From assembly GCA_027717655.1 (NCBI GenBank), contig JALLOH010000002.1:3474-67473 (forward strand): a DNA stretch of 64,000 nt. The letters run 5' to 3'. Within the stretch, counting starts at the first letter, position 1. Each line of letters begins with the position of its first letter. The DNA is from Acidobacteriia bacterium AH_259_A11_L15. Lineage in GTDB: Bacteria > Acidobacteriota > Terriglobia > Acidiferrales > 2-02-FULL-67-57. Below are positions 1 through 64,000 of the stretch, one piece after another. The translations under genes and the position numbers were made by a program. The notes under the pieces were generated by a model. It made no database searches and was not told where the DNA came from. It saw nothing but the letters and a program-made list of their open reading frames with translations.

Positions 1-402
1 TGGGCCACGCAAGGACAGCCCCTGATGAGCATCCCCACCATCGGGGCCTCGGGGGCTATCTACGGGATTCTGCTGGCCTTCGGGCTGCTCTACCCGAACG
101 TGCCCATCTACATCTTGTTCCTGTTCCCCATTCCGGCGCGCATCTTCGTGCTGATCTTCGGGGTCATGGCCTTCATGTCGGCGCTGCAAGGGCCGGGCAG
201 CGGCGTCAGCCACGTGGCCCATCTGGGCGGGATGCTCTTGGGGCTGTTCTACTTGTACGGCGGAGTGCGCGGCCTCTACAAGGCCGCGCTGCGTCGCTAC
301 GCAGATTGGCGGCTGCGGCAGGCGCGGAGCAAGTTCGACGTCTATATGCGGGAGCAGGACGAGGAAGACATCCCGCCCCGCCACGACCGCTGGATCCACT
401 AA
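1..402 (+). CDS. rhomboid family intramembrane serine protease, C-terminal part (5' end lies outside window)
   Basis: Frame 1 is open from nt 1. Contains GASGAIYG (GxSG catalytic Ser) and HVAHLGGMLLG (catalytic His) in hydrophobic segments, as in rhomboids. Confidence 0.75.
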   Translation, partial: WATQGQPLMSIPTIGASGAIYGILLAFGLLYPNVPIYILFLFPIPARIFVLIFGVMAFMSALQGPGSGVSHVAHLGGMLLGLFYLYGGVRGLYKAALRRYADWRLRQARSKFDVYMREQDEEDIPPRHDRWIH

Positions 403-618
403 GTGGAGCCTCTGAGGACTTCAGGGGCTAAAACCCAAAAAATTGTCGCTGGCTGAAACGGACGGGCTGAAGCCCGTCCCTACCGGGCTAACTTTTCCGG
501 CGGGACACTACGGCCCGTAGTTTGATGCGTGGCATTCGGCACGGCTCCCTTCAACTCTGCTCAGGGTCTGCGCTGCGAAAAGCCGTGCCCGGCCGAAGGG
601 CCGCAATCGGGCCGGGGC

Positions 619-2037
619 CTAGCGGCGGCCGATGGTGTGGAACTTGAGCAGGTTGGTGGTGCCCTTGACCTGCAAGGGCGTGCCGGCGACGATCCCCACG
701 ATGTCGCCCCTCTCCACTAGCTTCTCCCGCCGCAGGCGCCGCTCCGCCTCCCGGGTCAAGGAGTCGACGTCCCTCACCCGCTTGATCCGCCGGGGCAGCA
801 CCCCCCAGAGCAGCGCCAGCCGCCGCCGCACCTCCTGGCTGGGCGAGAAGGCCACGATGGGCGGCCCCGGGCGCGCCTTCGAGACCAGCCGGGCGCTGTA
901 GCCGCTCTCGGTGAAGACGGCAATGGTGCGCAGCTTGAGCTGCTCGGCCGCCTGGGCGATGGTTTCGGCCACGGTCTCAGCCACGTTGGGCGTCTTCTCC
1001 AAGCGCCGGCGGGGCATCCGGGGGGCCTGCTTTTCGGCCTCGCGGATGATCCTGACCATCATCTCCACCGCTTCGCGCGGGTAGCGCCCGGCGGCGGTCT
1101 CGGCGGAAAGCATCACCGCGTCGGTGCCGTCGAAGATGGCGTTGGCGACGTCGCTGGCCTCGGCGCGAGTGGGCCGGGGGTTGTGGATCATCGACTCCAG
1201 CATTTGCGTGGCGGTGATGACCGGGAGCCGCCGCTGGTTGGCCAGAGCGATAATGCGCTTCTGCGCCAGCGGCACCTTCTCCGGCGGCATCTCCACCCCC
1301 AGGTCGCCCCGGGCCACCATCACCCCGTCGGCCACTTCCAGGATTTCCTCCAGGTGGGCGAGCGCTTCCGGCTTTTCGATCTTGGCGAACACGGGAGTGT
1401 CGTAGCCGGCGCGCTTCACCAGGCGCTTCAGTTGCCGCACGTCGTCGGCCGAGCGGACGAAGGACTGGGCGATGTAATTCACCCCTTGCTGGAGGGCAAA
1501 GCGCAAATGTTTTTTGTCGCGGGGGGTGATAGAGGAGACAGTCAAGTTCACTCCCGGCAGGTTGACCCCTTTGCGCTCGCCGAGCTCGCCGCCCGAGAGC
1601 ACCTTGCAGACTACTTCCGGGTGGCGCCGGCTCACGACCCGCAACTCGATCAAGCCGTCGGCCAAGAGAATCCGGTCGCCCGGCTCCACCTCCCGCGCCA
1701 GCCGCCGGTAGTTGACGCTGATCCGCCGGCTGTTCCCCACCAGGTTCCGCCCGGTAAGGATGAGCTCCTTCCCGCTACGCAGTCGCACCGGCTGGCCGCC
1801 TTCCAGGCGCCCGGTGCGGATCTTGGGACCGGGCAAGTCGGCCAGGATGGCGAGGGGACGCCGGCGCAAGCGGGTGAGCCGCCGCAGGTCGCGAACCACC
1901 TGGGCGTGCTCGCGGTGCTCGCCATGAGAGAAGTTCAGGCGGGCCACGTCCATCCCCGCCTCGAGCAGCGAGAGCAGCGCCAGCGGCTCCCGCGAAGCCG
2001 GGCCGATGGTGGCGACGATCTTGGCCTTGCGCGTCAT
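619..2037 (-). CDS. pyk: pyruvate kinase
   Basis: Full-length PK-like ORF (KIVATIGPAS..., MVARGDLGVE, C-terminal regulatory domain). The ATG at 2037 forms an ATGA overlap with the stop of the upstream small ORF. A GTG at 2049 is an alternative start. Confidence 0.95.
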   Translation of the reverse strand: MTRKAKIVATIGPASREPLALLSLLEAGMDVARLNFSHGEHREHAQVVRDLRRLTRLRRRPLAILADLPGPKIRTGRLEGGQPVRLRSGKELILTGRNLVGNSRRISVNYRRLAREVEPGDRILLADGLIELRVVSRRHPEVVCKVLSGGELGERKGVNLPGVNLTVSSITPRDKKHLRFALQQGVNYIAQSFVRSADDVRQLKRLVKRAGYDTPVFAKIEKPEALAHLEEILEVADGVMVARGDLGVEMPPEKVPLAQKRIIALANQRRLPVITATQMLESMIHNPRPTRAEASDVANAIFDGTDAVMLSAETAAGRYPREAVEMMVRIIREAEKQAPRMPRRRLEKTPNVAETVAETIAQAAEQLKLRTIAVFTESGYSARLVSKARPGPPIVAFSPSQEVRRRLALLWGVLPRRIKRVRDVDSLTREAERRLRREKLVERGDIVGIVAGTPLQVKGTTNLLKFHTIGRR

Positions 2038-2255
2038 GCCGGGTAACACTCAGGGCGCGCCCGCGAACTCTGCCACGACGCGATAGAGAAACTCGGTCCA
2101 CCGTTGACGGTGTGGAAGCGAATCAAGGCTTGGAGAGGCTCGAGCGTCTCCCGGGTGACGGCCTCCCGGTCCGGGGCGGGAGCCGCGGGCACCGCCAGGG
2201 TCGCAGCCAGCATCCAATAGAGTGCCAGGAAAAAATAGCCGGCCGGTTGCAGCAT
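2034..2255 (-). CDS. small hypothetical membrane/secreted protein (about 73 aa)
   Basis: High GC3 codon pattern and a hydrophobic N-terminus (YFFLALYWMLAATLAV). Its stop overlaps the pyk ATG (ATGA coupling). No recognisable family. Confidence 0.35.
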   Translation of the reverse strand: MLQPAGYFFLALYWMLAATLAVPAAPAPDREAVTRETLEPLQALIRFHTVNGGPSFSIASWQSSRARPECYPA

Positions 2256-2366
2256 CGTAGTAGTGAGAACTCCCGCCCTGCCGGGCAAAAGGGGATTCAT
2301 CTTAGCACAAATGATTGACCCGCCTGGCAAGCGCGTGGCACACTGCTGGCAGGGAAGGAGAAGGAA

Positions 2367-3437
2367 ATGAAGGCGTCGCGGAAACCATGGGGCGCACTGG
2401 CCCTGGGCTTGCTGCTGGCGAGCAGCGGCTGGCTTCTGGCCGCCGCCCAACAGCCGCCCCCCAGCGAGCAGCGACAGGGCCCCATCGAGCCCCAGGCGAA
2501 AGAGGAAAAGACCCCGTATGCCCTACGGGTGGAAGTCCCGCTGGTGGACGTCGAGGTGACCGTGGTGGACAAGAACGGCAACTTCATCCACGGCTTGCAG
2601 CGGGAGCACTTCCGGGTTTACCTGGACGGCGAAGAGCAGGAGGTGGTGGCCTTCGCCCCCACGGAGGCGCCGCTGACCACTGTGCTGTTGGTCGAAGCCA
2701 CCCCGCTCGTTGGTTACCTCCTCTATCAGAACGTCGACACCGCCTATCTCTTCCTACAGCAACTGAGGAAAGAAGACTGGGTGGCGCTGATCGGCTACGA
2801 TTTGAAGCCGCGCATCGAAGTGGATTTCACTCGCAACCCCAACGATATCCTGCAGGCGTTGCGCCACATGCAATACGGTTTCGGGCGGTTCAGTGAGGCC
2901 AACCTGTACGACGCGCTCATCGACACCCTGGACCGGCTGAAGGATGTGGAAGGCAAGAAGTCCATCATCCTCATCGGCAGCGGGTTCGACACCTTCAGCC
3001 AGCACACCTGGGACGACGCCCGCCGCATCGCCCGCGAGCAACGCACCACCATCTTCACCATCGGGATGACCTGGCTGATCGAGCTGGGCCTGGATCGGGC
3101 CGAGGCGCGCGGCTCCCGCACCAGCACCCAGCGCATGGACGTCTACATCGCCCAAAGCCAGTTGCGCGACCTGGCCGAGCAGACCGGGGGCCGGGCCTAC
3201 TTCCCCCGCTTCATCACCCAAATGCCCAGCATCTACCAGGAAATCGGCGCCATGCTGCGCAACCAGTACAGCCTGGCGTTCCGGCCCAAGGACTTCCAGC
3301 GCGACGGCAAGTTCCACAAAATCGAAGTCAAGCTGGTGGGGCCGAACGGCGAGCCCCTAAAGGTCGTTGACCAGAACGGCAAGAAGGTCAAATACGAGGT
3401 CTACGCCCGCAAGGGTTTTTACGCCCCCGAAGCCTAG
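2367..3437 (+). CDS. VWA domain-containing secreted protein (VWFA-related acidobacterial type)
   Basis: Signal peptide, N-terminal beta motif (YALRVEVPLVDVEVTVVDKNGNFIHGLQREHFRVYLDGEEQ), VWA core and C-terminal YEVYARKGFYAP. GGAAGGAG RBS 8 nt upstream of the ATG. Confidence 0.85.
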   Translation: MKASRKPWGALALGLLLASSGWLLAAAQQPPPSEQRQGPIEPQAKEEKTPYALRVEVPLVDVEVTVVDKNGNFIHGLQREHFRVYLDGEEQEVVAFAPTEAPLTTVLLVEATPLVGYLLYQNVDTAYLFLQQLRKEDWVALIGYDLKPRIEVDFTRNPNDILQALRHMQYGFGRFSEANLYDALIDTLDRLKDVEGKKSIILIGSGFDTFSQHTWDDARRIAREQRTTIFTIGMTWLIELGLDRAEARGSRTSTQRMDVYIAQSQLRDLAEQTGGRAYFPRFITQMPSIYQEIGAMLRNQYSLAFRPKDFQRDGKFHKIEVKLVGPNGEPLKVVDQNGKKVKYEVYARKGFYAPEA

Positions 3438-3453
3438 CCGGACTGCGGGCCGC

Positions 3454-4467
3454 TTGCGCCGGGGCAGCCTCCTGCTGGTGGCTGCCCTGCTGGGCGGGGG
3501 CGCGCCCGGGGCTGGCGCCCAGCAGCCGCCACCCGAGAGTTACGCCCTGCGGGTGGACGTGCAACTTGTGACCGTGGACGTGGCCGTCACCGACGAGGAA
3601 GGCCACTTCCTCCCCGGCCTCAGGGGAGAGAATTTCCGCATCCTGGAAAACGGCGCCCCCCAGCCGGTCGCCCACTTCCTGCCCACGCGCGCCCCGGTGC
3701 GTATCGCCTTGCTGGTGGAGGCCAGCCCGGCCGTCTACCTGATCCGCGGCGAACAACTAACTGCGGCCTATCACCTGTTGGCGGGACTGCGGGCGGAAGA
3801 CGAGGTCGCCCTGCTCACCTACGCCCGCGAGGCCGGATTGGAAGTCCCCTTCACCCGCGACAAGCAGCGGGTCGGGCAGCGCCTGCGCTCCCTGGGGCAG
3901 TTCGGGCTGGGGATGGCGGAGATGAATCTGCTGGATGCCGTGGCGCAGACGCTCGCCTGGATGAGTCCGCCGCCGCAGCGCACGGCTGTGGTGGTCATCG
4001 GCACCGGGTTGGATACGGGGAGCCGCATGCCCTGGGAGTTGCTCCAGCGGCAGGTGGGCGCGGGGCAAATCACTTTCTTCGCTGTCGCCACCGGTCATCT
4101 GCTGCGGGCACCGGAGGAAGGGAACCGCCCCCGCACCGAGACGGACAATGACTTGTATTTCCGCTCCGCCTTCGCCCAGGCCGACGCCCGCCTGCGCGCC
4201 CTGGCGACCGCCAGCGCCGGCCAAGCCTACTTCCCCGAGTCCGCCGAGGAGCTGGAGGACATCTACCGGGAAATCGCCGCGCGGCTGCGCAACCTCTACA
4301 GCCTGGGCTACTACCCCAGCAACCAGGCCCGGGACGGCCGGTACCGAGAAATCACCGTGGAGCTGGTGGATGAGAAGGGCGAGCCGCTGGTCCTGCGCGA
4401 CGCCAGCGGGGACCCCATAAACTACCGCCTCTTCGCCCGCCCGGGGTACTTCACCTCCCGCGAGTAG
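3454..4467 (+). CDS. VWA domain-containing secreted protein (paralog of the preceding gene)
   Basis: Same architecture (YALRVDVQLVTVDVAVTDEEGHFLPGLRGENFRILENG...YRLFARPGYF). I place the start at TTG 3454, giving signal peptide MRRGSLLLVAALLGG. The ORF-track start at 3367 overlaps the previous gene. Confidence 0.8.
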   Translation: MRRGSLLLVAALLGGGAPGAGAQQPPPESYALRVDVQLVTVDVAVTDEEGHFLPGLRGENFRILENGAPQPVAHFLPTRAPVRIALLVEASPAVYLIRGEQLTAAYHLLAGLRAEDEVALLTYAREAGLEVPFTRDKQRVGQRLRSLGQFGLGMAEMNLLDAVAQTLAWMSPPPQRTAVVVIGTGLDTGSRMPWELLQRQVGAGQITFFAVATGHLLRAPEEGNRPRTETDNDLYFRSAFAQADARLRALATASAGQAYFPESAEELEDIYREIAARLRNLYSLGYYPSNQARDGRYREITVELVDEKGEPLVLRDASGDPINYRLFARPGYFTSRE

Positions 4468-4477
4468 CGATACTCTT

Positions 4478-4535
4478 GTCATGCTGAACGAAGTGAAGCA
4501 TCTCAGCGGAGATTCTTCGCTTCGCTCAGAATGAC
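4478..4535. repeat. family-A palindromic repeat (hairpin) between convergent genes
   Basis: GTCATGCTGAACGAAGTGAAGCATCTCAGCGGAGATTCTTCGCTTCGCTCAGAATGAC, an inverted repeat. Related copies occur at 6 other sites in the window. Confidence 0.8.
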
Positions 4536-4549
4536 AGACCAGACCTGCC

Positions 4550-5572
4550 CTATGGCAGCAGCAAAACTTTGCCGAGGTTCCGGCGGTCGTGGATGTAGTG
4601 GTGGGCCCGGGCGGCCTCGCCCAGAGGGAAGGTCTTGCCGATGTGCGGCTTGATTTGCCCGGCGGCGTAGAGCCGGAACAGCTCCTCCATCCAGCTTCGC
4701 ACTAGTTCCTGGTTCGCCCGCCCCAGCTCGCCCAGGTGGACGCCCATCACCGCCCGGTTCTTGCGAATCATATCCGCCAGGGGGTTGAAGCTGGGGGTGT
4801 TCCACCAGGCGAGCAGCGCTTTCAGGGAGCGGCCCTTGCCGGTGACCGCCGCCGACATTCCGTAGCAGACCAGCCGGCCGCCGTGGCGCAGCAGGCGGTA
4901 GCTCTTGCGGTAGGAGTGGCCGCCCACCGCGTCCAGCACGATGTCCACTCCTTCCCCGCCCGTGAGCCGCCGCACTTCCTCTTCAAAGTCCCCGGTGTGA
5001 TAGTCGATGGGGTGATGGAGGCCCTGCTGGCGGAGGAAGTCGTGCTTGGAGGCGGAGGCGGTGCCGAAAATTTCGGCGTTCGACAGCCGCGCCAGTTGGA
5101 TGGCCGCCAGGCCCACGCCCCCCGCGGCCGCGTGAATCAACACCCGCTCGCCCGTCCGCAGATGCGCCATGTAGTGCAGCGCCTGGTAGGCGGTGAGGTA
5201 GTTGACCGGCAGGGCGGCCGCCTCTTCCAAGGTCATCTGCGGCGGCACCGGCAGCAAGCGCTCGGCCGCCATGGCCACTTTTTCGGCGTAGCCGCCGCCG
5301 GGGAAGGTAAAGCCCACCACGCGGTCGCCCGACTGCAGCCCGGTGACGTCGGTGGCCGCTGATTCCACCGTACCGGCCACTTCGAACCCCGGTACGTAGG
5401 GCGGCTTGGGCCCGCCGGGATAAAACCCCAGCCGCATCAGGATGTCGGCGAAGTTGATGCCGGCGGCCGTCACGCGCACCACCGCCTGGCCGGGCCCGGG
5501 CGCGGGGTCGGGCTGCTCGACCAGGGTCATCACTTCCGGCTCGCCGTGTTTCCTCACCTGAATCGCTTTCAT
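4550..5572 (-). CDS. zinc-binding alcohol dehydrogenase / NADPH:quinone oxidoreductase family protein
   Basis: MKAIQVRKHGEPEVM... start and a GGVG nucleotide-binding stretch (IHAAAGGVGLAAIQLA), typical MDR-superfamily length. The ATG at 5572 is chosen over the upstream ORF extension. Confidence 0.85.
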   Translation of the reverse strand: MKAIQVRKHGEPEVMTLVEQPDPAPGPGQAVVRVTAAGINFADILMRLGFYPGGPKPPYVPGFEVAGTVESAATDVTGLQSGDRVVGFTFPGGGYAEKVAMAAERLLPVPPQMTLEEAAALPVNYLTAYQALHYMAHLRTGERVLIHAAAGGVGLAAIQLARLSNAEIFGTASASKHDFLRQQGLHHPIDYHTGDFEEEVRRLTGGEGVDIVLDAVGGHSYRKSYRLLRHGGRLVCYGMSAAVTGKGRSLKALLAWWNTPSFNPLADMIRKNRAVMGVHLGELGRANQELVRSWMEELFRLYAAGQIKPHIGKTFPLGEAARAHHYIHDRRNLGKVLLLP

Positions 5573-5580
5573 CGCTCCCC

Positions 5581-6582
5581 CTAATAGCCGCGTTTCTTGT
5601 CCACTACGTTCAGCAACTCCCGCCCGGAAAAATAGCGGTCGAGGTTTTCGAAGAGCAGCTCCGCATGCCGGTGCCAGAGCCGCTCGCTGACCGCCGACAG
5701 GTGCGGGGTGATGAACAGGTTCGGCGCCTTCCACAAGGGACTGGAAGGCTCCAGCGGCTCGACCTCGGCGACGTCGATCGCGGCCCCAGCAATTGTCTTG
5801 TTGTGCAGCGCCGCGACCAGCGCCTCCGCGTCCACCACCGCCCCGCGACTGACGTTGAGGAAGAAGGCGCTCTTTTTCATGGCGGCGAACTCCTCCCGGC
5901 CGAAGAAGTGGTTGGTCTCTTCCGTCAAGGGCAGGGTCAACACCACGAAGTCAGCCTGGGCGAGCGCGGCGAGGAGTTGGTCGGTTCCCACCACCCGGTC
6001 GGCGTGCTCCCGGCCGCGAGCGGGGTCGCGCTTCACTCCGACCACCTTCATGCCGCAAGCCTGCGCCCGCCGGGCAATCTCCCGCCCGATGGCGCCATAG
6101 CCGACGATGACCAGGGTGCGCCCGTTGATCTCCATCGGGCGGGGAAACTCCTCCCAGATTTCCTGCTGCGCCCAGTGGTGCTCCAACTGATGGCCGACCG
6201 CGCTCAAAAAGCGCCGCGCCAGCGCCAGAATCAGCCCCAGGGTGTGCTCGGCCATGGGGACGGCATGCACGCGGCGGGAGTTGGTGATGACGACGTCGGA
6301 GCGGCGGATGTCCTCCCGCATCAGTTGGTTCACCCCCGCCGCCAGCACGTGAATCCACTTCAGGCGGCAGGCGGCGGCGAACTGCTCCGGCTTGAGCGAG
6401 AAGCCGAAGAGGATATCGGCGTCGCGGATTTCCTCGCCCAAGCGGCGGTAGTCCGGCAGATGCACCACCCGCATCGGCGGGTAACGCTTGCGGATGTCCT
6501 CCGCCAGCCAGGCGGGAAAGCGCCACTCGGTGAACGGGCTCCAGATGCAGAGCACCAGCTTGGTGTCGCCGGGAGCAGGCAT
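5581..6582 (-). CDS. D-isomer-specific 2-hydroxyacid dehydrogenase family protein
   Basis: NAD-binding GxGxxG (VIVGYGAIGREIARRA), catalytic-domain motifs (NVSRGAVVD, ITPHLS). Confidence 0.9.
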   Translation of the reverse strand: MPAPGDTKLVLCIWSPFTEWRFPAWLAEDIRKRYPPMRVVHLPDYRRLGEEIRDADILFGFSLKPEQFAAACRLKWIHVLAAGVNQLMREDIRRSDVVITNSRRVHAVPMAEHTLGLILALARRFLSAVGHQLEHHWAQQEIWEEFPRPMEINGRTLVIVGYGAIGREIARRAQACGMKVVGVKRDPARGREHADRVVGTDQLLAALAQADFVVLTLPLTEETNHFFGREEFAAMKKSAFFLNVSRGAVVDAEALVAALHNKTIAGAAIDVAEVEPLEPSSPLWKAPNLFITPHLSAVSERLWHRHAELLFENLDRYFSGRELLNVVDKKRGY

Positions 6583-6600
6583 CTTTTGGATCGAGGCCGC

Positions 6601-6900
6601 TCAGCGGGCCACGGTCAGCGCCCGTTCCGCGCGGCCGAAGTTCGCGTTCCTCGGCTCCATCGCCAGCACTTCCAGCGTGTAGGAACCGGAGAACGGCATC
6701 CGCAATTCTCCGCTGTAAGTGCTCTCGACGCCCGCGTAGCCAAGCGGGACTTCCTGGATGACCTCCGCGTTTTGCCGCAGCCGGGCCACCACCGTAATCT
6801 TGCCGGCGTCCCAGAGCCCCCCGGGCTCCGTCGGGCACCCTCAAGCCATGCGCACCCGGGCTTGCACCAGCAGCGGCTGGCCCGCGCGGGCTTCTAGGAA
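6601..6900 (-). pseudogene. remnant or recoded beta-sandwich-like ORF interrupted by an in-frame TGA (6841-6843)
   Basis: The same frame reads ...RYDERFLEARAGQPLLVQARVRMA-TGA-GCPTEPGGLWDAGKITVVARLRQNAEV...RALTVAR*. No canonical start with an RBS lies upstream of the TGA. The ORF track only lists the 63-aa GTG-initiated tail (6601..6792). Confidence 0.3.
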
Positions 6901-6941
6901 CCTCTCATCATACCGGAGGACAAAGGAAAAGCCGAACGCCC

Positions 6942-8495
6942 TCAGCGGCCGCCGAGCGCGCGCAGGTCGCGCCCTTTCATCTCCTTCGGTTGGGGGAGGC
7001 CGAGCAGGCCGAGGACGGTGGGCGCGATGTCTTGCAGGGCACCGTCCTCGCGCAGGCGCAGGTTCGAGTCGTCAGAGACCAGGAGGAACGGCACCGGATT
7101 GGTGGTGTGGTAGGTGTGGGGGCTGCCGTCGAGATTGCGCATGGTTTCGGCGTTGCCGTGGTCGGCGGTAATCAACCAAGCGCCGCCCTTGTCTTTGAGC
7201 GCGTTGTACATCTGCCCCAGGCAGGCGTCCACCGCCTCGACGGCCGCGCGGGTGGCCTCCAGCTTGCCCGAGTGGCCCACCATGTCGGCGTTGGCGAAAT
7301 TGATGACCATGACGACGAACGCGTCCTTCCGGAGGGCGTTCACCACCGCTTCGGCAATGCCCGCGGCGTTCATCTCCGGCTTCCGGTCATAGGTGGGGAC
7401 TTTGGGCGAGGGGACGAGAATTCTCTCCTCGCCCGGATAGGGCTTCTCCACCCCGCCGTTGAAAAAGTAGGTCACGTGGGCGTACTTCTCGGTCTCGGCC
7501 ACCCGCAGGTTCCGTAGACCTTCGCGGGCAAAGACGTTCGCCAGGATGTTCTCCGGCTGCTGCGCCCCGAAGACGTACGGCACCCAGTCGAAGGTCTTGT
7601 CGTAGCGGGTCAGAGAGACGAAGAACAGCTTCCGGGGGCGCTGCGCGTCCTGGAACTTGTCGAACTTCGGCTCGGTGAGCGCCCGGGTGAGTTGCCGGGC
7701 GCGGTCGGCGCGGAAGTTGAAGAAGATCACCGCGTCGCCCTCCTGGATGCGCGTCCGCGGCTGGCCGTCCCGATCCTTCAGCACCACCGGCTCGACGAAC
7801 TCGTCGGTCACCTCCCGCTGGTAGGATTCCCGCAGGGCCTGGACGGGGTCGGTGTGGGTGTGGTCGGCTTCGCCGTGAACGATGGCCCGGTAGGCCCGCT
7901 CGGTGCGCGGCCAGCGGTTGTCGCGATCCATCGCGTAGTAGCGCCCGCAGATCGAGGCGAGCTGGCCCCCGCCCAGTTGGTCGAGCTTCTTCTGCACCTG
8001 CTCCAGGTAGCTCGCGCCGGATTCGGGCGGGGTGTCGCGGCCATCGGTGAGCGCGTGCACGAAGACGCGGCGGACGCCGTTCTTCTTGGCCATCTCCAGC
8101 AGGGCGAACAGGTGGTTGAGGTGCGAGTGCACCCCGCCGTCGCTCACCAGCCCGATCAGGTGGAGCTGGTTCTGCCGGCTGCGCTCCATCGCCTTCCGCA
8201 GCAGCTCGTTCTGGAAGAGCTCCCCCGACTCGATGGCCAGAGCGATGCGCGTGATGTCCATATAGATGACGCGCCCGCTGCCGATGTTCAGGTGGCCGAC
8301 CTCGCTGTTGCCCATCTGGCCTTCGGGCAGGCCCACGTAGCGCCCGGAGGTGTGCACCAGCGTGTTGGGGAATTTCTTCACCAGCTCGTCGAAGCTGGGC
8401 GTGCGCGCCTGGGCGATGGCGTTGTCCTCCCGCTCGGCGCGAAAACCCCACCCATCCAAGATGGTCAGCACGACGGGTCTGGAGCGGTTGGCCAT
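6942..8495 (-). CDS. gpmI: 2,3-bisphosphoglycerate-independent phosphoglycerate mutase
   Basis: 517 aa, N-terminal [22 protein letters not shown]-terminal ADHGNAE motifs of iPGM. Confidence 0.95.
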
Positions 8496-8604
8496 GGGGT
8501 GCCTAGTGTACTACAAGGGCTTTGTGCGACTTCTCCCAGCACTCCGGGCGGCAGGTGCCGCCCGGCTCGGCGCACAAGAAAAGTTTGCCGCGCCTGCCCC
8601 CAAC

Positions 8605-8635
8605 GCTGAGCCCGGTGGCACCCGCCACCGGGAGC
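8605..8635 (+). repeat. REP hairpin (family E, GGTGGC-ACCC-GCCACC) just downstream of the RAYT gene
   Basis: GCTGAGCCCGGTGGCACCCGCCACCGGGAG. This is the inverted orientation of the three copies at 9179-9331. Confidence 0.75.
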
Positions 8636-8645
8636 GACCAGAGAG

Positions 8646-9341
8646 TCAGTCCAATGGGTTTATTGTGATGCATCCCTGGCCGAGCTCGTAGTTTCGGAGA
8701 CTCGAATACAGATAATTGATTGCCCGTTTCACAAGACGGTCACGAACTGGATTGGCATGAATGTAGTCGAGCTTCTGGTCAAACATCGAGCGCGATGTGA
8801 CAGCGCGGACGTAGCTCCGTGGCTGCAAGACACAGTACAGAGCATCTCGTCTTCGCTCGGGCTGGGTGGGCAAACGCAGGCGGCTAAGGAGACGCGGGTT
8901 GTTCTGTTTCGCCTCGTCAACGACCATGCGGCCGACAGCGCTCTTAAGGTCACGCAGGAAGCCGGCGAAGCTCTTTTCGGGCGGAAAGCCTAAGAGTAAA
9001 TGAAAGTGGTCCGGCATCAGGACATAGGCATAAAGGGAGAATGCGTACTTCGAGCGGTAAAAAGCGAGTTCGCGGAAGAAGATGTCACGGTTGGCAGACT
9101 CACGGAAGAGAGGGACTCTTTTGTAGGTGTTGGCGGTGAGAAAGATAATTCCTGCCCGGACTTTCTTGCCGGGGTAAGTCTTTTTCCCGGTGGCGGGTGC
9201 CACCGGGCTCGGCGCGGGGAGGCGGGAAGCCCTTTTCCCGGTGGCGGGTGCCCCCGGGCTCAGCGCGGGGAGGCGGGAAGTCTTTTTCCCGGTGGCGGGC
9301 GCCACTGGGCTCAGCGCGATGGGTGTCAGGGACTTGGCCAT
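8646..9341 (-). CDS. REP-associated tyrosine transposase (IS200/IS605 TnpA-like, RAYT)
   Basis: Core IIFLTANTYKRVPLF...YAYVLMPDHFHLLL (HUH motif)...DYIHANPVRDRLV...YSS (catalytic Tyr region). The N-terminal about 55 aa are encoded by the REP tandem array. Confidence 0.85.
   Translation of the reverse strand: MAKSLTPIALSPVAPATGKKTSRLPALSPGAPATGKRASRLPAPSPVAPATGKKTYPGKKVRAGIIFLTANTYKRVPLFRESANRDIFFRELAFYRSKYAFSLYAYVLMPDHFHLLLGFPPEKSFAGFLRDLKSAVGRMVVDEAKQNNPRLLSRLRLPTQPERRRDALYCVLQPRSYVRAVTSRSMFDQKLDYIHANPVRDRLVKRAINYLYSSLRNYELGQGCITINPLD
9179..9331 (-). repeat. 3 x 51-bp tandem repeat, each unit carrying a REP hairpin, inside the RAYT 5' coding region
   Basis: Units start at 9179, 9230 and 9281 (TCTTTTTCCCGGTGGCGGGTGCCACCGGGCTCGGCGCGGGGAGGCGGGAAG and variants). 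They are translated as SPVAPATGKKTSRLPAL / SPGAPATGKRASRLPAP / SPVAPATGKKTY. Confidence 0.85.
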
Positions 9342-9347
9342 GGGCGG

Positions 9348-10646
<1,299 letters not shown>

Positions 10647-10925
10647 CTAGGTCCATCGCAGGGTAACGTCATACTTGGCCGCCAGCTCTTGGGCGTCGGC
10701 GGCCAGGCGCTTGAAGTTGATGGAGGCGATGTTCATGTTGGCCAGAGCCACCTTCCAGCCTTTGCCCTCTCCCCTCCAATTCCACTCGTAAAGCTTTAGC
10801 TCCTGGCCGAACTTGCTCTTCAGGGCGCAGAGGGCCACCCAGCGCTTGGGGGTGCGAACGTAGGTGCGGGCCTCGAGGAGCTCGTAGTAGTCGCTCAGGG
10901 GGAGTTTTTCTGAATCGTCGCTCAC
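10647..10925 (-). CDS. hypothetical protein (about 92 aa)
   Basis: GTG start at 10925 preceded by GGAAGGAGAG, high GC3, ends 16 nt upstream of eno. No family recognised. The longer 182-aa ORF-track version has an implausible N-terminus. Confidence 0.5.
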   Translation of the reverse strand: MSDDSEKLPLSDYYELLEARTYVRTPKRWVALCALKSKFGQELKLYEWNWRGEGKGWKVALANMNIASINFKRLAADAQELAAKYDVTLRWT

Positions 10926-11202
10926 AGGGGCTCTCCTTCCGGCAGGAATTCTGGCCGTGGAGTCGGCCGCGAGGAAGAAGCGGGCGACCGGACGCCCATT
11001 ATAGCAAGCGACAGCGCGCGCCCGCGAAAAAATCGCCCCGGCCAGCCTCCCGGGGCCACTCCCGAGGGTGAAAAATTGCCCGTCCGGGGAAAAAAGACTC
11101 GCGGGGGCACAAAGGGGAGCGCCGGAGAAATCCCTTGACTGGCCACAGGCTTTTCGGTAAGTCTTACCAATCCTTGCTTGCTTACAAGAGACCAAAGGGG
11201 GT

Positions 11203-11409
11203 GTGGATCAGTTGGCCGAAGTTCGGATACAAGAGTCTGAATCCTTGGAAAGTGCTCTTCGGCGGTTCAAGCGGAAGGTGCAGCAAGAGGACATCATCAA
11301 GGACATCAAGAAACACTCCTACTACTTGAAGCCCGGGCAGCGACGCAGGATCAAGCAAGCTCTGGCACGCAAGCGAGCACGAAAAAAACAACGGCGTGAG
11401 CGCGGCTAG
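11203..11409 (+). CDS. rpsU: 30S ribosomal protein S21
   Basis: ESLESALRRFKRKVQQEDIIKDIKKHSYYLKPGQRRR... is the canonical S21 pattern. Confidence 0.9.
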   Translation: MDQLAEVRIQESESLESALRRFKRKVQQEDIIKDIKKHSYYLKPGQRRRIKQALARKRARKKQRRERG

Positions 11410-11480
11410 CCGCCCGGCAGGTACCCCGGGGAGTCGGGGGGGCGGTCTTGGCCGAGGTCGCACGCGTGGGGAGTCGGGGA

Positions 11481-11783
11481 ATGGAGTTCCAAGACAAGGT
11501 ACTGAGCTGTGTGGATTGCGGGTCCGAGTTCATCTTCACCGCCGGCGAGCAGATGTTTTTCGCCGACAAGGGCTTCAAGCACGAGCCCAAGCGCTGTAAG
11601 CCCTGCAAGGCCAAACGCAACCAGGTGAGCGAGAGCGGTCACTCCCACCGGGTAGAGACGGTCACCGTCTGCTCGCAGTGCGGCAAGGAGACCACGGTGC
11701 CCTTCAAGCCCACCCAGGGACGCCCGGTTTATTGCCGCGAGTGCTACCAGCAGAGGCGGACGGCCGGCGCCGCCGCCCTCTAG
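11481..11783 (+). CDS. zinc-ribbon (double CxxC) domain protein
   Basis: MEFQDKVLSCVDCGSEFIFTAGEQMFFADKGF..PKRCKPC and a second CSQCGKETTVPFKPTQGRPVYCRECY module. ATG at 11481. Confidence 0.7.
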   Translation: MEFQDKVLSCVDCGSEFIFTAGEQMFFADKGFKHEPKRCKPCKAKRNQVSESGHSHRVETVTVCSQCGKETTVPFKPTQGRPVYCRECYQQRRTAGAAAL

Positions 11784-12285
11784 GTTCCCGGGCACCACAA
11801 CTTGTCCTCCCCCGCGGGCAGGGGTGAGGTCCTTCCTGACGTTGCTCCCTGGCTGCGCCCGCGGAGAAGCCGAGCCCGCCAATCCCTAGAAATCGTGGAG
11901 AATACGGAATTCGAGAAGAAGGCAGGCTGGGGCGCGGCCAAAATTCGAAGACGGGCCGGTAACGGGAGCACCAACCCGGCCCGCCTTCGCTGCCGATAGT
12001 TGCGTTGCGCCGCTTTCCCGAATGTTTCGGGATGCCCGCAGCTTTAGCGGACGAACACAACTACCGTCTTGTCCAAACCCATCCCGCCGTTTTCTCTCCC
12101 CGGGCGCGCATCGGGCCGCGGCCCCTGGGCCCGGGAACCCCTAACGCTACGTTAGACGGCGATTGCCGGGCCCACGGTAGCAACCGCCGGTGAAATATTG
12201 TTCTCGCCCCCACCTCAGCAACCGGACTGGGTCCACCTTCAGCTTTCAAGAATGAACTACGTGGGGAGCGGCGGGCGGGTTCCCG

Positions 12286-12663
12286 CTATTTTTCGAAGAT
12301 GACCTGGGCGAAGACGAATTGCTCCGCGTGGGATAAGGATACGAAAATCTCTCGCACGCCCTGGCGGCGGGCGAATTCCCTGGCCTGGCCGAACAGCGCC
12401 AAGGTGGGGCGGCCCCCGGGTTGGTTGGTCACTTCCACGTCCAGCCAGCGCACGCCGCGCTTCCAACCGGTGCCCAGGGCCTTGAAGGCGGCCTCCTTGG
12501 CGGCGAAGCGGGCGGCATAGCGCTCCCATTTGTTTCGCTTGCGCTCGCAGTAGGCGATTTCCTTGGGGGTGAAGACCCGCTCCAAGAAGCGCCGCCCGTA
12601 GCGCTGGGCCGCCTCGCGGATGCGAGCGGGTTCGGCGATGTCGATTCCCAGGCCGACGATCAT
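12286..12663 (-). CDS. acpS: holo-[acyl-carrier-protein] synthase
   Basis: MIVGLGIDIAE...FAAKEAAFKALG...SLSH, typical AcpS of 125 aa. Confidence 0.9.
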   Translation of the reverse strand: MIVGLGIDIAEPARIREAAQRYGRRFLERVFTPKEIAYCERKRNKWERYAARFAAKEAAFKALGTGWKRGVRWLDVEVTNQPGGRPTLALFGQAREFARRQGVREIFVSLSHAEQFVFAQVIFEK

Positions 12664-12760
12664 TTTCCCGTGCCCGGTGGGCAGTGCCCGGCGACCAAGT
12701 AGAGGCGTTGCGCTGCTAGTGTATCATCAACCTGAGGACCGCTCACGGAGGGCGCCAGGT

Positions 12761-13558
12761 TTGGCCAAGCAGGGAGAAAAAAGGGGCGAAAACTGGCTGA
12801 AGTTTTTGGGCACGGCAGGGGCGCGCTTTGTGGTGACCAAGCAGTTGCGAGCCTCGGGCGGGCTGTGGGCGTGCCTGGAAGGAGTGAACGTCCTGGTGGA
12901 CCCCGGGCCGGGCTGCCTGGTGCGCTGCCTGAACTCGAAGCCCAGGCTTGACCCCACCAGGCTCGATGCCCTCCTGCTCTCGCACCGCCACCTCGACCAC
13001 TCGAACGACATCAACCTGATGATGGAGGCGATGAGCGAGGGTGGGTTCAAGCGCCGCGGGCGCGTGTTCGTGCCCGGCGAGGCGCTGGAAGAGGATCCGG
13101 TGGTGCTGCGCTACGTCCGCGGCTACGTGGAAGAGATCGTCCCGCTGAAGGCAGGCGGGCGGTACCAACTCGGGCCGCGGGTGGGGTTCCACACCCCCAT
13201 CACCCACCAGCACGGGACGGAGACCTACGGGTTCGTCTTCGAAACCCCGAAGCACACCCTCAGCTACATCACCTGCACACTTTTTTTCCCGGAGCTGGCG
13301 AAGGCTTACGCGGGCTGCGACACGCTGCTGATCAACACCGTCCGGCTGAAGGGGGACGAGAGGAAAGACATCAAGCACCTGACCCTCGACGATGCTCGCA
13401 CTCTAATCCGGGCCATCAAGCCGCGAACCGCCCTTCTGACCCACTTTGGGATGACCATGATCCGTGCCAAGCCATGGGAGCTGGCCAAGAAGCTGAGCGA
13501 GGAGACCGGGGTCGAGGTCATCGCCGCCCGCGACGGCATGCGGCACGAGCTGAAGTGA
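12761..13558 (+). CDS. MBL-fold metallo-hydrolase
   Basis: LKFLGTAG...LVDPGPG...LLLSHRHLDHSND (HxHxDH). I prefer the TTG at 12761 (GGAGGG 8 nt upstream) because the ORF-track start at 12620 overlaps acpS. Confidence 0.75.
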   Translation: MAKQGEKRGENWLKFLGTAGARFVVTKQLRASGGLWACLEGVNVLVDPGPGCLVRCLNSKPRLDPTRLDALLLSHRHLDHSNDINLMMEAMSEGGFKRRGRVFVPGEALEEDPVVLRYVRGYVEEIVPLKAGGRYQLGPRVGFHTPITHQHGTETYGFVFETPKHTLSYITCTLFFPELAKAYAGCDTLLINTVRLKGDERKDIKHLTLDDARTLIRAIKPRTALLTHFGMTMIRAKPWELAKKLSEETGVEVIAARDGMRHELK

Positions 13559-14484
13559 AGCGAAAACGTCGAAGCCAGAAACCAAAAATCAAGCTGCTGC
13601 AAGCCCCGCGGCTGGCCCGGCTGAAATGGCTCCGGCACGCCTTCACCACGCGCTTGCCGGGCGGCTTCAACCTGAACTACTCCGCAGCGGATCGGCCCGC
13701 AAAAGTAGAAAAGAACCGACGGGCGCTTCTGCGAGCGCTGGGGGCGAAGACGCCCGGGCCGGGCTGGCAGCTCATCACTCTGCGGCAGCGCCACACCGAC
13801 ATCATTCGGGCGATCGCGAGCACGCCACCGGAGCAACTTTCTGGTTCGCAGCGGGAGCGCGCTGGCGGCGTCAAGCTGGTCGGCGATGCCGCAGTTAGCG
13901 ACCAGCCGGGGTACCTCTTGGCCGTGCAGGTGGCCGACTGCCTGCCCATCCTGCTGGTTGATGTCGAGCAGCGCGTGGTGGCCGCCGTGCACGCCGGCTG
14001 GCGGGGCACATTGTCGAGCCTCGCCGCCAAGGCAGTGGGGCGGATGCGGCAGGACTTCGGCTGCAAACCGAAGAGAATCCTGGCGGCCATCGGGCCCGGC
14101 ATCCACGAGTGCTGCTACGAAGTAGGTCGGGCAGTGGTCGAGGCGTACGAGGGTCGCTTCCCGTACGGGGAGAAGCTCTTTCGGCGCACCCAGCCTTCGC
14201 CCAGCGAAGTCCACTGGCAGCAGCCGCGGCTCGAACCCTCCCCAAGCTTCGGAACCCGGGAGCGGCGGCCCCGGCCGGCGGCCACCTCACCGCGGGCGGA
14301 AAGGTTTCATCTCGACCTGGTCGAAGCCAACCAGCGCCAGCTCCTCGCCGCCGGGCTGCAGCCACGAAATATCTGGGCGTCGCCGTTCTGCACCGCCTGC
14401 CGGACGGATTTGTTCTTCTCCCACCGCGCGGAACAGGGCCGCACAGGAAGGATGATGGCAGTTATCGGCTTGGTCGAGCGCTGA
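13555..14484 (+). CDS. pgeF: peptidoglycan editing factor PgeF (YfiH / laccase-domain, DUF152 family)
   Basis: LRHAFTTR, HTDII, ADCLPILL, AAVHAGWRGT, CCYEVG, FSHR motifs. The GTG start at 13555 overlaps the upstream stop (GTGA). Carries an about 40-aa Pro/Arg-rich insertion (SPSEVHWQQPRLEPSPSFGTRERRPRPAATSP). Confidence 0.85.
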   Translation: MKRKRRSQKPKIKLLQAPRLARLKWLRHAFTTRLPGGFNLNYSAADRPAKVEKNRRALLRALGAKTPGPGWQLITLRQRHTDIIRAIASTPPEQLSGSQRERAGGVKLVGDAAVSDQPGYLLAVQVADCLPILLVDVEQRVVAAVHAGWRGTLSSLAAKAVGRMRQDFGCKPKRILAAIGPGIHECCYEVGRAVVEAYEGRFPYGEKLFRRTQPSPSEVHWQQPRLEPSPSFGTRERRPRPAATSPRAERFHLDLVEANQRQLLAAGLQPRNIWASPFCTACRTDLFFSHRAEQGRTGRMMAVIGLVER

Positions 14485-14550
14485 GATTCTTCGCCTGTCT
14501 GCCGCCCGCCTGCGGTAGGCAGGACAGGCAGGGCTCCGCTCAGAATGACA
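14484..14550. repeat. family-A repeat variant between convergent pgeF and radical-SAM genes
   Basis: GAGATTCTTCGCC...GGTAGGCAGGACAGGCAGGGCTCCGCTCAGAATGACAA. Confidence 0.6.
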
Positions 14551-14605
14551 AAAAAGGAAGGCGGAACGAGGGCGGAAGCAGAGCGCTGAGGGGCTTGACC
14601 GCTGG

Positions 14606-16093
14606 CTAGTCGGCGCCCACGGGCTCGGGATGGGACTCCGGGGGTTCGGCGACCGGGGGCCGGCCGGCGAAGACCTCCCAGAGGGCCCGGCGGTAGCTCC
14701 AGGTAGCCCTGAGCCAGGCGCGCACGGTCATCTGGCGGAAGTAGACCCCGCGGAAGGCCATGGTGGCGAACATATAGATCATTTTGTGCACCCACCGGCG
14801 GCCGCGCAGACGCCGCATGCGCTCCAGCACGCTCCCGGCGCTGTAGGCGAGGCGCCAGGCGGTGCGGATTTCCGTTTCCAGTTCCGCCGGAGTCATCTGC
14901 TTGGGCTGGAAGGCGGCGCCGTAGGGACGGTAATGGAGCCAATGGCGCTGCTCCAAGCGGTTCTGCTGGCGAAGCATCTTGAACAGGGGCGTGCCCGGGA
15001 GCGGAGTGAGCTGGCTGAAGATGGGGAAGAAACTCGGCGTCCAGCCGCGCAACACCTCCCAGGTGCGCGCGGCCACGCCGGGGCGGTCGGCGTCGATGCC
15101 GAAGATGAACCCGGTGACCGAGTATATCTTGCGGCGGTGCAGCTCCGCGATGATGTGGGCGTACTCCTCGGGCTTGTTGAAGCTCTTGCTCACCTGGGCC
15201 AGGCTCTCGGGGAGCACCGACTCCAGCCCGATGAAGACCCCGATGCAGCCGGAGCGCTTCATCAGGTCGAGCAGCTCCGGGTCGCGCAGCAGGTTCATGG
15301 AGATCTGCCCGGCCCAGGGCATGCGGATCCCGGCCTCAATCATGTCGCGCAGCAGCGACTTGGTGCGCGGCGGGTTGATGGCAAAGTTGTCGTCCACGAA
15401 GAAGACAAAGGTTCGGCCCAGACGCTTGAGCAACCGCAGTTCTTCGATGACGTTCTCGTTGGTGCGGAAGCGGACCTTTTCACCGAAGAAGGGGCTGACA
15501 GTGCAGAAGTCGCAGCGGTAGGGGCACCCGCGGCCGGTCTCCACCGGGGTGATGTTGATGTCGTAGCGCTCGTAGCCCGTGGCGCGCAGCAGGCGATAGA
15601 GCCAGCGGGGCAGGAGGGTGAACTGCTTGAAGTCCATCTTCTCCCAGCCCAGGATGGGGTAATTTTCCAGGCTGGGCTTATCGTCGGCGCGGTAAATCGG
15701 CTGTAACTTGGCGGCTTCGAAGTCAGCCAGCATTTGCGGCCAGAGGGCGTCGGCTTCCCCGCAGGCGACCGCATCGGCGTGCTGCAGGGCTTCTTCCGGC
15801 TCCTCCGTGACATGCGGGCCCCCCATTATCACCGGCACGCCCAGGGCACGCACGCTGTCGGCCACCGCGTAGGAGCGGTGGATGGTGCGGGTCATCCCGC
15901 CAATGCCGACCAGGTCCACTTTTTCGCGGCGGATGTAGTCGGCCAGTTGCTCGGGGTTGAGGCGGATGACATTGCCGTCCACGGTGATCACCTGGTGAGC
16001 GGGCGGGGTAAGCGCTTTCAGCAGGTGCGGCCACAGCGTGGGCATATAGCTGTGGGTGATGGCATTGTCGGGGACGTAGAAGAGAATGCGCAA
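14606..16093 (-). CDS. B12-binding domain-containing radical SAM protein (DUF4070-type C-terminus)
   Basis: N-terminal cobalamin-binding-like Rossmann part (VDLVGIGGMT...VIMGGPHVT) and radical SAM cluster motif GRGCPYRCDFCTV. TTG at 16093 (MRILFYVPDN) is the likely start. The ORF-track start is 16171. Confidence 0.85.
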   Translation of the reverse strand: MRILFYVPDNAITHSYMPTLWPHLLKALTPPAHQVITVDGNVIRLNPEQLADYIRREKVDLVGIGGMTRTIHRSYAVADSVRALGVPVIMGGPHVTEEPEEALQHADAVACGEADALWPQMLADFEAAKLQPIYRADDKPSLENYPILGWEKMDFKQFTLLPRWLYRLLRATGYERYDINITPVETGRGCPYRCDFCTVSPFFGEKVRFRTNENVIEELRLLKRLGRTFVFFVDDNFAINPPRTKSLLRDMIEAGIRMPWAGQISMNLLRDPELLDLMKRSGCIGVFIGLESVLPESLAQVSKSFNKPEEYAHIIAELHRRKIYSVTGFIFGIDADRPGVAARTWEVLRGWTPSFFPIFSQLTPLPGTPLFKMLRQQNRLEQRHWLHYRPYGAAFQPKQMTPAELETEIRTAWRLAYSAGSVLERMRRLRGRRWVHKMIYMFATMAFRGVYFRQMTVRAWLRATWSYRRALWEVFAGRPPVAEPPESHPEPVGAD

Positions 16094-16288
16094 AGAGTGC
16101 CTCGCAGCAAAAAGTATCGCGCCCGACCTCGGAAACCGCTGCAGTCTATGCCCAGCCGGGGATAGTGTCAATGGCTTTCTGCGGTGGCGGGGAGAGGAGG
16201 GAGGACGGACGGGGAATGACCGGGGCGAGCTGGTCTTCGGTGCTAGGGAAGTGGGAGAGATTCGCCGGCCGGCTGCGACAGGAGTGAC

Positions 16289-17452
16289 TCAGGTAGCTTC
16301 CTGCAGCCAAAGCAGGATACTGGCGATTTCGGTGAGGACGGAGTCGACTTCGTCTTCCGTGTTGTAGAAGTGGGGGGAGAGGCGGATGCCGGCGCCGGGG
16401 CGGTAGTCAACCAGAATGTCCCGCCGCAGCAGCTCTCGCAGCACCTCCGGCCCCCGGGGGATGTCAAGCGTCACAGTGCCGCCACGCTGGTGATCGGCCT
16501 CGGGGGTATGGACGCGCCAGCCGCGCTGGCGAGCCCCCTCAATCAAGCGGCGCGTCAGTTGCCGCGAGTGCTCGCGAATGCGACTGACGCCCACCTGCTG
16601 GATGATGTCCAGCCCGGGCCGGGCAGCATAAAACGCGGGGATGTGCGGGGTGCCGTTGAGGAAGCGGAAGGCGTCGTCGCGGTAGGCCCCGGGGCCGACC
16701 TGGAAGTTGAACGGCTGTGGGTGAGCGAGCCAGCCGGTAATCATGGGCTCGAGCTTGGCGTGCAGGTCGGGCCGAACGTATAAGTAGGCCACGCCCGGGC
16801 CGCCGCAGAGCCACTTCAGCGTCCCGCCCACCAGGAAGTCCACATTCCATTTCTTGGCTTCGACGGGCAGGACGCCGGCTGACTGGTAGGCATCCAGCAA
16901 AACGTGGGCGCCGACGCGATGGGCCTTCTCGACGATGGCGGGGACGTCCTGGATGTAGGCGCTGCGGAAAAGGACGTGGGAGATGGGCACCAGCAGGGTG
17001 CGCTCGTCGATCGCCTTCAGCAATTTTTCGGTGGGGACGCACAGCGGGTCTTCTTCGGTGCGGACCAGCTCGATTTCGGCTCCACGAGCGCGCTGGGCGT
17101 GCCAGAAGTAGAGGATGGACGGGAACTGCTTGTCGGTCAGCACCACCTTGCGGCGGGGGCCCTCGAAGTTGAAACAGGAGGCCACGACCGCCTGGGTGAG
17201 GGTGACGTTGGTGTGAAGCGAAATCGTGCCCGGGTCGGCGCCCACGAGGGGGGCAATCTTGTCGCCGAGGGCGACGGCCATCTCCCACCAGCCTTCTTCC
17301 CAGGCCCGCACCCCGCGGGTGGCCCAGGCGCGGGCGTAGTCGGCCAGCGCGCGCTCGACCGCGCGCGGCATGGCCCCCAAGGAGTTGCTGATCATGTAGG
17401 TGGTGGTTTCGAGAATCGGGAACTCCTTGCGCCAGGCCAACAGGTCGGTCAT
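16289..17452 (-). CDS. kynureninase-family PLP-dependent hydrolase (class V aminotransferase fold)
   Basis: YMISNSLGAMP, GVRAWEEGWW, DFLVGGTLKWLCGGPGVAYLYV (PLP-Lys region resembling kynureninase tyKYLNGGPG). Confidence 0.7.
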   Translation of the reverse strand: MTDLLAWRKEFPILETTTYMISNSLGAMPRAVERALADYARAWATRGVRAWEEGWWEMAVALGDKIAPLVGADPGTISLHTNVTLTQAVVASCFNFEGPRRKVVLTDKQFPSILYFWHAQRARGAEIELVRTEEDPLCVPTEKLLKAIDERTLLVPISHVLFRSAYIQDVPAIVEKAHRVGAHVLLDAYQSAGVLPVEAKKWNVDFLVGGTLKWLCGGPGVAYLYVRPDLHAKLEPMITGWLAHPQPFNFQVGPGAYRDDAFRFLNGTPHIPAFYAARPGLDIIQQVGVSRIREHSRQLTRRLIEGARQRGWRVHTPEADHQRGGTVTLDIPRGPEVLRELLRRDILVDYRPGAGIRLSPHFYNTEDEVDSVLTEIASILLWLQEAT

Positions 17453-18888
17453 CGCTCACCCCCCGAGGAAGTTTGTCGGCGGCGCCAGCGCCACAGCAGA
17501 TAAGCTAGAGAAAGCAGCCCCAGCCAGGGCAGGCCCACCGGCAGGGTAACATTGAGCCCTTCGACGAACCACGTCCCCATCAAGACTACGGCCAAACCGG
17601 CCAGGCCCAGCCAGGTCACCACCGGGAAGCCCGGCATAAAGGTGCGGAGGTTGGCTTGGCCGCGGCGGGCGCGGCGGAAGGCCAGGTGGGTCACCAGAAT
17701 CATGATCCAAACAAAGATCCCTCCGAAGAAGGCCACTCCAATCATATAGAGATAGGCTTGCTGGGGAAAAAACTTCTTCATCAGCACGGCGGCTACCATG
17801 CCGACGCTGGAGAGGAGCAGCGCCGCCAAAGGGACGCCGCGGCGGGTGAGCCGGCCCAGCGCCGCCGGGGCGTAGCCGCCGCGGGAGAGCGAAAACAGCA
17901 TCCGGGAGGTGAGGTAGAGGTTGGTGTTGGCGCTGGAGAGGGCGGCGGTCAGGACGACGAAGTTCATGACGCCGGAAGCCGCGGGGAGGCCTACAGCCTC
18001 GAAGGCGCGCACGAAGGGGCTGACGTCGAGGCCCACGCGCCCCCAGGGCACCAGTCCCACCAGCAGGGCCATCCCCCCCACGTAGAACAGACCCAGGCGC
18101 CAGAAGACCGAGCGGAGCGCCCGCGGCACGGTGCGCTTCGGGTCCTGCGCTTCCCCGGCAGTGACCGCCACCACCTCGACGCCGAGGTAGCTGAAGACGG
18201 CCATGCTCAGGGCCAGCACCACGCCGCCCCAGCCGTGCGGCAGGAAGCCGCCGTGGGCGGTGTAGTTCTCGAAACCCACGCGCTCCAGCGGGCCGACGCC
18301 GAAGAGCAAGCTGACGCCCACGACGAGGAAGAGGACGATGGCGACCACCTTGATGAGGGCGAACCAGTACTCGAAGGTACCGAAGCTGGCCACGCTCCAG
18401 GCGTTGGCCGCGACCAAGCCGACAGAGAAAGCGATTACCCAGACCCAGCCCGGGACGTGGGGAAACCAAAAGTTGCAGTAGATGGCGGCGGCGACGACTT
18501 CGCTGCCGATGGCGATCACCTGGGCAAACCAGTAGGAGTAGCGCATGGTGAAGCCGGCCCAGGGGTGGAGGTAGATTTCCGCATACACGCCGAAGGAGCC
18601 GGCCACCGGGTGGGCCACGGCCATCTCCGCCAAAGCCCAGGCGATGACCAGGGCGATGAAGGCAGCCACCAGGTAAGAAAGAACAACCCCGGGGCCGGCC
18701 AGGGGAATCGCAATGCCCGAGCCCAGGAACAGCCCGGTGCCGATGGCCCCACCCAGGGCGATCATGCTGAGCTGGCGGGGAGTGAGCCGGCGAGCGAGGA
18801 CGTCCTCGCCCGAATCGGGCGAGCCCGAATCGGGCAAGCGGGCGGCGCCCGTAGCGGCGCGGGGCGGCTGGGGCGGCGCGGGGGACAA
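17449..18888 (-). CDS. amino acid permease (APC superfamily)
   Basis: LTPRQLSMIALGGAIGTGLFLGSG signature, about 12 TM segments. Its stop overlaps the start of the downstream kynureninase-like gene. Confidence 0.9.
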   Translation of the reverse strand: MSPAPPQPPRAATGAARLPDSGSPDSGEDVLARRLTPRQLSMIALGGAIGTGLFLGSGIAIPLAGPGVVLSYLVAAFIALVIAWALAEMAVAHPVAGSFGVYAEIYLHPWAGFTMRYSYWFAQVIAIGSEVVAAAIYCNFWFPHVPGWVWVIAFSVGLVAANAWSVASFGTFEYWFALIKVVAIVLFLVVGVSLLFGVGPLERVGFENYTAHGGFLPHGWGGVVLALSMAVFSYLGVEVVAVTAGEAQDPKRTVPRALRSVFWRLGLFYVGGMALLVGLVPWGRVGLDVSPFVRAFEAVGLPAASGVMNFVVLTAALSSANTNLYLTSRMLFSLSRGGYAPAALGRLTRRGVPLAALLLSSVGMVAAVLMKKFFPQQAYLYMIGVAFFGGIFVWIMILVTHLAFRRARRGQANLRTFMPGFPVVTWLGLAGLAVVLMGTWFVEGLNVTLPVGLPWLGLLSLAYLLWRWRRRQTSSGGER

Positions 18889-19000
18889 AGCGCCCCATCC
18901 TAGTCAAGCCGGGGCGAAGGGTCAATGCGCAGCTAAAGAGTAAAGTTCCGGAGAGTACCCGGCGTGGCGAGAATTTTTGCCCGGTGCCCCGAGAAGGAGC

Positions 19001-19080
19001 GGGAGGGGCTAAACCCCTCCCCTACAGGCGCCGCGAATACAGAGAGCAGGTGTAGGGCGGGGGTTTAGCCCCCGCCCCGA
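19001..19080. repeat. two inverted family-D repeat copies
   Basis: GGGAGGGGCTAAACCCCTCCCCTAC and GTAGGGCGGGGGTTTAGCCCCCGCCCC. Confidence 0.7.
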
Positions 19081-19099
19081 ACCGGCCAGGGCGAAGACT

Positions 19100-19357
19100 T
19101 CAGGCCCCGGCGAAGCGGTTGTAGATCAAGGCGAAGACGCCGCCGCCAATCAGTCCGTCCAGCAGGCCGTAGAGCGTCCCTATAATGACCTGCCCGAAGC
19201 TCTGGGTGGCGTGGTAGCCAGGATAAACTGAGGCCATGGCCTGGAGGAATTCCTGGCCGTAGCCGGTCCAGAGATTGAACAGGCCGCTCAGGAACATGGC
19301 GCCGATGCCCCAGAACAGGGCCAGGGTAATGGCCAGACCTTTGACACTGAGTTTCAT
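19100..19357 (-). CDS. small hypothetical membrane protein (85 aa)
   Basis: ATG at 19357 preceded by GGAGGTG, with two or three hydrophobic helices (LAITLALFWGIGAMFLSGLF; GGGVFALIYNRF). The 446-aa ORF-track version is a GC-shadow extension. Confidence 0.55.
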   Translation of the reverse strand: MKLSVKGLAITLALFWGIGAMFLSGLFNLWTGYGQEFLQAMASVYPGYHATQSFGQVIIGTLYGLLDGLIGGGVFALIYNRFAGA

Positions 19358-19431
19358 AGGTGCACCTCCGCGGTAGGTGGGGCCGACCGGCTCCATTCTA
19401 CCTCCAAAAAAGCCCCTTCGGCCCACCGGGG

Positions 19432-20496
19432 CTAGCCGGCCGAGGCCGGGCTGGGTTGGGGAGAGGGAGTGGTGAGGGAAGCCAGTTGGCCGCAGGCGGC
19501 CGAAACGTCCTGGCCGCGGGAGCAGCGCAGGAAGGCCAAGAGACCGGCGCGGCGGAGAATTTTCTGGAAGGGCTCGAGGGCAGCGTCCGCCGGGGCGCGG
19601 TAGGGCAAGCCGGGGACGGGGTTCCAGGGGATTAGATTCACTTTGCAGCGCAGCCCGCGGGTGAGGCGGGCCAAGCGGCGAGCGTCTTCTGGGGTATCGT
19701 TGAAGCCGCCCAGCAGGACGTACTCGAAAGTCAACCGCTCCCGCGGCCGCAGGGGGTAGGCGCGGCAGGCGGCGAAGAGCTCTCCCAGCGGGTACTTGCG
19801 GTTGAGGGGCATGATGGCGGTGCGCTGCTCGTCGGTGGTGGCGTTCAGCGAGACGCCCAGCTTGGGGCGGCGGTCTTCCCGGGCCAGGCGGCGGATGCCG
19901 GGGATGATGCCCGAAGTGGAAAGCGTGATGCGCAGCAGGGGGATGTTCATCCCTTGGGGGTCGGCCAGCAGCCGCACGGCTTTCAAGGTGGGTTCGTAGT
20001 TCAGCAGCGGCTCCCCCTGGCCCATGAGCACCACGTTGGTGCGCGGCCGGCGCCGCTGGCGGTTGTCGGCCAAGACCGCCAGCACCTGGCCAACGATCTC
20101 TCCGGCCGACAGGTTCCGAACCAGCCCGAGCCGGGCGGTGGCGCAGAAGCGGCAGTCGACGGCGCAGCCAGCCTGGGTGGAGAGGCAGAGCGTTTGGCGG
20201 TTTTTCTCCGGCATCCAGACGGTCTCGATGGTCTTGCCGTCGCCAAGCTGCAGCAGGTAGCGGATGCTGCCGTCGGCCGAGGGGTAGCGGCGGGCGAGTT
20301 GCGGCCAAGTAGCGGCAGCGTCGCGCTCCAGGCGGGCCCGGAGGGCGCGGCTGAGGCTGGTCATACGACTGAACTCCCGGCGGCCCTCGGCGTAGAGGGC
20401 GTGGTAGAGCTGGCTGCCGCGGTAGGCCGGCTCGCCCCACTGCTGGGCCAGGCGGCGGAACTCTTCCAGCTCAAATCCCAACAGCTCGATGGGCAT
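19432..20496 (-). CDS. rlmN: 23S rRNA/tRNA (adenine-C2)-methyltransferase RlmN (radical SAM)
   Basis: YRGSQLYHALY, CLSTQAGCAVDCRFCATA, LMGQGEPL, and C-terminal CGQL typical of RlmN. ATG at 20496. Confidence 0.92.
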   Translation of the reverse strand: MPIELLGFELEEFRRLAQQWGEPAYRGSQLYHALYAEGRREFSRMTSLSRALRARLERDAAATWPQLARRYPSADGSIRYLLQLGDGKTIETVWMPEKNRQTLCLSTQAGCAVDCRFCATARLGLVRNLSAGEIVGQVLAVLADNRQRRRPRTNVVLMGQGEPLLNYEPTLKAVRLLADPQGMNIPLLRITLSTSGIIPGIRRLAREDRRPKLGVSLNATTDEQRTAIMPLNRKYPLGELFAACRAYPLRPRERLTFEYVLLGGFNDTPEDARRLARLTRGLRCKVNLIPWNPVPGLPYRAPADAALEPFQKILRRAGLLAFLRCSRGQDVSAACGQLASLTTPSPQPSPASAG

Positions 20497-20722
20497 GGCA
20501 GGCACGAGGCCGACCTCAGACGTCTTGATTCTATGCCACACGTGGGGGTTCGAGATAGGCCGGGGTGGCGTCATGTTGAAACTTGCTTTGGCGGTGATCC
20601 AGCAAGAGGCTAACGCTTGACCTCACCTGCCGCTATGCAGCGGAATAGCGGTCAGGTGCGGCGACTTGTAAGGCAGCCCTTTGGCACGTAGCCAGTACCG
20701 GTGTGAATTCGTCATGGACGAA

Positions 20723-21061
20723 TCAACCACGGAAAATACTCACGATGCTGAGTCCGATCAAGACGACCCCTGCCAGATCGAGGACAACGCCTACTAGATC
20801 GGCCTTGCGAACTGTAGCACTCATAAGGGCGGGGCCGCCGGTGTAAACATTGGGCGGCTTGATCCACGATACCTCCTTATGATTCTTCCACTCCCCCAGG
20901 CCAACAAGGAACACACCACCCGACAGGAGTTGCAGCTGATCGTTCGTCAATCCCTTGGCCTCCGCAAAAAACGATATGACCAATACTACGCCACCAAGGT
21001 ACATGACGGCCTTATACCAAGTGTCAATTGCAAAGCTCTTTAGGAAGTCCCCAACGTCCAT
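20723..21061 (-). CDS. hypothetical 3-TM membrane protein (112 aa), islet 1
   Basis: GGAGA RBS 8 nt upstream. Three hydrophobic helices. AT-richer than the backbone. No family recognised. Confidence 0.6.
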   Translation of the reverse strand: MDVGDFLKSFAIDTWYKAVMYLGGVVLVISFFAEAKGLTNDQLQLLSGGVFLVGLGEWKNHKEVSWIKPPNVYTGGPALMSATVRKADLVGVVLDLAGVVLIGLSIVSIFRG

Positions 21062-21163
21062 CGACCCATCTCCGAAAGCTGCCTAACGTTGCCTGCACCG
21101 GTCGGCCGTTTTTGGGCGGTCCGGTGCAAGGCGTTGGTCCGTGGGCTCGGCGCTCACGCTTGG

Positions 21164-21916
21164 CTATCGCGTACGCACGAGTGCCTTTTCAATTCGTTTC
21201 GCGATGCGTCGAGAAGCAGCCCGCTGCAGGTCGAGCCGGTATAGGGCGAAGTAATTATTAGCATGTTGAGCTGCTTCAGCCGACCTTTCGAGCTTGATGA
21301 GACACATCGTAAGCCGGTCAAGCGCTTCGATCTCGCCATTTCTTCCAAGTTCGTCAGCCTCCTCACCGAGTAGCTGGCCGACTAGCCCCTTTTCGTAGTT
21401 GATGAATGCGTATCCCGGAATTGCTTCAATGGCCTGGACATACATCTTTACCGCCTGCACCAGGTTGCGCTTTTCGATGGCCTTAGCTTGCTGGATCAGA
21501 GCGCGATTTGCATTCTGTAGCCTGTGGTAGTGCTCGAGCGCCTGAAAGTCGGTCGCCCGGCCCATGTTGACCCAGTTTACGAGGTCGTCCGAGCATTGAG
21601 CGATCCACGCTGCCTCAACCTCCTCCGCTTTCCCTGTCGATAGGTTGTCTTGGAGGATACGGACCTGATACTTGCCCCCCAGATGTTTCTCGACGAACCG
21701 ACGCCAAAGCGGGTGGCGATCCGCGGACCATGCCCGCCTTCTTTCTCCTTTCCCGACGTAGAAGATCTTCCCGGCGCTATCCATATGCGCATACACATAA
21801 CTCCTGCGCGGATTCTCCTGATTCGCATGCGCGGCGGGCTTGAGGGGCTTCGGGCCGTCGCCACCGTGCAGGGATAGTTCGACCCCTAGATTTGTCCCCC
21901 TAGCCGTGAACTTCAT
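21164..21916 (-). CDS. GIY-YIG nuclease-domain protein with C-terminal helical (TPR-like) repeats, islet 1
   Basis: YVYAHMDSAGKIFYVGKGERRRAW...AEEVEAAWI matches the GIY-x9-YIG..R..E layout. The C-terminal half is alpha-helical repeats (LVQAVKMYVQAIEAIPGYAFINYEKG...). Confidence 0.7.
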   Translation of the reverse strand: MKFTARGTNLGVELSLHGGDGPKPLKPAAHANQENPRRSYVYAHMDSAGKIFYVGKGERRRAWSADRHPLWRRFVEKHLGGKYQVRILQDNLSTGKAEEVEAAWIAQCSDDLVNWVNMGRATDFQALEHYHRLQNANRALIQQAKAIEKRNLVQAVKMYVQAIEAIPGYAFINYEKGLVGQLLGEEADELGRNGEIEALDRLTMCLIKLERSAEAAQHANNYFALYRLDLQRAASRRIAKRIEKALVRTR

Positions 21917-22269
21917 CTCTTATCTTCTGGTCTTGCATTTTGATCGAGTCGGTCGACAATCTTCTCAGCGAGCAAGTCAACGCCGACCTTGTTGACCCGG
22001 ACTGTGACCGTGCGCGTTGATGAGCGGAGAACGATCTGGACCGAAGAGAAGGCATTGCTGTCGTGATTAACCGTCGCCGATTCGAATGTGAGCTCCGTCA
22101 GTTCGCCTGTGGACCGGAAGTAGCTCTGATTTTTTCGGGCGCGATCGCTGCAGTGATAGTTGGGTTGCCAGTCGCCGCTGAGGATTTGTGCAGCAGCGGC
22201 GGCCGAGGCACCGAATTTGTCAAGGAACTCTTCCTCTTTGCTGTAAAGCCTCTTGAAGTACTCAGTCAT
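21913..22269 (-). CDS. hypothetical protein (118 aa), islet 1
   Basis: ATGA overlap with the GIY-YIG gene start, coding-like composition. No family recognised. Confidence 0.55.
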   Translation of the reverse strand: MTEYFKRLYSKEEEFLDKFGASAAAAAQILSGDWQPNYHCSDRARKNQSYFRSTGELTELTFESATVNHDSNAFSSVQIVLRSSTRTVTVRVNKVGVDLLAEKIVDRLDQNARPEDKR

Positions 22270-22301
22270 GTGATCGGGTCTCGACGCCGCCTAACTGCTG
22301 T

Positions 22302-22556
22302 TTAGGCTGACCTGGATAAAAGGGCTTCGTGTTGGCCGAAGACGAAACCGCCAACGCCTGGATTTCGGCTCCCCCAGGCAGGTGCCCTTCGACTAGGCTC
22401 CCTTCGGCTGCGCTCCCCTCGGCCATGCTCGGGGTCTTCGACAGGGCAGGCAGGACAAGCCTGGGGGCTCGGCGCATGGAAGTTATCTCGCCGAGCCTGG
22501 TGGCACCTGCCACCAGGCGGCTCAACCGGCAAGTTCTCGTCAAGCAGAATGCGCAC
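22302..22556 (-). pseudogene. truncated DUF5615 (PIN-like) toxin gene; only MRILLDENLPV is retained, then repeat-derived sequence
   Basis: The N-terminal 11 aa match the DUF5615 start (MRxLLDENLP). The sequence then runs into the REP hairpin (22491-22517) and a family-B repeat (22383-22462). Confidence 0.6.
22491..22517 (+). repeat. REP hairpin (family E) inside the decayed toxin gene
   Basis: CCGAGCCTGGTGGCACCTGCCACCAGG. Confidence 0.7.
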
Positions 22557-22761
22557 GGCTGAGAACGGAGTCGCGCGCCATTTCCAGAGCGGCTAAAGCC
22601 TGTTGGCGGTTGACCGAGGGAAACTGGCGGAGAAATTCGTCCAACGTCTCTCCCCCTTCGAGATAGTCGAAGAGTGACTGGACCGGAACGCGGGTGCCGA
22701 CAAAGACGGGTGTGCCCCCCAGAACCTGAGGATCGCTGTGAACAACGCCCTTGGGAATCAT
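22540..22761 (-). CDS. DUF433 domain protein (putative antitoxin)
   Basis: DPQVLGGTPVFVGTRVPVQSLFDYLEGGETLDEFLRQFPSV is the DUF433 signature. It overlaps the start of the DUF5615 remnant by 17 nt, as in intact pairs. Confidence 0.8.
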   Translation of the reverse strand: MIPKGVVHSDPQVLGGTPVFVGTRVPVQSLFDYLEGGETLDEFLRQFPSVNRQQALAALEMARDSVLSRAHSA

Positions 22762-22947
22762 AGCGTCTGCTCCCGCCCTCTCCCAGAACTATACACCCAA
22801 GCCCGGGTGTGTTCCCAAGACTTCTTCCATGACAACGCGGAATCAGAAGGGCCCGCATCGCGGGCCAGACAGGCAGGAATGCCTGTCCTACTAACTAATT
22901 TCCCGCTGGCGGGCGCGTGATAGACCCGGGGGTCGGGTGGCTTGGTC

Positions 22948-22976
22948 TTGACAAGGAAGTTTACTTCGCCTAATAT
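22948..22976 (+). promoter_or_regulatory. near-consensus sigma70-type promoter (TTGACA-17-TAATAT)
   Basis: TTGACA at 22948-22953, 17-nt spacer, TAATAT at 22971-22976. The nearest + strand gene start is 23420. Confidence 0.4.
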
Positions 22977-23419
22977 TCGCCCAGGGAAGGCAGGCTGAGC
23001 GACAAAGAAATTAGAGGCTGTTGCATCACCTCATGCCAGACCCCCCTCAGGGGCTAAAGCCCCTTGATTTTCTGGCGCTTTATGTCAGGCCTTCCCGCCA
23101 AAGACGCGGGATCTCCGCTTCGCTCCGAGAAGGCCTGACCCGCCTTGCGGAGGTTATGCAATAGAAACTAGTAATAAACTAGTTTCTTCGAATAAGTACC
23201 GTGCCTGCAATGAGTTAGGTCACGGGTTGGATGCATACCCCCCCTCCCCCCTAGGCTCGGCGGGGAAGATAAAATAAGATATTTATTTTCTGTAGGTTAG
23301 CAAAGAACATGGAAATTATGGGTTGCTTATGCTAAGAATTGATTGGGCCCGCGCGGGGACAGTTCGGAGCATCCCTCTCGAGGACGATTTTCCAGGTGAT
23401 GACAGGGGAAGCCAATAGC

Positions 23420-24676
23420 ATGCGCCGGGAGAGGTTGTCGAACGGGCTCACGGTGATCACCGAGCGGATGCCGCACGTGCGCTCGGTGGCCGTAGGCATT
23501 TGGGTGAAGAGCGGCTCGCGCATCGAGCCGCCCGGGCTGACCGGCATCTCCCACTTCATCGAGCACATGGTCTTCAAGGGCACCGAGCGGCGCACCGCGG
23601 AGCAGATCGCCCGCGAGGCCGACTCGGTGGGGGGGCAACTGGACGCCTTCACCGCCAAGGAGATGGTCTGCTTCAACGCCCGGGTGATCGACGAACACCT
23701 TCCCCGCATCTTCGACGTGCTCTCGGACCTGGTGCTGGCGCCCGTCTTCCGCACGCCCGACATCGAAAAAGAGCGCGCCGTCGTCCTGGAAGAAATCAAC
23801 ATGGAGGAGGACAACGCCGACTACCTGGTGCACGAAATCTTCTCGGAAAACTTCTGGTACGACCACCCCATCGGGCGGCCCATCCTGGGGACGAAGCAGA
23901 CCCTGGCCGGGTTCCACCGCGAGTTGCTGTTCGACTTCTTCCGCCGCTGGTACGTCCCCAACCAGATGCTCATCACCGCCGCCGGGCAGCTCGAACACGA
24001 GCGTTTCATCACCCTGCTGAGCGACCGTTTTCGAGGCTTGCCCGCGCACCAGGAGGGGATCCTCGACCCCGTACCCCAACCCCATGCCCGCATCAGCACT
24101 CGCAGCAAGCGCGACCTGGAGCAGATGCACCTCTGCGTCGGCGTGCCCTGCCATCCGCTGCCCCACCAGAAGCGCTACGCGGTCGTCCTGCTGAACAACA
24201 TCCTGGGCGGGGGAATGTCCTCGCGGCTCTTCCAGACCGTCCGCGAGCGCGAAGGCCTGGCCTACGCCGTCTTTTCCGACGTCAACGCCTACCGGGACAC
24301 CGGCTGCCTGTCAGTCTACGCCGGCACCGCCCGCGAGACCCTGCACCAAGCCCTCCGGCTCATCCTGGCCCAGTTCACGCGCCTGAAGCAGGAGCCGGTT
24401 CCCGCCGATGAGCTGCGCGCCGCCAAGGAGAACCTGAAAGGCAGCCTGATGCTCTCGCTGGAATCCACCGCAGCGCGGATGTCGCGGCTGGCTCGAGAGG
24501 AGATTTATTTTGGGCGGTCGTTTTCGCTGGATGAAATCCTGGCCGCCATCGAGGGCGTCACCCCGGAAGACCTGCTGGCGATAGCCCGGGAGTTCTTCCA
24601 GCCCCACTTGATGGGCGCCACGCTCCTGGGACCGCTGGACGGCTTTCAGCTCAGCCGCGACGACTTGGCCTGCTAG
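23420..24676 (+). CDS. M16 family zinc peptidase (pitrilysin/insulinase-like)
   Basis: GISHFIEHMVFKGT (HxxEH inverted zincin motif), two-domain M16 length. ATG at 23420. Confidence 0.9.
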   Translation: MRRERLSNGLTVITERMPHVRSVAVGIWVKSGSRIEPPGLTGISHFIEHMVFKGTERRTAEQIAREADSVGGQLDAFTAKEMVCFNARVIDEHLPRIFDVLSDLVLAPVFRTPDIEKERAVVLEEINMEEDNADYLVHEIFSENFWYDHPIGRPILGTKQTLAGFHRELLFDFFRRWYVPNQMLITAAGQLEHERFITLLSDRFRGLPAHQEGILDPVPQPHARISTRSKRDLEQMHLCVGVPCHPLPHQKRYAVVLLNNILGGGMSSRLFQTVREREGLAYAVFSDVNAYRDTGCLSVYAGTARETLHQALRLILAQFTRLKQEPVPADELRAAKENLKGSLMLSLESTAARMSRLAREEIYFGRSFSLDEILAAIEGVTPEDLLAIAREFFQPHLMGATLLGPLDGFQLSRDDLAC

Positions 24677-24678
24677 GA

Positions 24679-25020
24679 ATGAACCTGAATCGCAACCTGA
24701 GCTTCGCTGAGTTCTGGCCATACTACCTGGCCCAGCACAGCCGCCCGGCCACCCGTTGGGTGCACTTGGCCGCCACGCTGGCCTGGCTGGCGCTGCTGGC
24801 GGCCGCCCTGGGCACCCGCACCTGGTGGCTGCTGGCGGCCATCCCCGTGGTCGCCTATGGCCTGGCGTGGTTTTCCCACTTCTTCCTCGAGCGCAACCGC
24901 CCCGCCACCTTCCGCTACCCGCTCCTCTCCTTGCTGGCCGACCACAAGATGGCCTTCCTGATGCTGACCGGAGGTATGGCGCGGGAGTTGGAGCAACTGC
25001 AGATTCAACCCCGCCGCTAA
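24679..25020 (+). CDS. DUF962 (Mpo1-like) membrane protein
   Basis: FAEFWPYYLAQHSRPATRWVH...VVAYGLAWFSHFFLERNRPATF pattern. Confidence 0.75.
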   Translation: MNLNRNLSFAEFWPYYLAQHSRPATRWVHLAATLAWLALLAAALGTRTWWLLAAIPVVAYGLAWFSHFFLERNRPATFRYPLLSLLADHKMAFLMLTGGMARELEQLQIQPRR

Positions 25021-25040
25021 CACGTTGCCGCCACGAAGCT

Positions 25041-25113
25041 GTCATCCTGAGCGAAGCGAAGGATCTCAGTTGAGATTCTTCGCTCCGCCCTTCGGGCTTC
25101 GCTCAGAATGACA
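25041..25113. repeat. family-A palindromic repeat (complete inverted pair)
   Basis: GTCATCCTGAGCGAAGCGAAGGATCTCAGTTGAGATTCTTCGCTCCGCCCTTCGGGCTTCGCTCAGAATGAC. Confidence 0.8.
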
Positions 25114-25237
25114 ATTCTTGAAAGAAGAGCAGATGGACAGAGGGTGCAACGCCGACAAGCCATTCCTCTGCGCTGAAAAGCGGATTCCTCTCCCGCAGGG
25201 CGGGATCGGAATGACAAAAAAGAACTACGCTGCCGGG

Positions 25238-25642
25238 CTAGAGCTTAGCCGCGTGGCCGCCGGAGGAGAGCAGCACCCCCACGGCGTTGAGCAGCTGGTC
25301 GGGATTGAAGGGCTTGGTGACGTAGAGGATGCTGCCCAACTCATGGGCCTGCCGGTAGGAGTCAATGTCCTTCTGGGCGGTGAAGAACCCGATGGGAATC
25401 TCGGCCGTGCTCCCGGTGGCCTTCAGCTTCGAGCAAACCTCAAAGCCGTTCATCTTGGGCATGCGGATGTCCAGCAGAATGGCGTCCGGCTTTTCCATCA
25501 CCGCTTTTTGAAAGGCCTCTTCCCCGTCCGCGGCCTTGATCACCGTCAACCCGTGACGGCTCAACAGCATCTCCACTAGGCGAAGAATCGAGGGGTCGTC
25601 GTCGGCTACCAGGATCTTTTTCGCGGCGGCGGCTTGCCCCAT
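25238..25642 (-). CDS. stand-alone response regulator receiver protein
   Basis: KKILVADDDPSILRLV...DAILLDIRMPKMNGFEV...TKPF. ATG at 25642 with AAGGAG RBS. Confidence 0.9.
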   Translation of the reverse strand: MGQAAAAKKILVADDDPSILRLVEMLLSRHGLTVIKAADGEEAFQKAVMEKPDAILLDIRMPKMNGFEVCSKLKATGSTAEIPIGFFTAQKDIDSYRQAHELGSILYVTKPFNPDQLLNAVGVLLSSGGHAAKL

Positions 25643-25817
25643 CGCGGCTCCTTGTTCGCCTCTGCCGGCGGCCCGAGACGACCCCGGCGGCGTACCGTCC
25701 CTGCTGGCAGGCAATTGTTGAAAGGCAATGCGGGGATCGTTGCCGGCGATTTCAGCCCAGGCATCCTACGCCGCCCGCCCCCCGCGGTCAAGGGTACGGA
25801 CCAAAGAAGGGGGACCT

Positions 25818-28436
25818 CTAGCGGGCCCGGGCGACCACCAGAGTCACGTCATCTTCCTGCTCGCGGCCGCTGAACTCCTGCACAGTGCTGACCAGAGTGT
25901 GGAGCAAAGAATCCACGGGCAAGTGGCCGTGGGCGCGCAGGGCCTTGACGAATCGGGCGTCGCCGAACTCCTCCCCTTCGTCGCTCATCGCCTCCGTGAC
26001 CCCATCGGAAAAGATCACCAGCGTGTCGCCCGGAGCCAGCGACACTTCAGCGACGGAACACTCCCACTTCTCGAACATCCCCAGGACCGTAGCGGTGGCT
26101 GTCAGTCGTTCTACCGTTCCGTCGCCGCGCAGGAGCAGCGGCGGGTTGTGCCCGCAATTGGCGTAGCGTAGGCGGCGCGTGGCGTCGTCGTAGCTCCCGA
26201 AGAAAAGGGTGGCGTAGTGACCGGCTCCGGTGGACTCACATAACAGGCGGTTCACCGATGCGAGCAGCCGCGGCAGGTCGTCCGGAGCCACCGCGGACTG
26301 GCCGCGCAGATGGGCCTGCAAGTTGGCCATCAACAAGGCGGCGGAGATGCCTTTCCCCACAATGTCGGCCAGCACCAGCCCCACCTGGCCGCGCCCCAGG
26401 TCGAGAAAGTCGTAGTAGTCGCCACCCACCGCGCGGGTCTGGATGCAGTCGCCGACGTATTCCAGCGTCTCCAGCAACGGCGTGTGCCGGGGAAAGAGAT
26501 TGGCCTGCACCTCTTTGGCGATTTCCATCTCGCGGGCCGCGCGCCGTTCGGCCTCCAGCCGCTCGGCCATCTGCTCGGCTAGGCCGATGCTCTCGAGCGC
26601 GGTGCCAGCCTGGCTGGCAACGGAAGCCAGCAAGCGCTTGTCCTCACCCGCGTAGGGTTCTTCGGAGCGTCGCCGGCCCAGGACCAAGAGGCCTGTCAGC
26701 CGGGCGTCGCGCCCCAGGATCGGCACCAAGCACTCGGGCTCGAGCGGGCCTAGTAGCGAAAGTGCTTCGGCACCGCCGGCCTCCGGCGGTGGCACGTCCC
26801 AGGGTTGGCCGCGCGCTACCTCGGCCAGCACCGGCAGCGAGGTGGGAATGGTTTCCAGTCCAGGCGGCACCGCGCCGCCCTCAGCGGCGAGGCGGTCGTC
26901 GCTGCTCTCAAGATAAATAGTCAGGGTGGTTGGACGGAGAGCTTCAGTGATGTGGTGTTCCAGTAACGCGGCCAGCTGCTGCCGGTTGGTCGCCGTGCGG
27001 GTTTTCTCCGCCAGCTCTTCGAAAATCTGGCGGGCGTCGTAGGCGCTGCGGAAGAAGGCCCGGTCAATGCGTTCGCTGACCCGCCTTTGGACTTGTGCGC
27101 CGGCCCAGGCCAACAGCAAGCCGAAGGCCACCCCCGTACCCACGCCGGCGGGCACGACGAATTCCACCCGCGGCTGGACAAAACGCGCGAAGAGACCCAT
27201 GAAGAGAAGGGTCGCGGCCACGCTCGAGACAACTGTAAGAAGCGCAAAGCCGCGCTGCACCAGCAGGTAGCGGGCGCTCCTCTTCAGAAGCAGCGAGACT
27301 CCCAGTACGCGATGCTTCACCACCGCGTAGGCAAACGACAGCGGCAACAAGAAGAGGGCCAAGACGCAGGGGGCCCACACCCAAAAAGGAAATTCGTAAG
27401 GATTTTTCTTGGCGTAGGCTGCCGCCGCCTGTAGCAGCAAGGCCGGCGTGAAGCCGACTACAGTGCCCCAGACAATGACTCGGATCTTCCTCCGTGCCTC
27501 GGCGGTGGGGGCGCGGAGCCCGTTCCACACTAGCGACACCAGGCCCAGCACAAATGCGCCAAAGAAATAGGGTGACACGCACAAAAACGTTACTGTCTGA
27601 CCCAGCCGATCAGCAAACCCCAGTAGCGGCTGGGAACTGCCCGCCAGCAGCCCCCACAGCCCCAAGGGCACCACCACGGCGGCTGCGGCCACGAGCAAAA
27701 CCGACTTCAACCAGGGCAGGCGGCGATCTACCGGAGAGGCAACGGGAAAAACAGCAAAGAAGTAGTAGAAGAACGCCGCGTATAATCCCATGAACGTCAC
27801 CTTGTAAGCCAGCGCGAACCCGCGCAAGGCGGGATGGATGGCTCTTTCCATCTGCAGTAGCGGCGCGCCCGCAATGAAGCTGGCAAACAGCAGCGCCAGC
27901 AGCCAAGCGTTGCGGTCTTCCAGCCGCAGGAACAACACCCCTAAGCCCACCACCAGGAACAAGACGGGGTAGGAACGAAGAAGCTCGACGGCCACGGTCT
28001 GCGCCGGCGTCAGCTCCTCCTCCTCCTGTGCCGGCCGGGGTTGCAATACCGTCTGCAGGACTATCGGCGCTGCCGCCCCCGGTCGCTCTACAGTCAACTC
28101 AACCACATCCCCGGGCTGGCCTTGATACACCGCATCAGAGTAGGGATTGGGGGTGTCGAGCCGGCGACCGTTGATGGCCACAATCCTGTCCTCAGGCCGC
28201 AACCCCGCGCGCTCAGCCGCGCTGCCTTCCGGGACGCGGGTGACGCGCATCGAGCGCGTAAGCATCGAGAATGGGGCCTCGGTGCTGATGCCGATTTGGG
28301 CCTTGGACTCCCAACGAATGTAGTACATCCAGATAGCGCTGTAGAGGATGGTGGCGACGGCGAAGAGCGTCGCCAGCCCCAGCAACAACGGTCGCGGCAG
28401 TGAGGTGAAGCCTCGCATCGCGGTCGTAGGGCCCAT
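25818..28436 (-). CDS. membrane PDZ - polytopic TM - GAF-like - PP2C (SpoIIE-type) protein phosphatase
   Basis: N-terminal TM, PDZ (GSAAERAGLRPEDRIVAINGRRL), about 8 TM helices, GAF-like region, C-terminal PP2C (GGDYYDF...VLADIVGKGISAALLMA...IFSDGVTE...DDVTLVVAR). Confidence 0.85.
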   Translation of the reverse strand: MGPTTAMRGFTSLPRPLLLGLATLFAVATILYSAIWMYYIRWESKAQIGISTEAPFSMLTRSMRVTRVPEGSAAERAGLRPEDRIVAINGRRLDTPNPYSDAVYQGQPGDVVELTVERPGAAAPIVLQTVLQPRPAQEEEELTPAQTVAVELLRSYPVLFLVVGLGVLFLRLEDRNAWLLALLFASFIAGAPLLQMERAIHPALRGFALAYKVTFMGLYAAFFYYFFAVFPVASPVDRRLPWLKSVLLVAAAAVVVPLGLWGLLAGSSQPLLGFADRLGQTVTFLCVSPYFFGAFVLGLVSLVWNGLRAPTAEARRKIRVIVWGTVVGFTPALLLQAAAAYAKKNPYEFPFWVWAPCVLALFLLPLSFAYAVVKHRVLGVSLLLKRSARYLLVQRGFALLTVVSSVAATLLFMGLFARFVQPRVEFVVPAGVGTGVAFGLLLAWAGAQVQRRVSERIDRAFFRSAYDARQIFEELAEKTRTATNRQQLAALLEHHITEALRPTTLTIYLESSDDRLAAEGGAVPPGLETIPTSLPVLAEVARGQPWDVPPPEAGGAEALSLLGPLEPECLVPILGRDARLTGLLVLGRRRSEEPYAGEDKRLLASVASQAGTALESIGLAEQMAERLEAERRAAREMEIAKEVQANLFPRHTPLLETLEYVGDCIQTRAVGGDYYDFLDLGRGQVGLVLADIVGKGISAALLMANLQAHLRGQSAVAPDDLPRLLASVNRLLCESTGAGHYATLFFGSYDDATRRLRYANCGHNPPLLLRGDGTVERLTATATVLGMFEKWECSVAEVSLAPGDTLVIFSDGVTEAMSDEGEEFGDARFVKALRAHGHLPVDSLLHTLVSTVQEFSGREQEDDVTLVVARAR

Positions 28437-28457
28437 TATACGCGCCCTGATGGGCGC

Positions 28458-28991
28458 CTACTCTCCCAGGTCGGGTTCAACTTGCAGGGCGTCGTTGAAG
28501 CGGTTGGTGAGGTTGGCCACGGCGACCACTAGAGTCAATTCGACGATTTGGTCCTCGCTGTAGTGCTTTTTCAACTCTTCGAGCGAACCTTCGCGGAGGG
28601 CGGCCGCCCCGCGGGTCATGCGCTCGGCAAAGAGCAGGGTGGCTTTCTCCTTGGCGTCGAACTGCTCGCTACGGCGGTAGAAATCAATCGCCCGGAGTTG
28701 ATCCTCGGTCAGGCCGGCCCGCTTCGCCGAAGCGGTGTGGGCGCGAGTTCAATACTCGCAGCCGTTCAGCCGGGCGGTCTTCAGGTAGGCCAGCTCCTTG
28801 TACTTTTGTTCGATGGTGCCGTCGGCCATCACCGCAGCGTAGAAGGGCAGGAAGTTCTTGAGCGCGCTGGGCCGGTGGGCCATCACCGCGAAGATGTTGG
28901 GCATGCGGCCGAACTTTTGGCTCAACTGGTCATAGATGGCCTGCAGCTCCGAGGCTGCTTGGTCCTTGGGAATTGGCTTGACGACCGGCAT
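28458..28991 (-). CDS. AhpD-like / carboxymuconolactone decarboxylase family protein, predicted selenoprotein (in-frame UGA at 28749-28751)
   Basis: ...YLKTARLNGCEY-UGA-TRAHTASAKRAGLTEDQL... Here UGA replaces the second Cys of the family CxxC..H motif. The same frame stays open for 96 more codons to TAG 28458-28460. AAGGAGG RBS lies before ATG 28991 (alternative ATG at 28997). Confidence 0.75.
28719..28735 (-). promoter_or_regulatory. SECIS-like hairpin downstream of the UGA
   Basis: mRNA CCGCUUC-GGC-GAAGCGG: 7-bp stem starting 13 nt after the UGA, with a G-rich apical loop about 21 nt from the UGA. Confidence 0.5.
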
Positions 28992-29203
28992 AAACATTCC
29001 CTCCTTTGCCAGTAACGTGGGGAAATCCCAGTCTAGCGGGTCTGCTGGGCCGGCGCAACCCCGCCCGTTCCGAAGTGACAGCAAGTTTGTTCTTGCCCGC
29101 GCGGCAATCAACCCGGAGTTTGAGCGGAATTCCAAGAACGGGCGGGGTTGACGCGCCCGCGGTTTCCTGTTACATCTCTTCAAACCGAAGCCCGACTGCG
29201 GGC

Positions 29204-29221
29204 GCGCCCGAATTCGGGCGC
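29204..29221. promoter_or_regulatory. perfect 18-bp palindrome GCGCCCGAATTCGGGCGC in the divergent AhpD-like/MBL intergenic region
   Basis: Perfect dyad symmetry read directly from the sequence. It lies downstream of a TTGACG-17-TACATC promoter-like element (29148-29176), so it is a candidate operator or leader hairpin. Confidence 0.3.
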
Positions 29222-29236
29222 AGAAGGGGCAGGGCC

Positions 29237-30034
29237 ACGGGGGTTGAACTCACCATCCTGGGCAGCGGTTCGGCGGGCAACCTGGCGTTTCTCTCCACCG
29301 AGCGCACCCGCCTGCTGATCGACGCCGGCCTCTCCAAGCGGGAAACCCTGAAGCGGATGGAAACCGCCGGACTGCGCCCCAACGGGCTGGCCGGCATCGT
29401 CGTCTCCCACGAGCACAACGACCACGCGGCTCACCTGGGGGCGCTGGCCGAGGAGTTCAACGCCCCGGTCTACTTGGCCGAGGGCACCCGCGAGGCCCTG
29501 CCGGAGGCGCGAGTGCTGCCGCGGGTGGAACGCTTCCGGCCCGGGCACCGCTTCGTGGTGGGCGACATCGAGATGGTTCCCTTCGCCGTCCCCCACGACG
29601 CCAACGAGCCCGTGGCCTTCCGCGTCGAAACCCAGGGCGTCAAACTCGTCCTGGCGGTCGACCTGGGCTTCCTGACCGGCCTGGTCAAGCAGCAGTTGCG
29701 CGGCTGCGACTGCTTGATCCTGGAGGCCAACCACGACACCGAGATGCTCCGCCGCGGCCCCTATCCCTGGTTCATCAAGCAGCGCGTAATGAGCCGCCTG
29801 GGACACCTCTCGAACGAAGCCGTGGCCGACTTCCTGGAGTGCGACTTCGACGGCTCGGCTGCCTATCTGGTGCTCGCCCACCTGAGCCAGAACAACAACT
29901 CGCCCGAGATTGCCCGCCTGGCCGCCGAGCAGGCCCTCGAGCGTCGCCGGGCGCGCTTCCCGCTCTCGCTGGTGCGCGACCCCGAGATTCGCGTGGCCCC
30001 TCGCCGCGCCCCTCTGGCTCCGCTGCGCTTCTAA
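29237..30034 (+). CDS. MBL-fold metallo-hydrolase (YycJ/WalJ-like)
   Basis: ELTILGSGSAGN...LLIDAGLS...VVSHEHNDHAAHLG...EANHD...GHLSN. The start is unresolved: there is no ATG/GTG/TTG near the conserved N-terminus. ACG 29237 lies 7 nt after GAAGGGG. The ORF-track start 29006 and TTG 29120 lie upstream of the promoter-like element. Confidence 0.75.
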   Translation, partial: TGVELTILGSGSAGNLAFLSTERTRLLIDAGLSKRETLKRMETAGLRPNGLAGIVVSHEHNDHAAHLGALAEEFNAPVYLAEGTREALPEARVLPRVERFRPGHRFVVGDIEMVPFAVPHDANEPVAFRVETQGVKLVLAVDLGFLTGLVKQQLRGCDCLILEANHDTEMLRRGPYPWFIKQRVMSRLGHLSNEAVADFLECDFDGSAAYLVLAHLSQNNNSPEIARLAAEQALERRRARFPLSLVRDPEIRVAPRRAPLAPLRF

Positions 30035-30051
30035 GGAACAAACTTGTGGTC

Positions 30052-31434
30052 ATGCGTAAGCGGCATTCGTACTTGTTCCTCCCGCCGCTAGCGGTATTTT
30101 GTCTTTTTTCGTTCGTGGCGGCGGAGGAACCGTGGCAGCAGTGGGACTGGGGTGCCGCGAGTTCCGTCCAAACCCTCTATCATCCAGCCTGGCGAATCGA
30201 GGTCCAAGAAAACAAAGTCCGCTTCTTGGCTCACCAGTTCACTTACACGTACGAATCCCGAACTGACCATTGGGTTGTGACCGCTGAAGAGAACGAATGG
30301 GAACAACGTAGGACGTGGGAACAGGAACCGGGCAAGCCAGTAAGGTACATTCAGCGCATGCTAACCACAAGAGGTTCTTTGGAAGCTGAAACTCAAGGGT
30401 CGGACCGGGAACAAGGGCAACTGGAGTTGCGCTGGAGCGGCTCTTCGCAGCCATTTGCCCGGCTGCGCCTGTGGACACGCGAACAGCTGGGTCAAATTTG
30501 GTTCGAACGTGAGCAAAGGCAGCACCCGCCGCCCGCATCCCCCGAGACCCTAGCGGAAAAGATCTGTATGTCTTGGGCCGAAGTGGCCGACTGGGATGAA
30601 GATGAACAAAAGATCTGGCTTGCGATCCGTTTCTATGAAGGAGAAGGTTGCGCTGGGATAGGAACCATTCTGGAGATCGACAAGGACTCCAACGACGTGC
30701 GCGTGCATCAACCTGCGCCTTTGAATTTGGTCTCGATTGCCCACATCCTCGCCATAGAATCAGAGTTATGGTTGGCCACAGAGCGATTCGGCGAAGGTGG
30801 GACAGGCCCCGGAATCGGGCTCGTACGATACAACCCAAGAACAGGCAACCTCCAATCAGTACCCAAGATGACTTCTCAGATTATGGATATGGCGCATGGT
30901 GACGGACTCCTTTGGGTTGCCACCGAAGAAGGCGTCGCCGCTTGCGACCTCGAGAATGAGACGTGGCGCAAGTGGCGATTCATTCCTCGTGTGGCTGTTG
31001 CCGAGCTGGTGCCGGTTGCGAATCGCCCGGGCAGCGAACCGAGAGGGCAGCTTCCCGCTGGGGACTATGAAGTCCGGTGGGTGGGGGAAGGTTTCCTAGA
31101 GCTTCTGACGCCGGACTGCGCCGAGGGCTACGTAGACTCATCCAGTCTCGAACGCCTCGCAAAGCGTGGTTTTTGCACCAGTCCGAGTCTGTTGGCTTCG
31201 AGCCCAAAATGGGGCAACCCGCCAAGCCTCTTGGTTTTCTCATCTCCGCGGACGGACCCCAAAGAGCAAAAACCCTCAGCCTGGTTCTTGAGAGTGCCGG
31301 CCGTCCCGAAGGGAAAGGAAAATGGCAGTTGGCAGGCCGTGGAAGTGTGCGCGGGCTGGGTGGAACTCCAGCCTGACCGAGTCTACATAAGTATCGAGGA
31401 GGAAGCGACCGGGGAGGGCAGTAATCATACCTAG
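30052..31434 (+). CDS. hypothetical secreted protein (460 aa), AT-richer gene
   Basis: ATG 30052, signal peptide LFLPPLAVFCLFSFVAAEE. Middle region has beta-propeller-like LWxAT repeats (ELWLATERFG, GLLWVATEEGVAACD). Confidence 0.7.
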   Translation: MRKRHSYLFLPPLAVFCLFSFVAAEEPWQQWDWGAASSVQTLYHPAWRIEVQENKVRFLAHQFTYTYESRTDHWVVTAEENEWEQRRTWEQEPGKPVRYIQRMLTTRGSLEAETQGSDREQGQLELRWSGSSQPFARLRLWTREQLGQIWFEREQRQHPPPASPETLAEKICMSWAEVADWDEDEQKIWLAIRFYEGEGCAGIGTILEIDKDSNDVRVHQPAPLNLVSIAHILAIESELWLATERFGEGGTGPGIGLVRYNPRTGNLQSVPKMTSQIMDMAHGDGLLWVATEEGVAACDLENETWRKWRFIPRVAVAELVPVANRPGSEPRGQLPAGDYEVRWVGEGFLELLTPDCAEGYVDSSSLERLAKRGFCTSPSLLASSPKWGNPPSLLVFSSPRTDPKEQKPSAWFLRVPAVPKGKENGSWQAVEVCAGWVELQPDRVYISIEEEATGEGSNHT

Positions 31435-31469
31435 CTTGCATCGGGACGCTCAAAAGAGTAAAAAACCCC

Positions 31470-32732
31470 GTGTCCTCCCGCTGTTTACATACGCTGGGAG
31501 TGGTAGCGCTGCTGGCGGCGGGCCTGCTTTCCCCCGCCACGGCAGCGCGGCCCGCGGGCCCGCAAGCCATGCTGCGGGCGGTGACGGCGCCGGCGATTTC
31601 CGCCGAAAGCGAAGAAAAACTCCACGCGGCGTTCGAGCACCTCTACAACCTGGAGTTCACCCAGGCCCGCACCCTGTTCGAACAAATCGCCCAGGCCGAG
31701 CCGGCCAGCGCCACCGTGCGGGCCTTCTGGGCCTCGGCCATCCTCTACGAAATGCTCGCCCAACAGGGCAGTCTGCAGGCGCAACTCTTCGTCAGCAAAG
31801 ATTTCCTGAAACACGAGCGCCTGCCGCCCGACCCGAAACTCGACCGCGAGTTCCATCGCCTCACCGAGGAAGCCGTACGCCTCGCCCGCCGGCGGCTGGA
31901 GGCCGATGAGCAGGACGTGGATGGCCTGTTCGCGCTCGGACTTGCCTACGGCAACCAGGCCAACTACCTGGTCGGAGTCAATGAGGAGTACTTCCGCGGG
32001 CTGCGCCTGGGGGAAAAGGCAGCCGACTACCACGAGAAACTCCGGAAGGTCCGTCCGGAGATCAACGACAGCAGCGTGGTCCTCGGCATCCACGACTACA
32101 TCCTGGGCAACCTGCGCCTCACCCAGCGCTTGCTGCTCTTCTTCCTCGGCGCCCACGGCGACCGCGAGCGCGGCCTCGAGTACCTGCGGGAAGCCGCCGC
32201 CCACGGGGAGTTCCTGCGCCCGTACGCCCGCACGCTGCTGGTGGTGACGAACATGCGGGAAGGAAACCTGGAGCGCGCCGCCAACTTGGCCGCCGGGCTG
32301 CGGGCCAAGTATCCGCGCAACCCCATCTTTGCCCTGGAATTGGCCAGGCTCTACCGTCGGCTCGAACAGCACGCCGAAGCCACCCGGGTTTGCCAGTCCC
32401 TGCTGGCGGAGCTCATCGCCCACCCGCACAATCCGCGGATCGTCGGGCTGGAAGACGCCCTGCTGGAGCTGGGCCTAATCGAGGCCGCTCAGGGACAATG
32501 GGAGCGGGCCTTGCAATCCCTGGCGCAGATAGGCAACCTCCCCGAGGTGGATAGACACACTTGGGCTCGGGCCCTGCTGGAGCGCGGCAAGATCTACGAC
32601 CTGTTGGGCGAACGGCAAAAAGCTCTGGCTGAATACGACAAGGTGATCGACCTGGCCGTCGACATCCAGTTCACGCGCCCGGCGCTCAACTACCGCGAGC
32701 GCTCCTACCAGGTCGAAAAAGAGAAAGAGTAA
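31470..32732 (+). CDS. tetratricopeptide-repeat secreted protein
   Basis: Signal peptide followed by repeated TPR-like helical pairs through the C-terminus (ALLERGKIYDLLGERQKALAEYDKVI). Confidence 0.8.
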   Translation: MSSRCLHTLGVVALLAAGLLSPATAARPAGPQAMLRAVTAPAISAESEEKLHAAFEHLYNLEFTQARTLFEQIAQAEPASATVRAFWASAILYEMLAQQGSLQAQLFVSKDFLKHERLPPDPKLDREFHRLTEEAVRLARRRLEADEQDVDGLFALGLAYGNQANYLVGVNEEYFRGLRLGEKAADYHEKLRKVRPEINDSSVVLGIHDYILGNLRLTQRLLLFFLGAHGDRERGLEYLREAAAHGEFLRPYARTLLVVTNMREGNLERAANLAAGLRAKYPRNPIFALELARLYRRLEQHAEATRVCQSLLAELIAHPHNPRIVGLEDALLELGLIEAAQGQWERALQSLAQIGNLPEVDRHTWARALLERGKIYDLLGERQKALAEYDKVIDLAVDIQFTRPALNYRERSYQVEKEKE

Positions 32733-32885
32733 CCAGGCTTTAGACCTGAGGCAGTCCGCTTCATCATCACCTGGCAGAACTCCCTCCGGAAAGGCTTTCC
32801 TTCGATCTCCCGGACGTCGTACCGCTCTTGCGGTACGCACCCAGCTCGAGGTACCGCCCCAGGGTCCTCAACACTCTAGCGGGAC

Positions 32886-33926
32886 CTACCGGGCGTTGGT
32901 CAGCCAATCGGGACTCGCCGCGGCATGCTCTTCAAGCTCGCGGAGCTGGCGAAGAAGGAGCCCGGCCCGCTGGTAGACGTGCGCCGGCAGCTTCAGGCCG
33001 GCCTCATACGACGCAGCCGGCGCTTGGCTGTCCGCGATCCGGGCGTGGAGATACGCCAGTTCGGAAACAATGAGGATGGCCATGTCGTAGACATCGCTTG
33101 GCTTGATCTGCGCAGCGCCGCCAACGGTCGCCTCCAAATCGACCATCTCAAGTTTCAGCGCTTGAACCCCGGAACGCTCGGCCAGCGCCTGAATTCGTGC
33201 GTAGCACTCGACGAGACGATTGTAGACATCCACCGGTCGCTTTCCACGTTCGAAGGCGGGGGCGGCCGGCATTGGGGTGGCGTCTGGAAATTGTTTAAGC
33301 AGGCGGGCCGCAAAATAGGTAGCCACGGTGACTTGGTGGAACACGTCGCCGCTCGAAGGCGGCAGCTTGAGCAACAAAGTAAGCTGCCGGTTGGCTTCGA
33401 GGATGGCGTGGAACACGTCAGTAGGCGTTGTGGAAGCGTCCTGCAGCTTTTCTTCGATGGGCTCAGTGATCCCTAGTTGTTCCTTCAGCGCCAGAAGGTG
33501 CTGGTAGGCACCATCCACCACCAGCCACACGTGGTACGGTCGGATCTCCTCCGGTGGTCTTGGTAGCCGTATTACTAGTTGGGGCCCCGGGTCCCCTGTC
33601 ATTTCGAAACCCAACTGGTTCATTTTCCGAAAGAGCGTAATTGCCTGGAAGATGACCTCGCGCGGGGAGGCGTCGCTCACAGCCATCTCGATCGGTTGCA
33701 CTTTCGGCTGGCCCATCTCGAACCGGATCAGCTCGAGGTCGTTCCGAAGCAGCTCAACCCGGGCCAGGACATCCGCCGGAATGATTCCCTCCGCCGAGAG
33801 GGGTCGCCCACTCACCGGAGCCAGCGGGCCGCTACCAGCCTGCGCGTAGCTTGTGGAAGGAAGTGTGATCAACATGCCCACCAGTAGCAGAAGAGACCCG
33901 CCGATCTTTTCTGAGCCCTGCATCAC
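32886..33926 (-). CDS. hypothetical secreted protein with about 7 internal helical repeats
   Basis: Signal peptide, then a recurrent xPxDV(Y/F/L)-x12-20-L motif (IPADVLARVELL, TPTDVFHAILEA, SSGDVFHQVTVA, RPVDVYNRLVEC, KPSDVYDMAILI, LPAHVYQRAGLL). Confidence 0.7.
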   Translation of the reverse strand: MMQGSEKIGGSLLLLVGMLITLPSTSYAQAGSGPLAPVSGRPLSAEGIIPADVLARVELLRNDLELIRFEMGQPKVQPIEMAVSDASPREVIFQAITLFRKMNQLGFEMTGDPGPQLVIRLPRPPEEIRPYHVWLVVDGAYQHLLALKEQLGITEPIEEKLQDASTTPTDVFHAILEANRQLTLLLKLPPSSGDVFHQVTVATYFAARLLKQFPDATPMPAAPAFERGKRPVDVYNRLVECYARIQALAERSGVQALKLEMVDLEATVGGAAQIKPSDVYDMAILIVSELAYLHARIADSQAPAASYEAGLKLPAHVYQRAGLLLRQLRELEEHAAASPDWLTNAR

Positions 33927-34120
33927 ACACCTCCTGCGGTAGCTAGCCGCTCGCCAATGAGGACATTTTCAAGCTATAGAATGCATGCCTGCAAGTCAAT
34001 TCCTGATTCATAAAACCTCCTGCTCAGGCCGAAGAGTTTGCCGTGCGGGGTTTTGTCCGGGGAGGCGAAATCAAGTATGATGGCGCCGGTCGGCCCGACT
34101 ATGCGAAGGACGCTCCCGCG

Positions 34121-35428
34121 ATGATTGCCCGCTACACCCGCCCGGCCATGGACCGCCTGTGGACGGAGGAGAACAAGCTCGCGAAGTGGCTGGAAGTCGA
34201 ACTGGCCGCCTGCGAGGCCCTGGCCGAGTGCGGCCAGCTTCCCGCCGAGGCCGCCCGGCGGTTGCGCGCGCACGCCCGTCCGCCCCGCCCCGAGCGCGTC
34301 GCCGAAATCGAGCAAGAAGTCCGCCACGACGTCATCGCCTTCACCCTGGCCGTGGTCGAGCAACTCCCCGCGGAAGCCCGCGACGCCGGGCGCTACTTCC
34401 ACTACGGGCTCACCAGCTACGACGTCGTCGACTCCGCTCTAGCTCTGCTCCTGCGCGAAGCCAACGCTCTGTTGCGCCAAGACCTCGAGCGCCTGGCCGG
34501 TGTCCTCAAAAAGCGCGCCTACGAGTTCAAGCACACCCCCATGGTGGGCCGCACCCACGGCGTCCACGCCGAGCCCACTACCTTCGGCCTGAAGCTTGCT
34601 AATTGGTACAGCGAAACTCAGCGCCATGCCGAGCGTTTGGCGCGCGCCGCCGAGGAAGTCCGCGTGGGCCGCCTCGCCGGCGCCGTGGGCACCTACGCGC
34701 ACGGCTCCCCCGACATCGAGCGGCGCATCTGCCAGCGCCTCGACCTCCAGCCCGCCGCCGTCAGCTCCCAGGTCATCCAGCGCGACCGCCACGCCTACTA
34801 CCTCTCCACCCTGGCGGTCCTCGCCGCCTCCCTGGAAAAAATCGCCCTCGAGATCCGCCACCTGCAGCGCACCGAAGTCCGCGAAGTCGAGGAACACTTC
34901 GGCGCCGGCCAACGCGGCAGCTCTTCGATGCCCCATAAGCGCAACCCCATCCTGGCCGAGCAGCTCTGCGGGCTGGCCCGCCTGGTGCGCGCCCATGCCC
35001 AGGCGGCGCTCGAAAACGTGCCGCTCTGGCACGAGCGCGACATCTCCCACAGCTCGGTCGAGCGCGTCATCCTCCCCGATTCCACCACCCTCGTCGACTA
35101 CATGCTCGACAAAACCGCCACGCTCATCGAGCAGCTCCGCGTCTTCCCCCAGCGGATGAAGAAAAATCTGGAGCTCACTCGCGGGCTGGTCTTTTCCGAA
35201 GCGCTGTTGCTCGAGCTGGTCAAGAAGGGTGCGCCCCGCGAGGAGGCCTACGCCTGGGTGCAGGCCGCCGCAGCGAAAGCGTGGGAAGCCGACCGGGACT
35301 TCCAGCAGGCGGTGCGGGCCGACAAGCGCATCACGGGAAAATTATCACGGGGCGAGATTGAGGGCGTCTTCGACCTCCGCCACGCCCTTCGCCACGTCGA
35401 CGCCATCTTCCACCGCGTCTTCGGCTAA
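34121..35428 (+). CDS. purB: adenylosuccinate lyase
   Basis: MIARYTRPAM..LW, GRTHGVHAEPTTFG, SSSMPHKRNP signature. ATG at 34121. Confidence 0.95.
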   Translation: MIARYTRPAMDRLWTEENKLAKWLEVELAACEALAECGQLPAEAARRLRAHARPPRPERVAEIEQEVRHDVIAFTLAVVEQLPAEARDAGRYFHYGLTSYDVVDSALALLLREANALLRQDLERLAGVLKKRAYEFKHTPMVGRTHGVHAEPTTFGLKLANWYSETQRHAERLARAAEEVRVGRLAGAVGTYAHGSPDIERRICQRLDLQPAAVSSQVIQRDRHAYYLSTLAVLAASLEKIALEIRHLQRTEVREVEEHFGAGQRGSSSMPHKRNPILAEQLCGLARLVRAHAQAALENVPLWHERDISHSSVERVILPDSTTLVDYMLDKTATLIEQLRVFPQRMKKNLELTRGLVFSEALLLELVKKGAPREEAYAWVQAAAAKAWEADRDFQQAVRADKRITGKLSRGEIEGVFDLRHALRHVDAIFHRVFG

Positions 35429-35437
35429 TTCCCAGCC

Positions 35438-35475
35438 TGTCATTCTGAGCCCCGAATTATTCGGGGCGAAGAATC
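35438..35475. repeat. family-A repeat variant (hairpin) between convergent purB and ferredoxin genes
   Basis: TGTCATTCTGAGCCCCGAATTATTCGGGGCGAAGAATCTG. Confidence 0.7.
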
Positions 35476-35483
35476 TGCTTTTC

Positions 35484-35801
35484 CTACTGCGGCTTCACCT
35501 GCATCTCGGGGTTGATCAGCCGCTCCACCGGCTGCCCGCCCACGATGTGCTTTTCGATGATTTCCGCGACGTCTTGCGGCTTCACCGTCCGGTACCAGAG
35601 CCCGTCGGGGTGGACGATCACCGTCGGGCCGGTGGGGTGCTGCCCCGTACAGCCCACCTTGGTCACGAGGATGTCCGACAGGCCGCGCGCCTTCACTTCC
35701 TCGCGGAACTTCCGCAGGACTTCCAGCCCGCCCTTGGGCGCGCACCGGCCCTCCCCCTCCGTGGTGCAAACGAACACCTGCTTGCGAAACACTTTGCCCA
35801 T
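35484..35801 (-). CDS. thioredoxin-like [2Fe-2S] ferredoxin domain protein
   Basis: VFVCTTEGEGRCAPKGG...VTKVGCTGQHPTGPTVIVHPDGLWY pattern. Confidence 0.8.
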   Translation of the reverse strand: MGKVFRKQVFVCTTEGEGRCAPKGGLEVLRKFREEVKARGLSDILVTKVGCTGQHPTGPTVIVHPDGLWYRTVKPQDVAEIIEKHIVGGQPVERLINPEMQVKPQ

Positions 35802-35899
35802 GACTTGGTCGTTTCCTCCTCTTGTTTCTTCCTATCTATGCTAGCGAAAAGCTTGTTGCCCCGGCCAAGTGCCCGGCGACCCGCGACGAGTAAAGACCT

Positions 35900-35960
35900 C
35901 AGGGGCTAAAGCCCCCTGAAAGGGTTGCCGCGATCGGCAGGGCTGAAGCCCTGCCCTACC
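35900..35960. repeat. family-D repeats
   Basis: GGGGCTAAAGCCCCC ... GGCAGGGCTGAAGCCCTGCCCTACC. Confidence 0.7.
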
Positions 35961-36046
35961 GACAATAAATCTGTGTGTATCTGTGCCTGCCCTGCTTGCT
36001 CCGAGCATCGCCGAGGAGAGCGAAGCCGAAGGGTGCATCTGTGGTT

Positions 36047-36793
36047 TCACAAGCGGTTGATGACACTGGCCAGGCAGCCGGCCCCAAATCCATTATCGAT
36101 GTTCACCACCGCCACGTTCGACGCGCAGGAGTTCAGCATCCCCAGCAGTGCGGTCAAGCCGGAAAAACTCGTGCCATAGCCGACGCTGGTGGGCACGGCG
36201 ATCACCGGCACCGGCACCAGCCCGCCCACCACGCTGGGCAGCGCCCCTTCCATCCCAGCCACGCAAATGATGACCCGGGCTTCCGCCAATTTCCGCTGGT
36301 GGCGCATCAGCCGGTGCAACCCGGCCACGCCCACGTCGTAGATGGCTTCGACGCGGTTGCCCAGCATCTCGCCGGTCACCAGGGCTTCCTCGGCCACCGG
36401 GATGTCCGAGGTGCCCGCCGAGATAACCAGGATCAATCCCTTGCCCAGAATTTTGCTGCTCTTCTTGATGCTGATCACGCCCGAGAGCTCGTGGAAGCGG
36501 GCCCGGCGGGCTACGCGCTTGACCCGCTGGTAGAGCTTGCGGTCGGCCCGGGTGATTAGAATGTTGTGCTGGTTGCGGTTCATCCGCCGGACGATCTGCG
36601 CCACCTGCTCGGGGCGCTTGCCCGGAGCGTAGATGACTTCGGCGTAGCCCTGGCGGAGGGAGCGGTGGTGGTCAATCTTGGCGTACCCCAGGTCCTCGAA
36701 CGGCAACCGGCGCAGGCGTTCGACCGCCGCCAGCGGCTTCAACTTCCCCCGCCGCACCGCCTCCAGCAATTTCCGAATCTCGCTCTCAGTCAT
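36047..36793 (-). CDS. larB: nickel-pincer cofactor biosynthesis protein LarB (AIR carboxylase-like)
   Basis: LLEAVRRGKLKP..AVERLRRLPFEDLGYAKIDHHRSLRQGYAEVIYAPGK plus a PurE-like C-terminal domain. Confidence 0.85.
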   Translation of the reverse strand: MTESEIRKLLEAVRRGKLKPLAAVERLRRLPFEDLGYAKIDHHRSLRQGYAEVIYAPGKRPEQVAQIVRRMNRNQHNILITRADRKLYQRVKRVARRARFHELSGVISIKKSSKILGKGLILVISAGTSDIPVAEEALVTGEMLGNRVEAIYDVGVAGLHRLMRHQRKLAEARVIICVAGMEGALPSVVGGLVPVPVIAVPTSVGYGTSFSGLTALLGMLNSCASNVAVVNIDNGFGAGCLASVINRL

Positions 36794-36878
36794 TGCACCC
36801 GTCTTGGTGGGAAACCCTCATTCTACACCAATGGCCGGCGATTCCTTGACTTGGCCGGAAGCCGCGCCCTAGACTCGG

Positions 36879-37496
36879 TTGTTTCCCATGCCGGGCAAGA
36901 CCATCGTTGTGGGCATCAGCGGCGCCTCGGGGGCCGTGTATGCCAGGCGGCTGCTCCAGTTGCTGGCCGCTGACAAGCGGGTCGCGCACGTTCCCGTCGT
37001 GGTTTCCAGCGGCGGGATGCGCTTGCTCAAGGAAGAACTGAACATCGCGCCTAAAAAACTGGCGCAGTTGCCGGCGGCGCTGGTGGGCAAGGCGGCGGCC
37101 AAGAAGTTCGATTACCTGCACAACGCCGACATCGGAGCGTCGCTCGCCAGCGGCAGCTACCCCACCGACGGCATGGTCATCCTCCCCTGCTCGATGGCGA
37201 CCCTAGGGGCCATCGCCAGCGGGGTCACCGACAACCTGATGCGCCGGGCCGCCGACGTCCACCTGAAGGAAGGCCGGATGCTCGTGCTCTGCTGGCGGGA
37301 CTCGCCGCTGAACACGATTCACCTGGAAAACATGCTCCGAGTGGCGCGCGCCGGGGCGGTCAACTTCCCCATTTCGCCGGGGTATTACTTCGGAGCGCAG
37401 AAGCTGGACGAGCTGGTCACGCAGTTCTGCTGCCGGCTGCTGGCCCGCCTGGGCCTGCCCCAGGAAAAGCAGTTCCAGTGGAAAGGCCGGAAGTGA
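36879..37496 (+). CDS. ubiX: UbiX-family flavin prenyltransferase
   Basis: IVVGISGASGAVYARRLLQ...MVILPCSMATLGAIASGVTDNLMRRAADVHLKE. Confidence 0.9.
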   Translation: MFPMPGKTIVVGISGASGAVYARRLLQLLAADKRVAHVPVVVSSGGMRLLKEELNIAPKKLAQLPAALVGKAAAKKFDYLHNADIGASLASGSYPTDGMVILPCSMATLGAIASGVTDNLMRRAADVHLKEGRMLVLCWRDSPLNTIHLENMLRVARAGAVNFPISPGYYFGAQKLDELVTQFCCRLLARLGLPQEKQFQWKGRK

Positions 37497-37509
37497 TGAA
37501 TACACCAGC

Positions 37510-37573
37510 GAAAATAGAAAATGGAAAACAGAAAACAGGCTCCGCTCCCTCCTCTTTTCCATTTTCTATTTTC
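37510..37573. repeat. perfect 19-bp AT-rich inverted repeat with 26-nt loop between ubiX and the prenyltransferase gene
   Basis: GAAAATAGAAAATGGAAAA (37510-37528) and TTTTCCATTTTCTATTTTC (37555-37573), followed by a T-rich tract. Confidence 0.8.
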
Positions 37574-37603
37574 CCTTTTCGCCCTTTGCTTTTAGCGTTG
37601 CGG

Positions 37604-38425
37604 ATGATCAAGTTCGAGCACTCGGTGTTTGCTTTGCCGTTCGCTTTTCTGGGGGCGCTGCTGGCAGCGGAGGGCTGGCCCACCGGCCGCCAAATTTTCT
37701 GGATCATCGTGGCCATGGTGGGAGGGCGCAGCGCCGCCATGGCCTTCAATCGTATCGCCGACCTGCGCTACGACCGCCAGAACCCCCGCACGGCGAACCG
37801 CGAGCTACCCACCGGCAAGCTCTCGCTCCCTTTTGCTTGGACGTTTTCGATTGTTTCCGCCGCGGTGCTGGTCTTTGCCGCCTGGCAGTTGAACCCGTTG
37901 GCCCTGAAGCTCTCGCCCGCGGTGCTGGCGATTCTCTTCCTCTACTCCTACACCAAGCGCTTCACCACACTGACCCACTGGGTGCTGGGGTTGTGCCTGG
38001 GGATGGCGCCGGCAGGCGCCTGGGTGGCGGTGCGCGGCACGCTCGATTGGGAAATCGTGCCGCTCACGCTGGCGGTACTATTCTGGGTGGCGGGCTTCGA
38101 CATCATCTACGCCTGCCAAGACGTCGAGTTCGACCGGAAGGCGGGCCTCTACTCGCTCCCCAAGCGCATCGGCATAGCGAGGGCACTCTGGGTGTCGCGT
38201 ACGTTGCACGTGCTGATGCTGGCGCTGCTCTTCTGGCTGGGGCGCGACACCGGATTAGGCGCGCTGGGGTTCACCGGCCTGGCGGTGGTGGCCGGCCTGT
38301 TGGCTTACGAGCACTCGCTGGTCAAGCCGAATGACCTGAGCAAAGTGAATGCTGCATTCTTCACCGTGAACGGCTATATTAGTGTTTTGCTGCTGCTTTT
38401 CTGGGGCGCGGATATCCTGACGTGA
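37604..38425 (+). CDS. UbiA-family aromatic prenyltransferase (4-hydroxybenzoate polyprenyltransferase-like; MqnP-type candidate)
   Basis: MIKFEHSVFALPFAF...GRSAAMAFNRIADLRYDRQNPRTANRELP... (NxxxD..D motif), about 8 TM helices. ATG at 37604 is preferred over 37478, which would translate the inverted repeat. Confidence 0.85.
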   Translation: MIKFEHSVFALPFAFLGALLAAEGWPTGRQIFWIIVAMVGGRSAAMAFNRIADLRYDRQNPRTANRELPTGKLSLPFAWTFSIVSAAVLVFAAWQLNPLALKLSPAVLAILFLYSYTKRFTTLTHWVLGLCLGMAPAGAWVAVRGTLDWEIVPLTLAVLFWVAGFDIIYACQDVEFDRKAGLYSLPKRIGIARALWVSRTLHVLMLALLFWLGRDTGLGALGFTGLAVVAGLLAYEHSLVKPNDLSKVNAAFFTVNGYISVLLLLFWGADILT

Positions 38426-39570
38426 ATTGCAGCCAATTCATCGCCGAGGACAAGCAACTGGAGCCGATTGCCGAGAAGGTGACGGCGGGCGCGCGGCTGT
38501 CGTTTGAGGAGGGGGTGGCGCTCTACCGCTCGAACGACTTGCTGGCGATCGGCTGGCTGGCCAACCAGGTCCGCGAGCAGAAACACGGCAACGTCTGCTA
38601 CTACAACATCAACCGGCATATCAACCCGACGAACACCTGCGTGGCGCATTGTCGCTTGTGCGCTTTCGGGCGCGATGCCGAGGCTCCCGGCGCTTACACC
38701 ATGGCGCTGGAGGAGGTCTTTGGCACGGCGGCGAGCGGTTACAGCGAAGCGGTTACTGAGTTCCACATCGTGGGCGGGCTGCACCCCGACCTGCCCTTCC
38801 AGTACTACCTCGATCTGCTCCGCGGCCTGAAGGAGCGCTTCCCCCAGGTCCACCTGAAAGCCTTCACCATGGTCGAGATCGGCTACTTCGCCCGCATTAC
38901 CAAGATGTCGACCCGTGATGTGTTGCTGAAGCTAAGGGAAGCCGGGCTGGGCTCGCTGCCGGGCGGCGGAGCGGAGATTTTTCATCCCCGGGTGCGCAAG
39001 ATCATCTGCGACCACAAGATCTCCGGGATGATGTGGCTGCAAACGGCGCGCACGGCGCACGAGCTGGGCCTGCGCTCGAACGCCACCATGCTCTACGGCC
39101 ACATCGAGACAGAGGAAGAACGGGTCGACCACCTGTTGAAGCTGCGCTCGCTGCAGGACGAGACCCGCGGGTTCGTCTGCTTCATCCCCCTGGCCTTCCA
39201 CCCGGAGAACACCGCCCTGAGCCACCTGCCCAAGACCACGGGCTTCCTCGACCTCAAAAACATCGCCATCAGCCGCCTGCTGCTCGACAACTTCCCCCAC
39301 GTCAAGGCTTACTGGATCATGCTCACCCCGGCCATCGCCCAGGTGGCGCTGCGCTTCGGCGCTGACGACCTCGACGGCACCGTGGTCGAGGAGAAGATCT
39401 ACCACGACGCCGGGGCGAAGACCGCGCAGGCGATGCGCCGCTCGGAGTTGATCCGCCTGATTCGCGAGGCCGGGCGCGACCCCCTCGAGCGCGACACCCT
39501 CTACCGCCCCGTGCAGCGCACGCCCACGGGCGAGCCCCGCCTCGACACCACCCTCAGCGTCAACGTCTAG
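38422..39570 (+). CDS. menaquinone (futalosine pathway) radical SAM enzyme, MqnC/MqnE family
   Basis: NINRHINPTNTCVAHCRLCAF (CxxxCxxC-type cluster), FHIVGGLHPDLPFQYY, CofH/MqnC/MqnE-like length. I cannot separate MqnC from MqnE by eye. Confidence 0.85.
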   Translation: MNCSQFIAEDKQLEPIAEKVTAGARLSFEEGVALYRSNDLLAIGWLANQVREQKHGNVCYYNINRHINPTNTCVAHCRLCAFGRDAEAPGAYTMALEEVFGTAASGYSEAVTEFHIVGGLHPDLPFQYYLDLLRGLKERFPQVHLKAFTMVEIGYFARITKMSTRDVLLKLREAGLGSLPGGGAEIFHPRVRKIICDHKISGMMWLQTARTAHELGLRSNATMLYGHIETEEERVDHLLKLRSLQDETRGFVCFIPLAFHPENTALSHLPKTTGFLDLKNIAISRLLLDNFPHVKAYWIMLTPAIAQVALRFGADDLDGTVVEEKIYHDAGAKTAQAMRRSELIRLIREAGRDPLERDTLYRPVQRTPTGEPRLDTTLSVNV

Positions 39571-39632
39571 CCCGCCGCTCAGCCAGCGGCCGGTTGCCCG
39601 CGGGGTTATACTAGGGACAAGCCTGGCGTGAT

Positions 39633-41522
39633 ATGAAGGGCCGATTCGCACCGCTCTCTCTGCTTTTGCTGGCGGGGGTCGTGGGGCTCTCGCACGCGGC
39701 CAAGCCCGCCCAGTGGGTGGAAGTGCGCTCGAAGCACTTCCACGTGGTCAGCGACGCCAAGCCCAAGAAGGTACGGCAGTTCACGGAAAAACTGGAAAGG
39801 TACCGCCATCTGCTGACGTTGATGTTTCCCGGCCTACGCTATGATTCGCCGGCCCCCACTCGGGTGTTCCTATTCAAAAACGACGAGAGCTACAAACCGT
39901 ACGAGCCGCTCACGCCGGACGGCAAGCCGATGGACATGGCGGGATTCATGCAACCCGGGCCGGAGCGGATGTACGTGGTGGTAAACCTGAGCGAATACGA
40001 ATCGGAGTACGTGCTTTTCCATGAGTACGTTCACGTGGTGATGCGGCGGACGTTCCAGGACGTGCCCGTCTGGCTGAACGAAGGGCTGGCGGAGTTCTTT
40101 GAGCAGACGACCCTGAAACGTGACGGCCGATTCGTGCTCGGCCAGTGGCAGCGGCAGTACTGGAACCTGCTCAAGCGCTACGACTTGATTCCTCTGGACG
40201 TACTGCTGGCAGTGCACCGGCAATCGGAGCACTACCTCCCCGGTCAGAAGCGGAAGCTTTTTTACGCGCAGTCCTGGCTGCTGGTGCACTACTTGATGGT
40301 GGCCGATGAAGGGAAGCGCCAGGGGCAACTGAACCGGTTCGTGCAGTTGCTGCTACAGGGCATCCCCCAAGAGACCTCCTTTCGCCAAGCCTTCGGCACC
40401 GATTACCCGGGGATGCACCGGCAGTTGCGCGACTACTTGATGCGCCGTAGCCTGACCCGGTACGAAGGTAAGGTGACCAACCCGCTGGCACTGGAACTGG
40501 TGGAACCGACACCGATTCCGGAGCGGGTGGCGCGGGCCTACGCAACCGACCTATGGCTGAACACCCAACGGGTCGAAGAGGCCGAGCAAGCGCTGCAGCA
40601 ACTGGCGGCCTCGGAGCCGGCACCCCCCGAGGTGCTTTTCCGGCTGGGACGGCTGGCCCTGCTCCGCGGCCAGATGGAAGAAGCCGAGAAGCATTTCCTG
40701 GGGGCGCTCGAAAGCGATCCGGATGACCTCAGCCTGCGATACTACGCGGCGCAAGCCGTGAGCCGCGGCCGGCTGGTCTGGGCCTCCGGCGAAGAGAAAA
40801 ATCGAGCCGCCGCTCAGATTCTCGAGCTGCTCTCGCCCATCCTGAAAGAACCAGAAAAATTCCCTGACGCCTACCGTTTGGTCGTGGAAACGCGCCTAGC
40901 TCGCAACGACCCGCCGGCAGAAATGATTGCCGTGCTGGAGCAAGCCCGGCGCATCCCGTCCCTGCGCGGCGTGTTCAACCTGTTGCTGGCCGATTACTAC
41001 ATCCGCGAGAAGCGCTGGGGCGAAGCAGAGGCGCTCCTCCGAGAGGTTGCCAGGGAATCGGACCACGCATACGAGCGGGAGCAGGCGGAAGAATGGTTGC
41101 GGGAAGTCCGGGCGGCCCGCGAAGGCCGTCCGCTTCCAGCCGGTGGTGCTTCCGGCGGCGATGAAACATTGCCCGAGCCTGTCGCCCGGGTGCATCGCCC
41201 GGTGGAGCCGCAACCGACGCCCCAGCCGGGCTCGCCGCCCAAGGTCGGTTACGCCCGGGGGACGTTGGTGAACGTCGCCTGTGCTTCCGACGACTCCGCC
41301 GTGGCGACAGTGACGACAGAGACGGAAGAGGGGGCCCAGCCGGAGACCATCCACCTAGCCGTGCGTTCACTCTCGCGAGTTCTCCTGCTGGACCCAACCG
41401 AGAGTGGGGAGAAGCTGGAGTGCGGACCATCCGGCCTACCGGTAGGCATCAACTATCGGGTCGAGCCGCAGGGCCCGAACGTAGCCGGGGTGGTGATGAC
41501 GATTGAGCTCTACCCGCCGTAG
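39633..41522 (+). CDS. secreted putative zinc metallopeptidase (HExxH) with C-terminal TPR repeats
   Basis: Signal peptide, LFHEYVHVVM...WLNEGLAEFF (HExxH plus a downstream E, MA-clan/DUF1570-like), then TPR-like repeats. Confidence 0.7.
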   Translation: MKGRFAPLSLLLLAGVVGLSHAAKPAQWVEVRSKHFHVVSDAKPKKVRQFTEKLERYRHLLTLMFPGLRYDSPAPTRVFLFKNDESYKPYEPLTPDGKPMDMAGFMQPGPERMYVVVNLSEYESEYVLFHEYVHVVMRRTFQDVPVWLNEGLAEFFEQTTLKRDGRFVLGQWQRQYWNLLKRYDLIPLDVLLAVHRQSEHYLPGQKRKLFYAQSWLLVHYLMVADEGKRQGQLNRFVQLLLQGIPQETSFRQAFGTDYPGMHRQLRDYLMRRSLTRYEGKVTNPLALELVEPTPIPERVARAYATDLWLNTQRVEEAEQALQQLAASEPAPPEVLFRLGRLALLRGQMEEAEKHFLGALESDPDDLSLRYYAAQAVSRGRLVWASGEEKNRAAAQILELLSPILKEPEKFPDAYRLVVETRLARNDPPAEMIAVLEQARRIPSLRGVFNLLLADYYIREKRWGEAEALLREVARESDHAYEREQAEEWLREVRAAREGRPLPAGGASGGDETLPEPVARVHRPVEPQPTPQPGSPPKVGYARGTLVNVACASDDSAVATVTTETEEGAQPETIHLAVRSLSRVLLLDPTESGEKLECGPSGLPVGINYRVEPQGPNVAGVVMTIELYPP

Positions 41523-42807
41523 CCCTAGCCCGTTTCCAGCCGCCCCACACCAGCAGCGCGTACACCGGGAAGTATTCCAGCCAGACAAGCCAGGGCTGGT
41601 ATTCCCACCGGCCGCCAGCCGTATAGCCGATCAGGGCGTGGTAGCTGAGCAGCACGGTGGCGGTGAAGAGCAGGAAGCCGGGATTGGGGAAGAAGCAGAG
41701 AAAAGGCACCAGCCAGGTGACGTACCAGGGAAAGACGCTGGGCGAGAGCAGCAGCACCGCCCCCACGAGTAGATACGAAGCCCGCAGCGGCTCCATCCGC
41801 TTCACCGCGCAGTAGACGGCCAACCCGGCCACCACCCCCAACCCGACGCCCGCCGCGATGGTTTCTTGTTTGGTGGCGGCCAAGAGGAGGGCATAGAGGC
41901 TCTCGTTGTTGCGCCATTTTTCCGCATAAGCGAAAAAACCGCTCCCGAGCCCCCAGCCGGCTTCCCGGTACGGCAGCAGAAGTGCTCCCGCGGCCGCCAG
42001 GAAGGCCGGAAGGCCCCACCACCGGCCCCGCCACCAAAACACGGGGGCCGCCACCGCCGCGAACCACTTGCTGAGGGCCGCGGCCGCCAGGGCCAGATTT
42101 GACATCACCGGCCGCTCTCGTATAATCAGGGCATTCGCTAGTAGGAAAAAGAAGAGCGCGATCGAGTCGTTGTGCCCGCTGGCAGCGAATTCGACGACGA
42201 CCAGCGGGCACCAGCCATAAAGGAGGGCGCGAGCCGGCGGTTCCCGCCGCACCGACAAGAGTCCCACGACCAGGAGGAGCGTCGCCAAGTCGAAGGCGAC
42301 GCTCAAGAGTTTGAACCCGGCCAGGCCATCCAGCCGGGCAGTGAGTCGAAAGAGCAACTCGGTCAGGGGCCCGTAGGCGGTGGGAAACGCCGCCCCGGGG
42401 AGGTCCTGGGGCTCGGGGCGGTCAGGCAACTCCGGCAAATCGCCGGCCAGGCTGTCGGGAGTGACGAGATAGGGGTTCTGGCCGGCCAGTTGGATTTCGC
42501 CCTCCCAGACGTACCGGTAAAAGTCGTCCGAAAGAGTCGGGGGAAGAGGGAACAAGGTGGCGCGAAAAACCACGGCGGCCAGCAGCACCACCACCAGGGA
42601 GGCGGGTGTGGTTTTCCGCCAGGAACACACCAGCCAGGCGGCCACGAAATAGACCACGCTGGCCGCCAGCGCGATCACCAGAGCGCCGATGAGGTTTTCA
42701 TCCAGCGGATTCAGCCGGCGCAGCAGGAGAAAGGCAGCTTGCAGTAACCCGGCCAGCACCGCCAAGGCCAGGGGTTGGGGGAGCCGGTCGAGGAACGGAA
42801 CTTTCAT
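41449..42807 (-). CDS. polytopic membrane glycosyltransferase (GT87/DUF2029- or PIG-M-like mannosyltransferase family)
   Basis: About 11 TM helices with an N-terminal loop motif LSDDFYRYVWEGEIQLAGQNPY, typical of polyprenol-phosphate-sugar-dependent GT-C enzymes. Confidence 0.65.
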   Translation of the reverse strand: MKVPFLDRLPQPLALAVLAGLLQAAFLLLRRLNPLDENLIGALVIALAASVVYFVAAWLVCSWRKTTPASLVVVLLAAVVFRATLFPLPPTLSDDFYRYVWEGEIQLAGQNPYLVTPDSLAGDLPELPDRPEPQDLPGAAFPTAYGPLTELLFRLTARLDGLAGFKLLSVAFDLATLLLVVGLLSVRREPPARALLYGWCPLVVVEFAASGHNDSIALFFFLLANALIIRERPVMSNLALAAAALSKWFAAVAAPVFWWRGRWWGLPAFLAAAGALLLPYREAGWGLGSGFFAYAEKWRNNESLYALLLAATKQETIAAGVGLGVVAGLAVYCAVKRMEPLRASYLLVGAVLLLSPSVFPWYVTWLVPFLCFFPNPGFLLFTATVLLSYHALIGYTAGGRWEYQPWLVWLEYFPVYALLVWGGWKRARATAGRAQSSSPPRLRSGPAARPDS

Positions 42808-42837
42808 GGTCGCAAGAAGGATCTAGGTCGCTAGACG

Positions 42838-44451
42838 ATGCCGACGCTGATCGCGGCAGGGGTTCTGAACCCGGTGGAGCGCTACCTGCGCTTCCTGGTG
42901 GCCGACGATCCTTTCCGCGGGCTGTACAACCTGAACGCTTTCGACCTGCTGTTGCTGGTGCCCTATTTCGCGGTCCTGATCACTCTCAGCTTCTACGGCC
43001 TGCACCGCTATCGTCTCATCTACCTCTACAAGAAGCACCGGCGGCGGCGGCCGCCGCCAGAGCCCGCGGCGCCCTTCGTCTCCGCTCCGGGCAAGCCGGC
43101 GGAGTGGCCGCAGGTTACCATACAGCTACCGATCTACAACGAGAAGTACGTGGTCGAGCGCCTGATCGACACGGTGGCTCAGATTGACTACCCGCGCGAG
43201 CGGCTGGAAATCCAGGTGCTCGACGATTCGACCGACGACACCGTCCAGGTCGCCCGCGCCTCGGTGGAGCGCCACGCCGCTCGGGGCCTGCCCATCCGCC
43301 ACCTCCGTCGCACTCACCGGACCGGCTACAAGGCGGGTGCGCTGGCCGAGGGCTTGCAGCAGGCCCGCGGCCAGTTCGTCGCCATCTTCGACGCCGACTT
43401 CCTGCCCCCGGCCGACTTCCTGCGGCGCACCGTGCCGCACTTCACCGATCCCACCCTGGCGATGGTGCAGACGCGCTGGACCTACGTGAACCGCCATTAC
43501 TCGCTGCTCACCGAGGTCCAGGCCATCCTGCTCGACGCCCACTTCGTGCTCGAGCACGGCGGCCGCTGGCGCGCCGGGTTATTCTTCAACTTCAACGGCA
43601 CCGCCGGCATCTGGCGGCGCCAAGCCATCGAAGACGCCGGCGGCTGGCAGCACGACACCCTGACCGAGGACACCGACCTCAGTTACCGGGCGCAACTGAA
43701 GGGCTGGAAGTTCCTCTACCTGCCCGACGTCGAGTGCCCCTCGGAACTGCCGGTTGACATCAACGCCTTCAAAACCCAGCAGGCGCGCTGGGCCAAGGGC
43801 CTGATGCAGACGGCGAAAAAGATCCTGCCCCGCGTCTTGCGGGCGCGCTTGCCCTGGCGGATCAAGCTCGAAGCCGTCTACCACCTGACCGGCTGCGTCT
43901 GCTATCCCCTGATGGTGGCGCTGTCCGTGCTGCTGCTGCCGGCGATGATCGTGCGCCTTTACGGCGGCTGGTGGCAGGTGCTCTGGATCGACCTGCCGCT
44001 GTTCCTGGCCGCCACCTGTTCGGTTTCGAGCTTCTACCTGGTGGCCCAGAAGGAGCTCGACCCGCGCGGCTGGAAGCGGGCCTTCCTTTTCCTGCCCATC
44101 CTAATGGCCGTCGGCATCGGGTTGGCGTTGCGCAACGCCCGCGCCGTGCTGGAAGCCATCTGGGGGGTGGAGTCGGCCTTCGTGCGCACGCCCAAGTACC
44201 GCATCGAGACCGCCCGCCAGCCCTGGTATTCGAAGGTCTACCGCTCGGCCGAGCGCAACTGGCTGCCCTGGGTGGAGCTGAGCCTGGGCGCCTACTTCGT
44301 CTGGGCCACTCTCTATGCTTTCGGAAACGAGAACTACGCCACCGTGCCCTTCCTTTGTCTGTTCCTCTACGGCTACCTCTACACCGGCTTTCTCTCGCTG
44401 ACCCAACCCTTCTGGGACCGGCTGGCCTCGCTGGCCGGCTTGCGGTCATAA
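42838..44451 (+). CDS. processive family-2 glycosyltransferase (CslA/BcsA-like)
   Basis: [38 protein letters not shown] (D,D,D,QxxRW), flanking TM helices. Confidence 0.9.
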
Positions 44452-44585
44452 GGCCGCTCAGTGTAGTTTTCTTCCTGTCTCTGAGCGCTCTGCGTTCTCT
44501 GCAGCAGGAAAGCTAACCGCAGAGGCTCCCTTCGGCTGCGCTCAGGACAGGCAGAGGACGCAGAGAAAAACTTTGAGGACAACCT

Positions 44586-46310
44586 GTGACGAGAAAACAA
44601 CCGGGGGCAGTGCTGCTGGGTTTTCTGCTTGCGATCCTGCTGCCGGGAGCGGCGCGCGAAAAGGAGCCGGTGGATGAATATGCCGGCCGGCGGGACCGCT
44701 TGCTCGAACGAGTGAACGCTCCGGTGGTCCTCTTCGGCCATGGCGGCCGGGAGAACACCGCGCCCGACGCCACCTTCTGGCAGGAGCCGAACTTCTACTA
44801 TCTGACCGGCCACGACGAGCCCGGGGCGGCGTTGCTGCTCGTCCCCCAGACCGAGGAAGCAAAAGCCGCCGGGCTGCCCGGAGAAATCCTCTTTTTGCCG
44901 CCGCGGGACAAGGCCCGCGAGCGCTGGGCAGGCGTCAAGCTCGGCCCCGCTGACCCTGCCGCGCCCGCGCAGACGGGTTTCGCGGTCGTCAAGCCCGCGG
45001 GCGCGCTGCGGGGCGAGTTGGAGCAGGTGCTAGAGATTTTCCCCGCCGTCTATACGCTGTTTCCCTTGCCCACGCCCGAGAACGGCCCGGCGGGGGAGCT
45101 CAGCCACGCCGGGCGCTGGTACGACTGGCTGCGGGCGGTGGCTCCGCTGACCGAGTTCCGCGACGTCCGCAGCGTTCTGGGCGGGATGCGCCAGGTGAAG
45201 TCCGAGAGCGAGCTCACCCTGCTGCGCTTCTCCATCGAGCAGTCCATGGAGGCGCACCGGGCGGCAATGGGGGCGCTGCGTCCGGGAATGTATGAGTATG
45301 AACTCGCCGCCCTGATGGAGCGCAGCTTCGCGGGAGCGGGCTGCGAGCGCCCCGGCTACCCGCCCATTGTGGGCTCCGGATTCAACTCCACCGTGCTCCA
45401 CTATGACGCCAACCGTCGGAAAATGCCGGCCGGCGACCTGGTGGTGATCGACGTGGCCGGCGAGTGCAACGGCTACACGGCCGACATCACCCGCACGCTG
45501 CCGGTGAGTGGGAAGTTCACCGAGCGCCAGCGGGAAATCTACCAGATTGTGCTGGCGGCGCAGAACGCCGCCCTCGAAGCCGTGCGGCCCGGCATGACCC
45601 TTGCCCGCACCGGCGAGAACTCGCTCTACCGCATCGCCTACGACTACATCAACTCCCACGGCACCGACCAGGACGGCGAGCCCCTGGGGCCGTACTTCAT
45701 CCACGGGCTCGGCCACCACATCGGCCTGGAGGTGCACGACGCCGGGCCGCGCGGCCGGCCGCTGAAGCCGGGGATGATCTTCACCATCGAGCCCGGCATC
45801 TACCTCCCGGAGGAAAGCCTGGGGGTGCGCATCGAGGACATCGTGCTGGTGACCGAGGACGGCTACGAGCTGCTGACGGCCGCCTTACCGCGGACGGTGG
45901 AGAAAATCGAAGAGCTGATGAGCTGCAACCAGCCAAATCTCGCCAACCCTGTCATCGAGATCACACGCGCGGAGCAGGAAATAGTTCTCGGCCAGGAGAT
46001 CGTCCGCTATTGGTTAACCGTTTCTAACTGGTCCGAGTTTCCGGACGAGCTCTTTGAGCCTTCCCCCGACCTTCCTCCCTGCGGGGGGAACAACAATGCC
46101 GCCCGAACCTGGGTAGACATCTACGCGGAAGATGGAAAGCGTGTCTATCGATTTTGTGCCCTTGACTCCGCCGCAGGCCTGACACGCCTTTGGTTTGCTG
46201 TGCAGAAGGACGAGCTTCCCCCGGAACGCGTATACATAACCTTGAGGGATCGCCGCTGCCAGAAGACCTATAAGTCGAACCTGGCGAGCACAGCAGTCGA
46301 TATCGAATAA
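44586..46310 (+). CDS. Xaa-Pro aminopeptidase (M24B) with signal peptide and an extra about 130-aa C-terminal domain
   Basis: Creatinase-N-like and M24 core (VIDVAGECNGYTADITRT, HGLGHHIGLEVHD, FTIEPGIY, RIEDIV). The core normally ends near ...EKIEELM, but here 130 more codons follow. Confidence 0.85.
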   Translation: MTRKQPGAVLLGFLLAILLPGAAREKEPVDEYAGRRDRLLERVNAPVVLFGHGGRENTAPDATFWQEPNFYYLTGHDEPGAALLLVPQTEEAKAAGLPGEILFLPPRDKARERWAGVKLGPADPAAPAQTGFAVVKPAGALRGELEQVLEIFPAVYTLFPLPTPENGPAGELSHAGRWYDWLRAVAPLTEFRDVRSVLGGMRQVKSESELTLLRFSIEQSMEAHRAAMGALRPGMYEYELAALMERSFAGAGCERPGYPPIVGSGFNSTVLHYDANRRKMPAGDLVVIDVAGECNGYTADITRTLPVSGKFTERQREIYQIVLAAQNAALEAVRPGMTLARTGENSLYRIAYDYINSHGTDQDGEPLGPYFIHGLGHHIGLEVHDAGPRGRPLKPGMIFTIEPGIYLPEESLGVRIEDIVLVTEDGYELLTAALPRTVEKIEELMSCNQPNLANPVIEITRAEQEIVLGQEIVRYWLTVSNWSEFPDELFEPSPDLPPCGGNNNAARTWVDIYAEDGKRVYRFCALDSAAGLTRLWFAVQKDELPPERVYITLRDRRCQKTYKSNLASTAVDIE

Positions 46311-46607
46311 ACCCGGTTCTTCCGTCACGTTTGCGGGGTAGCCTTTGACCGCAATCAAACGTTGGCTCCCAGCGGCGTCCTTCGGCTTCACTTCCCTCGA
46401 CGCGGCTCGGGACAGGCAGGACGAGGGGGCCGCAGGGTTGAACAGAGAAGAAAGAAACCGCACGGGGCGCCTGTTCGACAGCTACCATCCCAGCCAGCAA
46501 GACACCCAGACGGGCCGGCTCACCCCGGCGATGATCAAGCGGGTCCTGCGGGACGTGGGAAAATACCTGGACGATTAGGAAACCTGTGTCGGGGAAAAAA
46601 GCAGTGG

Positions 46608-47522
46608 TCAGCCCATCCGCTTGAGAATCAGGAGAACCAGGTAAGCATCCTCGCCCCCCTGCGAACTGCGCAGCTCCAACGCAATCACGAACCGGTCCGT
46701 AGCCGAAGGCGTAAACACGACAATCGGATAGGAATCCGGCTCCACGTCTTCGCACTTCGCGCAGGCCAGGCCCCCGGAAGGGGTCCGCACGAACAGGTTG
46801 CTGTCCAGAACGTCTTTGTCGCCCCCGGCCAGGAAAACATAACTGATGTCGCCCGACAGCGAAATTTCCTGGCTCATGGTATCGCCCTGTTCATACAGCC
46901 CCCCGTACACGGCGAAGCCGTTGCGAGTGAAATCCAGCTCTTCGATCTCGGCACTGATCAAACGCATATTTTTGAGCGCGTCTTCCAGCGCCTGATCCAT
47001 CCAATCGGCGGGCGAGGCCTGGGCGACGGCGCCCGTCGCCGGAATCCGTTTGAGGATCAACAAGACCAGGTAGGAATCCCGCCCTTCCTGGGACTGGAAG
47101 AGCTGTAGGTCAATCACGAAGCGGCCAGTCTCCTGAGGGCTGAAGAAAATAATCGGAGTCGAGTCCTCCTGCGTATCCTTGCACTTCGGACAGGCCAGGT
47201 CTCCAGCCAGAGTTCGCACAAAGATGTCGGTGTCGATGACGCTGGGATCGCCCCCGCCCAAGAACAGGTAGTCCACCCCGCCGGACAGGGTGACTTCCTG
47301 GGTCATGTTGTCGCCCTGTTCAAACACTCCCCCGTACAGGGCGAAGCCGTTCCGGGAGAAATCCACCCTCTCCTCCGGAGCCACGGTCTCGTAGACCTGC
47401 ATTTTCTTGAGTGCGTTCTCCAGCGCCGCGTCCATCCAATCCGCGGGCGTGCCTTGGGCATGAGCAGCGGGCGGGGACAGAATAAGGACGCCCAGGCCAA
47501 ACCAAAGAACCATTTTTTTCAT
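46608..47522 (-). CDS. hypothetical secreted protein made of two tandem about 145-aa homologous domains
   Basis: ATG 47522, signal peptide MKKMVLWFGLGVLILSPPAAHA. Both halves align (PADWMD.ALE.ALK.M...DF.RNGFA.YGG..EQGD.M.QE..LSG...Y.FL.GGD......FVRT..G.LAC.KC.D......PI..F.P....RFVI.L.L..SQ.G.D.YLVLLILKR). Confidence 0.7.
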   Translation of the reverse strand: MKKMVLWFGLGVLILSPPAAHAQGTPADWMDAALENALKKMQVYETVAPEERVDFSRNGFALYGGVFEQGDNMTQEVTLSGGVDYLFLGGGDPSVIDTDIFVRTLAGDLACPKCKDTQEDSTPIIFFSPQETGRFVIDLQLFQSQEGRDSYLVLLILKRIPATGAVAQASPADWMDQALEDALKNMRLISAEIEELDFTRNGFAVYGGLYEQGDTMSQEISLSGDISYVFLAGGDKDVLDSNLFVRTPSGGLACAKCEDVEPDSYPIVVFTPSATDRFVIALELRSSQGGEDAYLVLLILKRMG

Positions 47523-47650
47523 GTCGCTACTCCTCGCCCGGCGGTGCGAAGCCGTGGCCGTCGGCCGCTTCGGGGGCATGCGAGCGGCCTTGCCTCGGCC
47601 GCCAAAACACTATCAGCCCCATGAATAATAACCCACCGCCGATTGTTGTG

Positions 47651-47679
47651 ATGCTAATTCCCAAGATACGGGTTGTCAA
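47651..47679 (-). promoter_or_regulatory. sigma70-type promoter (TTGACA-17-TAGCAT) for the 46608..47522 gene
   Basis: On the minus strand, TTGACA is at 47679-47674, then a 17-nt spacer, then TAGCAT at 47656-47651. Confidence 0.4.
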
Positions 47680-47917
47680 GGGAAAGGTCAGGCCGGTACG
47701 GCCTTGCCGGGTAAGCCCGCTCCCGGCGCTGGGTAGTGGGTCAGTTTGGTTGTAGCGGCGGTCTATGACCGCCGAAGCTGCGTTTTTAACGGGCACCGGC
47801 GCTCCCAGAGCGCCGCTACAGCAACCCGTCCCACTACCGAATGGCTTTCAATGGGAATCTAATTCAATCTGACCCACTACCCGGCGCTGGCCGCACCCCA
47901 GAAGTGTGGGGCCGGTG

Positions 47918-47926
47918 TGCTATACT
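47918..47926 (+). promoter_or_regulatory. extended -10 element TGCTATACT upstream of efp
   Basis: TGnTATACT lies 37 nt upstream of the efp ATG. The same 9-mer recurs upstream of infC (57678) and a 1-mismatch variant occurs at 63967. Confidence 0.3.
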
Positions 47927-47962
47927 GGGTTGTCAAGAACACTTCATCGAGGCTGGCAAGCG

Positions 47963-48529
47963 ATGGCCACAGTCCAAGCCACCAAGCTCCGTCCCAGGAT
48001 GGTGATTCAATTGGACGGGGACCTCTACTCCATTTTCAGCCTCAACCACCGCACGCCCGGCAACAAGCGCGGGTTTGTGCGGGCGAAGCTGCGCGACCTG
48101 AACAGCGGAGCCATGATCGAGCACCGGTTCAGCTCGGAAGATTTCGTCGAGCGCGCCTACCTGGACGAAAAAGAGGTAGAATTCCTGTACCGGGAAGGCG
48201 ACGTTTTCACCTTTATGGATACCAGCACCTACGAGCAGTACCCCTTGAACCGGGAGGCTCTGGGGAGCACCGTCGGCTACCTCACCCCCAACGGCCGGTT
48301 GCAGGTGACGTTCTTCCAGGGCAAGCCGCTGGGCATCGAGCTGCCCGCTTCGGTGGAGTTGAAGGTGGTGGAGACCGAGCCGGGCATCAAGGGCGCCTCG
48401 GCCACCAACGTCACCAAGCCGGCCAAGCTCGAGACCGGCCTCACCGTGCAGGTTCCGCCCTTCGTGAATGAGGGCGAAGTGATCCGTGTGGATACGGCCG
48501 AAGGCACTTACCTGGAACGGGTGCGCTAA
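47963..48529 (+). CDS. efp: elongation factor P
   Basis: Three-domain EF-P pattern (LRPRMVIQLDGDLY..., GFVRAKLRDL, TEPGIKGASATNVTKPAKLETG). ATG at 47963. Confidence 0.93.
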   Translation: MATVQATKLRPRMVIQLDGDLYSIFSLNHRTPGNKRGFVRAKLRDLNSGAMIEHRFSSEDFVERAYLDEKEVEFLYREGDVFTFMDTSTYEQYPLNREALGSTVGYLTPNGRLQVTFFQGKPLGIELPASVELKVVETEPGIKGASATNVTKPAKLETGLTVQVPPFVNEGEVIRVDTAEGTYLERVR

Positions 48530-48607
48530 AGCTTTCCCGGCGAAAAGGCGGCGCGGGCGGATGGGAGCGGCTGCGCCGGAGAAACCCTGCTTCCCCCGGA
48601 GGTTCCC

Positions 48608-48948
48608 TTGACCCCAACCTCGGAACGGCGTGAGCACTCGCGAATCACGGTGAACGAGCGCCTGGAATTTCTCAGTGGAGAAATCCGCGGGCATGGCCGG
48701 CTGACCGATCTCAGCCTGGGCGGGCTAGCGCTGGAGTCGCCCGACCCCCCGCTGGGAAGGGGAACGCGAGCCCGGGTCAGCTTCATGATCGGCGGTCAAA
48801 AGGTGGAGACGGAGGCCGTCGTCACTCGCGATGATCCCGGCGGGAAGATGGGGATGCAATTCGTGCAGATGGCACCCCACGAGCGCTTCGGGCTGGACGA
48901 GTACCTGCGCTACCGCCGGGGAGAAGGGGGAGCGGACAAAGGAGCGCT

Positions 48949-48952
<4 letters not shown>
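48608..48952 (+). CDS. PilZ domain protein
   Basis: RREHSR (RxxxR) and DLSLGG (D/NxSxxG) c-di-GMP-binding motifs. TTG start. Confidence 0.75.
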
Positions 48953-50415
<1,463 letters not shown>

Positions 50416-50585
50416 GAGAACCGCGTGGTATTGCACCACAGCGACTGCGCAGGGTCAACTTGGCGCCGGCCCGGTCTGCCCTGCCTTCCACAGGCAGGCG
50501 ACAGGCAGGGGCAGGCAGGGTTGACGCCCGCCAGCCGTGCGACTAGAGTAAGGTTCGCCGCCACCGACGCCCTCGGGAGAGACCT

Positions 50586-51185
50586 GTGGCCGCCACCACC
50601 GAAGACCAGCTCAGCCAACTCGAGAAAGACATCCGCCAGCTGCAAATCGAATACGACAGCTACTTTGCCGGCGGCCGCAAACGACCCCCCAGCGACACCG
50701 AGTGGCGGGTAAAGACCACTATCAGCAAGTTTTCGGAGCAGATCGGGCGGCTCAAGTATGCCCAGAGCTTCCGCTTCAACAACCTGGCGGCGCGCTACGC
50801 CAAGTTCAGCGAAATGTGGCGGAAGCGGCTCAAGAAGACGGAGGCGGGCCACAGCGCCTACGCCTACAGCAAGGTGGCGCGGGAGCTGGACCAGAAGCGC
50901 CTGGAAGAGGCCAGCCGGCAGCACGAAGCCCACCTGCATCACCAGACCACCCAGGTGGCCTTCAGCGACCCGCGGCGCGAATCCGAGAAAGTGCAGTCGC
51001 TCTACCGCAGCATGCTGGAAGCCAAGAAGGCCGCCGGCCAAGAGGCAGGCATCAACTTCGAGCAGTTCCACAAGTTTGTGCGGCAGAAAACCCAGCAGTT
51101 GAAGAAGCAGCTCGGTTGCCAGCAGGTGCAGTACTCGGTCTCGGTCGAACGCGGCCAGGTGAAGTTGAAGGCGAAGGGGGCGTAG
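50586..51185 (+). CDS. conserved hypothetical coiled-coil protein
   Basis: GTG start, coding-like composition (QLEKDIRQLQIEYDSYFAGGRKRPP...). Family not confidently recognised. Confidence 0.6.
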   Translation: MAATTEDQLSQLEKDIRQLQIEYDSYFAGGRKRPPSDTEWRVKTTISKFSEQIGRLKYAQSFRFNNLAARYAKFSEMWRKRLKKTEAGHSAYAYSKVARELDQKRLEEASRQHEAHLHHQTTQVAFSDPRRESEKVQSLYRSMLEAKKAAGQEAGINFEQFHKFVRQKTQQLKKQLGCQQVQYSVSVERGQVKLKAKGA

Positions 51186-51378
51186 GCGAGGCGGAAAACC
51201 TGGATCCGGCGCCCCTGGTGGTTGATTGAAGCCACCCCGACAGACCGGAATGTCTGCCCCACCAGCGAAACAGCCTGATTTCTGAGGGCGGGGATCCTTC
51301 GGCAAGCTCCCTTCGGCGCTGCTCAGGGCAAGCAGGACAAGTAACCGCCGCCCCCAGGTTACAGCGGGAGGAGAATCC

Positions 51379-53088
51379 ATGAAGGGTGTGGAACGGGCAC
51401 TGGTGAGCGTGTATGACAAGCGCGGCGTGGTGGAACTGGCGCGGGCGCTGGCGGCGCTGGAGATCGAAATTCTTTCCACCGGCGGCACCGCGCGCCGGCT
51501 GCGCGAGAACGGCGTGCGGTTGCGCGAAGTGAGCGAAGTCACCGGCTTCCCCGAAATGCTGGGCGGGCGGGTCAAGACGCTGCACCCGGCCATCCACGCC
51601 GGCATCCTGGCCCGGCGGGATGACCCGCAGCAGTTGGAGCAACTAAGACAGCAGGGCTTGGGGCCGATTGACCTGGTAGTGGTCAATCTCTATCCGTTCG
51701 CGCAGACGGCGGCGCGTCCCGAAGGTTCGGGAGGAGCCACGCCCGCCGAGCTGGTCGAAGAAATCGACATCGGCGGGCCGACGATGGTCCGGGCGGCGGC
51801 CAAGAACTTTCAGGGGGTGGGCGTAGTGGTCTCGCCCGATGACTACGAACGGGTGATCGAAGAGCTGAAAGCACAGGGCGGCCTGTCGCTGGGCACGCGT
51901 TTGGAACTGGCGCGCAAGGCCTTCGCCACCACCGCCGCGTATGACGCGACGATTGCCAGCACCCTCGAAGAACTGCGCGTGGAGGGCAGCACGCTTACTC
52001 GCCAGCCGCCGACCGGCTTTCCCGCCTTCCTTCGGCTCACAGGAAAGAAAGTGACGGACCTGCGCTATGGGGAGAATCCGCATCAGCGAGCGGTCTTGTA
52101 CCGGCTCGCTGATGCGCCCGCCGGAGTCCCGCGTGGCGGGACGGAGGCGGGTGGCTTCGGCATCGCTGGCGCCCGCCAGCTTCAGGGCAAGGAACTCAGC
52201 TACAACAACCTGCTCGACCTGGACGCCGCCTGGGACTTGGCCTCGGAGTTCCAAGAACCCTTCGGGGCGAGCCCTCAGGGTGAACCGGTGGTTGCCATCA
52301 TCAAGCACACCAACCCCTGCGGGGTGGCCGTGGGCCGTCCCGAAGCTTCGGGACAGGCCGAAGCCTACGAGAAGGCGCTGGCGTGCGACCCGGTTTCCGC
52401 CTTCGGCTCGGTCATGGGGCTGAACCAGCCGCTCACCGCCGCGACGGCCGAGGCGATGAGCAAGCTATTCGTCGAGGCCATCGCCGCGCCGGGCTACGAA
52501 CCCAAGGCGCGGGAGATTCTGGCCAAGAAGAAGAACCTCCGGTTGATGGAAGTGACCCCGCAAAGCGGGGTCATCCTGAGCGAGCCCGAAGGGCGAGTCG
52601 AAGGGTCTGCTTTTTTTCGCTATCGCCTCCGCTCCATTTCCGGCGGGCTGCTGGTGCAGGAAAAAGACTGCGGGCAATTGAACCCGAAGGAATTGCGCAC
52701 GGTCAGCAAACGCGCGCCCACGACCGAGGAGCTTCAGTCGCTGCTCTTCGCCTGGGTGGTGGCCAAGCACGTGAAGTCGAACGCCATCGTCTACGCCCGC
52801 GACGGGCAGACGGTCGGTATCGGCGCCGGGCAGATGAGCCGGGTGGATTCCGTCAAGCTCGGTGCTATGAAAGCCCGCGAGCTGGGCCACGCCGGGCGGC
52901 TGAAAGGCTCGGTGCTGGCCTCCGACGCTTTCTTCCCTTTCCCCGACGGCGTCGAAGAGGCGGCCAAGGCGGGCGTCACGGCGGTGATTCAACCCGGCGG
53001 CTCCAAGCGCGACCCGGAAGTCATCGCCGCCGCCGACCGCCTCGGCCTGACGATGGTGTTTACCGGCATCCGCCATTTCAGACATTGA
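51379..53088 (+). CDS. purH: bifunctional AICAR transformylase / IMP cyclohydrolase
   Basis: [68 protein letters not shown]. Contains an in-frame repeat-derived insertion at 52568-52612. Confidence 0.95.
52568..52612 (+). repeat. family-A repeat copy inserted in frame inside purH
   Basis: GGTCATCCTGAGCGAGCCCGAAGGGCGAGTCGAAGGGTCTGC, translated as [15 protein letters not shown]. Confidence 0.7.
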
Positions 53089-53450
53089 TGGGAACCACGG
53101 ATGTAGGAGTTACTGCCAAAATTAGTTATCATGATGGAGTAAACCAGTCAGTAGTCTCGGTGAATGGCATGCTGATCAACCTGTACTTGATCCTGGCAAT
53201 CGGAAGTTGGTTTTTCATGTTGTTCTTCGGAGAGAAGCTAGAAGGTCAAAAGGGAAAGAAGACGCAAGGCGTAGCCGGAATTTATCTCTTTTGGGGATAT
53301 ATTGCTTTCGTTTTCTGGTCGGCGGTCGTGCTCGGCATCTGGGAGCGAGAGTTGCTCATTGTGGCTGCTATCGGCAGCATCCCTGGACTCTTGGGTACCT
53401 ATCTGCTCCTCGGCACTGTGGTCGACGCTCTAAGAGGGAACAGAAATTAA
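53088..53450 (+). CDS. hypothetical 3-TM membrane protein (120 aa), islet 2
   Basis: The ATG overlaps the purH stop (TGATG). Three hydrophobic helices. AT-richer than the backbone. An internal ATG near 53169 is an alternative start. Confidence 0.55.
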   Translation: MGTTDVGVTAKISYHDGVNQSVVSVNGMLINLYLILAIGSWFFMLFFGEKLEGQKGKKTQGVAGIYLFWGYIAFVFWSAVVLGIWERELLIVAAIGSIPGLLGTYLLLGTVVDALRGNRN

Positions 53451-53483
53451 CTGCGCAACAATCGTAATGGGACACCAGCAAGC

Positions 53484-54266
53484 GTGGTTTCGCTTGCAGT
53501 CGCAATGACCAGCAGAACGATAGGGCGAGACGCACTCAAGCAAGCGATGATCCAAGCCCTGGAGTCATATCCTCTGTGCAAGTTTTTCTTGTCGCAGTAT
53601 GTCCAGAAAATGACCGATATAGATATGCAGCGAGACGAGGCATTCCATGTATCTGTCAAGCGGATTCTGTTGATCGACACCCACCTGATACGTGAGTTTG
53701 AAGCACTTATTTCTTCTTCCCTGCAAGCCTTGGGTTTGTCGAAGGAAGAGCTTAAGAAATCTTCGGAGTTCAACTTTGAGTGCTATAACCCTACAAACCT
53801 GGAAAGTTTCTTCGGTGTACTGCGCGCCGCGATCTTCCTACACGAAAAGGGGTATACGGATTTGAAGCTCCTCAAGCGGGCGTCCTGCGCTGACATTCTT
53901 TGTCGCTTCCATGGAAGATGGGTATGTCTTGAGGTGAAAACACTGACTTACGACCGTAGAGGGGGTAGAGGTTTATGGCTAGGGGATCAGGTAGGCGACA
54001 AACTGAAAGACATTCTCCCTTCCGCTCGAAGGCAGCTTTCAAAAGCAAGGGTGGACTATGCTTGCCCGGAAACCATCCTTGCCGTTGTAGTCAACTGGCT
54101 TGAACAATCGGCCGTACTCCAACAAGAAGACTATCAGGAGATTGTGGATAAACTGGAATCGGGTACGCCGAATCTCAACCAGCTAGAAGGACTAGATCAC
54201 ATTGTTTTTATCACTTACTTCGGTCAAGCTTACCCCTTCTCTCGGACTCAACTGGCTTCCTCATAA
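53484..54266 (+). CDS. hypothetical protein with PD-(D/E)xK nuclease-like core, islet 2
   Basis: ...RASCADILCRFHGRWVCLEVKTL... fits D-x13-E-x-K. A sampled 60-nt line is about 43% G+C. ATG at 53505 is an alternative start. Confidence 0.6.
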   Translation: MVSLAVAMTSRTIGRDALKQAMIQALESYPLCKFFLSQYVQKMTDIDMQRDEAFHVSVKRILLIDTHLIREFEALISSSLQALGLSKEELKKSSEFNFECYNPTNLESFFGVLRAAIFLHEKGYTDLKLLKRASCADILCRFHGRWVCLEVKTLTYDRRGGRGLWLGDQVGDKLKDILPSARRQLSKARVDYACPETILAVVVNWLEQSAVLQQEDYQEIVDKLESGTPNLNQLEGLDHIVFITYFGQAYPFSRTQLASS

Positions 54267-54273
54267 CGATCTC

Positions 54274-54360
54274 TTAGAACCGCATCAGGTCGCGGCCGAC
54301 AACGATTTTCCCTCTGAAGTGCTGGCGGGCGCCCTTCGACCCTTCGAGCAAGCTCAGGGC
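54274..54360 (-). pseudogene. ghost 3' end of a diverged MBL-hydrolase homolog
   Basis: The minus strand reads ...LLEGSKGARQHFRGKIVVGRDLMRF* (stop 54274-54276), versus the intact neighbour's C-terminus ...ILERAQRHFKGRIIVGKDLMRF* (stop 54401-54403). DNA identity is only about half. Confidence 0.55.
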
Positions 54361-54400
54361 AGGCTTCGCTCAGGGTGCGCCTCACTGGTGTCGAAGCAGT

Positions 54401-55405
54401 TCAAAACCGCATGAGATCTTTTCCCACGATTATCCTGCCCTTGAAATGCCTCTGCGCACGTTCGAGGATGGTTTGCTCGGCCTCGGGGTCGCCGGGGACG
54501 ACGTGGGTGAGCACCAGGAGCTTCACGCCCGCGGCTTGGGCCACCTGGCCGACTTCGGTGGCGCTGGTGTGGTAGGCCTTCAGGCGGGCGGCGACTTCGG
54601 GGCTGTCCACGCGGTCGAAGTGCTCGGGGAGGTAAACCTCGTGGATGAGGATGTCAGCGCCGCGGGCGTGCCGGATGAGGTTCTGGCTGGGGGCGGTGTC
54701 GCCGGAGATGACCACTGACCTAATGGGAAAAGCCGACGACGAAGCTGCCGCTTCGTCGCCGCTACCTGACCCCAGCAAATCAAAGCGGTAGCCGAAGGCC
54801 GGCTCCACCGGGCGGTGGTCGACAGCAAAGGCGGTGACGCGGACGTCCTCGTCTTCATACACCACGCCCTCTTCGACCGTGTGCACGTTGATGGTGGCGC
54901 CCGCCCCGGGGTGCCCTTCGGTGAGGTCGCGCCGGATGCGGATGTCCTCGGCGAAGTATTGCTCCAGCGCCGCGGCCATCTCCTCCGTGCCTACCGGCCC
55001 GTAGAGCTCCAGCGGCAGGTAGCGCCCGAAAATCCACGAGGTAGCGAACAGGTCAGGGAGGCCCGAAGTGTGGTCGGAGTGCAGGTGAGTGAGGAAGACG
55101 GCGCGCAGGCAGCGGCTGCCGGCGACGCCGCATGACTGCGGGAGGTCGAAGGCGGCCAGGCGCATCACCAGGCCGCGCCCCGCGTCCACGAGGAACACCT
55201 TCTCGCCCACCACGATGGCGGTTGACGCTCCCGCTCTTGCGGGATCGGGCCGCGGGTAGCCCGTCCCCAGCAGGATCACCTGCATCTCCTCCGCCAGTGC
55301 TTGCAACGATCCTCCTAGAAGCGGACCGAGGGCAAAGAGCAAACTAACCAGGAAGATTAGACTGCGCATGGTCGCGAGTTTGACATTGCGGACGGCGGGG
55401 GACAA
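54401..55405 (-). CDS. secreted MBL-fold metallo-hydrolase
   Basis: Signal peptide, LLGTGYPRPDP...FLVDAGRG...FLTHLHSDHTSGLPDL (HxHxDH). Confidence 0.85.
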   Translation of the reverse strand: MSPAVRNVKLATMRSLIFLVSLLFALGPLLGGSLQALAEEMQVILLGTGYPRPDPARAGASTAIVVGEKVFLVDAGRGLVMRLAAFDLPQSCGVAGSRCLRAVFLTHLHSDHTSGLPDLFATSWIFGRYLPLELYGPVGTEEMAAALEQYFAEDIRIRRDLTEGHPGAGATINVHTVEEGVVYEDEDVRVTAFAVDHRPVEPAFGYRFDLLGSGSGDEAAASSSAFPIRSVVISGDTAPSQNLIRHARGADILIHEVYLPEHFDRVDSPEVAARLKAYHTSATEVGQVAQAAGVKLLVLTHVVPGDPEAEQTILERAQRHFKGRIIVGKDLMRF

Positions 55406-55660
55406 GCCCTTGCCTACCCAAGAACCCAGAGGCCACTGGCGGGCGAGCGTCCCTGGAGGGGATGGGAAATGCGTCGAGAACGCGTTCTTGACGCATTTCG
55501 GGGCTAGGGGCGATCCAGAGGCCCTGTCTCATGCGTCCGGATGCATCCGGGACGCAGAACGCATGCGGGGGGCGCCTACCCCCCGGGGCCGCCGGCCAGC
55601 CGCGAAATTGACGCTCCCTGCAGGCCTCTGCTAGGTTAGACTTTCGCTGCGAGATTCGGG

Positions 55661-55704
55661 GCAGGCAGGAATGTCTGTTTGACAGACAGGAATGTCTGTC
55701 CTAC
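55661..55704. repeat. two tandem family-C hairpin repeats upstream of thrS
   Basis: GCAGGCAGGAATGTCTGTTTGACAGACAGGAATGTCTGTCCTAC. Confidence 0.75.
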
Positions 55705-55714
55705 TGAATAAGAG

Positions 55715-57655
55715 ATGGCGGAGACAATCAAAGTCACGCTGCCGGAGGGGCAGGTTGAAGAGGTGCCCAAGGGCACCACCCCGCTCGAGCTGCTGAAGAA
55801 GCTCAACCAGCGCCTGGCCGAGCAGGCCATCGTGGCCCAGAGCGACGCCGAGCTGATCGACCTCGACCGCCCGCTCACCCAGGACACTGCGCTCCGCTTC
55901 CTCACCCCGGACGACGCGGAGGGGATGTTCGTCTTCCGGCACAGCTCGGCGCACCTGCTGGCCGCCGCCGTGCTCGAGCTCTACCCGGAGGTCAAGCTGG
56001 GCGTGGGCCCGCCCACCGACAACGGTTTCTTCTACGAGTTCTTCCGCGAGCAGCCCTTTACTCCCGAAGACCTGGAGAAGATCGAAACAAAAATGCGGGA
56101 GCTGCGCGACCAAGACCTCCGCTACGCGCGCCGGATGATGAAGCACGACGAGGGCCTGAACTTCTACCAGCAGCAGCACCAGGACTTCAAGTGCGAGCTG
56201 GTGCAGGAGAAGGCCGAAGGGGCTGAGTTCAGCGTTTACGTCACCGGCAAGTTCGTCGACTTCTGCCGCGGGCCCCACATCCCCTCCACCGGGCGCATCC
56301 GGGCCTTCAAGCTGCTCAACGTCAGCGGCGCCTACTGGAAAGGCCAGGAAGGCAACCCGCAGATGCAGCGCATCTATGGCACCGCCTTCCCTTCCCAGGC
56401 CGAGCTCGACGACTTCCTCCACCGGCTGGAGGAAGCCAAGCGGCGCGACCACCGCAAGCTCGGACCCGAGCTCGACCTCTTCAGCTTCCAGGAAGAAGGC
56501 GGCGCCGGCCTGGTCTTCTGGCATCCCAAGGGGGGCACCGTGCGCACCCTCATGGAAGACTGGGTGCGCTCCGAATATCAGCGCCGCGGCTACCAAATGG
56601 TCTACACCCCGCACGTAATGCGGCTCGACCTCTGGAAGACCAGCGGCCACCTGAACTATTACCGCGAGAGCATGTTCCCGGCCATGGAGACGGAGAACGT
56701 TGCCTACCAGCTCAAGCCGATGAATTGTCCGGGACACATCCTCATCTACAAGAACCGCCGGCGCAGCTACCGCGAGCTGCCCCTGCGCTTGGCCGAGCTG
56801 GGCACCGTCTACCGCTACGAGCGCGGCGGCGTGCTTCACGGCCTCTTGCGCGTGCGCGGGTTCACCGTGGACGACGCCCACATCTTTTGCAGGCCCGAGC
56901 AGGTGGAAGAGGAAATCTTGGGCTGCGTCGACTTCGCCGTAGACGCCCTGAAGACCTTCGGCTTCGAAAACTACCAGGTCGAACTCTCCGTTCACGACCC
57001 CGCCCATCGCGAGCACTACGCCGGCAAGCCCGAGGACTGGAACCACGCCGAGGCCGCGCTGCTCGGCGCGCTCAACCGGCGGGGCATCCCCTCGAAGCGG
57101 ATGGAAGGCGAAGCGGTCTTCTACGGGCCCAAGATCGACCTCAAGCTGATTGACGCCATCGGGCGCCCCTGGCAGCTCTCCACCGTGCAGTTTGACTTCA
57201 ATCTGCCCGAACGCTTCGACCTCAGCTACACCGGCGCCGACGGCGCAGCCCACCGGCCGGTGATGATCCACCGGGCGCTCTGGGGTTCGGTGGAGCGTTT
57301 CTTCGGCGTGCTCCTGGAGCACTACGCCGGCGCTTTCCCGGTGTGGCTGGCGCCGGTGCAAGCCATCGTGCTGCCCATCAGCGAGAAGCACCTGGACTAC
57401 GCCCGGGAAGTCACCGACAAGCTGCGCGCCGCCGGCTTCCGGGTCGAGCTCGACGCCCGCAATGAAAAGCTCCAGGCCAAGATCCGCGACGCCCAACTGC
57501 AGAAGATTCCCTACATGCTGGTGTGCGGCCGGAAAGAGCAGGAAGCCGGCACCGTCAGCGTCCGCTCGCGCAGCCGGGGCGACCTGGGGCCGCAGCCGCT
57601 GCCCGACTTCCAACGGGAACTCGCCCGCCGGGTCGATACCCGGGCAGTTGACTAA
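55715..57655 (+). CDS. thrS: threonine--tRNA ligase
   Basis: TGS domain, HSSAHLLA editing-domain motif, class II core (FRHE-like, MNCPGH, RVRGFTVDDAHIF), anticodon-binding domain. Confidence 0.97.
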   Translation: MAETIKVTLPEGQVEEVPKGTTPLELLKKLNQRLAEQAIVAQSDAELIDLDRPLTQDTALRFLTPDDAEGMFVFRHSSAHLLAAAVLELYPEVKLGVGPPTDNGFFYEFFREQPFTPEDLEKIETKMRELRDQDLRYARRMMKHDEGLNFYQQQHQDFKCELVQEKAEGAEFSVYVTGKFVDFCRGPHIPSTGRIRAFKLLNVSGAYWKGQEGNPQMQRIYGTAFPSQAELDDFLHRLEEAKRRDHRKLGPELDLFSFQEEGGAGLVFWHPKGGTVRTLMEDWVRSEYQRRGYQMVYTPHVMRLDLWKTSGHLNYYRESMFPAMETENVAYQLKPMNCPGHILIYKNRRRSYRELPLRLAELGTVYRYERGGVLHGLLRVRGFTVDDAHIFCRPEQVEEEILGCVDFAVDALKTFGFENYQVELSVHDPAHREHYAGKPEDWNHAEAALLGALNRRGIPSKRMEGEAVFYGPKIDLKLIDAIGRPWQLSTVQFDFNLPERFDLSYTGADGAAHRPVMIHRALWGSVERFFGVLLEHYAGAFPVWLAPVQAIVLPISEKHLDYAREVTDKLRAAGFRVELDARNEKLQAKIRDAQLQKIPYMLVCGRKEQEAGTVSVRSRSRGDLGPQPLPDFQRELARRVDTRAVD

Positions 57656-57910
57656 ACTCTTGCCTTCCGCCCGGGTCTGCTATACTCTTTTTCGAGCCGC
57701 GCGGCGCGAGGGAGTCCCGAAGCCTCGGGAGGCCGCCCGGCGCGTGGAATCCATGACACCCAAGCCGCCCGCGTCGTGAGTGTTGTCTCTGGACAAGCCG
57801 CGACCCGGCGGGCGCGGGTTCGCCCCGTCGAAGTCCCGCAGAGCGGGATGGAAGGCGGGGTAGATTTTTCTTAGGAGGCGGTTACGAGCGTATCGAATCG
57901 AACTCTCCGG

Positions 57911-58459
57911 GTGAACCAGCGAATCCGCGTCCGCGAGATTCGCTTGATCGACGAAACCGGCCAGCAAGTCGGCATTATGCCCCCCCTGGAAGCCCTGCGG
58001 CGAGCCCGCGACAATGGCCTCGACTTGGTGGAAATTTCCCCCACCGCCCAGCCGCCCGTCTGCAAGATCATGGACTACGGGAAGTACTTGTATGAACTCA
58101 ACAAGAAGATGCACGAGCAGCGCCGCCACCAGAAGAGCACCCGCCTCAAGGAAGTCAAGCTCCGCCCCCGCACCGACCAGCACGACTACGAATTCAAGAA
58201 GAACCACGTGCTGCGCTTCCTCCAGGAGGGCGACAAGGTGAAGCTGGTGATGATTTTCCGCGGCCGCGAAATGGCTCACCAGGACCTGGGCCGCAAGAAG
58301 CTGGAGAAGCTGATCGGGGAAGTCGCCCACCTGGGCGCGCCCGAGAGTCGGCCCGCCATGGAAGGCCGGGCGATGATTACCGTGCTGGCCCCCAAGCCGC
58401 AGACCAAGCGCCCCAGCAAGGCTGGCTCGGAGCGCTCCGGGGACGCCGCCAATGCCTAA
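57911..58459 (+). CDS. infC: translation initiation factor IF-3
   Basis: NQRIRVREIRLIDETGQQVGIM...LVEISPTAQPPVCKIMDYGKY... The listed GTG 57911 has no RBS. A strong AGGAGG lies at 57873-57878, so the true start is probably a non-canonical codon upstream (see findings). Confidence 0.9.
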   Translation: MNQRIRVREIRLIDETGQQVGIMPPLEALRRARDNGLDLVEISPTAQPPVCKIMDYGKYLYELNKKMHEQRRHQKSTRLKEVKLRPRTDQHDYEFKKNHVLRFLQEGDKVKLVMIFRGREMAHQDLGRKKLEKLIGEVAHLGAPESRPAMEGRAMITVLAPKPQTKRPSKAGSERSGDAANA

Positions 58460-58658
58460 GCTGAAGACCCACAGGGGAGCGATGAAGCGCTTCAAGAAGA
58501 CCGCCCGGGGAAAGTTTCTCCGCCGGCGGGCCCTGATGCGGCACCTGCTGAGCGGCAAACGAAAAAAGCGCAAGCGCCAGCTCCGCCGCACTGCCACGGT
58601 CAGCGCCGCGGACGCCGTCCGTATTAGGCAGCTCCTGCCCTACCGGCACAAAATGTAA
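58452..58658 (+). CDS. rpmI: 50S ribosomal protein L35
   Basis: MPKLKTHRGAMKRFKKTARGKF... Confidence 0.9.
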   Translation: MPKLKTHRGAMKRFKKTARGKFLRRRALMRHLLSGKRKKRKRQLRRTATVSAADAVRIRQLLPYRHKM

Positions 58659-58691
58659 GCTGAATCTCTCTAGAAAGGAACCGCCGCTCTC

Positions 58692-59054
58692 ATGCCACGA
58701 GTCAAACGAGGACCGAAACGCGCCCGCCGCCGGAAGAAGATCCTCCGCCAGGCCCGAGGCTACTACCTGACCCGGTCGAAGCTCCATCGCCAGGCCCGCC
58801 TGGCCGTGCACCGGGCGCTGCAGTTCAGCTTCCGCCACCGGCGCACCCGGAAGCGGGAGTTCCGCCGGCTGTGGATCGTGCGCCTGAACGCCGCCGCCGC
58901 CCGGCACGAGCTGAGCTACAGCCGGTTGATGGACGGCCTGCACAAGGCGGGCATCGAGCTCGACCGCAAAGTCCTGGCCGACATCGCCGTGCGCGACCCC
59001 CAAGGCTTCGCCGCCCTGGCCACCACCGCTAAACAGGCCGCCGCTGCCGCCTGA
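58692..59054 (+). CDS. rplT: 50S ribosomal protein L20
   Basis: MPRVKRGPKRARRRKKILRQARGYY...FRRLWIVRLNAAAR. Confidence 0.95.
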   Translation: MPRVKRGPKRARRRKKILRQARGYYLTRSKLHRQARLAVHRALQFSFRHRRTRKREFRRLWIVRLNAAAARHELSYSRLMDGLHKAGIELDRKVLADIAVRDPQGFAALATTAKQAAAAA

Positions 59055-59469
59055 CGGGCCCCCTCACCTTCGCCGCCGAGGCCGGCTTGCCCTGAGCTCA
59101 TCGAAGGGTGGCACCTGCCACCGGCTTTTCACCTGGATGCGTCAAGGGTCTCTTTTCGCTGCTTGCCCTGTCGTGTAAACTGCGGCACGAACTCCCCGTG
59201 GCAGGTGCCACGGGGCTCAGCGCAGTAGGTGAGTGTTTTGATAGGGCAGGGCTTCAGCCCTGCCGTTCGCGGCTGTTAAAGATTGGGCTTTAGCCCCTGA
59301 GGACACCCGGCTTTTCCGCAACGCGGCTCTCGTGTAAACTGCCTGCCTTGAACGAGAAGCTTGGGTAGGACAAGGCTTTATGCCTTGCCGCTCAACCGGC
59401 AGGGGATGAACCCCTGCCCTACCCAGCCCGATTGTCATCCTGAGCGAAGCGAAGGATCTCAACGCAGCC
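59055..59469. repeat. 415-bp rplT-pheS spacer made almost entirely of dispersed repeats (families E, D, A)
   Basis: REP pair at 59106-59124 and 59194-59223 (inverted), TCGTGTAAACTGC at 59171 and 59330, family D at 59241-59300 and 59364-59424, family A at 59432-59460. Confidence 0.75.
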
Positions 59470-60615
59470 ATGACCGACATCCTGCAAAAGCTTCCGTTCA
59501 AGATTACGCAGCTGGGGATTCAATCACCTGAAGAGGTTGAGAATATTTTTGCAGAACTGCGGGCTGCGTTCGATCGGGAACTTGGGGAGAAACATGACAT
59601 AGAAGGGCTTGAAGGAATTCGAATCCGTTGGCGGGGTCGGAAAGGTCTTGACCGGCTTCTTCGTGATAACTGGCTCAAGCCCGAGTCAAAGTTCAAACCC
59701 GCAGTGGGCAAGGCGTACAACGATTTCAAGGACTATGTGGAATCCTCTCTCGCGCTGCGTTTGCAACACCTAAGAGCTCAAGAAGAAAGTCGCGAGATGG
59801 CCGCAGAAGGAGTAGATCTCACTCTCCCCGGGCTGGCGGCTCGCCGCGGCGCCCGCCACTTGGTCACCCAGACCCTGGAAGAAATTTGCGACATCTTCGC
59901 CCGCATCGGCTTTTCGGTGGTGGAAGGCCCGGAGGTGGAAACCGATTACTACAACTTCGAGGCCCTCAACATCCCTCAGCACCATCCCGCCCGCGACACC
60001 ATGGACACGCTCTATCTGGATCTGCCCGCCCGCGCCCTGCCCGAGGAAATCCGCGGCCCGCGCTCCGACCCCAATCAGTTCCTCCTGCTGCGCACCCATA
60101 CCTCGCCCGTGCAAATCCGCACCATGGAGAAGCAGAAGCCGCCGGTGCGCGTGGTGGTGCCGGGCAAGGTGTACCGCCGCGACAATCCCGACGCCACCCA
60201 CTCCTTTATGTTCCACCAGGTCGAAGGCCTGGCTGTCGACCGCGACCTCACCTTCTGCGAGTTTAAGGGCGCGATGGAGTATTTCCTGCGGGAGTTCTTC
60301 GGGCCGGAGACCAAGACCCGCTTCGCGGCCAGCTATTTCCCTTTCACCGAGCCCTCGGCCGACCTGGCGGCTACCTGCGGCGTCTGCCAGGGGTCCGGCT
60401 GCTCGGTCTGCAAGCACACCGGCTGGATCGAACTCTTCGGCGCCGGCATGGTGGACCCGGCGGTCTACGGATTCGTGGACTACGAGCCGGGGGAGCTGTC
60501 GGGGTTCGCCTTCGGGATGGGGGTGGAGCGGTTCGCCATGATCAAGTACGGCGTGGACGACCTCCAGCTCTTCTTCCAGAACGATGTGAGGTTCTTACAG
60601 CAATTCCGCCGCTAG
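59470..60615 (+). CDS. pheS: phenylalanine--tRNA ligase alpha subunit
   Basis: Class II motifs (HPARDTMDT, LLRTHTSPVQIR, YRRD, FHQVEG, GAGMVDP...GFAFGMGVERF). Confidence 0.95.
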   Translation: MTDILQKLPFKITQLGIQSPEEVENIFAELRAAFDRELGEKHDIEGLEGIRIRWRGRKGLDRLLRDNWLKPESKFKPAVGKAYNDFKDYVESSLALRLQHLRAQEESREMAAEGVDLTLPGLAARRGARHLVTQTLEEICDIFARIGFSVVEGPEVETDYYNFEALNIPQHHPARDTMDTLYLDLPARALPEEIRGPRSDPNQFLLLRTHTSPVQIRTMEKQKPPVRVVVPGKVYRRDNPDATHSFMFHQVEGLAVDRDLTFCEFKGAMEYFLREFFGPETKTRFAASYFPFTEPSADLAATCGVCQGSGCSVCKHTGWIELFGAGMVDPAVYGFVDYEPGELSGFAFGMGVERFAMIKYGVDDLQLFFQNDVRFLQQFRR

Positions 60616-60656
60616 CGAGAGGGCCAGCGAATCGAGAAACGCTTACAATGAAAAGC

Positions 60657-60730
60657 TTGTCATCCTGAGCGCAGCGAAGGATCTCAGCCGAGATTCTTCG
60701 CCCCGAATATTCGGGGCTCAGAATGACAAG
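60657..60730. repeat. family-A palindromic repeat (complete pair)
   Basis: CTTGTCATCCTGAGCGCAGCGAAGGATCTCAGCCGAGATTCTTCGCCCCGAATATTCGGGGCTCAGAATGACAAG. Confidence 0.8.
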
Positions 60731-60745
60731 CAACACACAAAGGCG

Positions 60746-61003
60746 ATGAACAAGAGACAACTCATCGTGCTCTGGCTGCTGGCGGCGTGGCTGGCGTTCT
60801 CGTTTCTCTACGCCGCCCGCCACATGGAAGAGCCCGGGCTGTGGCAGCGCACGCGAGCGCGGGTCTCACGAGAAGGCCCACCCGAGCCCGGAGTCCGCTA
60901 TGATTTTGTCTGGGAGCGCGACGCCGGCACGTTCCTTATGCTGGCCGTCCCCGGCCTGATCCTCGGGATCCCGCTCATCTTGACGCTCGGCCGCAAGAGA
61001 TGA
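60746..61003 (+). CDS. small hypothetical 2-TM membrane protein between pheS and pheT
   Basis: Hydrophobic helices at both ends (LIVLWLLAAWLAFSFLY; FLMLAVPGLILGIPLILTL). High GC3. Confidence 0.5.
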   Translation: MNKRQLIVLWLLAAWLAFSFLYAARHMEEPGLWQRTRARVSREGPPEPGVRYDFVWERDAGTFLMLAVPGLILGIPLILTLGRKR

Positions 61004-61007
61004 CGCG

Positions 61008-63053
61008 ATGAAGATCCTGCTCCAGTGGCTGAAAGAATACGTCGACTCCGGCGTGGCGCCGGAGAAGCTTGCCGCCGACCTGACCCTGGCGGGGATGGCG
61101 ATGGAGGGGCTGAGCGAGACGGAGGCCGGGCCCCTGCTCGAGTTGGAAATCACCACCAACCGCCCCGACTTGATGAGCCACTACGGCGTGGCCCGCGAGG
61201 TCAGCGCGCTCTACGCCAAACCGCTCAAGCCCATTGAGCCCCAGCCGGTGGAAGTGGCCGACCTGGCCGCCGGCGCCGCCAAGGTGGAGATCGAGGCACC
61301 CGATCTGTGCCACCGCTACGCGGCGCTGGTGCTGTGCAACCTCAAGGTGCAGCCCTCGCCCGAGTGGCTGCGGAAGCGCCTGGAAGCCTGCGGGATTGCT
61401 TCCATCAACAACATCGTGGACGTCACCAACTACGTCCTGCTCGAGCTCGGCCACCCCACCCACGCCTTCGACCTCGACACCCTGGCCGAGAAGCGCATCG
61501 TGGTGCGGGCCGCCAAGGCCGGCGAGAAAATCACCACCCTCGACGGCGTCGCGCGCACCCTGAAGCCGCATCATCTCGTCATCGCCGACGCCAAGCGCCC
61601 GGTGGCGCTGGCCGGCATCCTGGGCGGGGCGGCGATGGAGATCAGCCTGCGCACCAAGAACGTCTTGCTCGAGTCGGCCTGGTTCGAACCGGTGACTACT
61701 CGCCGGGCGGCGAAAGACCTGGGCTTGCGCACGGAAGCCAGCGCCCGCTTCGAGCGCGGCCTGGACGTGGAGGCCCCGGTGCGTGCGGCGCGTCGCTGCG
61801 CGGAACTCTTCCTGGAGCTGGCCGGCGGCGAACTGCTCTCCGGTGTCATTGACGTCTACCCCCGCCGCTGGGACGTGCCCGAAATCACGCTTCGCCAGGG
61901 GGAAATCCTGCGCACTTTGGGCGAGGCGCTGCCCGCGGCTCTGGTCGAGCGCCTCCTGGCCGCGCTGGGCTTTGTGGCCGCCCGCGCCGACCAGGATTCC
62001 TGGCGGGTAGCCACGCCCTCCTGGCGGCGGGACGTCAGCCGCGAGATTGACCTGATCGAAGAATTGGCTCGTCACTACGGCTATGACAAGTTCCCCGCTC
62101 GCTTGCCGCCCGCGCGCCAGCCGGTGGTGCTCCGGCCCCACGCCCAGGCGGAAGCCGCGCTGCGGCGGGCGCTGGAGGCGCAGGGCTTCGACGAAGCGGT
62201 CTGCTTTACGCCCGTCCACCCCAAGGACGCAGAAAAATTCCTGGCGCCCGGCGAAGAGCTGGCGCGCCTGCGCAACCCCATCTCGGAAGAAACCTCCGTG
62301 TTGCGCCCCTCGGGCTTGCTGAGCCTGGTGGAGACGCTGGCCTGGAACGTGAACCGGGGCCAGCGCCACCTGCGCTTGTATGAAATCGGCAAAGCCTACG
62401 CGGTACGCGAAGGCCGCTTCCAGGAGCGCCGAGTACTGACCCTGGCGCTGACCGGCTTGCTGCGGGAGAAGAGCGTGCACGAGGACGAGCAGCCGGCCGA
62501 CTTCTTCGCCCTGAAAGGTGCGGTGGAGGCAGCGCTCCAGCCCTTCGCGCTTCCGCCTTTCGGCTTCCGCCCCTGCGACCTTGCCTGCTTCCAGTCGGGC
62601 GAGCGCGCCACGGTCGAGGCTGGCAGCCAGCGCCTGGGCGTGCTGGGCCGGCTGAGTTCGACGCTGGCGACCGACTTCAAGCTGCGCCAGGCGGCGTTTC
62701 TGGCCGAGCTCGACCTGGAGGGGCTCTATGCCGCCAGGCTGCTCGCTCCGGAGTATCGGCCGGTTCCGCGCTTCCCGGGGGTGACGCGCGACTTTTCGCT
62801 CCTGCTCGACTTGCCGGTCAGCTTCGGCTCGGTCCGGCGGACGATTGAGAGTCTGGGCCTGCCCGAGCTGGTGGCGGTGGCGGCCGTGGACCGCTTTCGG
62901 GGCGGCGCCCTCCCCGCCGACAAATACAGCTTGCTGGTGCGCGTCACCTTCCAGAGCCACGAGCGCACTCTGACCGACGAGGAGATCCGGTCGGCTTCGG
63001 GGCGAATCGTTAGAGCGCTGGAAAAGGAGTTGGGCGCCAAGCTGCGCGCGTAG
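61008..63053 (+). CDS. pheT: phenylalanine--tRNA ligase beta subunit (short form lacking the N-terminal OB-fold tRNA-binding domain)
   Basis: B1 start MKILLQWLKEYV, then directly ...LELEITTNRPDLMSHYGVAREV (B3/4), B5, FDX-ACB C-terminus. 681 aa versus about 790-800 aa in OB-containing forms. Confidence 0.93.
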   Translation: MKILLQWLKEYVDSGVAPEKLAADLTLAGMAMEGLSETEAGPLLELEITTNRPDLMSHYGVAREVSALYAKPLKPIEPQPVEVADLAAGAAKVEIEAPDLCHRYAALVLCNLKVQPSPEWLRKRLEACGIASINNIVDVTNYVLLELGHPTHAFDLDTLAEKRIVVRAAKAGEKITTLDGVARTLKPHHLVIADAKRPVALAGILGGAAMEISLRTKNVLLESAWFEPVTTRRAAKDLGLRTEASARFERGLDVEAPVRAARRCAELFLELAGGELLSGVIDVYPRRWDVPEITLRQGEILRTLGEALPAALVERLLAALGFVAARADQDSWRVATPSWRRDVSREIDLIEELARHYGYDKFPARLPPARQPVVLRPHAQAEAALRRALEAQGFDEAVCFTPVHPKDAEKFLAPGEELARLRNPISEETSVLRPSGLLSLVETLAWNVNRGQRHLRLYEIGKAYAVREGRFQERRVLTLALTGLLREKSVHEDEQPADFFALKGAVEAALQPFALPPFGFRPCDLACFQSGERATVEAGSQRLGVLGRLSSTLATDFKLRQAAFLAELDLEGLYAARLLAPEYRPVPRFPGVTRDFSLLLDLPVSFGSVRRTIESLGLPELVAVAAVDRFRGGALPADKYSLLVRVTFQSHERTLTDEEIRSASGRIVRALEKELGAKLRA

Positions 63054-63059
63054 GCGAAC

Positions 63060-63332
63060 ATGGACGACGCGACCCGCAACGGCTTCCGGAAGCTGGAGGA
63101 GCTGGAGAAGAAGATTTCGAGGGCAGTCGAAAACTTGAAGACGTTGCGCGCGGAGCGCGACGCCGCCCGGGCGGAAGCCGAAAAACTCCGGGCCGGCTTG
63201 AAAGAGCGCGGCGAGACCCTGCGGCAGCTCGAAGGCCAACTGGCCGAGTTCCGGGCCGAGCGCGAGCAGGTGCGCAGCCGCATCGAGCAGCTTGTGGCCC
63301 AAATTGATTCCCTCACCGAGGAACAGCTATGA
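63060..63332 (+). CDS. coiled-coil protein (ZapB-like cell-division factor candidate)
   Basis: 90-aa continuous heptad-rich sequence. Its stop overlaps the zapA start (ATGA). Confidence 0.5.
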   Translation: MDDATRNGFRKLEELEKKISRAVENLKTLRAERDAARAEAEKLRAGLKERGETLRQLEGQLAEFRAEREQVRSRIEQLVAQIDSLTEEQL

Positions 63333-63637
63333 AGAAGGAACTTCGTGTGCAGATTTACGGGCAGGCGCTCACCCTGAGCGGCGATTTGGAGCCCGGCTAT
63401 GTCGAACGATTGGCCGGCACCGTCGACCGCAAGATGCACGCCCTGGCCGCGCAGACCCAAACCCTCGATACTCGCCGCCTGGCTATCCTGGCGGCGCTGA
63501 ACCTGGCCGATGCGTTGGAGCAATTGCAAGCGAAAGTCGAAAGCCAGCCCGCCGCGCTGCCGCGGGAGTTCGCCTCCCGCTTGGAAGAGTGCAACCGGCA
63601 GCTCGAGTCCGTCTTGAGGGGGGCCGCCCGGCCCTAG
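63329..63637 (+). CDS. zapA: cell division protein ZapA
   Basis: LRVQIYGQALTLSGDLEPGYVERLAGTVDRKMHAL...RLAILAALNLADAL is the ZapA pattern. Confidence 0.8.
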   Translation: MKKELRVQIYGQALTLSGDLEPGYVERLAGTVDRKMHALAAQTQTLDTRRLAILAALNLADALEQLQAKVESQPAALPREFASRLEECNRQLESVLRGAARP

Positions 63638-63699
63638 GGCAATCCGGGTGCCAAACTTCCCTGAATCGCTTCCTCGTTTTTTTCTCGCCTAATTTTCGC

Positions 63700-63730
63700 T
63701 TGACGCCGCCAGCGAAAGCCGCACTAGAAT
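63700..63730 (+). promoter_or_regulatory. promoter-like element for the 6S-like RNA (TTGACG-19-TAGAAT, T-rich UP region)
   Basis: TTGACG at 63700-63705 and TAGAAT at 63725-63730. The spacer is long (18-19 nt). A T-rich tract precedes it. Confidence 0.35.
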
Positions 63731-63736
63731 GGTAGT

Positions 63737-63933
63737 GGACTACGCCTGCGACGTTCGTGAGGGTGCTCGGGATAAACTGAGCCAACAGACGAAGAATGGG
63801 AGTTCGGGTCGCGTGCTGGTGAGCATGTCCCGAATCTTCGGGAAAGCCTAAAGGCGCGCGCAGAACACCCACCTGAACGTACGGTTCAGGCTACCAAGTG
63901 CCCCACGGCGCCGGCGGACGTAGTTCTCTTTTT
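63737..63933 (+). ncRNA. ssrS: candidate 6S RNA
   Basis: An ORF-free stretch of about 197 nt directly downstream of zapA, the conserved ssrS position in E. coli. The 5' end GGACUACG pairs with the 3' end CGUAGUUC, followed by a U-run. A long imperfect rod is possible (for example CGUGAGGGUGCUCGG with CCAAGUGCCCCACG). Confidence 0.45.
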
Positions 63934-64000
63934 GGCCGCGCGCGGCTACCCAGTCGCGGGCGCCTCTGCTACACTCGCCGCTTCCCTATGAAAGTTCTCT

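Follow-up and report, generated by a model that had tools for sequence, protein, structure and literature searches.

A dispersed hairpin repeat in frame in a loop of acidobacterial PurH, probably tolerated rather than domesticated

The purH gene of an acidobacterial contig carries, within its reading frame, a copy of a short repeat that is otherwise seen mostly between genes, which raises the question of whether such a unit has become a functional part of an essential enzyme or is carried there as a passenger. The stretch of DNA analyzed, hereafter the window, is 64 kb in length; the coordinates of the gene, of its repeat unit and of the other copies are collected in Table 1. Pfam identified MGS and AICARFT_IMPCHas domains in the purH product, which aligned end to end with solved PurH structures (PDB 3zzm, 4ehi and 9ou7) and is a 100% match to an acidobacterial PurH at NCBI (P0001). 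The gene order around purH is conserved: selA, a 200-aa gene and purH are followed by thrS, infC, rplT, pheS and pheT. The uninterrupted 569-aa ORF and the full-length alignment bear out the statement in the first-pass annotation that the insertion is in frame and that the flanking motifs are intact.

Table 1. Positions of purH, its repeat unit and the other copies of the repeat in the window
Feature	Coordinates	Strand	Details
purH (bifunctional AICAR formyltransferase/IMP cyclohydrolase)	51379..53088	+	569 aa, intact ORF
Single in-frame hairpin-repeat unit in purH	52570..52617	+	48 nt; codons V398-F413, 16-residue peptide
Hairpin core of the purH unit	52573..52606	+	Read from sequence
Intergenic doublet (two inverted units)	4476..4537	.	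Convergent genes on either side
Intergenic unit with large nested apex	14481..14551	-	Convergent genes on either side
Intergenic doublet	25039..25114	.	Strong hairpin; DNA fold -26.3 kcal/mol, z=-6.6
Intergenic single unit	35437..35483	+	Tail CTGCTTTTC; convergent genes on either side
Intergenic single unit	59432..59462	+	Ends 8 nt before the ATG (59470) of ORF 59470-60615 (putative pheS, named by its place in the conserved gene order)
Intergenic doublet	60657..60729	.	Strong hairpin; DNA fold -28.6 kcal/mol, z=-8.1

The purH unit begins with GTCATCCTGAGCGAGCCCGAAGGGCGAGTCGAAGGG at 52570 and continues via TCTGCTTTTTTT to 52617. It had earlier been placed at 52568-52612; the DNA quoted for that interval is present, but both limits needed adjustment. 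There is no stop codon and the frame of the conserved purH ORF is kept across the copy, and from this intact frame we infer that the insert would be translated as 16 extra residues. The 14-mer GTCATCCTGAGCGA, with at most one mismatch, occurs six times in the window against an expected 0.06, and a profile of the repeat unit matched the purH copy at E=1.4e-7 (nhmmer); the segment is thus a copy of a dispersed intergenic repeat, as had been proposed. Units with an identical 35-nt core occur in metagenomes in unrelated contexts; this 35-mer was located at about 14 distinct metagenome sites, only one of which is purH. Since loop length varies across PurH generally, as was evident from the comparison with the PDB structures, one might suspect an ordinary variable loop with a fortuitous likeness to the repeat, or else a mis-assembly. 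Such an origin by chance or artefact is effectively refuted by the profile match and the identical core, by the recovery of the same allele in a second assembly (P0121; the other members of that 90% cluster have a different loop) and by recognizable units in more than 30 independently assembled PurH genes.

Scanning of the entire window against Rfam at the gathering threshold returned only 6S RNA, and E-value scans of 24950-25200 and 52450-52750 gave nothing credible; hence the repeat unit is not a curated RNA family. Removal of the purH unit in the manner of an intron or intein was also considered and was rejected for a 48-nt unit with neither a matching RNA family nor a protein splicing motif. 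The five open-frame peptides of the unit, concatenated and searched against a protein database, yielded five candidates, none of them scoring.

As the first-pass annotation had stated, the repeat lies elsewhere in the window only between genes: on a GC3-based gene map none of the six other copies falls within a gene, four being flanked by convergent genes and two by co-directional ones. Among the called genes of the compared loci, confident copies were found in purH only, alongside roughly two dozen intergenic ones. The units share the consensus YTGTC-ATNCN-GAGCG-[variable apex]-CGA-NGNAT-CT. A perfectly complementary outer stem of 5 bp is formed by 45 of 48 units, with seven covarying types, compared with a mean of 11 when the halves were shuffled; this stem covariation identifies the repeat element, at the sequence level, as a structured hairpin. 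Three units have an imperfect outer stem, among them the purH copy, in which the pairing of ATCCT (52573-77) to AGGGT (52602-06) includes one T-G mismatch. The apex of the purH copy forms a mini-hairpin, GCCC-GAA-GGGC (52584-94), and one arm of the doublet at 25039-25114 has the same GCCCGAAGGGC apex. When folded alone, the purH unit was no better than shuffled sequence (DNA fold z=+0.4). The term palindromic, as originally applied, therefore fits the intergenic doublets but not the purH copy, which amounts to a single arm of such a 72-bp intergenic palindrome and by itself gave no significant hairpin. The forward purH copy terminates in a run of seven T, and a simple terminator scan did not flag it.

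MITEs are recognized by terminal inverted repeats, target-site duplications and a length of 100-400 bp. The doublets are palindromes of about 72 bp, and no clear target duplication was seen by eye at 25039-25114 or 60657-60729. A 7-nt repeat near the insert of one related locus (L091) does not adjoin the unit. Pfam searches of ten window ORFs located near the repeats or in low-GC patches revealed no transposase or nuclease.

By sequence comparison the family belongs, as an acidobacterial variant, with the hairpin repeats known as NTS/SRM or CGTC-tagged REPs; the earlier description of the element as MITE/REP-like was thus right in spirit, and a variant of these Ssn-associated repeats is the more precise designation. 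NTS/SRM repeats are recognized by small Ssn GIY-YIG single-strand DNA nucleases, and a unit of this kind is expected to be bound as single-stranded DNA and cut a few nucleotides upstream by its cognate Ssn (Chenal et al., Nat Commun 2025; PMC11893778). The integration of transforming DNA in Neisseria is modulated by SsnA together with NTS repeats, and genes adjoining dRS3 are more diverse; neither intragenic copies nor Acidobacteria were described in that paper (PMC11893778). Both kinds of repeat have a (C/T)GTCAT head, a short palindrome and a conserved C (NTS CGTCATTCCCGCGMAVGCGGGAATCYRG; acidobacterial unit TGTCATYCYGAGCG..CGARGRATCT), both are multicopy and occur as single units and as inverted pairs, and in both cases inverted units bracket genes for single-domain GIY-YIG proteins of about 95 aa that are homologous to SsnA. 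The acidobacterial repeat differs in that its head is TGTC rather than CGTC and its stem is only 5 bp long, followed by GAGCG/CGA and a modular apex able to hold nested hairpins; moreover, no ssnA was seen in the window. The published SRM pattern, HGTCWYN(0-2)YYVSBRHN(0-5)WNVSBRGN(0-2)RNCYNB, applied as a regular expression, matched none of the window units; it matched NTS and a Rhizobium unit and missed units from Planktothrix and Novosphingobium. In the purH copy the base ahead of the GTC head is G, whereas the pattern has H (A, C or T) there. The layout of the SRM type, an oriented head, a short hairpin palindrome and a conserved C, is present in the units as YTGTC-ATNCN...NGNAT-C.

The link to Ssn nucleases comes from contigs other than the window's own genome. 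GIY-YIG genes (PF01541) in contigs L099, L108 and L111 are bracketed head-out by inverted units, and the single-domain proteins that they encode, about 98-123 aa as read from the DNA, share 45-52% identity with an N. gonorrhoeae SsnA homologue (blastp 1e-24 to 1e-28). It is worth noting that the published homology criterion is E <1e-10 to the SsnA of N. meningitidis (PMC11893778), while the comparison here used the N. gonorrhoeae protein, the gene of which is flanked by canonical NTS. Upstream of the ssnA-like gene of L099 lies a unit that is identical over 41 nt to the purH insert of another locus, L083. The same bracketing of GIY-YIG genes by units was observed on plasmids of Planktothrix, Spirosoma, Rhizobium and Novosphingobium. 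NCBIfam has no named model for the bracketed proteins.

REPIN/RAYT systems are said to have been described by Bertels and Rainey in 2011 and by Nunvar in 2010. The present family is comparable to these in that its inverted pairs of short hairpins resemble gene-less derivatives of a unit-gene-unit element, the gene of which encodes a nuclease acting on single-stranded hairpins. It is unlike them in having a TGTC head and no GTAG tag, and in being associated with a gene for a GIY-YIG nuclease rather than an HUH tyrosine transposase; no RAYT was found among the ten window ORFs (Pfam). Rickettsia palindromic elements (RPEs) were reportedly described by Ogata et al. in 2000 as inserted in frame in protein-coding genes. 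As with RPEs, a palindromic repeat lies in frame in a housekeeping gene and would be read through at a structurally permissive place; the differences are that the host group is Acidobacteria, that the sequence family is another one, that a single 48-nt unit contrasts with about 100-150 bp in the first-described RPEs, and that here one loop of one enzyme is repeatedly occupied, in both orientations, across a clade. The occurrence of RPEs in protein-coding genes has been summarized (PMC10969869; PMC3733652), and RPE-4 and RPE-6 are CGTC-type repeats (PMC3733652). Most CGTC-tagged REPs lie between genes that converge or run in the same direction, frequently as inverted dimers; occasional copies, encoding 20-30 aa, are intragenic, and no dedicated tyrosine transposase was found (Di Nocera et al., 2013; PMC3733652). 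The intragenic copies in that survey were mainly in replication and repair genes, and a purH host was not reported (PMC3733652). The purH repeat family shares with them the short tagged palindromes, the intergenic placement, the inverted dimers and the occasional intragenic copies, and differs in its TGTC tag. A search of the literature turned up nothing specific to this repeat family in Acidobacteria, nor to its sequence or peptides.

The loop that holds the unit was located on an AlphaFold model of the window PurH (mean pLDDT 86.5). Only two segments of the model, 246-257 and 397-412, had pLDDT <50; the latter contains the insert and falls between the strands 388-391 and 415-420. In this model the position appears structurally permissive, with a turn that is flexible and probably exposed to solvent. 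Relative to 3zzm, 4ehi and 9ou7 the loop has 11-13 additional aa, and relative to two syntenic relatives with empty loops (L088 and L090) about 15, so that the 14 aa of additional length first estimated was about right, as was the notion of a lengthened loop, the insert being placed in a low-confidence connection between two strands. Further clade-specific inserts were noted in PurH at residues 116-119, 244-256, 293-299 and 319-322; none of these four was noticed in the list of repeats that a scan of the whole window gave.

An alignment of orthologues for presence or absence of the insert had been suggested in the first-pass annotation, and insert-free relatives were indeed found. A census of the 61 closest PurH sequences, arranged on a neighbor-joining tree, gave 21 loops with a forward unit, 10 with a reverse-complemented unit, 15 short loops and 15 that were decayed or unclear. 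Short loops also occur in other Acidobacteria (L001-L018); in species-representative genomes the matches listed were all at or below 57% identity to PurH and nearly all short-looped, and these were used as an outgroup only. As the insert is absent from L088, L090 and 15 of the 61 close homologues, the insertion in the loop is, on this comparison of sequences, derived and polymorphic. It is also not unique to the window, in that many related PurH proteins hold the same family in the same loop.

Empty, forward and reverse states are interleaved among proteins that are 92-99% identical. Pairs with forward and reverse alleles are 92-97% identical (P0023/P0029 and P0028/P0040), a pair with forward and empty alleles 98-99.7% (P0008/P0016), and the reverse unit encodes a peptide unrelated to that of the forward unit. 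These alleles bear directly on the suggestion that the element has been domesticated, i.e., that it is a functional surface loop of PurH kept by selection on the protein. In its favor, the insertion leaves the frame unbroken, inserts are widespread at this place in the clade, and the choice of reading frame is restricted: although more than one forward frame and two reverse frames are open, the alleles of each orientation all use a single one, every forward allele reading VI[PL]S...EGSAF and every reverse allele KADPS...LGMT. Against these points stand the unrelated peptides from the two orientations, the presence/absence polymorphism among nearly identical proteins, the low pLDDT of the segment, the relative L081, the purH DNA of which is 94.6% identical to that of the window while its loop is quite different, and a conservation that tracks the repeat DNA consensus and hairpin rather than the peptide. 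Domestication is very improbable on this evidence, and that part of the first-pass annotation is not supported. The shared frames could mean either that independent insertions were fewer than the allele pattern suggests or that there is selection on the peptide.

Fewer insertions would be expected if the loop had been colonized once in the ancestor of the clade, the present alleles having arisen by decay, deletion, rearrangement in place and gene conversion from other copies. One possible course is that an initially complete two-arm element lost one arm in some lineages and the other arm in others; repeated de novo insertion would not be needed. We regard this history as unlikely, even though the site is always the same turn, the forward and reverse alleles keep to one frame each, the forward alleles tend to retain the N-side and the reverse alleles the C-side residues of the loop, as if arms of a head-out doublet had been lost, and decayed versions exist (P0002, P0020, P0033, P0035 and P0055). 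Both arms together were found in the loop of none of 120 PurH homologues. In addition, the purH unit of the window shares 91% identity with its counterpart in L083 and 93% with the one in L087, one of these comparisons being against a unit in the opposite orientation, whereas the purH genes of those genomes are 73-75% identical overall and about 55% at third-codon positions. Conservation of the units so far above that of synonymous positions in purH, together with the interleaving of loops that are empty or filled in either orientation at such high protein identity, would require frequent renewal under an ancient colonization. The apex modules likewise differ between close relatives, as in the loops of L083 (forward) and L089 (reverse). 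No dispersed relatives of the palindromes in the loops of L081 and of L092, the latter with a Terriglobales-type PurH, were found in 0.9 Mb of DNA.

The PurH alleles are mosaic around the loop. These patterns could be assembly chimeras, many of the homologues being from short metagenome contigs; they would also be in keeping with a role of the unit at the level of nucleic acid, as an Ssn cut site that limits recombination or transformation, by analogy with the effect of NTS and SsnA on transforming DNA in Neisseria (PMC11893778), or as a hairpin that attenuates transcription with the help of its terminal T-run. A role of this kind is nevertheless very improbable, given that both orientations occur in the loop, yet Ssn cleavage and termination at a T-run are strand specific; furthermore, the site escaped the terminator scan, the stem of the purH copy is imperfect, and tblastn detected no ssnA homologue either in the window or in the purH loci examined. 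Among the 120 matches listed, most of them without a name, the named relatives are from Chloroflexota.

Taken together, the purH unit is probably a tolerated, rapidly turning-over, selfish or neutral hairpin repeat of the Ssn type, comparable to an RPE, and not a functional addition to the enzyme. We favor a selfish or tolerated element over a domesticated one because the same loop holds the repeat in either orientation in related Acidobacteria. The unit would have entered the DNA for the turn between two beta-strands of the AICAR-transformylase domain and would be read through as 16 extra residues, V398-F413, which PurH could tolerate owing to a turn that is flexible and probably solvent exposed. 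The insert would then be selfish or neutral passenger DNA like the RPEs in protein-coding genes, its neutrality being presumed. Turnover of the loop appears to be fast in the clade, with units gained, lost and exchanged in either orientation. An Ssn-type nuclease may mobilize them through single-stranded DNA, and the turnover may proceed by fresh insertion or by recombination with other copies in the genome.

Random insertion with tolerance does not fully explain the frequent occupation of this one PurH loop. We raise tentatively, while leaning against it, the idea that acidobacterial PurH has a true hotspot in its turn between the strands 388-391 and 415-420, with recurrent insertion or exchange in both orientations. 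Whether NTS/SRM repeats move was raised and left open in the description of the Ssn system (PMC11893778); if the hotspot were real, the purH alleles would be natural evidence that these repeats are currently mobile. What the analysis adds is the tie between this repeat family and the recently described system of Ssn nucleases and hairpin repeats, and the finding of forward, reverse, decayed and empty alleles of one PurH loop among nearly identical proteins, so that this loop can serve as a natural system in which to study if and how such repeats move. More generally, in-frame repeats in essential genes indicate the amount of added sequence that the loop of an enzyme can accommodate, and they are one route to new peptide segments. 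On the practical side, the units yield many spurious 'proteins' and odd loop inserts in the annotation of soil metagenomes, and they probably break or chimerize assemblies at their sites.

In-frame insertion is not confined to purH, as evidenced by the MurD of contig L098, which carries two in-frame doublets of the purH repeat family. With a true hotspot in PurH, the selfish DNA found in Rickettsia genes would become one case of a cross-phylum, Ssn-linked remodeling of loops in essential enzymes that includes both PurH and MurD.

The window contains six occurrences of the core 14-mer of the dispersed repeat, where 0.06 would be expected, and a profile of the repeat unit recovered seven sites there, of which the one within purH is the only non-intergenic one. 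The first-pass annotation had described a dispersed repeat lying in frame within purH and found elsewhere only between genes; both points hold, the match beginning two bases later than had been proposed and the other six sites all being intergenic on a GC3-based gene map, four between convergent and two between co-directional genes. The PurH protein, which is identical to one NCBI acidobacterial PurH record, aligned over its full length with the solved bacterial structures 3zzm, 4ehi and 9ou7. The unit DNA at 52570–52617 (GTCATCCTGAGCGAGCCCGAAGGGCGAGTCGAAGGGTCTGCTTTTTTT) makes up codons 398–413, a total of 16 residues. The gene order selA, a 200-aa gene, purH, a metallo-beta-lactamase-fold gene, thrS, infC, rplT, pheS and pheT is common to the window and its relatives. 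Directly 3′ of purH lies a low-GC patch (GC 0.58 for 52001–54000) with a 117-aa, membrane protein-like ORF and a 260-aa ORF, neither of which matched Pfam; relatives carry other small genes at this position, which is hence a variable spot within otherwise conserved synteny.

Alignment of copies from the window and from related loci brought out a common plan: YTGTC, a half-stem of 5 nt (ATNCN), GAGCG, an apex that varies, CGA, the complementary half-stem NGNAT and CT. At its shortest the apex is GAA; other copies have a nested GC-rich hairpin there. The half-stems covary: complementarity was perfect in 45 of 48 units, representing seven stem types, as compared with a mean of 11 and a maximum of 20 when the halves were shuffled among units. 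Three intergenic sites of the window are doublets, in which two units are inverted, head-out, around a spacer of 3–10 nt, and the two that were folded gave hairpins of high stability (z = −6.6 and −8.1). In purH there is just one unit, which has a GCCC-GAA-GGGC apex and one T-G mismatch in its outer stem; on its own it folded no better than shuffled sequence.

That the segment is longer than usual, as had also been claimed, was confirmed by alignment, the loop with its insert being 11–13 aa longer than in PDB homologs and the loops of two syntenic loci, L088 and L090, being empty. An AlphaFold2 model built with 56 aligned homologs (mean pLDDT 86.5, pTM 0.80) fell below a pLDDT of 50 only at residues 246–257 and 397–412. 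The latter segment lies between strands 388–391 and 415–420, and the modeled location of the insert fits a permissive turn. A second clade-specific insert, at residues 244–256 and likewise with pLDDT <50, is shared only with the group of PurH record P0002 and was not seen among the repeats listed by a whole-window scan.

Repeat sites, associated genes and other features (window coordinates unless a comparison locus, L, is named)
Feature	Location	Strand	Remark
Repeat site	4476–4537		profile match; intergenic
Repeat site	14481–14551		profile match; intergenic
Repeat site	25039–25114		profile match; intergenic
Repeat site	35437–35483		profile match; intergenic
Repeat site	52570–52615		profile match; in purH
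Repeat site	59432–59462		profile match; intergenic
Repeat site	60657–60729		profile match; intergenic
purH	51379–53088	+	ORF, 569 aa; Pfam MGS and AICARFT_IMPCHas
Second PurH insert	52108–52146
Low-GC patch	53097–54266
L081 purH loop	L081:2179–2247
L092 purH loop	L092:11126–11191
SsnA-like GIY-YIG gene	L099:7120–7700	−	bracketed by inverted units
SsnA-like GIY-YIG gene	L108:1000–1429	−	bracketed by inverted units
SsnA-like GIY-YIG gene	L111:1800–2700	+	bracketed by inverted units
MurD ligase ORF	L098:8298–9995	+	same sequence in L109
MurD doublets	aa 165–196 and 297–344, relative to PDB 3lk7		peptides LSSRASPKGESRDLIGEISPLVPTSRDSVEMT and LLSSRAKRSEVEGSNFNVMRSFDSPVGAKGASTGSLRMT
Second dispersed repeat	51306–51335; also 22397, 43069, 44525, 46390		GCTCCCTTCGGCTGCGCTCAGGACAGGCAG (reverse strand CTGCCTGTCCTGAGCGCAGCCGAAGGGAGC)
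Tandem 51-nt repeats (three)	9173–9325		palindrome TCCCGGTGGCGGGTGCCACCGGG; related copies 8599–8633, 59193–59231
Short hairpin repeat	35927–35958 and 59242–59273		TAGGGCAGGGCTTCAGCCCTGCC; arms 97% complementary
6S RNA	63740–63924	+	Rfam RF00013, 84.8 bits

To follow the loop among relatives, we aligned the 120 best PurH homologs, mostly metagenomic, and took the segment between L-x-E-V/I and R-x-R-S. It is short in many Acidobacteria and in the outgroup loci, and in many close relatives its peptides are translations of the repeat, either forward or reverse-complemented. These comparisons mark the insert as derived and the loop as a recurrent site. The DNA of twelve syntenic loci bore this out: the window's variant is present forward in L083 and reverse-complemented in L087, other apexes are found forward in L084, L091, L082 and L085 and in reverse in L086 and L089, and L088 and L090 are the empty ones. 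Among the 61 closest PurH sequences, the loop holds the repeat forward in 21 and in reverse in 10, is short in 15, and is decayed or unclear in 15; these states are interleaved at shallow divergence in a tree that is a neighbor-joining sketch. Outside the loop, P0023 (forward) and P0029 (reverse) show 97% identity; for P0028 (forward) and P0040 (reverse) the figure is 92–95%, and for P0008 (forward) and P0016 (empty) it is 99.7% on the N-side of the loop and 98% on its C-side. A second assembly (P0121) has the allele of the window with three substitutions; a different loop is found in the other full-length sequences of its 90% cluster. The units of L083 and L087 are 91% and 93% identical to the window's purH copy, as against 73–75% for the surrounding purH and about 55% at third-codon positions. 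Since the states are interleaved and the unit is better conserved than the gene around it, sequence comparison shows conservation of the loop at the level of the repeat and not of the peptide, with fast turnover. The proposal that the element had been domesticated as a surface loop is therefore unsupported, given that both orientations and empty loops occur among close relatives. A single ancient colonization followed by turnover in place is, in its strict version, an unlikely account of these loops.

Several loops deserve separate mention. The purH DNA of L081 is 94.6% identical to that of the window, and of the unit it keeps no more than the 3′ portion in diverged form; by eye, its loop has nested palindromes CAGCCCG...CGGGCTG around GCCCGTACGGGC, followed by GCCAATTTGTTGGC, with no GTCAT head. 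Either the unit has decayed here or the element is another one, and blastn found no relatives of its palindromes in 0.9 Mb of comparison DNA. In L092, from a Terriglobales-type MAG of the group P0061–P0120, the same loop contains an unrelated perfect 15-bp palindrome (CCGGACGCCTCGTCCGGGGGGCGGACGAGGCGTCCG; −25 kcal/mol, z = −5) that encodes SPGRLVRGADEASAAP and has no dispersed copies within the surrounding 21 kb or the other comparison DNA. Around the loop, P0008, P0011, P0014, P0016 and P0018 are mosaic: P0016 matches P0008 at 99.7% on the N-side, yet has its loop in common with P0014, to which its N-side is 90.8% identical. Either recombination occurred at the repeat or the metagenome assemblies are chimeric there.

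Scanning metagenomes for the exact 35-nt core yielded 20 loci that represent about 14 distinct sites; purH accounts for a single one of these (L094, reverse orientation). Another of the sites is a MurD ligase ORF on a lower-GC metagenome contig (MurD-like_N, Mur_ligase_M and Mur_ligase_C domains), which aligned with PDB 3lk7 in three blocks split by two in-frame repeat doublets, indicating that purH is not the only essential gene to be read through a member of this family. The called genes of the fetched loci, purH excepted, held no confident copy, versus roughly two dozen intergenic ones.

At three of the metagenome sites, inverted units bracket a small GIY-YIG gene (PF01541) whose start codon lies 0–12 nt past the upstream unit. 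The stop codon falls just ahead of the downstream inverted unit in L108 and L111; the L099 ORF reads into that unit and acquires a repeat-encoded C-terminal tail, and its upstream unit is identical over 41 nt to the L083 purH insert. Plasmids of Planktothrix (units TGTCATTCTGAG...), Spirosoma, Rhizobium (unit CGTCATCCCAGGGCTTGACCCTGGGATCC) and Novosphingobium carry homologous genes with the same bracketing. The unit-bracketed proteins are 45–52% identical to the Neisseria gonorrhoeae SsnA homolog, itself flanked by NTS repeats of the canonical type. The Ssn family of site-specific single-strand DNA nucleases was founded on SsnA, which binds the NTS hairpin (CGTCATTCCCGCGMAVGCGGGAATCYRG) and makes its cut a few nucleotides upstream of it; the authors of that work likened the NTS-ssnA-NTS arrangement to an insertion sequence (PMC11893778). 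The NTS-like repeats correspond to what Di Nocera et al. (PMC3733652) termed "CGTC-tagged REPs". The acidobacterial units have the head, palindrome and trailing C in common with NTS/SRM but fail the published degenerate SRM pattern, and we therefore regard them as a variant form of the family. The doublets resemble a unit-ssnA-unit element without its gene and may derive from one. No ssnA was found in the 64-kb window or the purH loci.

We infer that an Ssn-type nuclease may have helped to move or copy the unit as single-stranded DNA, and that the unit would in this way have entered the purH turn. All outcomes observed keep the frame and are free of stops: every forward allele is in the VI[PL]S...EGSAF frame and every reverse allele in the KADPS...LGMT frame, the repeat consensus having two more forward frames and one more reverse frame open. 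The insert is probably neutral or nearly so. Its frequent occurrence in this loop could mean that a resident unit attracts further events through recombination with other copies or nested insertion, that the site is targeted for its sequence or structure, or that the loop is simply the most tolerant one in the neighborhood; in L082, a second repeat type is nested in the apex of the insert. Elements of this kind are already known as intragenic REPs, RPEs and Ssn-associated hairpin repeats; what is new is a member in Acidobacteria and in purH. The hypervariable, bidirectionally occupied PurH loop is an added observation and could serve for studying the mobility of these repeats.

Other repeats were observed in the window. 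The core of a second dispersed repeat resembles the main family by eye; one of its copies falls within the spacer immediately 5′ of purH, and a similar segment is found in the L082 insert apex. A tandem array of 51-nt repeats, with inverted or dispersed copies elsewhere, seems to fall within ORF 8646–9341 (−) or at its end. Fragments resembling the short hairpin repeat (tagggcagg; ctgccctac) adjoin main-family units at 4537 and 59432.
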